DNA of 63,983 nt, the filler included, from Pelomyxa schiedti (lineage: Eukaryota; Protista; Evosea): NCBI GenBank assembly GCA_020536535.1. It is 4 parts of 4 records of this genome, joined end to end, with 100 filler letters (N's around TTAATTAATTAA, not from the genome) between each part and the next. Parts side by side here need not be neighbours in the genome. Positions count along the whole stretch, not along the records: positions 1 to 31,895 come from JAHLWZ010000613.1; 3 more parts are not named here. One strand, given 5' to 3'. The notes under the pieces are model-generated. The model was not told where the DNA came from. It was given only the letters and a program-made list of their open reading frames with translations, and did no database searches. This document shows, in pieces, positions 1 to 63,983 of the stretch. A program made the position numbers and the translations under genes. The stretch's first letter is position 1. Each line of letters starts with the position of its first letter.

Positions 1-548
1 ACAAGCACAGCCAATTTGCCATTTATATCACCATCAGGAATAACACTCCTCCTCCTCTTCCTGCCCACCAGCAGCCAGTATCCCACAATTGCCAAAATTG
101 CCGCCGCGCACGTCGCATATACGCACCCAATCATTTCGTCGTGGTTTGTTTTGTTGGGGTTGTCTTGTTATCGTTGGTGTTGCGTTTAGTTCGTCGCGTT
201 TACTTTCGCTTTGCTTCTTGTTTTGTTTTGTTTTTTTGTGTTGTGGTGAATGAGCGGCGGCGCATAAAAAGTGACTCATGAGACCCCACGATCACGTTGT
301 GAGTCACGCGGGGCGTCGTCACTCAGGGGAAAAGGGGAAAAAATGATTGGATTTTCGTTCAACTGTGTGTTCCCTTGTTCTTTTTGGGACTGCGAAAAGG
401 TGTGACTGATTTCTACAGTTACATGAGGCCAGACTCGAAACCCGGCGGAATGTGCTGTTTGGCCCTAGTTGCCGTTGAAGAATCCCAGGGACTGCAGGAA
501 AATGAGAACCATCTGGTTTATGAGAACGGCACGATCGATCGGTCTGGT

Positions 549-1514
549 ATGCAGAAAAGATCGAAAACGCGGCACAACGCTCGGGTGGGTGGTGCAACAA
601 CAACCAATGGCACTGGGTACAACAAGAAGAAGCTAACAACGAGGCAACAACAAGCAGTTGCATTTTTGGCGGGGTGGCACGAGCGGGCCGGCGCACACAG
701 CGTCATGATGACGTCATCATCATCGCCAACCACGAACCTACGTGTTCCATTGTTTGTGGCCAGAATCATCGTCGAATTCCTTCTGGGTGTGTGTGCTGTT
801 GTTGTTGTTTCCCCTTGTGGGTTTTTAACACATCTAAAGTTCTCAGGGGACATATGTGTGTACAGGAGGGGAACATGGAGGACAATTGGTACAGGAATCA
901 CCGTATTTAAGGACACTCCACAGTGGATTCCTGCAACGGTTGATGGTACCTGCGGAAACAGAGTGGGAGGGAGAATAGCGTGGCTGGAACCATCCTTGCA
1001 GGAACTTTCAGGTCCATGTGATAGGATTTACTGGGCTTTCAATGTGGTGGAATACACAATTGGTTCTTGCCAGGTTTACCACTTTCTCACATTTTGAACT
1101 GATATTCTTCCGAAGGAAGGACTCGGAGCCAGCACCACACTCACGAGCATGAATCTTGATGCTGGTGACTACTACCCAATCACGTTCCCATCAGACGATG
1201 TCAAGTCGTTTGGCCTGTCATTCAGTGGTGAGGCAGTCACAACCAGAGTGCAAGGCAACACAGTGCCCCGTCTCAGGGTCACTGACCCGTCACCAGTGAC
1301 CACCACAGACCAGTTCTCGTTCCTGCTGACGTTTGAGGCAGCAGACAAGAAGCGAGGGCATGTTGATGTGTTCAGGAACATGAAGCCGCTTGTGAGCTAT
1401 GACAACGTTGACACATCACTTCCACTGTATCCAACTGTGAACATGTGCTGCCGTGATTGTGCTTACAAGTTCGTCATGGACCCATCGATCCCCTCAGGGA
1501 TTATGATGTTCTGA
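549..1514 (+). CDS. Hypothetical protein with N-terminal AFLAGWHERAGxxS adaptor-like motif and C-terminal SPRY/B30.2-like beta-domain (paralog 1), about 3 exons
   Basis: ORFs 375-1097 and 1149-1514 are joined by GT-AG introns (about 788-847 and about 1073-1114). The C-terminus GHVDVFRN...VDTSLPLYPTVNM resembles the end of SPRY domains. Closely paralogous to 1623-2654. The ATG at 549 is a best guess. Confidence 0.6.
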
Positions 1515-1622
1515 GCACTCGTTTGTGAAATTGTGATACTTTAGTGATCAAAATAACGAAAAAAACAGGGCACCATCATCAAAATCACCTTCTTTTTGTG
1601 ATTTTTCTTTTTTCAAACGGCA

Positions 1623-2654
1623 ATGCACTCTCAGAGCCCTGCCGCCAGTGCACCATCACCATCATCATCAGCCATCGCGTCACCCAACGACGTGGCGACC
1701 AGCGCAAGTGACAACACAAACAGGGAAAACACGAGGAAGTACACAACGACAGAGCGAGCAGTTGCGTTTTTGGCAGGGTGGCACGAGAGGGCTGGCGCTC
1801 GCAGCGTCATGATGTCTCCTAACCTATGCGTTCCTTTGTCTGTGGCAAGAATCGTCGTGGAGTTCTTGTTGGGTGCGTTGAGAGTTTGGTTTTTGTTTTT
1901 GTTTTGATTTTTCACTACGAATCTTTTTAACTTGTGGCCTGTGATAGGGTCCATTTGTGTGTATAGGAGAGGAACGTGGAAGACAATTGGAGATGGAATA
2001 AAAGTTGTTGACGACACAACTCAGTGGATTGCTATCGAAAACCGTAGCTGTGGCAGCAGTGTTGGAGGGAGAATAGCATGGCTGGAACCATCCCTGCAGG
2101 AATTAGCAGGTGCACGTGACAGGGTTTACTGGGCATTTGATGTCGTCAAGTACACACCCGGTGCATGTCAGGTTTGAACTTCCACTCTTCATCATATCAT
2201 AAGTTGATTGTTTGTTCTCACACGCGGGACTTCCTTGAAGGAAGGACTTGGAGCCAGCACCACACTCATGGGAATGGTTCTCGATTCAGCATCAAGTGCA
2301 GGTGGTGACTACTACCCAATCACATACTCGTCACTCAGCAACCGTGGTGTCAACTCATTTGGCCTGTCATTCTCTGGTTCTCTCATCACAACCAGAGTGC
2401 AAGGCAACATGGTTTATGATCGGAGAGTCACGAATCCAACAAGGGTGTTAGAGACGGAGCAGTTCTCGTTCCTGCTGACGTTCGAGTCACCAGACAAGAA
2501 GCGAGGGCACGTTGATGTGTTCAGGAACATGAATCTGCTTGTGAGCTATGACAACGTGGACACATCACTGCCACTGTATCCAACTGTGAACATGTGCTGT
2601 CGCCCCAGTTACTACAAGTTCGTCATGGACCCAACCCTCCCTGATGGATTGTGA
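1623..2654 (+). CDS. Tandem paralog 2 of the AFLAGWHERAG/SPRY-like gene
   Basis: Same motifs (AVAFLAGWHERAGARS, ICVYRRGTW, GGRIAWLEPSLQEL, DTSLPLYPTVNMCC) and the same two intron positions as paralog 1. Confidence 0.65.
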
Positions 2655-2813
2655 TGTCAATCGCAGGGTTAGAAATACGAGATAGAAGAAATGCTCCTGT
2701 ACATATGAAGCAAAAAAAAAAAAAGAAGTGAAGTGATTTCAAAATCCAACCAAACAGATTTTTTCTTTTTGCTTTGAGTGTTGTGTGGGACTACAAGGTC
2801 ATAGTCCAGTTAC

Positions 2814-5800
2814 TCACAGAATGAGTGGGAGGATGTCAACAACGGATGGCTCCCAGTCGATTCCCTTGCCGTAGACAAGCTTGCATGCCAATGCGGTGGA
2901 GATGATGGCCTTCTTGTGCATGTCTGGCACGCGGGCGAGGCACTGGTCCAAGTGTCCGGACTTGATGCAGTCGGGGACGTAGTCAATGAACACCTTGAGA
3001 AGCTTGGCGTGCTCGGGGGCGTTGAGGTCGAGGGGCTTGAGGTATGTGGCGATGTCGTCGGTGAACTTGTTGATGCGCTGGGAGACAAGCTCGGAGATGT
3101 GTGTCATCTTGATCTTCTTGCCGTTCTTGAGCCAGTAGGCCATCATGGCTCCGGCCTCGGCGTTGGCGATTTCGGCCAGTCGAGAGAGGACGTTCTTGAC
3201 GAGCGCGGGCTTGATGGCGACGAACTGGTCGTCCTTGAGCGAGAGACCGGCAAGGATTTCGTAGCTGCTGCTGACGACTCCGCACTTGTTGGCAGAGGAG
3301 TCCTTGTAGATGAGAACACCCTTGTCCTGTTGCCGGAGTTAGCGGGGCGAAACGAGTCACTTGGAAGAAACTAACCTCAAGGAATTCACGGGCGTCTTGG
3401 GGAATGTAAAGGTTGGCTCCCTCGACGATGGCCTTGGCGGTTGGCTGGTCGTCAACGAAGAACTGAGAGGATGTTAATGAGGGGAAATAGGACAAGTAAA
3501 AGCGCTTACGTCTTTCATGTTGAGCATGTTGAGGGCACGGGGGCGGCCACCAGAGGGAATGAAGACGTCGGTCTTCTTCTGGTGTGCGTTGAGTCGGAAG
3601 ATTTGTTGAGCTTGGTTTCCGCTGATCCAGTCCTCAATGAGCTTTCCTCCCTCCTTCTTGATGAGAAGGGTCTCCTTTTGGAAGGATGAGCGTTGCCTTG
3701 TCTGCCACAAGCAAAGAATGAAACCTCCCTCGTGAAGGAGTTCCCTTGGGTACTCAGCAATTGGCTTGACCTTGTGGAACATTTCGACAAGGGCGGGGAG
3801 GTTCATGCCCTCGGGATCGTACATGGTGCCAGAGGCATCGGTTACAACCAGAAGCTTGGCGAAAGTTGGAAGGTGCTGGTTAAGAAGCCTGATCATGTTT
3901 CCGGCGACATCACCATCGGGTCCACCGGTGATCTTGCAGGTGAAGGGCTTGCCCTCAAGGCCGAGGTAGCGGAGGGTGTGGACGAGGTACTGGTACATAC
4001 CCCATGATGTTACACCGTACTCCTTGTGGTTAATGCCTACGTCCTCCTTGCCGGAGATGAAGGCGCCACCAGAGTAGTAGCCAAGGCGGATGGACTCAGC
4101 TGCCAACCAGTGAATCATGCTGTCGTGCATGTTCTCATCGGGACCAAGGTAGATGTACTCTGGAAGCTTGAGGTAATCGACAATGAACTCTCCGTACTTG
4201 AGGGAGTTCTTGGCGAAGTCCCAAATGAAGAGGCAGAGGAATGTGTTGAGGAAGCAGCGCTGGTTGTAGTACATGTACTCAAGGGTTTGTGCCTTGACCC
4301 ACTCGTCAAGCATGGGCTTTATCTTGTCAGCGGGTGTGGCAGCAGCCTCAAGCTCGCGTCGGATGATCTCAGTCTCGAATGTGAGCTCCTCATTTGGAGA
4401 GACGAAGACAATAGCCTTGGATCCACCCTCGGGGATATCCTTGTTCTTCTTCTGCTGAGTGTAGGCAAGATTGTAGCACTCAGTGAACATGTTGGCGCGC
4501 TCAAATCGGGCGTGCTCCTGGTCGCGGGCAACAACTGTCCTCATTCCACCACGGGCAAGGTCGCGGAACCTGACTTGGAAGGAGGTGAAGTTCCATCCCT
4601 TGACGTAATAGACGGAGAAGGGGAGCTCTGGGTATTTGGAGGCACGGTCGAACCCGGGGACGTTGTTCATGTACTGTGGGTTGAGGCGGAAACCAATGGC
4701 CAATTTGTGGTAGTTGTAGGCATTGGTGCGGTAGCAGTTATCGGTGACGTTGAGGGCCTGAAGGAAGACATTCCTCCTGCGGTCATCGTGCTTCTTCCTG
4801 CCGGTGTCGAGCTCGGCAAGGGCCTTCTCGAGCTCAGCCTTCAGTCGGGCGTACTCCTCGAGGTTGGCAGTGGCTGGGTGGAACTTGGCAGCGAAGACTG
4901 CAAGGAGCTTGAGGGTAAGCTCTGGGTGGAAGGCAAATGCCTCAAGGCACATGTCCTCAGTGTAGAGGGCTGCGTTTACGTCGGAAAGAACCTGCTCAAT
5001 GATTCCAGCGAACGCACGGAGGAGATTGGCTAAGATAAATGAGAACTGGTCAAAAAAACTGGGAAGAGTAGTGTACCATGGGAGCCAGTGAATGTGCCGG
5101 AAAGGACCAAGTCGGTGAGAATGTCAACCTTGAGCCCCTTGAGCATCTCGAACTCGCGCATGAAGCCATTGAGCTTAGCTTCGTCGGTGACGATCTCGCC
5201 AACAAGTTCAATTGCTCCAACGAGGATGCACTTGACGGAGAGGGGATCAACATAGGCGAAGTGGAGGTTGGCAATGGTGACTGAGTGGCGCTTGCACATC
5301 TGAGCGAGCTTGTAGAGGAACATTCGCTTAGCAACGTTCTTCCAAGCAAAGTAGAGGGTACCATCTATAAGCAAGAGGTTGACAAAACAATAGAAATAGA
5401 AAAGAGGAATTACTGTTGCCAGAGGCTGGGACAAGTTTGTATTGGACGGCATCGCGAAGAACAGCCTCAGCGAAGAGGGTTGCCTTGATGGCAGCGGGCA
5501 TCACTCTCTCTGCGGCATCAGCAGCAGCAATGAAGGAAACACGGGTGATCCTGAGGGGAAGGCTGTACCCGGGCATCGGGGAATCAGAGACGAAGCTGAA
5601 GTACTCCTTGATGCTTGTCTCACCATAGTGCTACAAAAAAGGTGAACAAAACAAAAAGTGTATTAAAAGGAAACTAACGCGGAGGATTTCGGTGTCAGCG
5701 TGCTCGCGGGCAAGAGAAATAACAAGGGATGTGTTCTTGAAGTTGAGGTAAACGAACTCCTCGAACTCCTCGCTATAAGGGCAGAAAAAAAAAAACATTA

Positions 5801-6025
5801 AGAACCGAGACACGGCACGTAGTTGTGTAATAATAATTTGTAAAGTGTGTATAGGGATGAAATACATTTTAAAAAGTAAGTAACGTATCGTTTTTTTTTT
5901 GACAACGCAAACCTGTAGACGAGGGTGTGGGCAACGACGGTCGACTCCTCAGCGGTGGCCTGAGCGACGAACTTTGGCATGTGGGTCTTGAGCCATGCAA
6001 GAAGTGCGGTATCTGTCTTCTCCAT
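2814..6025 (-). CDS. gdh2: NAD-specific glutamate dehydrogenase, large GDH2-type, multi-exon
   Basis: Motifs RFRDLARGGMR, QQKKNKDIPEGGSK, LGPDENM, GINHKEYGVTS, TGGPDGDVAGN, FIPSGGRP and IVEGANL. Strong C/G-ending codon bias suggests high expression. The last few codons are uncertain because a 27-nt intron is possible at the stop. Confidence 0.92.
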
Positions 6026-6532
6026 TTGTTGTTGTTGGTAGTAGTAGTTTGTTGTCGGTGTTCCGGCGGGTCGCTTTGGTTGGATTTTTTAAGAATGAAT
6101 TTTGTTTTCTCCCAAGCGACGCCTTTAAAAAGTGCACGGGGAGCGAAAGGAAATGTCACCGAAAAATAGAACGATGGACATTGGTTGAATTTGGAATAGA
6201 AGCTGACGTCGAAGCCCTGTTTTTAGCCTGGAAAGATCGTGTACCAAGACATCTCTCACTTGACCTTTGATCACTTCCAGAATGGACTCACGCACCGCCC
6301 TCTCATCTGTGAATCACAATCACTGCCCCCATTCCTGTCATCCCCCTCAAGTTCCTTTTCCTGTTTCCGCGACAGACTTTGACTTCAATCAATCTAATCA
6401 ACACACGATCAGTGTTCGGTTCATGAAAAAGTGTCTGAATAAAAAGATTGAAGAACGTGAAGTGGTGTTCTTAAAGCGTCGTTTAAAAAGAAAAATAAAC
6501 CGCGGTTGGTTGGGTGCAGTTGGCTTGCGAAC

Positions 6533-9522
6533 ATGTCGTCGGGATCTGGCAGCGACACAGAGTCTAATGATGAAGCCACACCCGTAACGACAAACGAGAT
6601 CTCTGTAACAGCAACTACTACTACCACTCTTGAGGGATCTGCCGCTGTTACTGGCGAAACAACCGAGCCGGCAAGCAAGATCCCAGATCCGCACGTCGTT
6701 GTCGCGGTAGAATCCGTTAATACAACGCCGCAACAGCCCGACGACGCCGGTGGCAAAGCCGTCGAAAAGAGTGATGCCACTGCTTCGGCGACGTTATCTG
6801 ACGCACTTGATGCTACTCGACCTGCTGGGAGCGCTTTGAACGACGTTGCTGTAGCTCTGGTGGACGCCGCTTTCGGCACCGATGCTGCGGCTAATGCGGC
6901 GCCCACAGATACCTCCAAGACAAAGCCGCGACGCAATTCTCATACTTCTCACCACAGACGATCGGGTGGATATGCTCACAAGGGATCCCACGCGCATCCC
7001 TCTGGCGGCGGCCACGGCCATTCGCACCCGAGCCACAAGCCAAAGAGGCGATCGAAAAAACTCCCACAGGAACAAATTAGCCTTCTGGACGCCGCCACAG
7101 CTGATGCCGCGATTCCAGCTTCTACAACCTCTAACAACCTAGGTGAAGAAGTTCCAGTCATACTTTCCAAATCACAACATGGAAAGTCTAGCCATCACTC
7201 GCACCACAGGAAGCCGAAAGGCCATACCACTCACACTGAGTCACCCGAACTTGCTGTTTCAGCTACACCACCTTCAGTTATAGACTCCTCTCCTGTATCT
7301 TCTCCACTTAGTGCCGCTGCACCACAGAAATCAGTTTGGAAAGCAGTACGAGAGAAACCAAGGAAAATTATAGTAAATCTTGCTGATTTGTCATCCAAAG
7401 AGCAGATGGCCGTTTTTCTTAGTCGGACTGGTGTATTTTCCGCCACCAAACCTTCCCCCACCCTCTCGCTAATTGATGGACTCCCGAAGCCCAGTACCAC
7501 CGACACCAAGGTGTTATGTGCAGCAGACTCGCCAAGGCCACTGGTTGGCGATATCCTCATCATGGGGGAATGTGGCATAACCGCCGCAAGTGCGGGAGCG
7601 CTAGCGTCTGTCATTGCTAGCTTAAGTTCCACCAGAGCAATTGAAGTACTAGATCTAGCAAGGAACGCTGAGATTGGAGACCCAGGTGTCTCAGCAATAT
7701 GTTCTGCACTATTGTCTCGGTGGGGAAATAAAGTTGGAGCTGGGTATGGGTTATCTTCCTGTGCTCACGTTCCACATTTATCGTTTTGTGGATGTAAAGC
7801 TGCCGGATCAAGTGCTGCAGCCATTGCCGCAATCGCGCTCCCCGGTGGAGCCTCTTCCAGTGAAGAAGATTCTGATACTGGTCAGGCAGATAGATCTATT
7901 TGCGCTTGTGCTCAAGCGATCAATGTCTCGGGATGTGGAGAAGGCCTACTTGTTCACCTACCAACTTGCCAGCAGGTTGTACGTGTTTCAATGTTTGGTG
8001 GGGGTGGCGTAGGGTCTAAGTCGTCACTGGCAGTAAGATTTTCGAAGGTGGGTCAGTTCTAGTTTTACAATAATAAATATTTGACATTTTTGCAGGGCTT
8101 CTTTATCCGAGGTATGACCCTTTCAAATTTTAAAATTCAAACAATCCCAATTTCTTACTTGCAAATATTTTGAGATTATGATCCCACGATCGAGGTACTC
8201 AGATATATCCTCTCTTTTCTTACACATCCAAGGATTTTTATCGAGGTTGCCTAATCCTAAATGGCATTGTTTACAACATTCTTATTACTGATACTGGTAA
8301 TCTTCCCTATTTGCGTAATGGTTGTTCACTTTTTTCTTTGTCTATTTGATCAGCTGGACAAGATGAGTACGTTAAGATTTAACTCATTTTCTGTTGTCTC
8401 ACCTCAATTTAGGTACACTGAAATGAGAAAAAAGTTTTTTTGGTGTTGAATTTTCCTTTTACTAATTCCCGCAAGACACATAAAACGGACTGATGTATTC
8501 ATCCTCGGGTAAGGCACCGCAAATCTATAGTTTTTCTTACACTTCTCTAGCTACGCCATTACTTCCCACTATTCCTTTCTGGAAATTAAGCAGTACCACA
8601 AGGAGATATGTGAAGAACTAGGGTTAGGAGAGGAGAAAATTCCTCAATCTACTACTCCAGGCCTCCTTAATAAGACTTTGCGAAAGCCAGCCCCAAAGTC
8701 ATCTCAGCAACCCCTTCTGCCAACCGCAGATACTCCGACTCTTCCGGAAAAAGTGTTTCCTTGCATCTTGGTTGGAGGAAAATGTGATTTATCAGCGGAG
8801 CGTGAAGTTTCTCAAGAGGAGGGCATGGCACTTTCCGAAAAACTGCATTGCCCATTCTATGAGGTACCCAGCCATTCCAAATGGAAACTCAAATTTCCTA
8901 GGTCAGTTCCAAGACAGGAGATAACGTAGAACAAGTTTTCACACAGGCAGTGAAGATGTTCATCCACAACATCGGTGCTAAAACAGCTCCTGCGAAATCA
9001 CCTTTACCAGAGACAGCTTTTAGTTTTCCTATTCCGCCAATATCTACACTCAGCACATATATAACCGATGAGGCTCTCGAGAGTATCCAAGTGCACTTTT
9101 TCTTTTGTAAGTAACACACTCACAGTTAAATCTGGTGACAGTGGGATTCTTAGTTCTCACCGGCAACATCAAACTACTTCTGTAACGTCTACCGTCCCAG
9201 CAGAACAACCGGATATGAAATCTGCACTGTAAGAACAAACAAAATCCTAAACCACTTCTCATCTATCCTTAGGGAAAGAATTTCCTCGCTCGAAAAGAAA
9301 GTGGCTGAGTTACAAGCCATTGTAGACTCAAAGACGTATGTACCAAGTTAAAGTCTACCGCTTCTTTAAATACGGTTATCGCCAGTGCTTCTGAACAGAA
9401 CCTTCAGCAGGAGAATCAGCAACTGAAGGCTCAGTTAGAAAGGCTAAGGTATTCCAACCTCTCCGTAATTCGGGTTCTAACCACTCCACAGGTCCGGTCC
9501 AGTTCCCGACTTATTGCTCTAA
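6533..9522 (+). CDS. Low-complexity N-terminus + RNI-like LRR + Ras-like GTPase domain + coiled coil, many micro-exons
   Basis: LRR segment IEVLDLARNAEIGDPGVSAICSAL. Spliced Ras motifs: GGGGVGSKS, DYDPTIEDFYR, DTAGQDEY, LVGGKCDL, YEVSSKT. The splicing of the 3' region is only partly resolved. Confidence 0.75.
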
Positions 9523-9767
9523 TCCCGTGCAAGTAATTTATTATTACCCTACAACCAGGGCACAATCCCTTACTGTAACACTACAAGTCTAACAAGAATT
9601 TTGATTCGCAGTTTCATTCCACACCTCAAACTTTTGCCAACCAAGCTTCAAGACTTCAAAGAAATTAGGAGAATTCCCAACCGTCGCCAGCGACGGTTCG
9701 GGGGACACAAAAAGTGAAAGAAAGGCGCCTGAGAAAAAACACAAAAGGGAAAAAAAACCCCAACACA

Positions 9768-12700
9768 ATGGACAGGGCTGAGTACGTTGACCTGCTTGCC
9801 AGGCTTATTTCGCATACCATCAACCTTCAGAACTTTGGCCCAAGTATTCGTTAGAAACGCTTTTTGAAATTTTGTTCTTTCCGAAAACCCACAACAAACG
9901 GTGGGTGCCAATTAACGCATGCACAAAAGAAACAGAACAACAACCAAAGGAGGAACCCAAAGAGGGGTTGATTGTTGCCGAAGTTGAACATTACCTCCAC
10001 GATGTCCTCGCTCAACCTGGCTCCTTCCTCACTCTCGAAAAGGTTTCGTTTCTGTTTTTTTCCATTTCTCTATTGTCCCATTTCTAATGCATCACAGTTG
10101 TGTAACCCGAGTAAACCCGAGCGTCCGAATTTGAGGCTGACGTACGACTCCAATCCTGGAAGCACTCCCCCATCTCCTGTTTTTTGTATTATGGGAGCAC
10201 ACATGGACGTGGTAACCTTACACACAACAACCCAAAACGTAGTCATTCTATAGTATTTACTACTCTTTAGGTTCCAGCCAACCCAGCCACATGGGACAAG
10301 GCCCATCAACCCTTTGAGCTAACTGAAGATGGTGATAAGCTTTACGGCAGGGGTACAACCGATTGCCTTGGTCACGTGGCCATTCTGGCTTGCTTGTTCA
10401 AGCAAATGGCCATTGAGAAGCCCCGCTTGAACTGCAGAGTTATTGCCATCATCATATCAGATGAAGAGGACGAAGGGGCAGGCTGTGGTGTGCATTTTAA
10501 CTGCTGCTTAATTTTTAGATACTAATTCTCTTCCAAAGGTGCCGATTGGTTGTTAAAAGAAGGAAAATTGGACCAACTTACGAACGCCGATGTTTTGTGG
10601 CTCGATACTTGTGGTGATCGTCCAACACTAGGTCGGTTTTCGTTTTTTATTCTGTTGTAATATTTGTCTTCTAGGTGACTCCGGACTTTTGCAGTGGAAG
10701 ATCACTGTTAAAGGAGCCCCAGTCATAAAGCACAGTGGATTCCCTATGGAAATCGTCAATCCAACCGAAGTTGCTCATGATGTGTTGATTGCCCTTCAGT
10801 CATACTTTTATTCAGGTAGTTAGTTACTTATTAGGGCAAGGGCCCGAACTAACGTTATACATTCTCCTATGAAAGATATTTGTCCCGCCGATCCTGAGTA
10901 CCAGGAAAAATACGGATATCCATGCGAGAGTTCCTTCAAGGCAACATCTCCAGTGGATTGTGGAGGGTTCAGTTGCAATCAGATACCTCCGTCATACACC
11001 GTCCAGGGTGATATTAGGATTCTTCCGAAATACAATGTTGTAACCTGCTCACATCAATAAATCAACTTGCCACATCTGGATAACCAAAAGTAAAGGTCAA
11101 AGTTGTGAGAGCAAAGCTGGAGGCTTATTTCAATCAGATAAAGCAAAACCCCTATCTATGGCGCAAAATTCACCAGCAAAGGGGAGCTTCTGAGGCAGTG
11201 TCACCAACGCACATAGATCAGGTAATTTTTCTTTGTTGTAAAAATTTTCTAAACTCTGAACTTCCTCAGTTTCCAATCATCACCTTCGAGCTCTCCACTG
11301 CAGAGGTACAAGGGCTTGTCTGCAATAAGGTTCTTCAATTTCCAGTTAAAAGGTGACTTAACATTTATCAAGGACGATGCTTTCTTCCCCCTCGTCGCTA
11401 AAGCACTCACCGATGCTGGATGTACCTCTGAGCCCATTTCTCTTCTTGGAACTCTCCCCATCGTGGCAGATTTAGTTGAGCAGAAGCACGTGAACCTCCA
11501 GATGGTCGGATTTGCCATTCAGAGTGTCTACCATTCTGACAACGAGTATTGCTTGTTTACTTCCATGGACAAAGGCTTCAAGATGATGAAGGGTTTGGCG
11601 ATATTGGAATCCGCGAAGCCACCTGGCAGAGTCATTCATGTAACACCTCCGCACAAGGAGCCCATGATCAAGGCGGGCAATAACACAACTTATCCAGAAC
11701 TTATGGATCAACCATCCTGGAAAGAATTTTTCCTCCCAGAAGAAGGACTTGGGGAAGTGGCTCGAATGCATAAACTTAAGGTGAATTAGCAACAACCCAA
11801 TAATATTCAACTTAGAAAAAAACAGAGAAATAGGGACTTCCTTCAGCAGCAATTTGGAAACTTCATTGGTTACCAGATAAACCGCATAATGCCACCCCTC
11901 AGTGATGAGATGATAGACTGCTTTAGCATTCCGGCTAATAACGTTGGTGACCCTTTCCAGACAGGATACTTGACTGTTGAGTTTCCAGTTCTCCTTTTTT
12001 TCTTTGCACTGAGTTTCCTGCAGATGAACACCAAACACTTGGAGATAAATGTTTTGGACTACTTTGCTCGACTGTGGGGGATAAAATACTTCCGGGACCC
12101 CGCTAACTCTCCCCCACACCCAGAATCCTACTGGGGATACATGCTAACAATGGGTTCCACTGGTACTCTTTATTTGCTCGAGAACGAGTAACCAAACACT
12201 TCTTAGAGGCAAATATGTATGGGTTGTACAATGCAAGGGACTATTTATCGGGAGTTTCTCTAATTAACGCCCAACGTGTACCTCCGAGGAAGAGTGAGAG
12301 GCATAAAGAGGTCAAAATGGGGCTCGCCATGCGTGCATTGTCAGCGGCCCCACCAGCCCACTCACCGGACCACACTATACAACCACTTGAACCGCTTGCT
12401 CCACATGATCCCTCTTTCACGCCAGTAGCATTTTTCAGGTATTTTTAACGTTTCTTCCACTTTCTGACCATATTTTATAGCGAAGATACACACTACTCCA
12501 TTGTAAAATGTTTACGTACAATGGCCATTCACTCGTGCATGGAACTTGGTAAGCTTATGTACAACAAAAAGAAGTATAGACACTGGTGGCGGTGCCCCAT
12601 TACTTCTGATGGGAACTGGCCAGATGTTGATACAATTCCCGCCACAGGAAAGACCTATTGTATCCTTTCCTTCCTATTAATATTTAAATAGGAGGAACAA

Positions 12701-13992
12701 GGGGTCCCGGGACAATCGATAGTGACCTCCTCTTGAAGTTAGTTAGATTCTTCTGTGCGAAGGGCTACCCTCCACTAATAATTCTCAACATTGGAACAAC
12801 GTTCAAGTCCGGCTATGATCCAGTTGAGGAACTTCGTATGTATTTGATGGAACTCCATTTTTTTTAAATCATGATTCAGTTCCAAAAATCCACGAAATTC
12901 TGGTCGAAACCAAGATGGAGAAACGTTTTATGTGGCCAAAGGGTGCTGCCAGAGATGACACCCATAAGGAGATCCGAGATGGGTACTGGATTCACGTTGA
13001 TGCTGCTTTAGGAGGCTCTTACGTCCCACTGCTCAAAAAAGTTCTCTTCAAGTCCTTTCATTTCCTTTGCTGATTACTTTATGCAGCGTGGTTATAACCT
13101 GCCGCAGTTCGATTTCAGTCTTCCAATGGTGCACTCGATTTCCAACTCTTCACACAAGTTCCTTGGATGCACTGTCCCGGGAGGTCTGTTCATGACCAAG
13201 GTTTATTCCCCAACACCCCCAAACAATATCTCACCGTATTCCAGACAAAATATCAAATTGTGCCTCCAAGTATCCTGCTGCGCTTATTTTCGATCTGTGA
13301 TTTTATAACTCATTCTTTCCAATTCAGGTGACCCACAGTATATCGGATCACCGGATTCTACATTTGCTGGTTCCCGTACCGCCCTCACACCGCTTCTTGT
13401 TTGGAATGCTTTGGCCTATACCCCTCAGTCCGTATTAGCCGATCGTGCTGAACACTGTGTGCACCTTGCCGACTACCTCACGGACCGTTTGCGTGAGCTA
13501 GAAAAGAGGGTATACCCCACCTCCCTTTATGTAGTTCAGCTAACTAAAACTAAAACTAAAACTAAAGCTAAAGCTAAAACTAAAACTAAAACTAAATCAC
13601 AACAGAACGCGACTCTTGAGCCACCGCGGCCGGAGCAACCTGCGGACCTGTGGATTATACACCACCCCAACGCACTGGCCGTGTGCTTCAGGGCACCACA
13701 TAAGGACACCATATTCAAGTACAGCCTTAGCGGTGAGACCCTCGAGGAGGCCGATTCCAAGACCGGAATCAAGTACAACCGCAGCTGGAACCACGTCTAC
13801 GTGATGCCCAGCGTGTCTCGCGACCTCGTGGACAACCTCATGAAGGACCTCTACGCTCATGGATTTGCCTTGGGTACATTCGCCTTTTTTCCCACACCCA
13901 AAAGTTCCCACCCTAACTCTATCTTAGACTCTGAGAAACCTGTTGAGCCTAAGGCGTGCCCTAGGCGCCACGGCACGCGTCGTGACCTCTAA
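9768..13992 (+). CDS. Bifunctional fusion: M20 acetylornithine-deacetylase-like amidohydrolase + group II PLP-dependent amino-acid decarboxylase (histidine/serine decarboxylase family)
   Basis: M20 half: GAHMDVVPA, LYGRGTTDCLGH, SDEE, NQIP, QSVYHSDNEYC. Decarboxylase half: NNVGDPF, YWGYMLTMGSTEANMYGLYNAR, FFSEDTHYSIVK, NIGTTFKSGYD, WIHVDAALGG, SSHKFLG, YIGSPDSTFAGSR. ORF 11316-11789 bridges the two halves without a stop. Confidence 0.85.
13543..13596 (+). repeat. (ACTAAA/GCTAAA)9 hexamer tandem repeat in a probable intron
   Basis: Directly visible; flanked by GTATAC... and ...CAACAG. Confidence 0.9.
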
Positions 13993-14080
13993 TCACCAGT
14001 TGTACCCAAGTTAGTAATAATGAGAAGAATAAACCAATTGGTTTTGGTCCAACCATTCGTTCATTTTCATTAAAAAAAAA

Positions 14081-16830
14081 ATGAGTTGGGGAAGTAACCA
14101 CACACAACAATCAACCACTCCAACTAAATCTACCACAACAACACTTCTTGGTGCCACGCCTCTCCTCCTGTCAGCACCGCCCTGCAACACTACCAACTCA
14201 ACAACTCCAACAGCATCAACTGCTGTAACAACAACCAACGGCCCCGGCAGCAGCGGCAGTGGTTGCAACGTCATCATCGGGAGTGGTGACACGAGCGACG
14301 GCGGAGGCGTGGTGGCGGCGGCGGCTCTGAGAGTCCACGCACAAATCAGCCAGGCGACGTACACCCCTTCGAGGTATGGGAGGGTAATTTCATCAGATGT
14401 GTGGGTCATGAGCCCCGCGGCGTATTCGCAGGCACCGGGGACCATCGCGTTCGCCGACAGGATGTCACCGGGCATGCTCCTCAACGACACTGTTTTGCTC
14501 ATCCCCAACTACAATTACGACGACCGTCGAAAGGCCGGTGAAACGGTGGGCCAGAGTTTCGGGCCGAGCGGGTCAAGTATTTCCTCGGGACAACTACTAC
14601 CACTGTTGCCTGTTGCTGCTGATGACAGTTGTGCTATCGCCGATTGTGTCGATTCCGTCCGGAAAGATGACGGCGATGATGACAGCAGACACATGGCTGC
14701 AGTTTGTGAAGTGGCGAGGCTCACAATCGAGACTGTTGGGAGCACCTTGCGTTGCATTGGGCTCGCTGCTCAGCTTGCTCTCTCTTTGTCGAGCACCTGC
14801 AGTTATCTCAGGAGGGTGTGCGATGCGGATACTCTGTGGCGTGCTTTGTTCCTGTCTCATCTGCCCGGTGGTGCTCCCACAGTGAGTTTGAGCCACCCGG
14901 AATACAGTGGGTGTGGATTGTGGAAGACTTTGTATAAAGTTTTCTGTGCCCGCATTTTGCTTAAGGACGATAGTCAGGCCTTGCAACGTATGCTCTGCTG
15001 TTGTTTTCCCTTCGTCAAGTTCCTCTGCAATGAGTTCAACAAATGGTGCGTGATTTAATCTTACGCTCTGTGACTAACAAGCAAACCATATATTAGTTCC
15101 TCCCTTTTGTCACTTTGACTGTCCTGGTCGTGTGGTGTCTCCGCGAAAATCTACCCGTCGCGCGATACTTCTCAGTGAAAGAAAACGATTCTGGGACATC
15201 ACATTTGACTACGGACCACCGGTGTGTTCCCGCCCACCTGTTGTGAGGCATTTCCGTAACACTGGGAAAAACTTGCAATGCTACCTGAATGACGCAGAAT
15301 GGATTGGTGTGTGAAACATCTTTTTTTTCCATACAAACCCTGTTTTCCAAAGATATTCATGTGGATGGAAAGACATATCACCTCCACTCCCCGCGGAAGT
15401 TCTGTGTTGATTTTTCACTGGTTTGAACTTTATTCAGTTCGTTTGCAATCACACTGAACTTTAGGTGCATCTGTCACCTGAAACCAAATTAAAAGTGGTG
15501 TGTGCACATTTGGTTCAATTTAAGACATCCATCATCCACAGTTGCATTTATTCAAACTAGACAATGAACCCCACTGTCAGACACGCGCACACAGGAGTGC
15601 CAACTCCAGTCAGAGTTGATGAGCCTCTTGAGTTCAGTTTCTTGATTGGTGTGTAGGAGCGAACACATCTTCACCTGAAAAACACAAATCAAATCAGAGC
15701 ACACGATGGATGGAAACAGTACAATGACTCAAGAGTGCAACCTGAACTTCAAAGACAAACAGTTCTCCAGAGAAGTAGTTTTACCTGAGGGCCAGCCAAT
15801 CAGGAGATCCACCATCATCAAAGTGACTGGGCCTGAAAACATTGAAATTTGCGGAGTTGGTTCCACTGTTGAGTTGACTTACCCAATCCCTGAACTGCTT
15901 TCTCCACCAGGGACATCTTTTTCCTTCAAGGTTGGTTCCAACCCACCATGTGACCACCCTCCCACAGTGGAAGTGAGAAACTGCAAATCTGGAGAAATCA
16001 TCCCTCTTGCAGGAGGCGCTTATTGTCGCTTTGTGACAAAATGGCAATACAGCAGCCGACTGAACGATTCTCTCATTGGCACAGAAGTTGAAGCATTCGC
16101 ACAGTACGGTCCTGACAAGTGTTCTCTGTTCAAGTGCATGGTTCCCTCTGTGAAAGTGGAACATATTACGATCGACAATCACCAGCAGGTTATTTTTTGT
16201 ATGCGCCTTTCCAACTGGTGTGGGTGGCATGAGATTCCCCATGGTGAGGTGGATGTTGTGCTTATGAGCAGTAGTAGCTCTGAAAAAATAAAGTTAGGGA
16301 ATGTAAGTTCTTGTCTTCACTTCTTTGTAATGCTAAGAACATCACAACAGGTACAGTGGATGCAGTTCGGTAGTTCCCTGTGGAAAGTAGCTGGTATTGT
16401 AACATCAGTACCGATTGGAGCATACTCTGTTGTCATTTCCACCAAGAAGGGTGAGATCGTTTCGCAATTCCCAGTGGATGTTGTTCCAAAAGACCCACCA
16501 CCCACTTTCGTGTGGAGCAGACCTGGAACAACATGTTGCAACAGCTGTGATCGCACCATCATCACAGGGAGCAGGTGGTCATGCAGGCCGTGTGACTATG
16601 ACCTGTGCGACATATGTCACAGAAGTGCATCTGCAATCCAGCAGCACCCACACCCCCTGATAGAGCACAGGTTCAAGACTAACATCTCTGACTACGAATG
16701 CAATGTTTGTGGCACGAGGATTGGTTCTGGTGACTACTGTATTTCAAACAGACTCCGAGATATTGACTACTGCCTGGCGTGCATTCCTGCGTCCCTTGAT
16801 GCGGCTTCATTTTGGTTGAATCACTTCTGA
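14081..16830 (+). CDS. F-box-like protein with central beta-rich domains and C-terminal ZZ-type zinc finger(s), copy A
   Basis: F-box-like RLTIETVGSTLRCI...LSSTCSYLRRVCDADTLWRALF; ZZ-type CNSCDRTIITGSRWSCRPCDYDLCDICH...HPH. Phase-consistent exons link about 15100 to 15706. The junction near 14940-15100 is not resolved. Confidence 0.7.
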
Positions 16831-16911
16831 TTTCAACAAAACAATGTTCTCTGAAAAGTTTTCTGTTTGTCAAAACTTCAAATCGTTGACCCGGGACATT
16901 CACGAAACCAA

Positions 16912-19582
16912 ATGAGTGGGGATGGAAGCAACCACACACAACAAGCAACAACCACAACGTCAACACTTCTTGGTGGTGCCACACCTCTCCTTACGCCATA
17001 CGGCTGCTTGGTGGGCGTGGCGGTGTCGCCTCTGAGGGTCCATGCACAAGTGAAGCCGGGGAGGGCCGCACCACAAGGGCGCGTAATTTCGTCGGGTGTG
17101 TGGGTCATGAGCCCCGCGGCGTATTCGCAGGCACCGGGGACCCTCGCGTTCGCCGACAGGATGTCACCGGGCATGCTCCTCAACGACACTGTTTTGCTCA
17201 TCCCCAACTACAATTACGACGACCGTCGAAAATACCTGCGGGACCAGCAGGCCAGCGAAACGGTGGTTCAGAGTTTCAGCGTGGCACCCGGCACTAGCGG
17301 GTCAAGTATTTCCTCGGGACAACTACAACTGCCTGCTGCTATCACCAATTGTGTCGATTCCGTTCGGAAAGATGACGGCGATGATGACAGCAGACACATG
17401 GCTGCAGTTGGTGAAGTGGCGAGGCTCACAATCGAGACTGTTGGGAGCACCTTGCGTTGCATTGGGCTCGCTGCTCAGCTTGCTCTCTCTTTGTCGAGCA
17501 CCTGCAGTTGTCTCAGAAGGGTGTGCGATGTGGATACTCTGTGGCGCGCTTTGTTCATGTCTCATCTGTCCGGTGGTGCTCCCACAGTGAGTTTGAGCCA
17601 CCCGGAATACAGTGGATGTGGATTGTGGAAGACTTTGTATAAAGTTTTCTGTGCCAGCATATGTACTTATAACGCCGCCATATTTATTAAGGATGCTCTC
17701 TTTGCCAGGCCTCGTAACTTCTGCTCCGCTGTTGAGCCTCCCAAAATTTTAGCTTTCCCTTTATCAAGTTCCTCTGCAATGAGTTCGACAAATGGTGTGT
17801 GGCATTAATTACTACCATATAAATTTAGATTTATATGGTATATGATGACTCTGACAAGTGGCTAAATTAGTTCCTCCCTTTTGTCACTTTGACTGTCCTG
17901 GTCGTGTGGTTGCACCACGAAAATCTACCCGTCGCGCGATACTTCTCAGTGAAAGAAAACGATTCTGGGACATCACATTTGACTACGGACCACCGGTGTG
18001 TTCCCGCCCACCTGTTGTGAGGCATTTCCGTAACACTGGGAAAAACTTGCAATGCTACCTGAATGACGCAGAATGGATTGGTTTGTCAAAAATCGCATCT
18101 TTTTTTCCATACAAACCCTGTTTTCCAAAGATATTCATGTGGATGGAAAGACATATCACCTCCACTCCCCGCGGAGGTTGTGTGTTGATTTCAAACTGGT
18201 CTGAATTTCAAGAAATTCGTTTGCAATCACACTGAACTTTAGGTGCATCTGTCACCTGAAACCAAATTAAAAGTGGTGTGTGCACATTTGGTTCAATTTA
18301 AAACACTTATTCAAACTAGACAATGAACCCCACTGTCAGGCACGCACACACAGGAGTGCCAACTCCAGTCAGAGTTGATGAGCCTCTTGAGTTCAGATTC
18401 TTGATTGGTGTGTAGGATCGAACACATTTTCACTGTTTGAAACTCAAATCAAATCAGAACACACAATGGATGGAAACAGTACAATGACTCAAGAGTGCAA
18501 CCTGAACTTCAAAGACAAACAGTTCTCCAGAGAAGTAGTTTTACCTGAGGGCCAGCCAATCAGGAGATCCACCATCATCAAAGTGACTGGGCCTGAAAAC
18601 ATTGAAATTTGCGGAGTTGGTTCCACTGTTGAGTTGACTTACCCAATCCCTGAACTGCTTTCTCCACCAGGGACATCTTTTTCCTTCGAGGTTGGTTCCA
18701 ACCCACCGTGTGACCAACCTCCCACAGTGCAAGTGCGAAACTGCAAATCTGGAGAAATCATCCCGCATGAGAGAGGACAAAATTGTCGCTTTGTGACAAA
18801 ATGGCAATACAGCACCCAACTGAATGCATCTATCATTGGCACAGAAGTTGAAGCATTCGCACAGTACGGTCCTGACAAGTGTTCTCTGTTCAAGTGCATG
18901 GTTCCCTCTGTGAAAGTGGAACATATTACGATCGACAATCACCAGCAGGTTGTCCTTTGTCTTTGCCTTACCGACTGGTGTGAGATGTATTCTAGTCCCC
19001 CTAAAGAGTTGAATGTTGTGCTTGTGAGCAGTAGCAGTAGTCCAGAAAAACCAAACATACAGAATGTAAGTTCCATTTACTTCTTGTGAAAAGCTCACAC
19101 TGTCACAACAGGTACAGTGGATGCAGTTCCGTGGTTCCCCGTGGAACTCAGCCTGTATTGTAAAATCAGTACCGATTGGCCCGTACTCTGTTGTCATTTC
19201 CACCAAGAATGGTGAGTCACAATTCCCAGTGGATGTTGTTCCAAAAGACCCACCACCCACTTTCGTGTGGAGCAGACCTGGAACAACATGTTGCAACAGT
19301 TGCGATCGCACCATCATCACAGGGAGCAGGTGGTCATGCAGGCCGTGTGACTATGACCTGTGTGACTATTGCAACACCCCCATTGCTACAGTTTTGCACC
19401 CACACCCCCTGAGAGAGCATAGGTTTAAGACTATCCTGTCGATATATCAGTGCAATGTTTGTGGCACTAGTTTTGGTTCTGGTGACTACTGTCTCTCAAA
19501 CAGGCTCCGAGATATTGACTACTGTCTGGCGTGCATTCCTGAAAATATAGATCCTGCTTCATTTTGCCTGAATCTCTTCTGA
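16912..19582 (+). CDS. F-box-like/ZZ zinc-finger protein, tandem copy B
   Basis: Near-identical blocks to copy A at an offset of about 2.76 kb (15706 vs 18466); same exon structure. Confidence 0.7.
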
Positions 19583-19843
19583 TTTCCACTAAAAACAACA
19601 CCTTACCGCCACTGGGCGAATAGAGTAGATTTCATTCATCTCTCCAAGAGAAGTAGTGTCTGGAGATGACAAAAGGGGGCAATAGACTTGAACCTGCTGA
19701 AAAACAGCGGGACAACAAAAAACAGGAAAAACCAGCAACAAAGCAAGCTCTGGAAATGGAGATGAACCAAAAAGTACAAGTTGTTGTTTTATGGCACAAG
19801 TGGGGGTGGGTTGTTGTGAGTCTGGTCGTGGTCTACAAGTGAA

Positions 19844-20482
19844 TCACAGAAGTGAGCAACCACCGCGCTTGCCACCAGGCTTTGGCCTCGGGTTCATCAC
19901 ATTGATCTGCCGGATCAGCTCCATGAATATCCTCTCGATGTTGATCTTCATCCTCGCGCTGGCCTCGAGGAATATCGCGCCGCCCCATTTTGTTGCCAGG
20001 CCCTGCGCCTCCTCGGACGTGACGACTCGCTGCTCCGTGAGATCGCACTTGTTGCCGACGAGAACGAGGGGCACCGTCGCGGCGTCCTTGACCCGGAGGA
20101 TCTGGTCGTGCATGTCCGGCAGATCGCGGAACGTGCTGATCGAGATGATGCTGTACACGAGAACGAACCCGTGGCCGTTCTTCATGTAGAGATCTCGCAT
20201 GGCTGTGAATTGCTCGGTTCCGGCCGTGTCGAGGATTTCGAGCATGCAGGCTTGGCCATCGACTTCGATTTGTTTCCTCTGAGGTGGGTTAGGAATTGTG
20301 GGATGTGGAGCGAAGGAAGTGCGTGAGCATGGAGAACGTACATAGGAGTCTTCGATTGTTGGGTCGTACTTCTCGACGAAAATGCCTTGGACGAATTGAA
20401 CAGTGATGGCTGATTTGCCGACACCACCAGATCCAAGAACAACCAGTTTGTACACGTTCTCGTTGTTTGTCTTTGCTGACAT
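19844..20482 (-). CDS. rap1: Rap1-like small GTPase with one 63-nt intron
   Basis: [40 protein letters not shown] (Rap-specific Thr61), NKCD, EASA and a C-terminal CAAX (CSLL). Confidence 0.93.
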
Positions 20483-20747
20483 CGTGCGTTGCTTTGTTGA
20501 TTGCTTTTCGCTTGTTGTTTCTTTACTTGTTCGTTGTGATCGATTCTATTTTTTTTTCCTTTTGAAACCCTTTTTGTTGTTCTGCCACACAGAGCCCGAT
20601 TATTTGAATGCGGACTCCCACTCTGAGGGAGAGAATGGAATATGCATGTCTGGTGACATGTCAAGTGGGCAGCACCACCATGTGAAATCGTCCGGTTTCT
20701 GCTTCGGTCAGGAAAGTGGGTGAATCACGATCAAAAATCATCAGGGG

Positions 20748-22265
20748 ATGTCGTCTAGTGGGGGAGGTACGGCAGGGGTTGCGCTGGTGCGGGCGCCAAT
20801 GGCGCCCCTCCTCAAAGAAGTGTATGTAGAATCCCTGTTTCTTGTTCTCTTTATTTTTATTTGACCCGGCAACAGGCTACAAATTGTGTCGGTAGTGGGT
20901 TTCTACTTTACTGTTAGTATTTCTCTTGTATTTTTCAATAAATACGTCATGCAGGTCAATTTCTAAACTATTCCCAACGTGCACTAATTTTTACTTCCAC
21001 TCCTCAAGGCGTATCACTTTGAATTTCCGTTGGCGTTGACATGGTACCAACAAATTCTTAGTTTTGTTTGCTTGTCCCTCTGCGGTCATTTTGGCAAAAC
21101 GTCGAGTATTTAACATTTTATGCTATTTCTCATTGAAGTTCAGGTACCGGCCACTATCAATCATACCTCCTATTGAATTTAAGTACCAGATTGCCAAGCA
21201 AGTTGCGTCTCTTACGGCAATCTTTGTGGCGATGCTAGCCTTCAACAACCTTTGCCTCAAATACGTAGAGGTATGATTCTTCCTATTCAAGTTTCTACCT
21301 ACACCTTGAGCAGGTCTGGTTCTATCAGGTAACATAAATTCTCGTTGAAATCAATTTACGTTCGGAGGTTGCTCGTTCAATGACCATTGTGTTCTCTATA
21401 GCTTTCTCTTATTACTTCCTCAATGCAACAACATCGCGACCTGCAATGAAGGTTATCCCCAAATGCGGTACTTACTGTTCACCACTTTCATAGGCATGCT
21501 TCGTGGTCACAGTGGGGTTTTTAATCGGAGTACTGGGCAAAAGTGGGGGTGACAGTGGTCGCGGCACTGAGGAAGGGCAGTTCCAGATGAAGGTTTTAGG
21601 AGTAGTGTTTGGAGTTTCGTCTAGCGTGTTCGTTGCCCTCTATGGTGTCTATGTAAAGAAGAAGATGATCATCTTTAACCACAACGAATGGTACAAATTC
21701 CAATTCACGAGAATACTACTCACTTATGCAGGCATCTTATGACTTATAACACCATCTTGTCCTTGTTTTTCCTTCTCCCACTTGTCTTTATTAGTGGGGA
21801 AGTATGGGGCGTTTTAGATGCCGACGTGTGGAATACAGCTCCTTTAAGTTTCCTTGTGACCGCAACTTTCACCGGGATTCTGGGATTTTCTGTTAGCATT
21901 GCTATGTTTATGCAGATAAAGTTTACTTCTCCACTCACAAATACCATATCGGGAACAGTAAAGGTTACAACCATCATACCGCTTTGGCTTCCTTAACACC
22001 TTCCAGGCATGCCTTCAGACAATTCTATCTCTGCTACTATGGAACAGCTATGTCGGTCTAATGGTAATACTATCACCAAACCCGATTCATTTCACTAAGC
22101 ATACAACAGGGTGCGATTGGCGTTGTACTTGTCATTGGTGGATCCGGCTGGTACAGCTTGATACGGTACCAAGAAATGCAAAGAAAAAAGGAGGTACTAC
22201 CCCTACACAATGACCCACAACCAGCCACACCTCCCCAATCATCCAACAACCCCCAACCAGAGTAG
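20748..22265 (+). CDS. Nucleotide-sugar transporter, GDP-fucose transporter (SLC35C1)-like, multi-exon
   Basis: Spliced peptides SISLVFFNKY, FPLALTWYQ, MLAFNNLCLKYVEVWFYQVARSMTIVF and QIKFTSPLTNTISGTVKACLQT. Confidence 0.88.
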
Positions 22266-22406
22266 TAACCAGAACAACAAGCCAAAACCATTTTGATTGA
22301 TTTCCCAAAAAAGTACCTTCTCAAGAAACTTTCCTTTTTTTTTCCTGCACCCCAACAACCCACGAACAGCCAACCAACCCATAACTACAACACAACAACA
22401 ACAAGC

Positions 22407-23406
22407 ATGGCTGATACATCGTCGACGTCAGGAGCTGTTGTGTACTCGACGACGAGCGATTCCCCGGACGGGGTGGGGATGGACGGGAAGGACACGTCGT
22501 ACCACGGCAGCGGGGGCGGAGGAGGCGGCGCCAGTGCGTCGTCGCGGTCGGTGTCCGTGTCGGCCGGCGGCGGAAGGTGGTCGCCCGACTCGACTACCTC
22601 GGTGATCATGTCGACCGACTGGACACTCAAGGTACGGTGGAACATCTACCACCACACAGCACACATGCGATATTGACGCGACGTGATAGTGGACTGGGTG
22701 TGCGTGTGAGTGCGCGATTGTAGTAGTTGTCAGCCCCAGTGTGGGTAATTAGCAGTAGTATTATTATTCGTTGCTATGCTGGTGTGAGTGTGTGTGTTGC
22801 TGTGATAATGTGATATATAATCTGACACACACGCACCTCACTGCGCGCAGGTGCAAACGTGGATACTTGTTGGAGTTATTGGACTGACGGTTCTGACTAC
22901 GGGACTCTACTTTGGAATGCTGCCGTCGGGGTCGGCTTCTGGCGTCGCCTGGGCATTCTTTATATTCGCGGCAATCGATTGCATCCTGGGGTCAATCATA
23001 TCCGTATGCCCATTGTGAATGACTTGTTCCTTACATTCATTATTCAGGCTGTGGCCCTGTCAAATACTATCTTATGGGCAATAGTTGGTGCAAACCAAGT
23101 TCCTCCATCAAGTTGCATTCCTCACTTCTTTTCGAAACTATAATATATTTCCGGACACTAACTCTTAAATAGCTTTTACCAGTACAACTATTATCTCTTG
23201 TGTTATCGTTATCCTCTCCATACTATTCATTGTCTTCTCAGGTTGGCAGTACAATTTTCTTCAATGTTTTTAACAAAAACCCAGTGATTCTTCCCGTAGT
23301 GGCACTGTTGATGTCACCTTTTGAACTTGTACTTACACTCATAGTTCGCTCCAAACTTCGCCTCCTCAAACCCGATGAGGAACACCTCATAACCGGTGTT
23401 CTATAA
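22407..23406 (+). CDS. Hypothetical multi-pass membrane protein
   Basis: ATG after an A/C-rich leader, a Ser/Gly-rich N-terminus, hydrophobic exon fragments with GT-AG boundaries and a stop at 23404-23406. No family recognised. Confidence 0.5.
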
Positions 23407-23466
23407 CAGACACTAATACAATAGCTAAACATTACCAAATTTTCAAAAAGAAACTGTTCTACATTT

Positions 23467-26395
23467 TTACATTGTTTGGTCAGGAGGGAGGTTGTGGAGT
23501 GCCTTTTGGAGGGTAACAAATGTGACACTGAGAGTGGTTTGACCTATTCCTTGAAGGCTGATGTCCTCCACGAGATAGCGGTTGTACGCCGTTATGCTGT
23601 TGGCTGCAAGAAGTGCGGCTTCTGTGATTGTGGGTGTTGGTGCTATGCTTGCGTTGTAGGGCGTTGTTAGGGTGTTGGCTTCTCCGGCTCCTGTTGATGT
23701 TGGTGTTTGCCTTTTGATTCTTTCCACAAGGTGGGTGTTGGCGTGGTATGTGGGCAGGTCAGTGGTGATAGTGCATAGAACCCGGTCAGATTCCGGAGGC
23801 GGGCATAATTCACGGCGTGAAAGTTCTTTGATTCCTGGAAGCTTACCAACAGTTTGGCACCGGGCGGCCATGTTCACCTTGGGGAGAATAAGCACATGAA
23901 TGAGTAAAGATGCCTTACCGCTGCCCCGACGACATCGGGATTGACGAGAGTTTCCGTTTTGAGAAGTCCGTGTAGTGCCACTCCAGTTGAAATTCCAATT
24001 CGAATGGAAAATTCCCAGTCTGGTGCTTCCTGGGCAATGAGGTCTCTTGTCTGTTCTGAAAGTGTAGCAACAGACTCGGCAATTCTCAAGGCTGCCGCAT
24101 ATGCGAGTGCGGGGAGGGGGGTATCTGTTAATTTGGTCTTTTCCACCTTGATAGCGAATAAGTGAGGATTGAATTGACACTGAAATCAGTACCTCTAATT
24201 TAAATCCCCATACAATGAAAATGCCATCTCCTAATCTTTTAACCAGTAAGTTCTGTGAAGCTACCTCAGCAGCTCTTTCAACAGTATCATAAAAAAGCTC
24301 CAGAAGTTTGGCAGCTGTATCCGGTGATACTGACTCACACAAAGGAGTAAAGTCTGGATATTGGGGAGTTAGAAAGTAAGTATAACAAGGGGGCATTACT
24401 TGCAATATCACAGAAGAGGTAACATCCAAGTCTCTTTGATAAAGAGGATTCAAGAATGACAGAGTCGGAAATGTTTTGTCGGGATATAAGCTTGGAGATA
24501 ACAGGAACAAATGCCACCACGATCTGTACTTTCCCTTCAAGCCATTCAAGTTGATCAAGGATCGTTTGTATTTCAGTCAACCATCTGAACACACCAATCC
24601 CAGATGAAAAGTAATTGCCTATCGAGCTTAGGGTGCCGGTTTCTCCCTTCTCATCACCGGGGTGAACTCGTGATGAAAAGGGGTGAGGGCTCTGTACTGC
24701 TCTGCCATCAATGCTTGCGTCACTGATTCGCTTGATCCTTTGTATTACATCAAGGTGTCCTCCGAAGATAAAGGCAGCCAGAGTTCCCGAAAGGAGCACT
24801 GCAAATGAACTACATACAACAATACATATTCTTGTGTGCTTTTGCACGTGATTAAAGGTACTTTGGAAGTATTTAGTATCTGTAAAGTGCGTGAAAACTA
24901 AGCATGAGAGTAAAGGAAAGAAACCGGCGATTACAGTGGACATGGCCTTGAAACCCAATTTAGATTGTATTCCCAGATAAGCCACAGTGTAATTCGCTCG
25001 TTTGAAAGTAATGGCCTCACTAGAGTTCCGTGCAATTGCCGTTTGAAGTAAGGAAGACGAATCTCTGACTTCCCAGAGAGTAGAGTTGGGTGTATAAACG
25101 TCAGTATAAACAGAGTCTCTGTTGTAGAAAGCAGGTTCGCATGTACTGGTAATAAGACAGCCGGTGTAATCCTGTACAAAAACGCAAAGGATGCCGTCGG
25201 AAATGTTGTAGTCGATCAAGGATATAAACTCAGAGGGTGATATCATAGCCATGTGTAATCCAGCAATTTCTGATTTTCCAGGAAGGATCAGACCGGCCTG
25301 CAGCTCTATTAATCGTTGTTGTCCATTTTTTGGGACTCGGATATTGCCCCAATGTAAACTCCCACTTGCCAGAATCTTGGCAGTAGTATCGGTGATTCCA
25401 TTAAGGGGTAGATATGGAATAATTGGTATAAAGTATGGGGAATCCCAGTTTGGTAAAAATGTCTCTCTCAAATACGGCAATACTTGAGAAGAGTAATTTG
25501 AATCGAACCTAGAGATGTAGAGTAAGTCCGAAGTACCAGAATGGAGAAATACGTACCCCCGTTGTATCATCTCCAAGTCGCCAAAGACTGTATTAGCAGT
25601 GATGATGAACATGCCTTCATCCACAAACACACTATAGGAAGTTGCAAATCCACCATGTACAACCAACATAGAAGCACCTTCTCCGGTCTCGTTGACCGCC
25701 AAATCCAGCGGCACAGAAACTGCTCCCGGTGACAATTTCCTTGCAAGCCATCCGTTGCTGTACTTTACAACAATAGCCATCCTATTCTCACAAGAATTGA
25801 GCTTGGTTTCCACAGTTTGCTTTACGTTTCTGGACACCTCAGTCACAGATAGCTCCAAGTAATCCCTCTGCAGAATGTCCAGCCAATGTGTTGTGCTTGT
25901 CCAGATAGTCACAGAAGGTAGTGCAGATGAGATAATTGCTATGGCCAGGGCAATGAAAGATATAGACAGGCACACGTTTAGAACCAACGGCCTATTCCTT
26001 TTCTTATTCCTCATGTCCCTCAAACTGCTGTTTCTACTGGCCGCCAGCGACGCCGGTTCGGTGAAAGTCCTCCCATAATCTCCTGCCGCGGAGTCGCCGC
26101 CGCCGCCACCTCCGAATTCCCCAGCGGGGCCTGGGCCCTTCACAACCAACACATGCGTCGCGGACTCTGACCGCGACGCCACCAACACAACGCTGTCGTC
26201 GTCGTCTTGGCGACGCGCGCTGGTCTCGCCGCCATCTGGTTCTGGTTCTGGTTCTGGTTCACCCCCATCACTGTTTTTTGTTGCGTGATTGGGTGCACCA
26301 CAACCACTCACGGATGTTTTTCTTCTTGGTGATGCGGGGAGTGACACCTGCTTGTCGTCGTCGGGTTGGTTGGGTTCTTGTTGGTCGCTGTGCAT
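23467..26395 (-). CDS. Receptor-type class III nucleotide (adenylyl) cyclase 1: TM - extracellular domain - TM - cyclase
   Basis: YLFCDIANFTPLCE, LVKRLGDGIF, IRIGISTG and PDVVGAAVNMAARCQ; two hydrophobic segments flank about 330 aa. Confidence 0.88.
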
Positions 26396-26528
26396 CGTCG
26401 AAGGCGGTTATGTGTTGGTGAAAGAGCAAGGGTCGGTTACGTGAAGTCAGTATCGAGCACAAATTGTGTTCTTTACTTATCGGGTAATATTACATCCTAG
26501 CTAGGAGATCCACCTGACGGGGCCGGGG

Positions 26529-29357
26529 TCAGCTTAGTTTTACAGTGGTGAGCGTGGGTGATGGGAGTTGCTTGTGGGCGTGGGCCTTTTGTAGAGTCAC
26601 AAAAGTGACACCGAGGGTGGTGTTGCCGATACCCTGCAGAGGCACGTCCTCCACAAGTTGCCGCTTGTAAAGCCCCAGACTGTGCGCCGCCGTCTCGGCA
26701 GCGGCCACGAGCCTGAGTGTGTGTTGGGATAGTGAGCTGGGTGGGTGGCTGTGGAGTTCGGCGAGGTGTGTGTTGGCCTGGAATGTGATCAGGTCGCTGA
26801 CGATGGTGCACAGCACGCGGTCCGCCCCGCCGTCGGGCGAGAGCTCTTGTTTGGATAGCTCTTTGAGCATCGGGAGTTTGCCCGCACTTTGGCACCTCGC
26901 TGCCAGGTTCACCTGCGAAAAAACTGAGTATGAAAGGAATCTTGTTATTCCCTATTTTACATTTTATTACAGAAAGATAACATACGGCAGCACCAACCAC
27001 ATCGGGGTTGATGAGGGTGCTTGTCTTGAGAAGTCCGTGGAGTGCCGGTCCCGTTGTGATCCCGATTCGGAGTGTGAACTGCCAATCAGGTGCCTGTGAC
27101 CCGACGAGGAACCTCGTGTGCTCGGAGAGTTCCTCCACAGATTCCGCGATCCTGAGTGCTGCTGCATATGCAAGTGCCGGAAGTGGTGTGCTGCTCGATT
27201 TGGTTTTCTCAACCTGTAAGCGGTGTCAGTAGCGGGCGTGAAGGACAGGAGGTGGGATTCGTCTCACCTCGAGTTGGAATCCCCAAGCAATGAAGATTCC
27301 ATCACCCAACCTTTTCACAAGCAAATCGTGCTTGGTTGCCTCCGCGTCTCTCTCGATTGTGCTGTAAAACAACTCCAACAGTTTCGCTGCTGTGCCCGGC
27401 GACACTGACTCACAGAGTGGTGTGAAGTCTGTGTGTTTGTGAGTTACATGTGTAACACCAATTAATGAAAGACACACTTTCGATGTCACAGAAAAGGTAA
27501 CATCCCAATCGCCGTGAGAGTGATGACTCAAGGATCGCTGAGTCTGACATGTTCTGTCTACACACGAGCTTGGAGATTACTGGGACAAAGGCAACAACAA
27601 TTTGCACTTTCCCATCAAGCCATTCGAGCTTATCTAGAATAAGTTGAATTTCTGTCAGCGAGGTGAACAGCCTTTTCATGCACGCTGTGATGTTTGTGAA
27701 CTTGGATTTGGTTGCGGTCACTCTATGACCCTCTTCATCAGGGTACACTCGGGCAGAGTAAGTAGGTGGATTTCTAATTTCTCCTGTGCTTTCTTGACTG
27801 ATTTGCCTGATTCTGTTGATGACTTGAAGTTGACCTGCAAAGGTGAAAAAGGAAAGAGCCCCGGCAAGGGTAACTGCAATGACAATGCTTATGACTATAT
27901 ACATTCGTGATCGGGATTTAACATAGATATATGTTTGCTGGAAGAAATGTGTATCTAGAGTTACATGTGAGAAGGAAGTGTATTATATATTGTTATAAAA
28001 AAGCGGTCCTACCAGCAATGACAGTGGCGACTGCCTTGAATCCTGCGTTTGATTGTATTCGGAGGTACGCTACTGTGTAATTGTACCTCTCAAAGAACAT
28101 AACTCTCTCCGCATTCTCATACAGAACAGTTTCGAAGATGTTCGAAGAGTCTCTTACTTCCCACAATGTCGAATTGATTGTGCAAACTTTCGTGACGGTG
28201 GAACTCACTGTTATTGAGGCCAGTTCACATGAACTGCTCACCAAACAGCCGTCATAGTCCTGAATAAATGCACACAACATACCCTCGGTGATACTGTCGT
28301 TGAATAGGTTGAGGAAGTCATTTGGCATGATTCCTGTTGCGATAACACCCACCATCTCCTTTGTACTGGGTAGGACAAGTCCAGCAAAAAGCTCAGCAGT
28401 GACAAAGTTGCTGTTGTGAGGAATGGCCAAAGGGCCCCAATAGAGTGAATCTACCAAGGTATCCAATATTTGATCGGAGAGGCCTGCGTGGTAATAGAAG
28501 GCCGATACTGGACTGTCTATTCTGAAACTCCAAGCGGGGGAATACTCTTCAGGAAGGTAAGGGTATCCTGAAGATGAATAGTTACTTCCATAACTATAGG
28601 AAGATGAGAAGTAAAAAAGAAAGCATTGTACTCACCCTCGCTGAATAAGGAAAACAGAACCAAAATCGCTCTCGGAACTAATGAGGTACATGCCCTCCTC
28701 AATGAAAACAGCCCACGCAGTTGCCCACTGCCCATAGATGTCCAGGGTCAAGGAACCAAACATTGTTTCATTCACGATCAAGTCCAGCGGCGGGTTGCTT
28801 CGGTTCGCAATGCCCAGCTCAGTCATTCTGGTGTCCAGCTTCTTGCCGACCCAGCCAGCCACGCTCAGTTGCTCCTTCTCGCAGTTGTTGAGGTTAGTCT
28901 CAACCGTGGTCTTAATGTTGGTGCATCGCATCGTCATCGCGTCGTTGAGCGACTGGCCCTGCATCTCCTTGAGCCCTTTCAGCGAGGTGGCCCACAGCGT
29001 GAACGACGGCACGAGCGCCGCGAGCACCGCGATCATCAGCGCGATGAACGAGATCGACAGCAGCACCTGCAGCACCACCGGCCGCTTCCTCCTGCTCTTT
29101 CGCCTGCCCTTTCCCGCGCTTTTTCCTCTGCGCATGAGTGAGTCGACCGAGTTGAACGACGTCGTCCTGGACGGCGTCTGGTCCATGAAGAGTTCCTCCT
29201 GCAGCGACGCCGTGTCGTCCGCGTGTCGCGCGGCAATCGCGTCGCTCTCATTGACGCAGAAACCGTCGTTGTCGTACGATGCGGCGGACGTCACTGTCGA
29301 CGACGGGGTCTCGGTGCCTCGCTGAGATCCGTTGTTGTTGTTGGTTGAAGATCTCAT
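26529..29357 (-). CDS. Receptor-type class III adenylyl cyclase 2
   Basis: Same architecture and intron positions as cyclase 1; FCDI, VKRLGDG, RIGITTG and DVVGAAVNLAARCQ. Confidence 0.88.
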
Positions 29358-29639
29358 TGGGGTTGGCTTTTTTTCAACGGTTTTAGGTGCGTTTGCCTCG
29401 ACACTTCAAACCCGGTGTCCCACTTTTCGTTGTATTGTCAATAATAATCGAATCTCCGGTCCAAAATGGACCCGACAGAGCACGTTACTTTCAAGAAGTG
29501 CATTTCCCTTGGGCTAAATATGGTGCCTGACAACAATTCATTTAAATTATGAGGAGTTCTCACATAATGATAAGGTGATACAGCCTGAATTGTGGTATAT
29601 GTACATGTTACTTACATGTTGCTGCTGCCGTTACTGTGG

Positions 29640-31198
29640 TCATACTGAGCTTGTTGGAGGTAGAGAGGGTGGGGCGGAGTAAGATAGTGGCGGGAGTTGC
29701 TTGTGGGCGTGAGCCTGCTGCAGAGTCACAAAAGTGACACCGAGGGTGGTGTTGCCGATACCCTGCAGAGGCACGTCCTCGACGATGTACCGCTTGTAAA
29801 GCCCCAGACTGTGCGCCGCCGTCTGAGCAGCCGCGACGAGGCACAGTGAGTGCTGTGACTGTTCCGCTGATGACGGCGGCTGCGAGCTGTTGTTCTTGTG
29901 GAGTTCGGCGAGGTGCGAGTTGGCTTGGAATGTGACGAGGTCGCTGGCGATGGTGCACAGCACGCGGTCCGCCCCGCCGTCGGGCGACAGCTCTTGCTTC
30001 GAGAGCGATTTGATCATCGGGAGTTTGCCCGCACTTTGGCATCTTGCTGCCAGGTTCACCTGTGAACAAAAAAAAATTAGGAAAAAATGTTTCACGAGTC
30101 ACATGACATTAATATGATATTTACTTTATATTGCATTATTAGGTTAGGGCAGAAGAGGGAGAACATACAGCAGCACCAACCACATCGGGGTTGATGAGGG
30201 TGCTTGTCTTGAGAAGTCCGTGGAGTGCCGGTCCCGTTGTGATCCCGATCCGGAGTGTGAACTGCCAATCAGGTGCCTGTGACCCGACGAGGAACCTCGC
30301 GTGTTCGGAGAGGTTCTCCACAGATTCCGCGATCCTGAGTGCTGCTGTATATGCAAGTGCCGGAAGTGGTGTCGCACTCGATTTGGTTTTCTCAACCTAA
30401 AGCCGGGTCAAACGGAGAAAAGATGGAGAGGAAAAGGGGAAGGGAAGAGGGAGATTATCAAACCTCGAGTTGGAATCCCCAAGCAATGAAGATTCCATCA
30501 CCCAACCTTTTCACGAGCAAATTGTGTTTCGTTGCCTCCGCGTCTCTCTCAACTGTGCTGTAAAACAACTCCAACAGTTTCGCTGCTGTGTCTGGTGACA
30601 CTGACTCACAGAGTGGTGTGAAGTCTGTGTGTTTGTGTGAGTGAAAGCAAGAGAAAAGACTGGAAGAGATACACACTTTCGATGTCACAGAAAAGGTAAC
30701 ATCCCAATCGCCGTGAGAGTGATGACTCAAGGATCGCTGAGTCGGACATCTTTTGCCGGCACACGAGCTTGGAGATGACTGGAACAAATGCAACAACGAT
30801 TTGCACTTTCCCTTCCAGCCACTCGAGTTTGTCCAGGATCACTTGAATCTCTGACAGTGATGTGAATCCGTTCAGCCGGTTCATGCACGAGGCCGGCTTC
30901 GATTTGGAGATCACGGGTTGTTCGGCCTCTTCATCACACGGTGAAACTTTGGATGTGTATGCCTGTGGTCGCCCAGATTCTCCTGTACTCTCTTGACTAA
31001 TTTGCCGGATTCTGTTGATGACTTGGAGCTGACCTCCGAGGGTGAAGATGGAGAGAGCACCGGCGAGGACCACTGCAATGGCAAGGCTGATGATGATATA
31101 CATTTGTGAGTCTGCTTTCACCGAATTATAGGTTTGTTCGAAGTACTTGGTGTCTGGAAGAAGCTTAAATTGTTGTAGATACGGCATTGAGAACATAC
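29640..31198 (-). CDS. Receptor-type class III adenylyl cyclase 3, 5' part lost in the assembly gap
   Basis: The second TM segment and full cyclase domain are present; catalytic exons are nearly identical to cyclase 2. Confidence 0.85.
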
Positions 31199-31298
31199 NN
31201 NNNNNNNNNNNNNNNNNNNNNNNNNNNNNNNNNNNNNNNNNNNNNNNNNNNNNNNNNNNNNNNNNNNNNNNNNNNNNNNNNNNNNNNNNNNNNNNNNN

Positions 31299-31776
31299 CC
31301 ATATTCAAGTACAGCCTTAGCGGTGAGACCCTCGAGGAGGCCGATTCCAAGACCGGAATCAAGTACAACCGCAGCTGGAACCACGTCTACGTGATGCCCA
31401 GCGTGTCTCGCGACCTCGTTGACAACCTCATGAAGGACCTCTACGCTCATGGATTTGCCTTGGGTACCATTCGCCTTTTTTTCCACACCCAAAAGTTCCC
31501 ACCCTAACTCTATCTTAGACTCTGAGAAACCCGTTGAGCCTAAGGCGTGTCCTAGGCGCCACGGCACGCGTCGTGACCTCTAATTGTACCCAAGTTACTA
31601 ATAATGAGAAGAATAAACCAATTGGTTTTCGTCCTACCCTTCGTTCATTTTCATTAAAAAAAAATGAGTTGGGGAAGCAACCACACACAACAATCAACCA
31701 CTCCAACTAAATCTACAACAACAACACTTCTTGGTGCCACGCCTCTCCTCCTGTCAGCACCCCCCTGCAACACTAC
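31299..31776 (+). repeat. Second copy of about 13709-14193 (decarboxylase 3' end, intergenic DNA and start of the F-box gene)
   Basis: Direct alignment from ccatattcaagtacagcc to cctgcaacactac, with a few SNPs and indels. Could be an allelic haplotig or a segmental duplicate. Confidence 0.9.
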
Positions 31777-31895
31777 ACTGTGATTTCGAATCACACCCAG
31801 AGTGGGTTCCAAGCTGTTCCCAAAGGGTGGTCTCAAAATGTGAAAAAACACTACCCAAGTGGAGAAGGTGGAGGTAAAATCACAATGGGCTCGAT
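31776..31895. mobile_element. Possible end of a TA-targeted DNA transposon (Tc1/mariner-like TA|CACTG...)
   Basis: Homology with the 14.19-kb locus ends at a TA followed by CACTGTG; the sequence ends 120 bp later. No second end or transposase is visible. Confidence 0.3.
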
Positions 31896-31995
31896 NNNNN
31901 NNNNNNNNNNNNNNNNNNNNNNNNNNNNNNNNNNNNNNNTTAATTAATTAANNNNNNNNNNNNNNNNNNNNNNNNNNNNNNNNNNNNNNNNNNNN
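31896..31995. other. Artificial contig linker N44-TTAATTAATTAA-N44
   Basis: Six-frame-stop spacer at 31940-31951, identical to the other two linkers. Confidence 0.97.
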
Positions 31996-32549
31996 AGTTT
32001 GACACCAAAGTACCGCGGCGGGCGTTTGGAAACCCCGAACACATTCCCAGACCAAACCCAACTGGGCTGGGAATCCCCGCGGAATACTGGGCGCCAAGGG
32101 GGGTTGTTGGGTGGGGAATCCCCGATCGACCGGGGCTGTCTCGTCTCAGCCCGGCGAAAATCGCCGGGCAAAGGGCGTGGTGGCTGGTCACGTCGTCTGC
32201 AACCCTGTTGCGGGAAATTCCTTGGGCCGAGGCCGGGCCCCGGGAGGGTCTCGTGGCGGGGGCGATAGACTTCGTGTTGTTTATAAAGAGGAACGTCTTT
32301 TTTAAAAAAGATGCTCTTCTAGAAAAGAAAAAGAAACTCTGAAAGGTGGTGACACCATCATCGTCACGCCTTGTTAATCAATCGAAACAAAACGCAGCAC
32401 CTTGTAAGGCCATCGTCTCCATTTCTGGTTTTTCATGAACCGACGCGCAGGCAACTACTGCCATAAAAAAAAACAACTCTGCAACCATTCCCCTGAGACC
32501 ACAAACATAAACGCAACGATTTATTTGGTGGTGGCAGTAGTTCCCTCCT

Positions 32550-33790
32550 GCATGGACTGCGTGGCCTACGGGGAGAGGTTACAGAGAGATCTTATTTAAC
32601 TCAACTGTGTAGTGCACCACATACATTCACGTGGAGATGTTGTTGATTGATGCTTGGATCTACCGATGACCCACCCATAAATGACGATGGTTTACTTACA
32701 ATCACAATCCTGTTTCCTTGATCTCATCATATTTGTAGAGGTGCGTGATGGCAGACCTCATCTTTTGTAGAGAGGGATAATGACTGGAAGAGCAAGAGAT
32801 ATTCTCAGTCAATTGTGTATAACCGGCTAACCACGTAATTTTCTTCACAGAAGCATACAGCTTCAACGATCTGAAGCTCAGGTAAGATCAAGTGACAGTC
32901 CTCCCTATTTTTTTTACAACTTCTCAGTCACGTTGGTGGAAGTGAATATTCACTGCAAGCAAACAGTTCGTTCTGTTTGCCTCAAGAGAGGCCACAATTA
33001 GCAACCATTATTTGCGTATTATCTCTCTGTGTACCTACCTACTTTTTAACAGCTCTGCAGAGGGACAACGACATTCACCATAAATCTAAGAGAGTCTGTG
33101 TGGTATGGAATTTTAACTTAAGAAAGAAAACCTAATTTGTAGATCATTCCCACTGGTTACGAATCAACCCAACAGGATCCCTGTTGAAACTTGCAAAGGC
33201 AGAGTTCAAGTCTTGCAGTGAAAAATTCCAAGTAATTATTATTACTGCAATTTCTCAATGAAGAGATCCTTAGTCTGGAATGCCGATCGAAAAGTATACG
33301 AGGTGAATACTTCTCACTCTGCTTATTTAAATTAAATGCGCTACATAGCTTTCTTTCTCTGGGAGGATAAGTGACATAGCATCGAGGAAGGCATGTGTGC
33401 TGCAATTCATTCTCGATTTCCTTATGTTAGAACTTCCAGCTTGAGCACCCTGACCCCTTCTGTTCCATCTGTTCTGCAATTCTTTCCAAGTCTGTGTTTG
33501 CCCTTGGTTCGTACTTCCATCCCTTCACCAGAATAATTACCCCTTTATGCACGTGCAACCCAAGCATGAGAACAAGCAAGAGAACCTTTACTCTCTTTGT
33601 TCTTTCCCTCTGGAAATTTCACCACCTTGTAGTCCCCACGGTTACTGTGTTCATTGGGAATGCGCCCCCCTCGTTGAGCGACGGTCGCTGTACAAGACAC
33701 CCAACCGAGCTCTCAGAACACTCGGTCCTTCTTGAGAAATTAGCCAATTGTCAGAAGGGTTCCTGTCAGCCCTCTTTCGTCACCAGATAA
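32550..33790 (+). CDS. Probable multi-exon hypothetical gene; model not resolved
   Basis: A series of GT...AG-bounded short introns, with a terminal ORF at 33494-33790 and a CxxC (FCSICS) just upstream. Confidence 0.3.
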
Positions 33791-33851
33791 TGGAATTGTT
33801 GACTCATTTAGAGACAAAAGTGCAAATTGGCATAATCAAAAAATTCGGCGG

Positions 33852-35415
33852 ATGATGAAGAACACAGTGGCCAGTACCGTAAGCAAAAAAACGAAAACAC
33901 TGTCCCCCCCCAAGTTCAAACGCATCGTCGAGCGTCTGCTCTTTTTTTTGTTAAAAAAAATTGAAGCCGGAAGAACTGGCCCAAAAGTACAGGCTCTACT
34001 CCAAGACCTACGATTTTTCTGTATGAACGACTGGCTCTTCTTTTTTTTTTTGTTTGTTTGTTTGTTTGTTTGTGGCACATCAAACACGAAATCATCATTC
34101 ACGGCAAAGTGGAAGTGTGAGTGCATCACGTAGTAATAGTATATTAAGGTTGGAGACCTGGTGCAATGGAAGCCGGGATTGAAGTGCCGGAAAAGACCAG
34201 CCATTGACGAACTAGGCGTCGTGACTGCCATTTTGGATGCACCCGTGTTTGCTACTGACAAGCGCGAAATGTTGTGCAACTGTTATCATCCTCTCACATT
34301 TCATCACACATTGAACTTACTCTACCAGGGATGCAGGCTGTGCTATGTTCAGAGAACCACTTAACTTGTGTGTGGGCGTGATTGACGACGACGGTATCTC
34401 GTTTCCCTTATTTAAACAAGTAATCACACCAAATCCGACATTGAAAGGTGAATTTATGGTTTTTTTTTATGATAGACAACGGTTCATGCCCGCATATAAC
34501 TGTGCATTTGAAACACGTACGACTAATTATTTGTGGCACAGCTTTTCTAGTACTAAACTTGTTTACAGAAATCGGTCAAAGACTACGGCAACTTTGCTTC
34601 GATCTCGTTACTCCACCACCACCAGACGAGCAACTGAAACCAGGACATTTAGTAAAATGGAAACCAACACTCAAAAACAAAAAGAAGCCAGGTATTCCCT
34701 CTCTCCTTCTATTACTTCCTTTTGCCCTTTTGCTTTTAATAGAGCAAGACGAGCTAGCCATTGTTGTCAGCGTTTTGGATACTCCTGTATATGATAACGC
34801 CACGGGTTCAGGTTCCCCCTACTTCATGGAGCCTCTAGACCTCCGGGTAGCAATGCTAGATAACGACGGTGTGTGTACAAACCGGCCAAGAGCCATCCAC
34901 CTCCCTTTGCAGTATTTCAATCAATTCACACCCACCTACATCCTACAGGTGATTGGATGATATTCCACTTTGACAAGCGGAGGTTCGAGAAGATGGTTAT
35001 TCCCCCAACACCCACACAGCAACAACAACAGCAACAGCTTCTCCTATTAGCAACCAATTCACTCACCGCGGCAACGCCGGAATCAACAGCAACCACGTCG
35101 TCCACGTCAGCAACCAACCCCACATCCACATCCACACCCACGGCCACGGCCACAGCCACGGCCACGGCCAATAGCACAAACACGCTCTCATACTCTCAAG
35201 CTTCAACAGCGGATAACAACACCCCCTCATCATCATCATCATCAGAACAGCAACAACAGCAGAAAGACCAAGATGAACCATCACACAACCAACCACAAGG
35301 CACCAATACACTCCCCTCAAACACCAACCCCGTTGGTAGTGATCCAAATGGTCCTCACCCTGATAGTCACCATCATCCACCATCACCATCATTACCATCA
35401 TCAAATGAATCATAA
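33852..35415 (+). CDS. Hypothetical protein with two tandem copies of an about 75-aa beta-rich domain (GxLVxWKPxLK...EPLxLxV...DxDG...F.D..RF) and a Q/T/S-rich tail
   Basis: Repeat 1: VGDLVQWKPGLKCRKRP...MFREPLNLCVGVIDDDGEFMVFFYDRQRF. Repeat 2: PGHLVKWKPTLKNKKKP...YFMEPLDLRVAMLDNDGDWMIFHFDKRRF. The start codon is uncertain. Confidence 0.7.
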
Positions 35416-35550
35416 AACAACACAGCTGGAACAAAAAAAGCTATTCAAACTTGAGTGGGTGTATGTTCCAGTAGTTCTCTTGATGGAGTCAGAGACCCAA
35501 AAAAAAAAACGCTCTTTGTTCCTCCCCCAAACGACGAAATCAATCGATTG

Positions 35551-38500
35551 ATGGCCAGCGCGGCACCGGAGAGGACAGCGGGGGCGGGAACTGGATTAGG
35601 GGAAAGCAGCGCGCCGAGCCCCCCGCCGCCGGCGCCGGCGTCGTCGTTGCTGACGTCGCTGCTGCCGGACGTGCCTGTGTCGCCGCCCCCAATTTCCACC
35701 ACGCCCACAACAGCGGCGGTGACGTCATCGTCTGCAGCAACTGCAGCTGTGACAAATATTGGTGGTGGGGGTAGTAGTAGTGAGGAAACAAATGGGACAC
35801 AGGGTGTTGGTATGTACATGTCCATGTGAATGTGAATGTGCCTTGTACTCCCCCTTATTTGCTGTTTGTGGTGGTTTGTGTATCCACAAATATAACTAAA
35901 GATTCAGAGCTGAGTCGACTTTGGGAACTGTGCAAGAAAGAGATGGCAATTCCTCCAGAGACAAGGGCAAAGCTGTGGAACGTAATTCCCCCATAACTAT
36001 ATGTGCCTTGCTTGTTCTCCTTAGTTATATTAGTTCTTGCTGTCTCGACATAAGCCAGGAACAGCTTCTACCCCATTGCAACAGGAAGGAATGGCAGCAA
36101 TAGTAACAGAGTCATGTTTTAGTGATGCCCAGCGAGCTCTCCACTTCTCTGGTTAACTTGTTATTTTTTTCAAATAAAAGTAAACCTTATGAACCAGAAC
36201 TTCAGAAAGTTGAACCGAAAGCACAGCAGTTAATTGCACAAATAACCACTCAGTACTGTGCTAAATGTGGGACTCCCTACCAGTATGCTATGACCCTTTT
36301 CCACCCACCTCACACAAACAGTTTGTCCTCCCGGGAAGTTGTTTGTAACTTATCCGTGGCTATTATATCCGCTGGTATACACAATGAAGATGATGCGGTT
36401 TCCTGTTTGACAGCTTTGGCCTCAAAATACCTGCCCCATGTTCTTCCAACATTATCAAGTCCATTGATATTATATCCTTTTTTTTTCCCTTCATAGATCC
36501 CTTGTTGTTCAACTTGACTATCGTCCTTTTCCACACAGGCCTCAGTCAAATGCTCACCCTTTTATTGATGTATCACGACCCCCAGTTGGCAATACATCTT
36601 AGGCACCAAGGATTTCAGTGTTCCACGTTTCCTAGAGATTGGATGTGCAATCTCTTTGCTGGTTCCTGTGCCACTCTGGGTGTTTTCATCTGCTTGTTAG
36701 ATTACTTTTTGTTGGCAGATGATCACTTTGCTTTCATATTATTGGCTTGCTCCGTGGTCTTATCCATGAGGTACAGAAAACCTCTTAGGCAAAATAACCG
36801 CATGCAGGAATGAAATTATGGGCTTGAAAACTTCCAATCAAATCACTGACCTTCTTCGATCTTTCAGCTTTACAGAAGCCACTCTCAAAACCATTTTGGT
36901 GTCTTACAAGAAAATTTCTGTCGATACACCCACTTCTTTTAAGTACATGCAACTACGTTAGCCCGGTCTAACCTGTGTAGGAAACAAGTGCATGCCACAA
37001 TGACACACACCCCTCATTTCGAGAAGTGGATAGATTCCTACTCCAAGACCTCTTTGTGTATTCAAATTTCTGCACTCGATTTAGCCCTTGACAAGGTAAT
37101 ATGTCTTCCTCTGTTCCCATGCTCAAGTTTATTAAAGAAGCATAATGGGTTCCACTACTTCATCTGTGATTGCCGTCCAACCTCTCACTTCAAAGCTGGG
37201 TCCCTTCCTACAGCTTACCATTTTAATCCAATCAACGTGTGTTAAGCTCTCATCATTATTTTGTTTTCAACACCTTCAAGGTTCAGACACCGCAGCGAAT
37301 ACAAGACCTTGTTTCTCAGATTCGTATCATGGTGAATGCAAAACGTGAGCTTGGGAAAACTCTCCATGTAACACTTTGTGGTGTTGGGAGGTACTTTGAA
37401 AGTTCTTTTCCACTTAATTCATTTCGGAGCAGTCACGAACCGAATTCCCCTGGCTATGTTGAATTACAGTCTGTACTTGTAGCTGTGCTCAAGGCCGGCA
37501 TTACTAATGTTAGCATTTTCCGGCGTGGCTTTGAAGGTACCATTAATCCTTTTTGCCCTGTCTGACTTCATCAAATCAGCAATACACGACTTGTATCTCA
37601 CTGGTTGCTCCATTTTCTCGCAATGGGTTACCAACACTTTGCAGGTAAAATTGAGCTCGCGGCCCATGATGCTGATAACTGCCCTGAATGCACCAGGCAA
37701 GATACTTGGCCTGATGGGGAGGTGCTCGCTGCCGAAATTGCTCAGTCCATAAGCAACACTGGGAAAAGTTTCCTCCATTCTATATCAACAAAACTTCCAC
37801 AATTTAAGTCTCCTCTTGCTGTAATCTCTAAAGCCACAAATACTCCTTCCACACCGCAACCTCCACAACAAGGTGTCAACGTCGCAACAAAACCCTCTGC
37901 TTTAAGTCCATCAGTTGCCCCTGATTCTAAAAGTGTCAAAACGGACCCACCAAAGACCCCTATTCCTTCTAGTGAACCCACAAATAAGCCAGCACCTGAA
38001 GTGAAACCTGTTTCCCTTGCTCAGCTGCCTCCCCCAGTTCTTGCACAACCAGAGAAAGTAGAAGTACCACCATCTGTCAACCAGGTTTCTCCTCAAAACC
38101 AAGCGGCACCAACAGCACCCCTTTCCACCACTCCCCCTTCCACCACCAATTCAAGTTCCACACAAGTATCTTCAACCCCAATGGGGGAAATTCCACTTTC
38201 AGCTGCTACTTCTACCGCTCCTTCCACCATGTTTTCTCTCTTTGGGGAGGATGAGGATGGTATCTAGTTGATTAAACTTGCGTGACTAACATTCTGCAGA
38301 ACAAGCTCCTACACCCCCGATCCCAAAGGCAAATACAACAACAACTACAGAGGGAGAGCCAAGCGGCGCACAGTTGAGCACATGGACTGCAGACTCAAAT
38401 AACCACTTGTTTCCCATTCAACCTGAATCTCCCGGTACCAAAGGGTATCTAGTGCACTCTGTACTCATTTGTTGCCTCTCACACAGTAAAAAGATACCTT

Positions 38501-38590
38501 GTAGTGAATAGTACATCATTAATCTGGCTACGGCAGAGTAACAGCACATCTCTTGTGACGCCGGCCATAACTGTGCCACTAAGTGACTTA
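35551..38590 (+). CDS. TBC1D23: TBC1D23-like protein (TBC domain + rhodanese-like domain)
   Basis: IPPETRAKLW, LLLMYHDPQLAIHL...DWMCNLFAG...DDHFAFILL and YFICDCRPTSHFKAGSLPTAYH. The 3' end is approximate. Confidence 0.75.
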
Positions 38591-38832
38591 GATAAAATAA
38601 GTATGAAAAAACTCAACCCAAAGCTGCTAATTTTCAGGTGAAAGAACCCACCCTATCGCAAACTTCACTTATAAAACTAGGTTTAAAACAACGCCGGAAT
38701 GTCAGGTCATTGCCATCGACGATCCCAAAGACATAATAAAGACGGTCTCCGAAATAACATCGCCACCATAACAAAACAACAATAACAAACAAATACCCCA
38801 CAGTAAAGGAAAAAAACCCAAAAAAAGATGTT

Positions 38833-38904
38833 TGGCCCCGCACAGAATCGAACTGTGATCAAAGGATCCAGAGTCCTCTATACTAACCATTATACTACGG
38901 AGCC
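38833..38904 (-). tRNA. tRNA-Gln(CTG)
   Basis: Reverse complement: GGCTCCG TA GTAT AATGGTTA GTAT A GAGGA CTCTGGA TCCTT TGAT CACAG TTCGATT CTGTG CGGGGCC A. This forms a full cloverleaf with a TTCGA T-loop; a T-run Pol III terminator follows a few nt downstream. Confidence 0.93.
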
Positions 38905-39254
38905 TTCCACTTTGACACACCACGGTNNNNNNNNNNNNNNNNNNNNNNNNNNNNNNNNNNNNNNNNNNNNNNNNNNNNNNNNNNNNNNNNNNNNNNNNNN
39001 NNNNNNNNNNNNNNNNNNNNNNNNNNCTGTCCAAAGGCTACCATGCACCCCCTTACTGTTAATTTTTTCGTTTTCTCCAAGAAATTTTTTCCCCCACCAC
39101 CAGAGACCACCGTACTTCCAAAACTTTAGGTTGTCCCACCCAAAAGTTGCTCGTGTGCACTCGCCACTTTTGGGTGGTTACCTCTTGTTCTGTGCCTCTG
39201 ATCTGTTAGCCGCAGTTGCACATCGATATTACCTTTTTTTTACGCTCATTAGTG

Positions 39255-42200
39255 ATGCACGCAGCCTCGCAGCCTTCGTCGGGTGCGTCCACCCCCGCCA
39301 CCACGTCGCGCCCCCGGCCCCGCACCACCCCGGGCACCGTCGCCGCGAGCCCCTCCGCCTCGGGCGCCGCCACCCCCGCGCCGGCCAGCAAGAGCGCCCC
39401 CCCGCTCACGCCCAGCCACCGCCCCCGCGCCTCCGCCTCGGCGGCCGCCACCAAGCACTCGACGTCCACATCCACATCCGCGGCCGCCGGGCGCAAGATC
39501 CGCGTCGCCACGGCGCCCGCGGAGTACCCGGGCAAGCGGAGGACGTGCGAGCACCCGATGAGGTACACGGACGTGCCGGCGGAGCAGAGCGAGGGGCTGC
39601 GCGACGCCGTCAGGCAGCACGTCGACTCGTTCAATTTCTTCCTGGGGGAGGGCAAGGACCGCCTGGTCAGGCACCTGACGCCAGCCCTGTTCGAGCTGAG
39701 GACGAAGCAGGAGCCCCAGGGGGCGGGGGCGGGGCTAGGGCTAGGGGAGAAGAGGGCCGAGGGAGAGGGAGGGGAGGATGCAGGGGAGAGCGAGGAGGCC
39801 AAGGCCCAGAGGGACAAGAGGAAGGCGGATACCACTGAGGAAAGTGGGTGGGCAATGAAAGGTTGGTGTTGTTTTGTTGTTTTGTTGTTTTGTTGTTTTG
39901 TTGTTTTGTTGTTTTGTTGTTGTTTTGTTGTTGTTTTGTTGTTGTTTTGTTGTGTTGTTGTTTTGTTGTTCATGAATTTGGCTGACTGACGAATTTCAGT
40001 GAAAGTTAAAGAAATTACGATTCACCACCCAAGGAAGAATGGAATGGACCCTCTTTACCCGTTTGAGGTTCACTATTACCGTTGAAAAAAAAGAGCTTAA
40101 CTTTTTTTTTTTTTTTTTTTTAATGACAGTGCCGTGAAGGAAATCTATCCTATACGTCACCAGTGTCAGCAAAGTTGCAAGTTTCCTTCCCACCCTACCC
40201 AGGTGGTTCAGGTGGTACTGTAAAGCACGACGTTTCTGTGTCTCTTGGCAGGATTCCTCTCATGGTAACCTGTTTGATTGTATTATCACGTCATTAATTA
40301 GTTCCTCTTAAGGTGTGTTCATCTCTGTGCTGGCTTAATTCCGAGGTAAAAAAGCCAAAGGACATGGTTGCACTACATGAGGATGAAAATGAGGTCAATA
40401 CTCCTCGTGAATGAATGCTATTTCCTTTTATTCATCGTTATATATTCCAGATGGGAGGTTACTTCATCATCAACGGTCTGGAAAAGCTTTCTCGAATGCT
40501 TATATATCAAAGACCAAACCATCCTGTTGTTGTAAATAGGCCCAGTTGGCAATCAAAGTCGCCTCTGTTCTCCTCACTGGGTTGCATGATTAGATGTATG
40601 AGAGATGACTCCACCACGCAGACTTGCACTCTCCACTATCTTACAGATAGTACGGCTAGGCTTCGCTTTATAGTAAGTTGACCTCATTTATTACAACTGA
40701 TTCACCTCTCTTTTTCCCTCTACACAGCACCGTAAACAAGAATTTTTCCTACCTATCGTTACAGTGCTCCGAGCACTTGGTGGCTTAACAGATAAAGAGA
40801 TATTTGAGCGCATCACACGCAAGGATCCAAATAACCCCACATTGGTTGGAGCAGCTGAGATGTTACTCAGAAAACAATCAGAAAATACAACAGACCCCTC
40901 TAACTGGCCTGGAGGTTTCAACAAAGAAACGAAATATTTGCTTTGACCCCTTGTGCAGTTGATCTCCGTAAATCATCTTTACTGTGGCTAGGACAGAACT
41001 TCCAATTTCAATTAGCATTCCCATCAAATTGGAGTGTGGAAAAAGTAGGGAAAAAAATGCTTCAGAAATTTGTCTTGGTGCATCTGGAGAGTCCAATTGA
41101 CAAGTGTAACTTACTGATGTATGTCAATCAGTTGATACCTTTCTCCATCTAAAGAGGTCTCTCAAAAGATTTATGATGCAGAAGCTTTACGCAGCTGCAA
41201 ATGGGGAGATTGAGGAAGATAATGTTGATTCACCAATGAATCACTGTATCTTGACGTCTGGGCACCTTTACCTTACTGTTTTTAAAGTTTGATTCTTCAC
41301 TTCAGGAAGTAACACTAATGTTTCCTAAAAAAACAAAAGGATCATCTTCAAGACTGGCTTTTCAACTTAAAGACAGCATACGAATTTGAATGCCAGAAAA
41401 AAAGTACTTACTTCACTCTAGGTAATTAGTTTCCTTTTCCATTTCTTCTCCTTACATTGATTAGAGAGGTTCAAGAAACTTGCCGATTCCACAGAGAGCG
41501 GAGTGGGGAGAAAAATGTTGTACTTTTTGGCAACAGGCACTCATAACAGTAAAAATAGCATCGATCTAATGCAAGTTTGTTCACTTCAAAATAATAACTT
41601 CTTTTTTAAATTGTATGGTGAAGACAACAGGTTTTGTACTCGTTGCAGAGAAACTCAATATTTTCCGTTGGCTGTCACATTTTCAGTCCGTTCACAGAGG
41701 CTCTTTTTATGCGGAGATGAAGGTATTCGCCACTTGCGGTACTCATCCAGTTACATTGAATAGACCACATCTATCCGCAAATTGATGCCAGAATCTTGGG
41801 GCTTCTTCTGCCCTGTCCATACACCTGATGGTGCGCCTTGTGGCCTGTTAAATCACCTGGCTGTTGCCTGCAAAGTTATGTGCACAGACATGCACGACAA
41901 GTGAGTCTTTTATAGCATTTCTTCAATTCTTATTCTTGTCAGTTTAAAGGCCATTGAAGAGTTTCTTTATAACCTTGGGATGCTCAACACAACAAATACT
42001 GTCTTACCTTCCTTCTGTGTTTCCGTGTTGCTTAATGGAAGGCTCATTGGGCAGTTGCCGCAGGATCGCTGTAAAGCTGTGACAGATGCTCTGCGCCTTG
42101 CTAAAATCAAGCACCTATACAATGTTGTTATCACGCTTTAATTAACTCTGCTAATTCCCTTTTAGATTCCATGGCATCTCGAAATCGTTTATGTTGATGG

Positions 42201-44630
42201 GAAACTTGGAAATGGATACACTTCTATCTACCTGTCAACCGACATGGCCAGAATGATAAGACCTGTATTACATGTTCCCACTGGTTTGGTAGAGTGGATT
42301 GGAATTTTCGAACAGGTTCCGGCGAAACAATTTTTTTAACAAAAACCAACAGTTGTTCTCAGGTTTTTATGGATATTGCATGCAGTAATACGGGTGCGGA
42401 GCCCCTCACATTAGCGGATGCTGAACACCGCGAACTTACACCAACAAACATGCTAAGTCTTCTCGCCAATACTATCCCATTCCCGGATATGAATCAAAGC
42501 CCAAGAAACATGTATCAATGCCAAGTAAAACTACATTCAAAATGTTTTCTGGTTGAGCTGAGATACTGCGTAGATGGCAAAGCATACAATGGCCACACCT
42601 TGTGCCAACTACGCCTACAGACTTGATACAAAAATGCTTCACTTAAACTATCCCCAGAGACCTATTCTTCGGACTAAATATGATTCCCCCTACCGTTTTG
42701 GTTCTTATCCACAGGGGACAAATGCTGTAATTGCTGTAATTTCCTACACAGGTACATTGAAGTTTTTCTTACTACTTGTAACAGTCTCATAGGTTATGAC
42801 ATGGAGGATGCCTTCATAGGTCCGTAGTTTCTTTAATCAAAAACACACTGTGTCCTTCCTAACGTTGTGCAGTTAACAAGGCGTCAGCAGAACGGGGTTT
42901 TGCTCATGCAAGTATGTTTAAGACTTACAAAATTCTGCTTGAGGACGATAGAAAAGTATCATATTTTTGAGTCCTTACAGCCTCATGAATAACATATGTG
43001 CAGTACAAGGGCAGCACAGAATACTGCCTCGGCCATGATGGTAAAGGTAGAGGAAAGGACATCCTTGATAGAGACGGCCTTCCGTATGTGTAACGGATAC
43101 TTATCTGTGCTAAGAACAAATAGGTCTCCAGGAGACAGAATTTCCGCCAACGAGCCCTTTTATACAGTGATGAATAGAACCACAGGAGAGCTGAAGCCGA
43201 AAATTTCAAAGGGAGAAGAGGGTTAGTAGTACAATCCCACCTCCCCACTTTAACCATACTGGCTACAGCTGTGGTGGATCAAGTTCGGGTTATTGGCTCT
43301 TTTGATAAATCAATGGGATATCTTACTGAGAAAGTCCCCCGACTGAAGACAGCCAGTGTCAAGGTACAAGCCAAAACTTCTGTGCCTTGTCTCATTACAT
43401 GTAGCTCAGATATAATCGAAACCCTGTCATTGGCGACAAATTTGCAGCTCGCCACGGGCAGAAAGTATATTTCAAAAACCTCTTGCCTCCTTTTGACCAC
43501 TTTAAGGGAGTTCTGAGTCAACTGTGGCCACAACAGGACATGCCTTTCACGGAGTCGGGGATGACTCCTGACGTTATAATAAAGTGAGTGATCTTCATCT
43601 TTTTTATTGAGTGCCTCCCTGTCTCACGTTTTGCAGTCCTCATGCCTTCCCATCCCGTATGACAATTGGAATGCTAGTGGTAATTTACCTCTTTTTTTTG
43701 CAATACATGTTGAGTTTTAAATTAATTCAAGTTGCATAGGAATGTATGGCCTCAAAGTCTGGGGCTCTTCATGGAACCGAACAGGATTGCTCCCCATTTG
43801 TGTATTTATTCAGCCATCCTGTGCCAGTTAAATCTTAGGCAATACAAAGGTTCGACGAGAAAAATCGGGCGGTTGACTACTTTGGGGAGCAACTTGTTAA
43901 GGCTGGCTATAACTACTTCGGCAATGAACCTCTTTACAGTGGCATTACTGGAACTCCATTTTATGCCGACATTTTCTTTGGGGTATAAAGTCAGTTTATT
44001 TTGGTTTTTCCTAAGATTCGTCTGAAGATTGTCTATTACCAAAGGCTGGTACATCAAGTGAAAGACAAGTACCAAGTGAGAGCGCAAGGGCCTGTAAATC
44101 AACTGACACAGCAACCCCTTCACGTAAGTCAAAGTATCTCTTTACCCGAGTTCAACTTGCTTATGTGTACCAAAAGGGAAGGAAAAGAGGAGGAGGAATT
44201 CGATTTGGCGAAATGGAACGAGTAAGGCCCTCCTAAACCCAAAACTACCCGAGTAACCACCTCCTAGGATTCAATAATCGGGCACGGCGCGTCCTATCTC
44301 TTGCACGACCGCTTATTTGTCTGCTCCGATAAATCCATGGTATGTTGTCCAAAAAAAAAAAAAAAAAACAAACCACTCCAAAACCTCAAAACAAAAAACC
44401 TCACTACTCCACAGGCCTTTGTATGTACCAAATGCGGAAGTATTACATCGCCGGTAGCCGAGCAGACCACCGGAGTAGCATCCTGCACACTGTGCAAATC
44501 CCGCACAAATGTAACAAAGGTGGCTATACCGTTTGTGCTGAGGTACCTTGCTGCCGAGCTTTCTGCTATGAACATCAAGGTAGTACTGGATTGCAACATG
44601 GCCGGGAGAACACAAGCCGGCAGAATCTAA
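39255..44630 (+). CDS. RPA2: DNA-directed RNA polymerase I second-largest subunit, highly intron-rich
   Basis: [99 protein letters not shown] and [12 protein letters not shown] (Pol I-type forms). Confidence 0.95.
39867..39970 (+). repeat. Imperfect (TTG)/(TTTTGTTG) microsatellite in RPA2 intron 1
   Basis: Directly visible. Confidence 0.9.
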
Positions 44631-45188
44631 GGCCACTATAAAGCAACCAAATGAAATAAACCATGTTTGGTGCACATAGTCCTTCTTGTTGTTTGGCTTG
44701 TGAGTAGTCCTTTTTAGCTTTCAGCCAACCCATAAGTATTACCGAAAACGGAAAACAAAGGATAACATAGGAAGAACCGGGCTACGTTACAGTCAAAAAG
44801 TCTCTGATGATACCCCAATTTGCGTGAAATCGATGAGTGCAAAACGTCATAGTTACACTGAGACTTTTTTGAAGGAACTAGTGTGATGACACCCTTTTGG
44901 TCCGTGTTTCTGAATCCCTTGGAGAAAACATACACCAACCTCTGACTAGTCTCTTCATTTTTTTTCTTCCGTGCTACTCTTCTCGGTGACTGTTAAACTG
45001 TTGAGCCCAGAAGAAACTGGAGCACAATGAAGCAGGGGAGTGGCGTCAATCACGGGCTATTCGGGGAACAATCATAAAAAAATAAGAAAGATCGGTGTGG
45101 AGGGATCTAGACCCGTAGGACATTACACATCCGCACCGACTGCGACAGTGTTACTTGTTGTAATTAATTGAGGGGTGTGAAGTAAAGA

Positions 45189-46370
45189 ATGGCCACGGAT
45201 GAGGACAGACAGAAAACCGGCTTGTTGTCGGAAATCCGGCCGCAAGATCCCTTCAATGTTGTTCGAGGGTACCTCTACGTTTATAGTTGAACTGGTTTGT
45301 TATAACCCTATTATATTTACCGTGATGAATGGCAGGGAGGTTCAAACCGCCATCCAAGGAATGATGACGCTGTACGATCAATGGAAACTTCTGCTGGAAG
45401 AGTCCCCTACCAGCATGGACTACCAAACTACAACAAAGGACCTTACTGACGCTGCTCGTAACATAGAATGGGATTTGCAGTATGCTTAAGCCTTTTCTTT
45501 TGAAGTTTTTAATACACTACATTAACGCATGACATTAGAGATCTAGAGGACTCTGTTGGTGAGAACCGCTTTGTTCTTTGTTTGTTTGATTTTTCCAAAA
45601 CGCTCTCTTAAGGTGTTGTGGAGGCAAACCGGCACAAGTTTACGATTGACGCCACTGAGTTAGCTGCTCGGAAAGATTTCATTGTTAAATCGAGAGAAGC
45701 ACTCGTGAAAGTACAGCAAGACTTGAACAGCCCTGAAACAGCATTGAAACTACAAACTGATTCCAGAGCTGTACGAATAAAAAAAAACCACACCACGAAC
45801 TTAGTTCATCTTTTAACAGGCTCTCATGAAAAAACGGGAAGCGCCGGCCGCTACCAATAGATTTGCCAAACTGGAGAAGCAAATTGAAGAAAACAACCAA
45901 GAGTTCATCAATAACCAAGTTCAAGCGCAAGAAGTAAAAAGCCAACTACTCTTTGCTATTCCTCTAACTGCGCTCGTAGCAAATAAAACAGGAACAAGAC
46001 AAGAACTTGGATAGGCTCCACTCGACTGTCAAGACAATTGATGCCATGGGTAGAGTTATGTCAGATGAATTAGCAACTCAAGACAAGTGTGTGAAATTGT
46101 TTTTGATGAAAACTAAGTATTTGAAATAACAGGCTGATCACACAGCTTGGCGATGAGGTAGACAAAACCGACGGAAAAATACAGTCTGCCGTCAAGAGAG
46201 TCAATGAACTCATTGACAAAACAAACGGTACGGATGTTGTTTTCCTGCAACAACTTCATATTCCCAAACAAAACCACTGACCTTTTAACACAGATAGTAA
46301 GCTGATGATCATTATTGTTGTGCTGGTAGTAGTGCTAGTCGGCATAGTTGTTGGTATTATCTTCATATGA
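45189..46370 (+). CDS. STX6: Syntaxin-6/Tlg1/SYP61-type Qc-SNARE
   Basis: DPFNVVREEVQ, IEWDLQDLEDSV, ELAARKDFI, SNARE motif QDKNLDRL...ELATQDKLI and a C-terminal TM segment LMIIIVVLVVVLVGIVVGIIFI. Confidence 0.9.
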
Positions 46371-46679
46371 TGGTATCACAAACCCCACAACCACCAACAT
46401 CCCCAATCCTATGTACAAACTTCAACATAAAACCACACCAAGTCAACTATTCAGTCTCTTCTCACACGTCTCATTTTGTTTGAAATTCAACAGAAAACTC
46501 GGCAACCACTTTTTACGCCGGTTCTCATAACAACACTTTTTATTATTTATCGTCTCATCAACACACGAAAGCAACACCCCACACAGCGCAAAACAAAACA
46601 AAAAAAACGGTTTGGGCACCCGGCTGTTGTTGAGTTGTTGGGGATTATTTAATAAATCACAAGCAAAGCGAGAAGGCGG

Positions 46680-48732
46680 ATGTACAATTGTGGGCCAATA
46701 CCATTGCAATTGCAACCTCAACAATCACAATTCACAAATAGTACCAATACCCCTGTTTCATCATCACCATCCACATTTCAACAACAACCAGTAGTGTCAA
46801 CAAGCAACACTTGTACTGCCACACCTGGTAGTAGAAGGGGAGGGACATTTGTTGGGATGTCATTTGTGGGATGGGGTAGTGCTGCTCTTGGGAATTGCAA
46901 TGCAAATGCAATCAATCATTACACTAACACAATTAATTCTGTCAACACAAATAACTTCGGCCAGAACACCAATGTATCACAACAACCATTCTCCCTTCTC
47001 GGAAACTCCACTACCAACAACACCGGCAATCCCATCATTAACGGCTACTCTCATGTCTCACAACAGCAACAGCAGCCGTGGATGGAATCCAAGTTTGGAG
47101 GGGATGGCGATCCTGCAGCTGATATGAGTGAATATGTTGCTTCTGCTAATGTAGGTGGGATGGCAAGCCGCCCAATCCCAGCTTCTTTACCTTCATCGTT
47201 TACTACTCCTGCTTCAATTTATACCCCCTCATCTTCGTATTCTTCTTCCCCGACGTTGTATGCACCTACACCTGCGCCTGCTCCTGCGCAGAACCAATCG
47301 GTCCTGTTTGAGTCTTCAGAGACAAACAACAACTACGACAATGTCAGCAGGAATCATGGCGTAGTAATCTCCCCGGGGGTATACGTTCCCCAGTTTGGGA
47401 ACTCCTATTATGGAGGATCGAGGACTGAAAGTTCATGGAGTGGAAATGAGTACACTAGCGACGGAAACGAATCTGGAACTGACATGAACTTTGGAAATAA
47501 GGCCCCTTCTTATGGCTCTAATACAGCGCGGGGAAATAGCAGCACAAGCACAGCCTCTTCTTCCTCGGGAACCAGCGGGAATTCTGGAAAAGTGCCTCTG
47601 TTTGTACGGAAGTTATGGGATGCTGTAAATTCTCCTTCCAACAAAGAAGTCATTTCCTGGTCTCGCACTCACAATAACACTGCCTTTGTTGTCAGTACGT
47701 ACTTTCCTATTACTACACACAACTAAGTGTGAACCAGGAAATATCATTGAATTTACTTCACGTGAACTTCCAGCAATTTTGAAACATACAAATTATGCGG
47801 GTTTTGTAAAGTATATCCTTGAAACCCGATTGAAACTCCTCACATCTTCACAGGCAACTGTACAACTACGGATTCTCTAAAATCGAGGAGCAGGAAGTCT
47901 ATGCGCACCCCCAGTTCCTATTGAATGCCCCCCACTTGCTTAAAAATGTGGTGCGAACTAAACGGCAAAAACCTGAACCACCTCCTCCGGTAACACATTT
48001 CCGCCAGCCTCCCCTTCCAGCGTCTTCCACAGCACCTGGCACATCCCCAACACAAATGCCTAAGCTGCAAGACCTTGCCATGCAACTGGCCTTTCTGCGA
48101 ATCCAGGCTGAAGAGAATAAATCACTGCTAGAGGAATTCATTGTTGAAGTTGGAAAATCACAGAATAAAGAGATGCAACTTGTACAAATGGCTCATGACT
48201 TGGCAACCAAGTACTTTATTTGACGGTTTTCTTTTCGGCCTAACTCCATCTCAGTGCCTATCACCTCAATACTGATCAGCAAACTTTTCCGGCTTCATCC
48301 GCACCAAGCTCCAGCATTCCATTCAACGCAAATTACCAACAGGACCAGGAAATGCTACAGCAACAATACGCGTTCCAACAAATGCTAGTCAAACACGAGC
48401 AAGAAATTAGCGAGAGCAAACCACAAATCCAACAACTTCTATCCCACATTATCCCACAAGCTCCGGATCAAAGCATGGAATCCGCTCCACAACCAACCAC
48501 CTCATCCTCATCGATAACTACCACAACTACTACAACTACAGCGGCAAGCCCACCACCCATTCCACCGCCAATGCACATTCACTACCGGCATCATTCCGCA
48601 CAGCCAACAGCACTAACTACACCTCAAATACCATCACCATCATCCACCGATGCACAGTTGGACTTGATTCACAGCATGATAATGTCACAGGAACTAATTC
48701 CCGACGGCTTGGACGATTCCAGTTACTGGTGA
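46680..48732 (+). CDS. HSF-type DNA-binding transcription factor with a long N/S/T-rich N-terminus
   Basis: PLFVRKLWDAV...VISWS...AFV, LPAILKHTNYAGFVKQLYNYGFSKI and YAHPQF...PHLLKNVVR, followed by a heptad-like segment and a Q-rich region. Confidence 0.82.
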
Positions 48733-48896
48733 TTCATTCATTCCTCAATTTATTACAATTTGCATCACCATACGTTGTAAAAAAAAACAAAAAAACTTAA
48801 GGCATAGCTATGCATGTTTTTTTGACATAGCTCCTCTCAATAGTGTTATTTCCTTAGTTTATTCACAGGAGGATTTTATGAGGCTGGTAGTGATGC

Positions 48897-51800
48897 TTAA
48901 AACAGTTTGAGTACTTTTTTGGGTTGTCTCCATACGCATAGAATGTTGTCGGTGTTTCCGGCCCAGAATGCAGGAACATCGTTCCACACAAAGGACATTA
49001 GGGTCTTAATGCCGGAACCAGGAGGTAGTATCACTGTCCGATTCGGAGATGTCGATTCTAGTGAGTCTTAGAAAAGGAAGCGAGAAATGAAAAGGGCACA
49101 TACTTCCGGTAGCGGGCCGGGTGGTAGAGTTGGGGCCGTAAGATGGCGCAGGCGGGGGTGTGGGAGTGGCCGTGGAGGTTGTAGGGAACTGGTATTCGTG
49201 TATTTTTTTGAAGTTGCTAGTAGGATCGTAGCATGTTATGGTCCCACCAAAATCGGAGGCGAGTACCAAGTTCTGGAACAAGCATAGCCGTGTTACTTCA
49301 TTGTCATGAACGAGTTTGAGCATTTCCTGTCGGTACTGAGTATGGAAAAAAGGAAGGAAAAAAGATACCTTGCCTTCTGTGCTAATTACAAATATGTACC
49401 GCCCAGAGGAGACTAGCATGTAGTCTCCAATTGGGATCATGCTCGTGACTCGCCACTTTGAGTGCAACTGAACTTCCGTTATAGATACATGTAAGTCGGT
49501 GTTGTTAATAGGTCCGGAGCTTCTTGGGGATTGTATTGTGTCTAGTGGGACTGCGGCATTGGAGGGAACAATGCGGATTAAGTCGTAGCAACCCAGCCAA
49601 ACATTCGGCCCCAATAAAGAGACACTGTTGATAACTTGATCGATTGCAAATCTTCCAGTAACTTTTCCAGTCTTTTTTTTTGCTTGTTTGTTTGGTTATT
49701 TGATGGGAGATACCTCTGCAAAAATGGAAACTTGGGTTGTCACATTTGATGGAGCACAGCTCCAAATCCTTTTTTTTCCTGAAATTATGGTATCGTCCAC
49801 GGCAAGACAGCGAATCATGCTGTGTTCTGCATCATGCACTACAGCTTTTTTTCGTTTCAAAGTCTTGGAATGTAAGATAAGGTATTGGTCATGAGAATAC
49901 CTTGGAGTTGACAATCCACACGGCAGATTCTTCACTGCTAACAAATACTTTATCTTTGAGTTGAACCATTGCATATATTCTCGTTTTATGTATTTTAATA
50001 TTGCTAACAACTTCGAAAGTCTGGGAATCCCAAAGGGAGACTAATCCACCATTGCCCCCAACCTGCATTTTATGTCAGAATCAAGGTAGCAGAAGATTGC
50101 GGACCCAAATTATGCCATCAATAACGATGAGGCACCAGACTCGCCCAACAGGAACTGCAGGAAGGCACGTAGGTTCCAGCGTATATACAAGGTGTGGCTG
50201 CAATTATTTAGTCTCAAGGAGAGGTATAACATCTACCTTTATTGAAACAAAGGACATTGCTGTTGGTTGAATTCTCATTTGATCCAGTTTTGCTCTAAGC
50301 TGCTCCACTTCATTTAATTGAGTGATACTTTCACCTGTCTTGTTTTTTTTTTTTTTTTTTTTTTTTGGGAAGTGTGATTTGGAGACTTGGCGTTTTCAAT
50401 TAAACCTCAGGAACAATAATTTCAGACATAGTGTAATTCTCATCGTCCTCACCAGGCATTGACTCCGCATCAATGGATGGGGCATCACTGTGACTGCTTG
50501 TCTTGGTTGATGCAGATGGGGAAGACACGGATGTCTGTGAACCTAAGTCCCGAACAGTCCTTGGGGAAACAAGTGATGCAGTAATCGGTGGCGTCGTAGA
50601 GTGCACAGACCGGCGTCTAGATTGTGCATCGTGGTGGTGGGATTTATTGTGAGAATGGGAATGTGTGTGGGAAGTAGATAAATTTTCAGATGCCTGATGA
50701 GATGTGGGAGAAGTCTGGCTCGGCTCGGGGTTATTTTTGGAGTGATGAGATGGATGTAAGTTGTGATGAGTATGGCTGTGAGATCTATGATGGCCGTGTG
50801 TATGCTCAGAGGGAGTTCTATGCTGGGACATGGAAAGAAGGGCGTTAGAGGCAGCACCACCCATTCCACGCATAGCCCCCAAAATATCTGCAGTATCGTC
50901 AGCAGGGGCACTTCTTGGAACATCTGACTGTGAGCTGTTTCTCCACTTTCTACAAAAGAGTGAGATTGAAAACCGAAAAAAGGAAATGGACAAACTCAGA
51001 GTTCAAGAGCCTGCAAAGAACCTTGGCTGCTTCTGGGTCTACCTCAATCGTACCGGACTGAAGGTGAGGTGACGTGGAGGGGCTTACATGATCCTCTCGT
51101 GGTACCTCACTTGGAGGTTCGGACCTGGGAGGTGCCGGGGCTGTTTTCGTGTTCGAAATTTTCTTAATTTTTCGTGAAATCGTGTCCCCTTTTGTAAACC
51201 ATGGATGCACAGACAGAGCAGAGGCACTCAGTCTGTCTGTGGGTTCTTTTTGAAGGCACGACGAGAGAAAGTCTTTCAGTTCCTAGTAGAGGTAAGTTAG
51301 GAGACAAAGTCCTAGAAGTGGTTTGTACAGGACTGGCAGAAGCAGGGATGGGAATATCGCTTTGTATAATTTTGAACATGGCCTGCATGTGGTTAAACCT
51401 AGGTTTATGGTTACCAACCATAATTACACAAATTGAACATACTCGTGAAAGGGAGGAACGCCATCCAAAAGTTCAATGGTGGTGATACCCAAACTCCTTT
51501 TCTTATATTGAGTATTCAGTATATTGGAAATAAAGCTACCAAATATCAGAAGCGGGTGTGCAAATTCCTTGGATTACCTCTGGTGCCACTGCAAAAAAAA
51601 TCAGAGGAAAAAAAATCCCCGTTGTCCATACTCCAGTATGGGGACCCAGCTGCCGAAAAATTTTCTTTTTGATCTTCAAGAGCCCTTGAAATACCAAAAT
51701 CGGCTACTTTCACAATTCCTTCCTGATGGGAAGTAAGTGTAAGTCCTAAAAAAAAACTATTTGTTACCTTTACAAGGCAGTTAGATGCCTTAATATCTCT

Positions 51801-52779
51801 ATGGACAATTTCCCTTTCGTGAAGATATTGCAATCCAAGAATAACCTTGGGCTGATGTAAGACGACTTGAATTGCGAAATTCACCACCTGTTTAATGAAG
51901 ACAGAAACAATACCCTCCGACAGTTTTTTGAATTCTTCAAGCAAATTGAGAAGTGTCCCACCTTCTGCATAACTTGTCCCATTAGGAAGGAAAAAAAATA
52001 AGTAAGGAAGAGGTACTCTAAAATGAGGAAGATGTGTCCCTCGAGTTCGTGCATTCCAACAACTTCAATGATGTTTGGATGACTCAACTTTTGCATGAGT
52101 TGTACTTCACGCTACTGATATTAAGAATCACATAAACAGAAATTGATCAAGTGGATACATCAATATCTTCCTTGTTGGATTCCACGTATCTTTTCTTGAA
52201 TTTCTTCACAGCAAACAGTCTTCCTTGTGGGCCCATGGCTCGGAATACAGTGGCACTTGCTCCACGTCCCAATGGTTTTCCCAGAAGCTACAGAGAAGGA
52301 AGAAAGCAAAGAAGGCTCAGCTTACAGGTAAAAATGGATAGTGACGTGGCACCCACAAAAATTCCGAACTCAGTCTCCAATGCCTGACCCTGCGACTTGG
52401 ACTTCGACTTGCTCTTCCCACCACCGCCACCGCCAATGGCAAGTTCACCCGTCGTATCGCCTCCGCCAGAAGGTGAGATCGCCGTTGTTGCAGTAGTAGA
52501 AGTGCCTGCAGGCGATGAAGGCGGCGCGAGTACTCGCGATACGCCCCCTCCCATTGCCGTGGCGTTTGTCAGCGACCCGCCCCCGCCCAAGCCGTTGGCG
52601 GGAGCAACAGCGGGGGTCGAAGGAGGTATCGTAGTGAGCGTGGTTGTGTCCACTATGCCGAAATGGTAGTCCTCTTCCCCGTCGTCCTCTTCGCTGTCGT
52701 CTTCATCATTGTCGTCATCCGTGTCGTCGTTCTTCCTCTTTGTAGCGCCATCTTCGTTCTCGCCGTCGTTTATGTTCAT
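48897..52779 (-). CDS. STE-group (Cdc7/Cdc15/MAP3K-like) Ser/Thr kinase with His/Ser-rich linker and C-terminal WD40-like beta-propeller
   Basis: [43 protein letters not shown] and MQAMFKIIQ; C-terminal beta-repeats (IRCLAV, VWLGC, VTSMI, VTRLCL, FWAGN). Confidence 0.85.
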
Positions 52780-52948
52780 CGTTCGCGGTCGCGTGTGTTC
52801 GTTGCCTTTGTGGTATTTGTTTCTTTTTGTGATCTCGCAGTTTTCACGTTTCGTGCAAATTTCCGGTTGACAGATTCGCAGGGTGTTGCTGCCATGGTTT
52901 TTTTTTTGTGAGACAGAGGGAACCAAGAGTTCAATTGGGGAACTATCC

Positions 52949-54322
52949 TCAGGATTGTTGTGTGGGTGTTATTGTTGACTGTGGTTCAGTTGCACATACT
53001 GGGGACTGGTGAGCCAATTCTGGTTGTTGTGGGACTGGAGGCAGGGTTGTTGTTGGTAGTGATGATGTGGGTGCAACTGTTGCTATTTCTGGTGATTGTG
53101 GTTGTGTGGATGTTGCTGGTGTTGGTGTTGGTGTTGGTGTTGGTGTTGGTGTTGGTGTTGGTGTTGGTGTTGGTGTTGCTGGTGTTGCTGGTGTTGGTGT
53201 TGCTGGTGTTGGTGTTGCTGGTGTTGGTGTTGCTGGTGTTGGTGTTGCTGGTGTTGGTGTTGGTGTTGGTGTTGGTGTTGGTGTGGGACTGGACAGTGTG
53301 GCAGCAGAGGAAGAGGGCTGTTGGCACTGTGATTCAGGTGTCAATGCTGCTGCTGGTTCAGTTGGGGTGATGGGTGTGGTTGGTCCTTGTGTGGTATCAT
53401 CGACGGCGGTTACAGGAGGGCGTTGTGATATCGGGGTGGTTTGAGTGGTACAAGCTGCTGGAGCTTCATTCGGAATTACACCGGATTCGGAGCCCGATTT
53501 GTTGGGCGTTGATGACGTTGTAGTAGTATCTGGAGTGGCGCTGGGTGTGGTAGTTTGTGAGTGTGCCTTTGTGCTTTTTGCGTGGTGATGGTGGTCGTTA
53601 TTGCAACAACAGTCTCCGTCTTCATCGCTGTCATCGAGTTCGCCGTTTTCTTCCAGGCGCCTCAGGAAAGCCTTTCGCTGTCTTAGGGACATCTTTGCCA
53701 GCCGGTCCTCCATAGAGTCGATTTCAGCTTTCTTCTCCTCTTCCGTTTGGAACTCCCTGCGCGAACACATAGGTTATAACAGATGATAGGGAAAAGGAGC
53801 ATACACGACCCTAGCCTCGGGGAGTCCGCACTTGGCACACACGCCACGGTCTTTGGCACATTTGGCACATAGTATGTGATACGCGTGGACAATAGTTTTT
53901 TCATGGCATCCCACGCTGATAGAAGGAGAGATGCACAAATAAATAAAAAATAATAAACAACACAATACAACATATAAAGAAAACATACCATGCTCGCGGC
54001 GCTGACAGGGGCTTGAATTTTCTGTACTTCTTTTTCCACTGTTCCAACATAATAAGTTAGAGCAAAAAAAAAAAAAAAAAAAAGGGGGCGGTGAATAAAT
54101 AAAAAAGATAAGAAACACAATGCTGGTGCGACCAGCGAACACCAAGCAACCCCACAACCCCCCCACCTCTATTTTTTCGTGGCATCGCTTGCACAGGCCC
54201 TCGTTGGGCATGGCTATGATCGCCCGCGTCCTCTTACTGTTCGGGTTGTGCTTGAACTCCGTTTTGTTCTGGTGCCCGTGTAGGTGCTTGTGCGTCCCCG
54301 CTGTCCCCGCCCCCCCTGGCAT
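52949..54322 (-). CDS. C9orf85/DUF2039-like Cys-rich protein with Thr-Pro-rich tail
   Basis: HQNKTEFKHNPNS, GLCKRCHEKIEWKKKYRKFKPL and CHEKTIVHAYHILCAKCAKDRGVCAKC. Confidence 0.85.
53112..53285. repeat. Coding (ACACCA)n / (ACACCAGCA) repeat encoding TP/TPA
   Basis: Directly visible; explains the spurious poly-CW, poly-VL and poly-NT ORFs. Confidence 0.95.
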
Positions 54323-54448
54323 CGTCGTCGCGTGTGTGTCGCACTTGGGCAATCAACAGATATATATTGGTAAAATGCAAGTGACTTGGCGGCCTTGATT
54401 TCGATGAAACGTAATTTCCGTGGCGAGGCGCAGGGTGCCGAGACGAAC

Positions 54449-57400
54449 ATGCAGCATCAGCAGGGCACAACAGGGGCAGCAGCAGACGGAGAGAGAAGTC
54501 CCGTAGTAGAGGACAGCGCGAGGGGGGGAGCGGAGGCGGTGGAGATGGGGCTGGCGGCCGGGCTGTGGACTCACCAGGACCACGCCATCACCCTCGCGCT
54601 GCCGACCCAACCGCAGCAGCAGGAGCAGGAGCAGGAGGGGGCGGACTTGTTCGCGCGATGTGGGTGCAGCACGTGCAGGGAGGGCCCCGGGGGGGCCGAG
54701 GAGGCCGCCACCAGGACGACGAGAGTGAACCTGGTGGAGTGGGTGGTGAGGGTGTTTGGGGACGTGAGGGGGCGCCGGGGCAGGGGGGTCAGCGATGAGG
54801 AGGAGGAGGGCGAGGGGGTGTGGAGCGGACGGGGAGGTGGTTGTGGTTGTGGTGCCATAGGGGTGGTACGCGGGGCGATGGAGTCGAATCCAGTGGGATT
54901 CTGGCGCGAGATACCCGGAATCGTGGAGCGGCTGAGGGGGGAGCTGGCCGAGGATGGCGAGGGTGTTGGCGAGGGTGTTGGTGGTGATGGTGGGGGTGGG
55001 CAGTGGGTTGGGGGTTCCTGTACCGCGCATGGAAGGCAGCTGTTGCTGTTGATCTCCGCTATTGGATTGCTGTGGAATTTCGTTCAGGTATCAGCCCCTA
55101 AGGCGGAAGTGGTCCACTCATGGGAATTTAGGCGAATTGGACTGGACCAGAGGAAGACTGGCACCATTGCCACCTTAGTGAAGCTGAATTAACGGAACTT
55201 CAGTGTGCCAGGGATTCGCTCAGTATTAGCGGGGAATGCCTGCGGCCCCAGGTTTTTTTTCTGTAATCGTATTACATGTGAGCTCACACTCCCCAGGTCC
55301 GCCTCCCGCACTATCTCGCTGCGTGTCGAGCTATCCTTTCCGATCCCGACCTATTTACACACTGTACTACATACTCCTTGTGGTTAGCTCGGTGTTCCAG
55401 CGTTCATCAGCAAGTCCTCAGTGGTATTGCTGATATTCCCAGGAATTCCTGTCTGGAGAATTACCTTGCCGCTGAGAAAATCTTTGTTCCACGGCGCATT
55501 GTTCCTAAAGTTGCAGCTACCGCTACCGCTACAGCTACAGCTACCACATCCACCGTCTCCACGCAATCAACTTCAACACAAGAACAATCAATGCCACGGC
55601 AAGCAGAAATCTCTCCAAAACCATCATCACAAATGCCCTCTACCATTCCAGCTCTGTGCGCCTACAATACACCATCTCGTGTGGCAGCGAGCTTGGCCTG
55701 TATTGTTGCACTTGAGAACTGCCGAGCTTGTACCTACTACCGGCAAAGGAGAAATGCCCGCACTCACTTAAGGAGAACACAAAGGAATGTGGGAGTTGTT
55801 GCGGAACTAGTTGGGGCCATGGGGAAACGCACCAAATTTCAAGAAAAAGATACCCCACTTCTAACACTCCAAGTTGACTTCTCTTCAGCGACTTCTCATT
55901 CTGGCCCCTCAACTCCATACAGTGTCTCCTGGAAGATGCCAGAAGAAAAACGTCTGGAAGATGAGTCCCCGCTTCTTGGTAAGTACTAAAACCTTCTCTT
56001 TTCGTTCTAACAGCTTCATAGAGCATATACAGTACTCCGATCACATTGATGCAACTCTTCTCACACCTTTGGAACAGGTTTTATACTTTTAATATCTTCC
56101 GTATCTATTAGATTATTACCTGTAATACTTTATATAGGCTTACCTGCTGTCCATTGCCAACCTACAACTGGTTTGTCTTCCCAATGACGAATTACGATCA
56201 GAGGAAGTTGTGCCCTATGTTTCGCGGGTTGTCAGAGATCCCGCTGATTGGTCAGTCCAGTTCATGGCTCTGCTACTTAAATCCAGACTCGATAAAACCT
56301 CCCCGAAAACAATTCAGGTACAACCGATGTAACTTGTGCCGGAAACTAAATTCCACAACAGAGATCAGTGGACCAGTTGACTGAACTCATTAATGAGTGG
56401 GAACGCACTGACACACAAACAGTAAGTTGTAAACCAGCCAGTGCATGGAGACGTTTAGGAATGGTGTTCACTGTTCCTATACCTTGTATCTGGGAACTCA
56501 AGAGGGAACTAGGATTGAGACTTATGGATATTGGAGCAGCACAACATGCTCTTAGGGTAGTTATTTCCTTTTGATGTTTGCACCCTAATAAATCTTTTTC
56601 AGCTCTTTGAGGAGTTGCAAATGTGGGAAGAAGTCATTCAGTGCTATATTTCTATGAATGATAAAACCCACGCACAACAAGTTACTGCATCCAAGCTGCA
56701 ACAACTGGAGCGTGAAGGCAAAGGAAAGTCAAGAGAGGTGTGGAACCTGCAGTGCATATTGGGTGACTTGGGCAATGACCCGGCAATGTGGGAGAAGGCC
56801 TGGGCAGATAGCAAGGGGGTGTGTGCTAGAGCCAAGAGGAGCCTTGGAATGTGGTGTTTCGCACAGAAGCGCTGGGTGGAATGTGTGTCACACCTGAGGG
56901 AAGCGCTTGCTGTGAATCCTGTGCATGCCAGGTGTTGGTTTATAATGGGGTGTGCTGCCATGAACTGTGAGGGAGCAGGAGGAATTACCTGGAGGGATGC
57001 CTCCTCAGCGTTTTCTAGATGTGCGGCTATTGATCCAGAGGATGGTGATGCTTGGTGCAACCTTGCTTCTGCATGTGTGAAGGGAGGAAAGTTGATGGAG
57101 GCACACATGGCACTGGGGGAGGGTGTGAAGGTGAAAGAGGGGGATTGGAGAGTGTGGCAGAACAGAATGATTGTTGCGCTTAGAGTAAGGGACTGTGCTG
57201 TTGCTATAAGAGCCATGAAGAAGGTGATTGAGCTCAACCCTAAGCTCCCAGTTGATGTTGAGGTTCTGGGGTTATTATCCCGGGTAGTCATCAATGGACT
57301 TGAAGAATCTTCTTCAAGCTCTGCCACTACTTCCAAGTCTTCATCCTCCACCAATGATGCATCAAGTGATGAAGATGAACCGGAACCCACAGCAGCATCA

Positions 57401-57895
57401 GCCTCTCAGAACCAACACCAAAGGAGTTACGGCAACGCCCTTGAGTTCCTCTTTGAGGACCTTGTGTCAGCCGTTACCCAGTCCTCAGGCTGCGGGCCAG
57501 ATGCCCACGAGATTCTCACACTGCACTATATGTGCCAGTCCAAGTGGGGACCAGCACAGCTCCATGCCCTTGCAGAACTGAGGCTCAGGGAGGGCACATG
57601 GGACACAGATGACACACCAACAAGATGGTCCAAGGTTGCCACTGTTCTGACCAGGCTAGCATCATGTGCTTTGGAACACAGGAAGGCAAAAGGGGGAATA
57701 GAGGAGGAGAACGTCACTGCAACTGCGGAAGAGGGGGAGATGACATCATCAGGCGGTGGGCTGAGTGGGAGCGTGGGGACACGGGTGGCCAGGGGAAAGC
57801 TGCTCGGGTGCCTGAGGCGAGCGAGATTGAGGTTCCCAGCGACGACGTGCCCGAGCACAGTGTCAGTGGAGAAGGCTCTGCTGTCGATCTCTTAG
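54449..57895 (+). CDS. TTC27: TTC27/Emw1-like TPR protein
   Basis: WELKRELGLRLMDIG, LFEELQMWEEVIQCY, CILGDLGNDPAMWEKAW...ARAKRSLG, TPR repeats WFIMGCAAM, DGDAWCNLA and WRVWQN. Confidence 0.85.
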
Positions 57896-58132
57896 CGATA
57901 ACAACCAACATTCTTTCCCCCAATCCTATCTCAGCGTCATTTCCCTCTTATTTAATGTCATTGAACAAGTGAAAACCCTGAGGTTTCTGTAATCACGGAC
58001 AGGATTCCATAGGGCCAGCACGTAGCTCTGGAGGAAGGCCGAGAACTGACTGTTCGGATCTTTGCATTTCGGCCAGCTCTTTGCTGTTCCTTTGGGAAAC
58101 CTCCCCGAGACAGAAGTTTTTTTCCCTCCCCA

Positions 58133-60768
58133 ATGTCATACTGCGCGGGGGGATTGTGGGTGGGTACAGCGGTTACGTCACACAGCGGGCCTGTTGGTTG
58201 TTGCTGGTGCCTGTGCTTCACTGGCCACCCATGCGACGGGGGCGGCGCCCAAGGCGAGAGTGGCACACAGCCACGATTATGGGACACTCCGACCGTTTTT
58301 GGTGCTGCACTTCACTGGGAGGTTTTATATGCATTGTGCGTTTACCATTAATGAGGCAAACAGCGTGGATGGAGATGCAATATTATGTACGGAAAGTGGA
58401 GCAGAAAGTCAGGCACTTTCAATATCACTGAGGAATTTACACTCTTTGAAGTCATTTGTATTCTTCCTAGTCTTATTTTTCAACAGACTCTTGAAGGCTC
58501 GGAGGAAGTCGCTGCTTCATATTCCGGGTTTCTTGCACAAGAGAAGACAACATACTATTTGGATTCTCCGTTGATTGGGACTATTCAATATTCCCGCGGC
58601 CTAATGCATTCTAATGGAAATTCCAAGCCATGCGGTACATTTACACTGCGGCAGGTAGTGCGTGCGGGAAATCCTTTATGTGGCCTTTGGCTTGGTGAAT
58701 GCCTGTTCAGTGATCGACCGGGTTTCAACTCTCCAATTATGTGGGCCCTCTGCCTTGTTTCCAAAATAGATGTCCCATGTGATTCCCATTTTCCTCCTTG
58801 CTTGATTTGACGTTTACAGTGCAGGTACACAGAGAAGTGACCCAACTGAATCTCCCCAACGAATCCCTCCCTTTGGGGGTGGATATTTACTTGCTCCCGA
58901 TGGCCATGTTTCTTTCTACTCTCTGCTGGGAGAAACTATTACAACTGGACAAGAGCAATTAGACTGTCCCGTGAGTATTAAAGCTACGGGAGCTGGCCTC
59001 GATTCTTTGGTATATACTGGGCGGCTAATTCACAAGCAAGAGGGGCAATGGCTAAAAGGAGTATGCTTAAAACTGGGGAGATTGGCCGGGGGAACATTTT
59101 CATGTCTTAAGCAGGAACCGAGCCTCTCCAGTGTGCATGTCTACGTATGTGAGCTATGTGATGAATTAATTGGAGGACCTGTTTTATGGTCTTGTATACA
59201 GTGTTCCCAGTCACAACCGTGGATTTGTTGTCACAAATGTCACACAGCTCTCCAGAGTTCTACAATACGGTCTAATCACTCTAAGTCGCACATACTCATC
59301 CCAAAATGTTCCTATACCTTTGATACAGCAGAAGGCACATCCTCAGTGGCCATTATTTTGGATGCTATTAGAAAGTTTGCCACTAGGCCTTTCATTGGAA
59401 CCAGGCCCTCTGACTCCGGGTACTCCTGGCTTACATACAGTGAAGTTTCACAATTGTGCTGGGATATCACGTGCGGTCTTTATTGCTCTGGGGTAAAAGA
59501 ATCTGACTTTGTCCTTGTGCATCTTGAAATTGGACCTGCGTTTATGGTTTTTGTACTGAGTCTACTGTTGCTTGGATGCACAGTTATTCCTGTGGACATT
59601 GGTGTAGATCAAGCAACTCTGGACTCCATACTAGCGAGGGCTCTTCCTACAGCTTGCTTCTGTTACACTGAGAATAAACTCCTGTTCCTCAGCACATCTT
59701 ACGCCCCTAAATTGGTTCTGTGTACTCCAAGAGAAAGCCTGTCTGGGGGAGAATGTATTTTGGGGGAGTTTACTTCAATAGCAACAGCTGGAAGAGAATA
59801 CGATCAGAGAACCAGTATTATCCAGCATTTGACTCAACAAGGTTCTAGACGGGGTCCAACAGCTCCTGTGGCACTGATATTTACAAGTGGGACATCAGGT
59901 ACTCCTAAAGGGGTACTGTTCACGGAAGAATTTGTAACTCCCAAGAATCCGATTTCTACAGTTCAACCTTTCGTCAGGATCCACTTTCAATCATATGACC
60001 AGTCCTTCATACTCTCACTGCTGTCCTTAATGAAATACGCAGGATGCGTTGCTTTTTCCCGAAATGGTGCCGCATCTGTTTTAGATGACATTCAGTATGC
60101 TAGACCAACTAATGTCGGGGCTCCCCCGGTTTTCTGGAATGCACTCTACAAGGAATTCTGTCTCCAGCTTACCTCTGAAAGTAAAGGTCACCCGGAGGCT
60201 GATCACGCAAGTCTGCAACAAAAAGTGGCTCAACATCTGGCTCACCAGACTGGAAACAGGATAAAGATTGCCACCTCTGGGGGCGCACCTATATCACGGG
60301 AAGTAGTTCAATTCATGAGAGACTTTCTTCATTTACATCTGGAAGACTTATACGGCACATGTGAGACTTCGGGAATAGCCAGTAATGGGATTGTCTACCC
60401 TGGGGTTAAAGTCCAAATCCTGCCTATACCAGGAGAGGAGGCCCAACCCAATTTCGGGGAAATATGTGTGCACTCCCCCCGAATAATCACAGAGTACTGG
60501 AAAGATCCTGAAGGAACAGCCAAATCTTTTACTACCATAGCGGGGAAAGTCTTTTACAGAACCGGGGATGTCGGGTCTGTAGTTACACAGGACGGTATCA
60601 CAAGAATCATTGCTATAGACAGGCTTAGTTCTGGATTCAAGCTCTCAGAAGGGAAATGGGTGCCCACTGGGATATTGGAAACCCTCCTCGAGGAGATACC
60701 TATTGTAGGACAAGCTCTAGTGATTCCCTGCACCGCAAACCTGCACACAGTTGCAGTTATTGTGCCCT
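58133..60768 (+). CDS. Adenylate-forming enzyme (CAR/long-chain acyl-CoA-ligase-like A domain) preceded by a ZZ-like zinc finger and a repeated N-terminal beta-domain; truncated at contig end
   Basis: IFTSGTSGTPKG, SGGAP, YGTCETS, GEICV, FYRTGDVG and IDRLSSGFKLSEGKWV; CELC...WSCIQC...CCHKC...H..SH zinc finger. Confidence 0.85.
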
Positions 60769-60868
60769 NNNNNNNNNNNNNNNNNNNNNNNNNNNNNNNN
60801 NNNNNNNNNNNNTTAATTAATTAANNNNNNNNNNNNNNNNNNNNNNNNNNNNNNNNNNNNNNNNNNNN
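60769..60868. other. Artificial contig linker
   Basis: N44-TTAATTAATTAA-N44. Confidence 0.97.
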
Positions 60869-61369
60869 CTGGTATACGGACTTGTCAGGGGAGCTGCTGT
60901 GCAGAGGGTGTACAACGTGCTGCTGTGAGAACGTGTGAGACAGATTGGTGCACGTGGCCGGACGTCGTCGTTTTCTTGCATCTCTCAAAATCCCTAACAT
61001 CACCCTACCCCCACAATCCCGTGATTTTTGGGAGAGCCACAAAGCAGTAAGGAAGGGTTTCTTTTGGTGTATGTCCTACAGCACACATACCAGAAAAAAG
61101 GAAGAACAAAAAGAACGAGGTAAAAACAGCACATCCCACAATTCAGCTCCACATAAATTTTTGGGATAGAAAAGGCGGCCGTGGGCTTGGGGTTAATTCA
61201 GGGTGGAAGGAACTCGAAAAGAATTGTGTGAGGACTTTTTTTTCTTGGGGGTTGTGGCTAGTTCTGAAGTTTCGGTGGTGTCAGGTCGCAGGCACTGACA
61301 CTTCAATCACCATCACAAAGCTAGTTTAAGTTTTTTCAGGACATTTCGACATCAAAACAAAGAAAATCA

Positions 61370-61975
61370 ATGGACGGTCAGCAACAACACAAAAGGCCAC
61401 ATCGTGGTGCTGCTGATGATGCTTACGACCAGCAACAACCATCAACCACATCGCCGATTTGTCCAAACAACACCCCATCGCGAACGGTACGCCACCATAC
61501 CCCCGTCGGCAAAGTGGTCACCGTGGCGCCATCGACCAGAACCAACACAACCACAACGCCAAAAAGAGGACGGGCGGGCACAGGGGGCACAATCACAGTG
61601 ACAACAACAACGACCACAGACCCACCAGACACGATGGCGGACCAGATGATGTCGTTGGCCATGGCATCGCACCCCCGCTGTGGCTCCCGCTCCTCGCTCT
61701 CGCCTTTGTTGCTGCTGACAACTATGAGTGATACTGCCGGTGGTGGGTGTTGTTGTTGTTGTTGTGAGGGCACTCTGGTGCTCAGGCTGTTGTGGAGGTG
61801 GTTGATGGGAACTGAGAGGTTCTTCTGCGTGTGTTGGGACAGTAAAAAGTACATGTACAGTGGGATGATCACATTCGGTGTCTCCTCGGTGTTGTTGACA
61901 CTGAGCCATGAAGTGAAGTGGTGGGTTTATGATTGGCGTTCCCCACTGTTGGGTGCAAATGACCACCAGTTGGTG
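61370..61975 (+). CDS. Hypothetical protein with SLAMASHPRCGSRS motif, 3' truncated
   Basis: Open frame from an ATG after an A-rich leader to the contig end; the motif resembles the one in the genes at 549-2654. Confidence 0.55.
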
Positions 61976-62075
61976 NNNNNNNNNNNNNNNNNNNNNNNNN
62001 NNNNNNNNNNNNNNNNNNNTTAATTAATTAANNNNNNNNNNNNNNNNNNNNNNNNNNNNNNNNNNNNNNNNNNNN
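61976..62075. other. Artificial contig linker
   Basis: N44-TTAATTAATTAA-N44. Confidence 0.97.
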
Positions 62076-63695
62076 AGCTGTATCAGTTCTACCTTCAACT
62101 CTGCAGGTTTTTAGGAAATTCAGAATCAATTCAGGGAACCTGGAACTCCTTTAAAGGATAAAAGAGATAATGTTGCAGTTTCAGAGAGAAGGGTGTCGTT
62201 TCCATCCCCTTTGAAAGAGACAACTTGCTGGTTCTCATCCACTCCAAACCTTTTAGCTATTACCATTTTCACAACCTTGTTGAACGTATGGTCAAGATGG
62301 TAACAACAGGAAAATCCCTTTACCTTGTCCAATGGGCACAAGGAGCAGACCAATTCACGAAAGGTGATGTTGTGCTTTTGTAGAGTCACTAAGACACTCT
62401 TCATCACGCAGCTGTGAGAGTCTTCAGAAGAAGATTCTTGCAAGAATCCCCCTGAACTTCCTCCAACTTGTGCAGTTGTACTCAGCCAAACCCCTCGTTG
62501 GATGTGCATCAAGGTGTGCTCAAAGCCTTGGTTTTTTAGAAGAGGAAAAAATGAAGAGATGACACACATTCTGTTTGGTTATCACTGTTCTGTTTAACCT
62601 GACAGAGTTCACGTTCCAAGGACTGTACCCTCGTGTTCAGTCTCCTTACATCTTCCTGGAAGAAACTCACTGATTTATTCAGGCAATTTGGGAAGAGGAA
62701 ACACACCTCCATCTCAAGGTCACCACAACCCATCCGGTGGGACATTCCTGGTCTAACACATGACCCTTGTTGGAAGACACCATTTTTCAAAGTGCCTGCA
62801 CTGAGAATACGTCCATAGGCACTTTTGAATGATCCACTACCATCACCACAGCCGTTTTGATAAAAGCGACCTCCGAATTCATCACCATTTGGCCACGTCT
62901 TTGTTCCAGACTTGATCACACCCATCTCCCAAACACCCTCAAAAGAGGTTCCATCCCGTGCCCACGTTTTTGTGCCCTTCCCGTGCTCCATCCCACACAC
63001 CCAGTCACCCTCGTATCTCGTCCCATCAGCCCACAGCCTCACGCCCCTCCCATGGAACATGTCGTCCCTCCACTCCCCAACATAGCTCCCCCCATCCCCA
63101 ACTCCCTCGACCCCAAACAACATCCTCCCGCTCCCGCTCCTCTTCCCATGATCAAACCGGCCATAATATATATCCCCCGTCTCGAGTGACCTCCACATCC
63201 CCCTGCCATGCCACACATGTCCCTGTCCCACTCGCCCTCGTACACCGTCTCCAACACCCCCCCGTCGCCCCCGCCGCTTGCCCTCCTCTTCTGCACGCCC
63301 CACCCCTGCATCTCGTGCACATACATGCCATCCTCACGGCGCACCGACCAGTCGCCCTCCCACACGTCCGCGCCGTTCGCGTCGTGCCACGCGCCCCTCT
63401 GGCACCTGTCGTCGCGGTACAGCCCCTCGTACCAGGCGCCGCCCGGGTAGCGGCACACGCCCCAGCCGTCCCTCTTGCTGCCGCGGCACTCGCCGTCGTA
63501 GGCGCCGCCGTCCGGGTAGGTGTAGGTCCCGCGGCCGTGCAGGAAGCCCTCCCTCCAGTCTCCGTCGTAGGAGCCGCCCCCGCCGGTCGTCGTCGTCCAC
63601 TTGGCGACACCGCTTCCGTCGGGCTTGTTGTTGACGAGACGACCAGAGAACACTCCCTCAGGGAAGTGATGGTCCTGGACAACAACACTCACCAT
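62076..63695 (-). pseudogene. MORN-repeat protein with coiled coil, apparent 2-nt frameshift at about 63212-63217; 3' end runs off the contig
   Basis: Repeats YDGDWREGFLHGRG, YDGECRGSKRDGWG, YVGEWRDDMFHGRG and YEGDWVCGMEHGKG. The frame switches at GAC ATG TG TGG CAT. A sequencing error is also possible. Confidence 0.6.
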
Positions 63696-63983
63696 CTGGT
63701 CGTCTGATCAAATCTGAAAAACAGTGCTCGGTGTTTTATGATGAGTACATTCATTCATTCTGTCATTCCTTTGTGAGTTGTGAAATTGTTGTTGTAACAC
63801 ACAAAAGTAAGCAAAGTTCCTGTGGTTGAGCCTTGGAGGAAGGGTGGCCGTGGTGGTCAGACTGTGAGAATGGCAAGTGACAGGCCTGTGATGGAATCGT
63901 GTACCACGGAGGAGGTGCGACTACTGTTGTAGTCCACATCCTGGCCTTCTTTCCCTCTGGTACCAATTCGCACTGCATAGATT

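Follow-up and report, generated by a model that had tools for sequence, protein, structure and literature searches.

The best solved relative of the C-terminal half of the protein described here, from the anaerobic amoeba Pelomyxa schiedti, is the L-methionine decarboxylase of Streptomyces sp. 590 (PDB 7CIF/7CIG, 557 aa), and the alignment of the two begins in the N-terminal segment and takes in the PLP Lys as well as the Asp and the stacking His, with Gln64 and Tyr421 conserved. The Streptomyces enzyme is a stand-alone bacterial protein, whereas the Pelomyxa domain, which lies on a very long branch, is joined to an M20 domain and has extra inserts (e.g., in the 12270-12400 region). VlmD, presumably a member of the same L-methionine decarboxylase group, is encoded as a stand-alone enzyme within an antibiotic gene cluster and is compared here with the Pelomyxa C-half by its described activity. 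This Streptomyces viridifaciens protein is a PLP decarboxylase for neutral aliphatic amino acids, with isobutylamine, isoamylamine, and a wide range of other short primary amines among its products (PMC7794544).

The N-terminal half resembles the eukaryote-type N-acetylornithine deacetylases (NAOD) of plants and Dictyostelium, which belong to the ArgE/DapE family of M20 and with which it shares its length, its domain order (catalytic domain and putative dimerisation lid), and its ligand motifs; its catalytic exon is 35-47% identical to proteins of ~445 aa that are named acetylornithine deacetylase by JGI. Unlike NAOD, the Pelomyxa M20 C-terminus continues into a decarboxylase, and no other part of the acetylated arginine pathway came to light, as searches for argB, argC, and argJ gave no match in a genome assembly that is about 82% BUSCO-complete. 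Assignment to the ArgE/NAOD equivalog was considered and rejected, in that the NCBIfam ArgE cut-offs are missed even by the closest full-length relatives of the M20 half (63-85 bits versus 297.7 for TIGR01892, the scores being those of the relatives). Aminoacylase-1 (ACY1), also an M20 enzyme, deacetylates N-acetyl-L-methionine and other N-acetyl aliphatic amino acids. It belongs to the same clan and has the same chemistry as the Pelomyxa M20 half, which is nevertheless closer to ArgE/DapE/NAOD than to ACY1 (TIGR01880 matches its relatives weakly); the chemistry of ACY1 makes it chemically plausible that an M20 enzyme could feed methionine to a methionine-type decarboxylase.

The fused gene and its junction

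The window, by which is meant the whole stretch of DNA analysed (63,983 nucleotides), carries a P. schiedti gene of 21 exons and 20 introns (42-96 nt) that forms a single open frame of 1052 codons (Table 1), in agreement with an earlier note on this DNA that had proposed a single-chain M20 and PLP-decarboxylase gene. RNA contigs confirm 11 of the 20 introns; the other nine are predicted from frame, homology, and paralogs, with an uncertainty of two codons for the intron at 9844-9929.

Table 1. Features of the fused gene, given as positions in the window
Feature	Position	Strand	Detail or basis
Whole fused gene	9768..13992	+	ATG at 9768, TAA at 13990-13992; frame check of the exon model
M20 (ArgE/DapE-type) deacylase half, aa 1-448, exons 1-10	9768..11612	+	Pfam, tblastn, structure and homolog alignments
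Junction exon, 136 codons	11373..11780	+	M20 C-terminus, linker, and decarboxylase N-terminus in a stop-free frame
Linker, 24 codons	11613..11684	+	Three-paralog alignment; stand-alone M20 relatives end about here
Group II PLP decarboxylase half, aa 473-1052, L-methionine decarboxylase type	11685..13992	+	Pfam, PDB match, Nostoc alignment
Junction intron, 45 nt, predicted	11781..11825	+	GTGAAT..AAACAG, GT-AG, phase 0
Non-canonical GA..AG intron, 44 nt	12648..12691	+	Transcript contig L018 matches the spliced model exactly across the joint
Longest intron, 96 nt	13510..13605	+	Spliced out in RNA contigs and in L018

Frame 0 is free of stops over 11253-11786 and runs from the M20 motif QSVYHSDNEYC (11523-11552) through EFFLPEEGL to MHKLK, with NFIGYQ...NNVGDPF following in the same frame a short gap downstream. 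The motifs that the earlier note had read through one stop-free exon and beyond it are thus all present in the sequence. Its open reading frame of 11316-11789 stands as a mechanical ORF, while the true start of the exon is 11373, after a 43-nt intron. EFFLPEEGL is part of the decarboxylase and not of the linker, as it aligns to residues 28-47 of L-methionine decarboxylase, and the junction exon therefore contains parts of both enzymes. The junction intron is within the size range of the confirmed introns and contains an in-frame TAG at 11787-11789; its retention would terminate the protein after the M20 part. Two methionines that lie within or just past the linker (PMIK, ELMDQ) could be the initiation sites of a separate decarboxylase transcribed from an internal promoter.

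Transcripts were compared in the form of assembled RNA contigs. Spliced contigs are present on both halves, one contig is continuous over 11579-11744, from the end of the M20 part through the linker into the first part of the decarboxylase, and the ENA transcript contig L018 is an exact match to the spliced model from 12139 to 14016. Among the assembled contigs none bridges 11745-12138, and hence none spans the junction intron, so that we infer both the removal of this intron and the existence of a single mRNA. A search of transcript-derived proteins with a query bridging the junction (P0001:380-650) recovered decarboxylase fragments only.

The two catalytic domains

An exon-by-exon Pfam search gave a significant match for only one exon (10271-10522; PF01546, 46.2 bits versus a cut-off of 24.6), and the families were therefore assigned by tblastn with entire homologs and from the database proteins P0180, which is the spliced product of the window's own gene, and P0001, the product of a paralog; the joined spliced model was used for the frame check and for alignment to sequences already retrieved. 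In tblastn, M20 proteins of ~445 aa are matched over their residues ~4-446. In alignments with Escherichia coli ArgE, with DapE, and with seven homologs, the motifs AHMD, GRGTTD, SDEE, WLDTCGD, and YHSDNE fall at the ligand positions; the set of binuclear-metal ligands (His, bridging Asp, Glu, Asp/Glu, His) is complete, and the catalytic Glu is kept. The putative lid domain scores 15.6 bits at the exon level, below the PF07687 cut-off of 21; its alignment with the homologs extends over the entire length of their lid and takes in the HSG motif. Stand-alone M20 relatives end ~25-30 residues past the His motif. P0049, which is the closest relative over the full length, belongs to Atlas clusters named acetylornithine deacetylase that are 89-90% eukaryotic, which bears out the likeness to the eukaryotic or plant-type enzyme that had been recognized earlier. 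The only NAOD-like M20 copies in the P. schiedti genome are the fused ones, and the gene neighbourhoods of two M20 relatives were uninformative on their origin. By these alignments, the N-half is predicted to be an M20 deacylase of the ArgE/DapE type and of the eukaryotic acetylornithine-deacetylase kind, complete and with its ligands intact.

The C-half contains the motifs GYQ, NNVGDPF, EDTHYS, HVDAA (Asp at 12999-13001), SSHK (Lys at 13156-13158), and PQYIG, and P0180 matches Pfam PF00282 with 41.4 bits (cut-off 27). Its best PDB match is 7cif, the L-methionine decarboxylase (E 3.7e-61), as compared to E 8.7e-22 for serine decarboxylase and E 1.9e-14 for histidine decarboxylase. SSHK (the PLP Lys), HVDAA (the Asp for the pyridine N), and EDTHYS (the stacking His) align to the same motifs in 7cif, and the conserved equivalents of Gln64 and Tyr421, which we take to be the specificity and acid-catalyst residues of L-methionine decarboxylase, lie in GYQ and PQYIG, respectively. 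The similarity extends over the full length of the long (about 550-600 aa) L-methionine decarboxylase type, including its extra N-terminal segment, which aligns to the Nostoc homolog P0066 from residue 22 of the latter, starting at TTYP; the 50-aa exon 11826-11975, taken alone, had no PDB match. Further, P0180 reaches 121.1 bits and P0001 177.9 bits against the histidine decarboxylase equivalog NF002748, the cut-off of which is 305 bits. The domain thus appears to be a complete group II PLP decarboxylase of the L-methionine decarboxylase type and not a histidine decarboxylase, and the comparison with VlmD in the earlier note was apt. GYQ is found family-wide (Nostoc, Physarum) and identity to 7cif is moderate, and the substrate is not fixed by this likeness. 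With AHMD, GTTD, SDEE, the final His, HVDAA, and SSHK all in place, both halves look catalytically intact, as had been noted.

The Pelomyxa sequences fall together with about 1000 family members from bacteria, rotifers, and Physarum. In the decarboxylase tree the three Pelomyxa proteins are monophyletic on a branch of length 1.8 that does not join Physarum, and the tree shows no donor lineage. The neighbourhoods of three bacterial homologs (Nostoc, Clostridium tetani, and Vibrio vulnificus) contained no M20 gene and no shared context, and therefore nothing independent ties the two activities together.

Three fused paralogs

Three fused paralogs are present in the P. schiedti genome at separate loci on different contigs, namely that of the window and those on contigs C763 and C792. 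Because there are three of them, the fusion is placed before two gene duplications. All three have the same in-frame, stop-free junction exon followed by a phase-0 GT intron after HKLK, with an in-frame stop inside that intron in each case; their linkers (21-26 residues) are conserved in neither sequence nor length and are always in frame, and a Met before QPSWK is conserved in the three-paralog alignment (A1). The paralog on C763 was deposited at NCBI as a fused model under the name 'histidine decarboxylase [Pelomyxa schiedti]' (P0001, 1034 aa). It has the same architecture, junction exon, and splice, with HKLK/RNRD joined at the same codon, and is about 60-65% identical in the decarboxylase half; the window's junction exon is 46% identical end to end to its residues 376-516. 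Since the same in-frame exon and an intron at the same codon recur in two diverged paralogs, the junction does not appear to be due to chance.

P0001 differs from the window's protein in its M20 domain, which is kept without the first His/Asp, the bridging Asp, the Glu-Glu pair, and HSG, while its decarboxylase motifs are intact. The M20 domain may thus also be structural and able to persist without catalysis. In the other two paralogs, of which that in the window is one, all M20 ligands and the catalytic Glu are still present despite an overall divergence of about 40-60%. The 3' end of the window's gene recurs as a 96% copy after an N gap at the end of the contig.

Very large searches returned no other protein with the M20 and PLP-decarboxylase architecture outside P. 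schiedti, JGI metagenome contigs scanned with the three-paralog junction alignment gave no match, and literature searches for such a fusion found nothing relevant. The genome paper does not mention the fusion or contain the word decarboxylase, and the name of P0001 is likewise silent on it. The earlier suspicion that the architecture is otherwise undescribed is thus upheld by these searches.

Function of the fused protein and alternative readings

We put at about three in four the probability that the locus is a real, expressed P. schiedti gene for one polypeptide of 1052 residues, consisting of a complete M20 deacylase, a 24-residue linker, and a complete decarboxylase. Gene fusions are among the strongest hints of joint activity that sequence alone can offer, and this one joins two well-known enzyme families without an earlier link. 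A sequential two-step function is a tentative proposal. The M20 domain would hydrolyse an N-acyl (probably N-acetyl) L-amino acid or a dipeptide, and the freed neutral or hydrophobic amino acid would then be decarboxylated on PLP, with the SSHK Lys forming the aldimine and the PQYIG Tyr protonating C-alpha. The product would be a primary amine, as in the conversion of N-acetylmethionine via methionine to 3-methylthiopropylamine. Both parent families are homodimers, and coupling would therefore be by proximity in the dimer and not via a known tunnel. Conversion of a neutral N-acyl amino acid to an amine is our best guess at the reaction, and any named substrate is well below the two-step function in likelihood. 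The proposal in its full form, i.e., a lineage-specific bifunctional enzyme that opens a new route from N-acyl amino acid to amino acid to volatile primary amine (3-methylthiopropylamine or branched-chain), made in Pelomyxa by fusion of a eukaryote-type M20 enzyme with a bacterial-type decarboxylase and represented by three paralogs of which one has an M20 pseudoenzyme, is doubtful. That the amine could serve acid or redox balance, or exchange with the prokaryotic partners of the amoeba, is pure speculation.

The two domains could also share a chain and not be a metabolic pair, with the decarboxylase at work and the M20 domain acting as a dimerising, scaffolding, or ligand-sensing module or on an unrelated substrate. 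The loss of M20 ligands in P0001 beside intact decarboxylase motifs and the lack of an operon-type link between M20 and decarboxylase genes in bacteria are consistent with this, but two of the three paralogs keep all M20 ligands and the catalytic Glu despite their divergence, as purifying selection on catalysis would produce, and we consider it unlikely. The specific reactions offered earlier as examples (N-acetylornithine to ornithine to putrescine, or N-acetylhistidine or carnosine to histamine) draw on the acetylornithine-deacetylase kind of the M20 half and on the 'histidine decarboxylase' label that databases give to the C-half family. They fare poorly against the failed histidine decarboxylase equivalog and the far better structural match to L-methionine decarboxylase; moreover, genes for classical ornithine decarboxylase (ODC-type) already exist at three loci and argB, argC, and argJ were not found, even if the assembly is incomplete, and histamine or putrescine is therefore a very improbable product.

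Other readings concern the gene itself. Two proteins might be made from one locus, i.e., an M20 enzyme terminated by the TAG at 11787 when the intron is retained and a decarboxylase that starts from an internal Met (PMIK or ELMDQ), the continuous frame being a by-product of the overlap. The lack of an assembled contig across 11781-11825, the stop within the junction intron of all three paralogs, and the conserved Met before QPSWK would fit such an arrangement. It is nonetheless distinctly unlikely, given that the decarboxylase fold starts upstream of the intron and within the M20 frame, that this frame stays stop-free through non-conserved linkers at three loci, that an RNA contig runs across the supposed boundary, and that a paralog was annotated as one gene by the authors of the genome, who worked with Augustus, PASA, and EVM and with RNA data (PMC8887013). 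A pseudogene or an assembly chimera is scarcely credible: the open frame is fully intact, splicing of the transcript follows the model exactly, also at the GA-AG intron, and the architecture is common to three loci on different contigs, against which can be set the non-canonical donor of one intron and the copy of the 3' end beyond the N gap.

Should the two halves of the single-chain enzyme be coupled, N-acyl amino acids would be the indicated substrate source for a decarboxylase family whose ~1000 bacterial, rotifer, and slime-mould members are nearly all labelled 'histidine decarboxylase' without evidence, and a direct route would lead from acylated precursors to short primary amines, which are of interest in biocatalysis (PMC7794544). 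The three paralogs, with two live M20 sites and one dead, also amount to a natural experiment in the passage from a catalytic to a structural domain.

The intron at 12648..12691 departs from what was previously reported for the P. schiedti genome, namely GT-AG and GC-AG introns only, plus a single GT-GG, and a transcript-verified GA-AG intron is documented here. Shifting the cut never yields GT-AG, GC-AG, or AT-AC. The GA donor also occurs in the paralog on C763, while that on C792 has GT. The deposited P0001 model avoids the GA donor and therefore includes an erroneous stretch and misses the exon with KGYPPLIILNIGTTFK; this public annotation is hereby corrected. The longest intron of the window's gene contains an AAAACT/AAAGCT microsatellite, which in frame would read TKTKTK.

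Gene model and transcript evidence

The 21-exon model of the fused gene, built from three-frame translation, tblastn with whole homologs, and RNA joints, forms a single frame of 1052 codons. The joined model was used to check the frame and was aligned to previously retrieved sequences, while single exons and the proteins P0180 (product of the ENA transcript contig L018) and P0001 (the deposited product of a paralog) were the database queries. The model's 20 introns are 42-96 nt long, 19 of them GT-AG and one GA-AG. The published single-cell genome of Pelomyxa schiedti comprises 52.4 Mb in 5,337 scaffolds, carries 7.43 introns per gene, and was scaffolded with RNA read pairs (PMC8887013).

Coordinates of the fused gene and its junction (window positions unless stated)
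Feature	Position	Strand	Remark
Contig C613	1-31895		part of a 52,367,397-base, 5,337-contig assembly
Fused gene	ATG 9768 to TAA 13990-13992	+	21-exon model
Junction exon	11373-11780	+	M20 C-terminus, linker, and decarboxylase start in one frame, no stop
Last M20 ligand motif, SVYHSDNEYC	11523-11552	+	in junction exon
M20 C-terminal region	ends at ~LAILES, 11612	+	in junction exon
Linker	11613-11684	+	24 poorly conserved residues, in junction exon
Decarboxylase start, TTYPELMDQPSWKEFFLPEEGLGEVARMHKLK	after linker	+	in junction exon
Junction intron	11781-11825	+	45 nt, phase 0; predicted
Next intron	11976-12023	+	predicted
GA..AG intron, 44 nt	12648-12691; L012 ~5391; L011 (minus strand) ~3750		window copy precisely removed in L018; donor GA in L012, GT in L011

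The gene is expressed, and most of it is spliced as modeled. Four single-cell RNA-seq runs, all from one study, contain spliced contigs on both halves. On the M20 side these confirm introns 10488-10538 and 10632-10674, and on the decarboxylase side five more. L018 is an exact substring of the spliced model over 12139-14016 and confirms nine consecutive introns, which brings the RNA-supported introns to 11 of 20. Over 11500-11950, where the earlier note had proposed an RNA check, a single contig runs unbroken across 11579-11744 and thus covers the last M20 codons, the entire linker, and the first decarboxylase codons. Neither the contigs of the four runs nor L018 cover 11745-12138, so that the junction intron and the next one stay predictions, and a database search found no transcript-derived protein that bridges the junction. 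Loose ends of RNA contigs at 13087 and 12783 carry TACTCTGCGTTGATACCACTGCT... and TACATGGG, which resemble SMART-type cDNA amplification primer or template-switch oligo and not genome sequence; in that case the ends would stem from library preparation and would not mark transcript starts.

No other cut of the GA..AG intron yields GT-AG, GC-AG, or AT-AC borders, and only GT-AG and GC-AG introns, plus one GT-GG, are listed in the genome paper (PMC8887013). The equivalent donor is GA in the paralog on contig C763 and GT in that on contig C792. The deposited C763 model (L012 ~5380-5600; P0001 residues 746-773) bypasses the GA donor for a GT 4 nt downstream, so that part of it is read out of frame and the conserved exon with KGYPPLIILNIGTTFK is missing. 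A microsatellite (AAAACT/AAAGCT, 13535-13605) occupies most of the 96-nt intron; because the repeat is in frame with the gene (TKTKTKAKAK), an unspliced reading resembles a low-complexity protein insert. The proteins of the window and C792 end in RRDL (13975-13989 in the window) after a conserved DSE.PV stretch, and the C763 C-terminus differs.

The domain junction and the two halves

In a paralog, the stretch TTYPELMDQPSWKEFFLPEEGLGEVARMHKLK aligns with residues 28-47 of L-methionine decarboxylase and with a Nostoc homolog, starting at residue 22 of the latter. A stand-alone Physarum homolog begins just a few residues upstream of the equivalent stretch, and stand-alone M20 relatives end 25-30 residues past the His motif. 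TTYPELMDQPSWKEFFLPEEGLGEVARMHKLK is therefore already decarboxylase, and the read-through that had been noted from the sequence alone is a real domain junction within one exon. The junction intron, of a size within the 42-96 nt range of confirmed introns, separates HKLK from RNRD, the identical join being present in the paralog's deposited model. It is presumably removed to give a single polypeptide, in which both enzymes would be active.

The M20 half had been likened to a plant/Dictyostelium-type acetylornithine deacetylase, and this likeness holds: proteins of ~445 aa bearing that name at JGI align to the window over almost their full length (tblastn), and the nearest full-length relative falls in Atlas clusters of the same name that are 89-90% eukaryotic, mostly plant (a lead only). 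Exon 10271-10522 by itself passes Pfam Peptidase_M20, and the full-length M20 relatives reach none of the NCBIfam equivalog cut-offs. The claim that both halves are catalytically intact stands at the level of motifs. In the M20 half, AHMD (ligand His and Asp), GRGTTD (bridging Asp), SDEE (Glu-Glu pair), WLDTCGD (fourth ligand region), the lid HSG motif, and the last His are present; in the decarboxylase half, the PLP lysine (SSHK), the Asp of HVDAA, the His of EDTHYS, and the equivalents of L-methionine decarboxylase Gln64 and Tyr421 are conserved.

A histidine decarboxylase type does not hold for the C-half. P0180, the window's own product over exons 13-21, passes Pfam Pyridoxal_deC (41.4 bits) but scores 121 bits against the histidine decarboxylase equivalog, whose cut-off is 305. 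In the PDB it matches L-methionine decarboxylase best (E 3.7e-61), by a wide margin over serine decarboxylase (8.7e-22) and histidine decarboxylase (1.9e-14). The family counts more than 1000 members in bacteria, bdelloid rotifers, and Physarum, with lengths of ~550-630 aa; most are labeled 'histidine decarboxylase' without support, and the same name is not supported for P0001. At three bacterial family members, neither an adjoining M20 gene nor conserved neighbors were found.

Paralogs and distribution of the fusion

The genome holds three fused loci: the window's, one on C792 (L011, minus strand), and one on C763, which encodes P0001 ('histidine decarboxylase [Pelomyxa schiedti]' at NCBI) at 95-100% identity. 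Together with the one-frame model, they bear out the proposed architecture. In all three, the M20 motif is joined to HKLK by a stop-free frame that crosses a linker of varying sequence and length, and a GT intron follows at the same codon. That the frame stays intact and open in three diverged copies whose linkers are not conserved is as predicted if the linker is translated, and would not be expected from two adjacent genes. In the decarboxylase tree the three copies form one clade, the window's being nearest to C792 (78% identity), which indicates that the fusion predates the duplications.

A NAOD-type M20 query found genome copies only in the fused genes of C613 and C792. C792 likewise retains all M20 ligand motifs and HSG. 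In the C763 copy, substitutions have removed the first His/Asp and the bridging Asp as well as the Glu-Glu pair and HSG, and its M20 domain is thus very probably inactive. Downstream of the P0001 gene, L012:7482-8268 holds scattered, decayed pieces of another copy of the fused gene (M20 fragments, with SDEE changed to TGEGE, and the last decarboxylase exon), apparently what is left of a tandem duplicate that became a pseudogene.

When the junction exon was run with HMMER against all of 1.84 billion representative proteins, the paralog was the one protein to span the whole exon; the remaining M20 matches were of at most 533 aa, except for an unrelated 872-aa CheA-like protein. Word-indexed searches of 5.8 billion clusters and the JGI metagenome contigs scanned gave no further long relative, and the gene goes unmentioned in the genome paper (PMC8887013). 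The fusion is thus a new pairing of two known families, unrecognised though present in public annotation.

Possible function and flanking regions

Functionally, a sequential reading is the most economical: starting from an N-acyl precursor or a dipeptide, the M20 site would release an L-amino acid, which would then be converted into the amine at the PLP site. Alternatively, in view of the very probably inactive M20 site of C763, the M20 domain may serve mainly in assembly or regulation. The routes to histamine or putrescine offered as examples in the earlier note are unlikely, because the C-half falls outside the histidine decarboxylase type, ornithine decarboxylase-type genes occur at three loci, and argB, argC, and argJ were not found in the assembly (~82% BUSCO-complete). 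A neutral or hydrophobic amino acid would match the closest relatives of known activity: methionine is the substrate of L-methionine decarboxylase, and VlmD accepts valine, leucine, isoleucine, and others (PMC7794544). Conversion of N-acetylmethionine to 3-methylthiopropylamine is a candidate route, given only as a concrete example.

Right after an N run, 31299-31776 is a 96% identical copy of 13709-14193 (last exons and 3' flank), which probably represents an allelic fragment, or an artefact introduced by scaffolding with RNA read pairs, and not a second gene. The gene downstream of the fusion (14081-15058) has a diverged tandem copy at 16867-17808 (78% identity between 14312-14600 and 17017-17329), with no Pfam match for either ORF. 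A 492-aa ORF (3477-4952) on the opposite strand, about 5 kb upstream of the fusion, carries a Glu/Leu/Phe/Val dehydrogenase domain (PF00208, E 3.7e-10), another gene of amino-acid metabolism.
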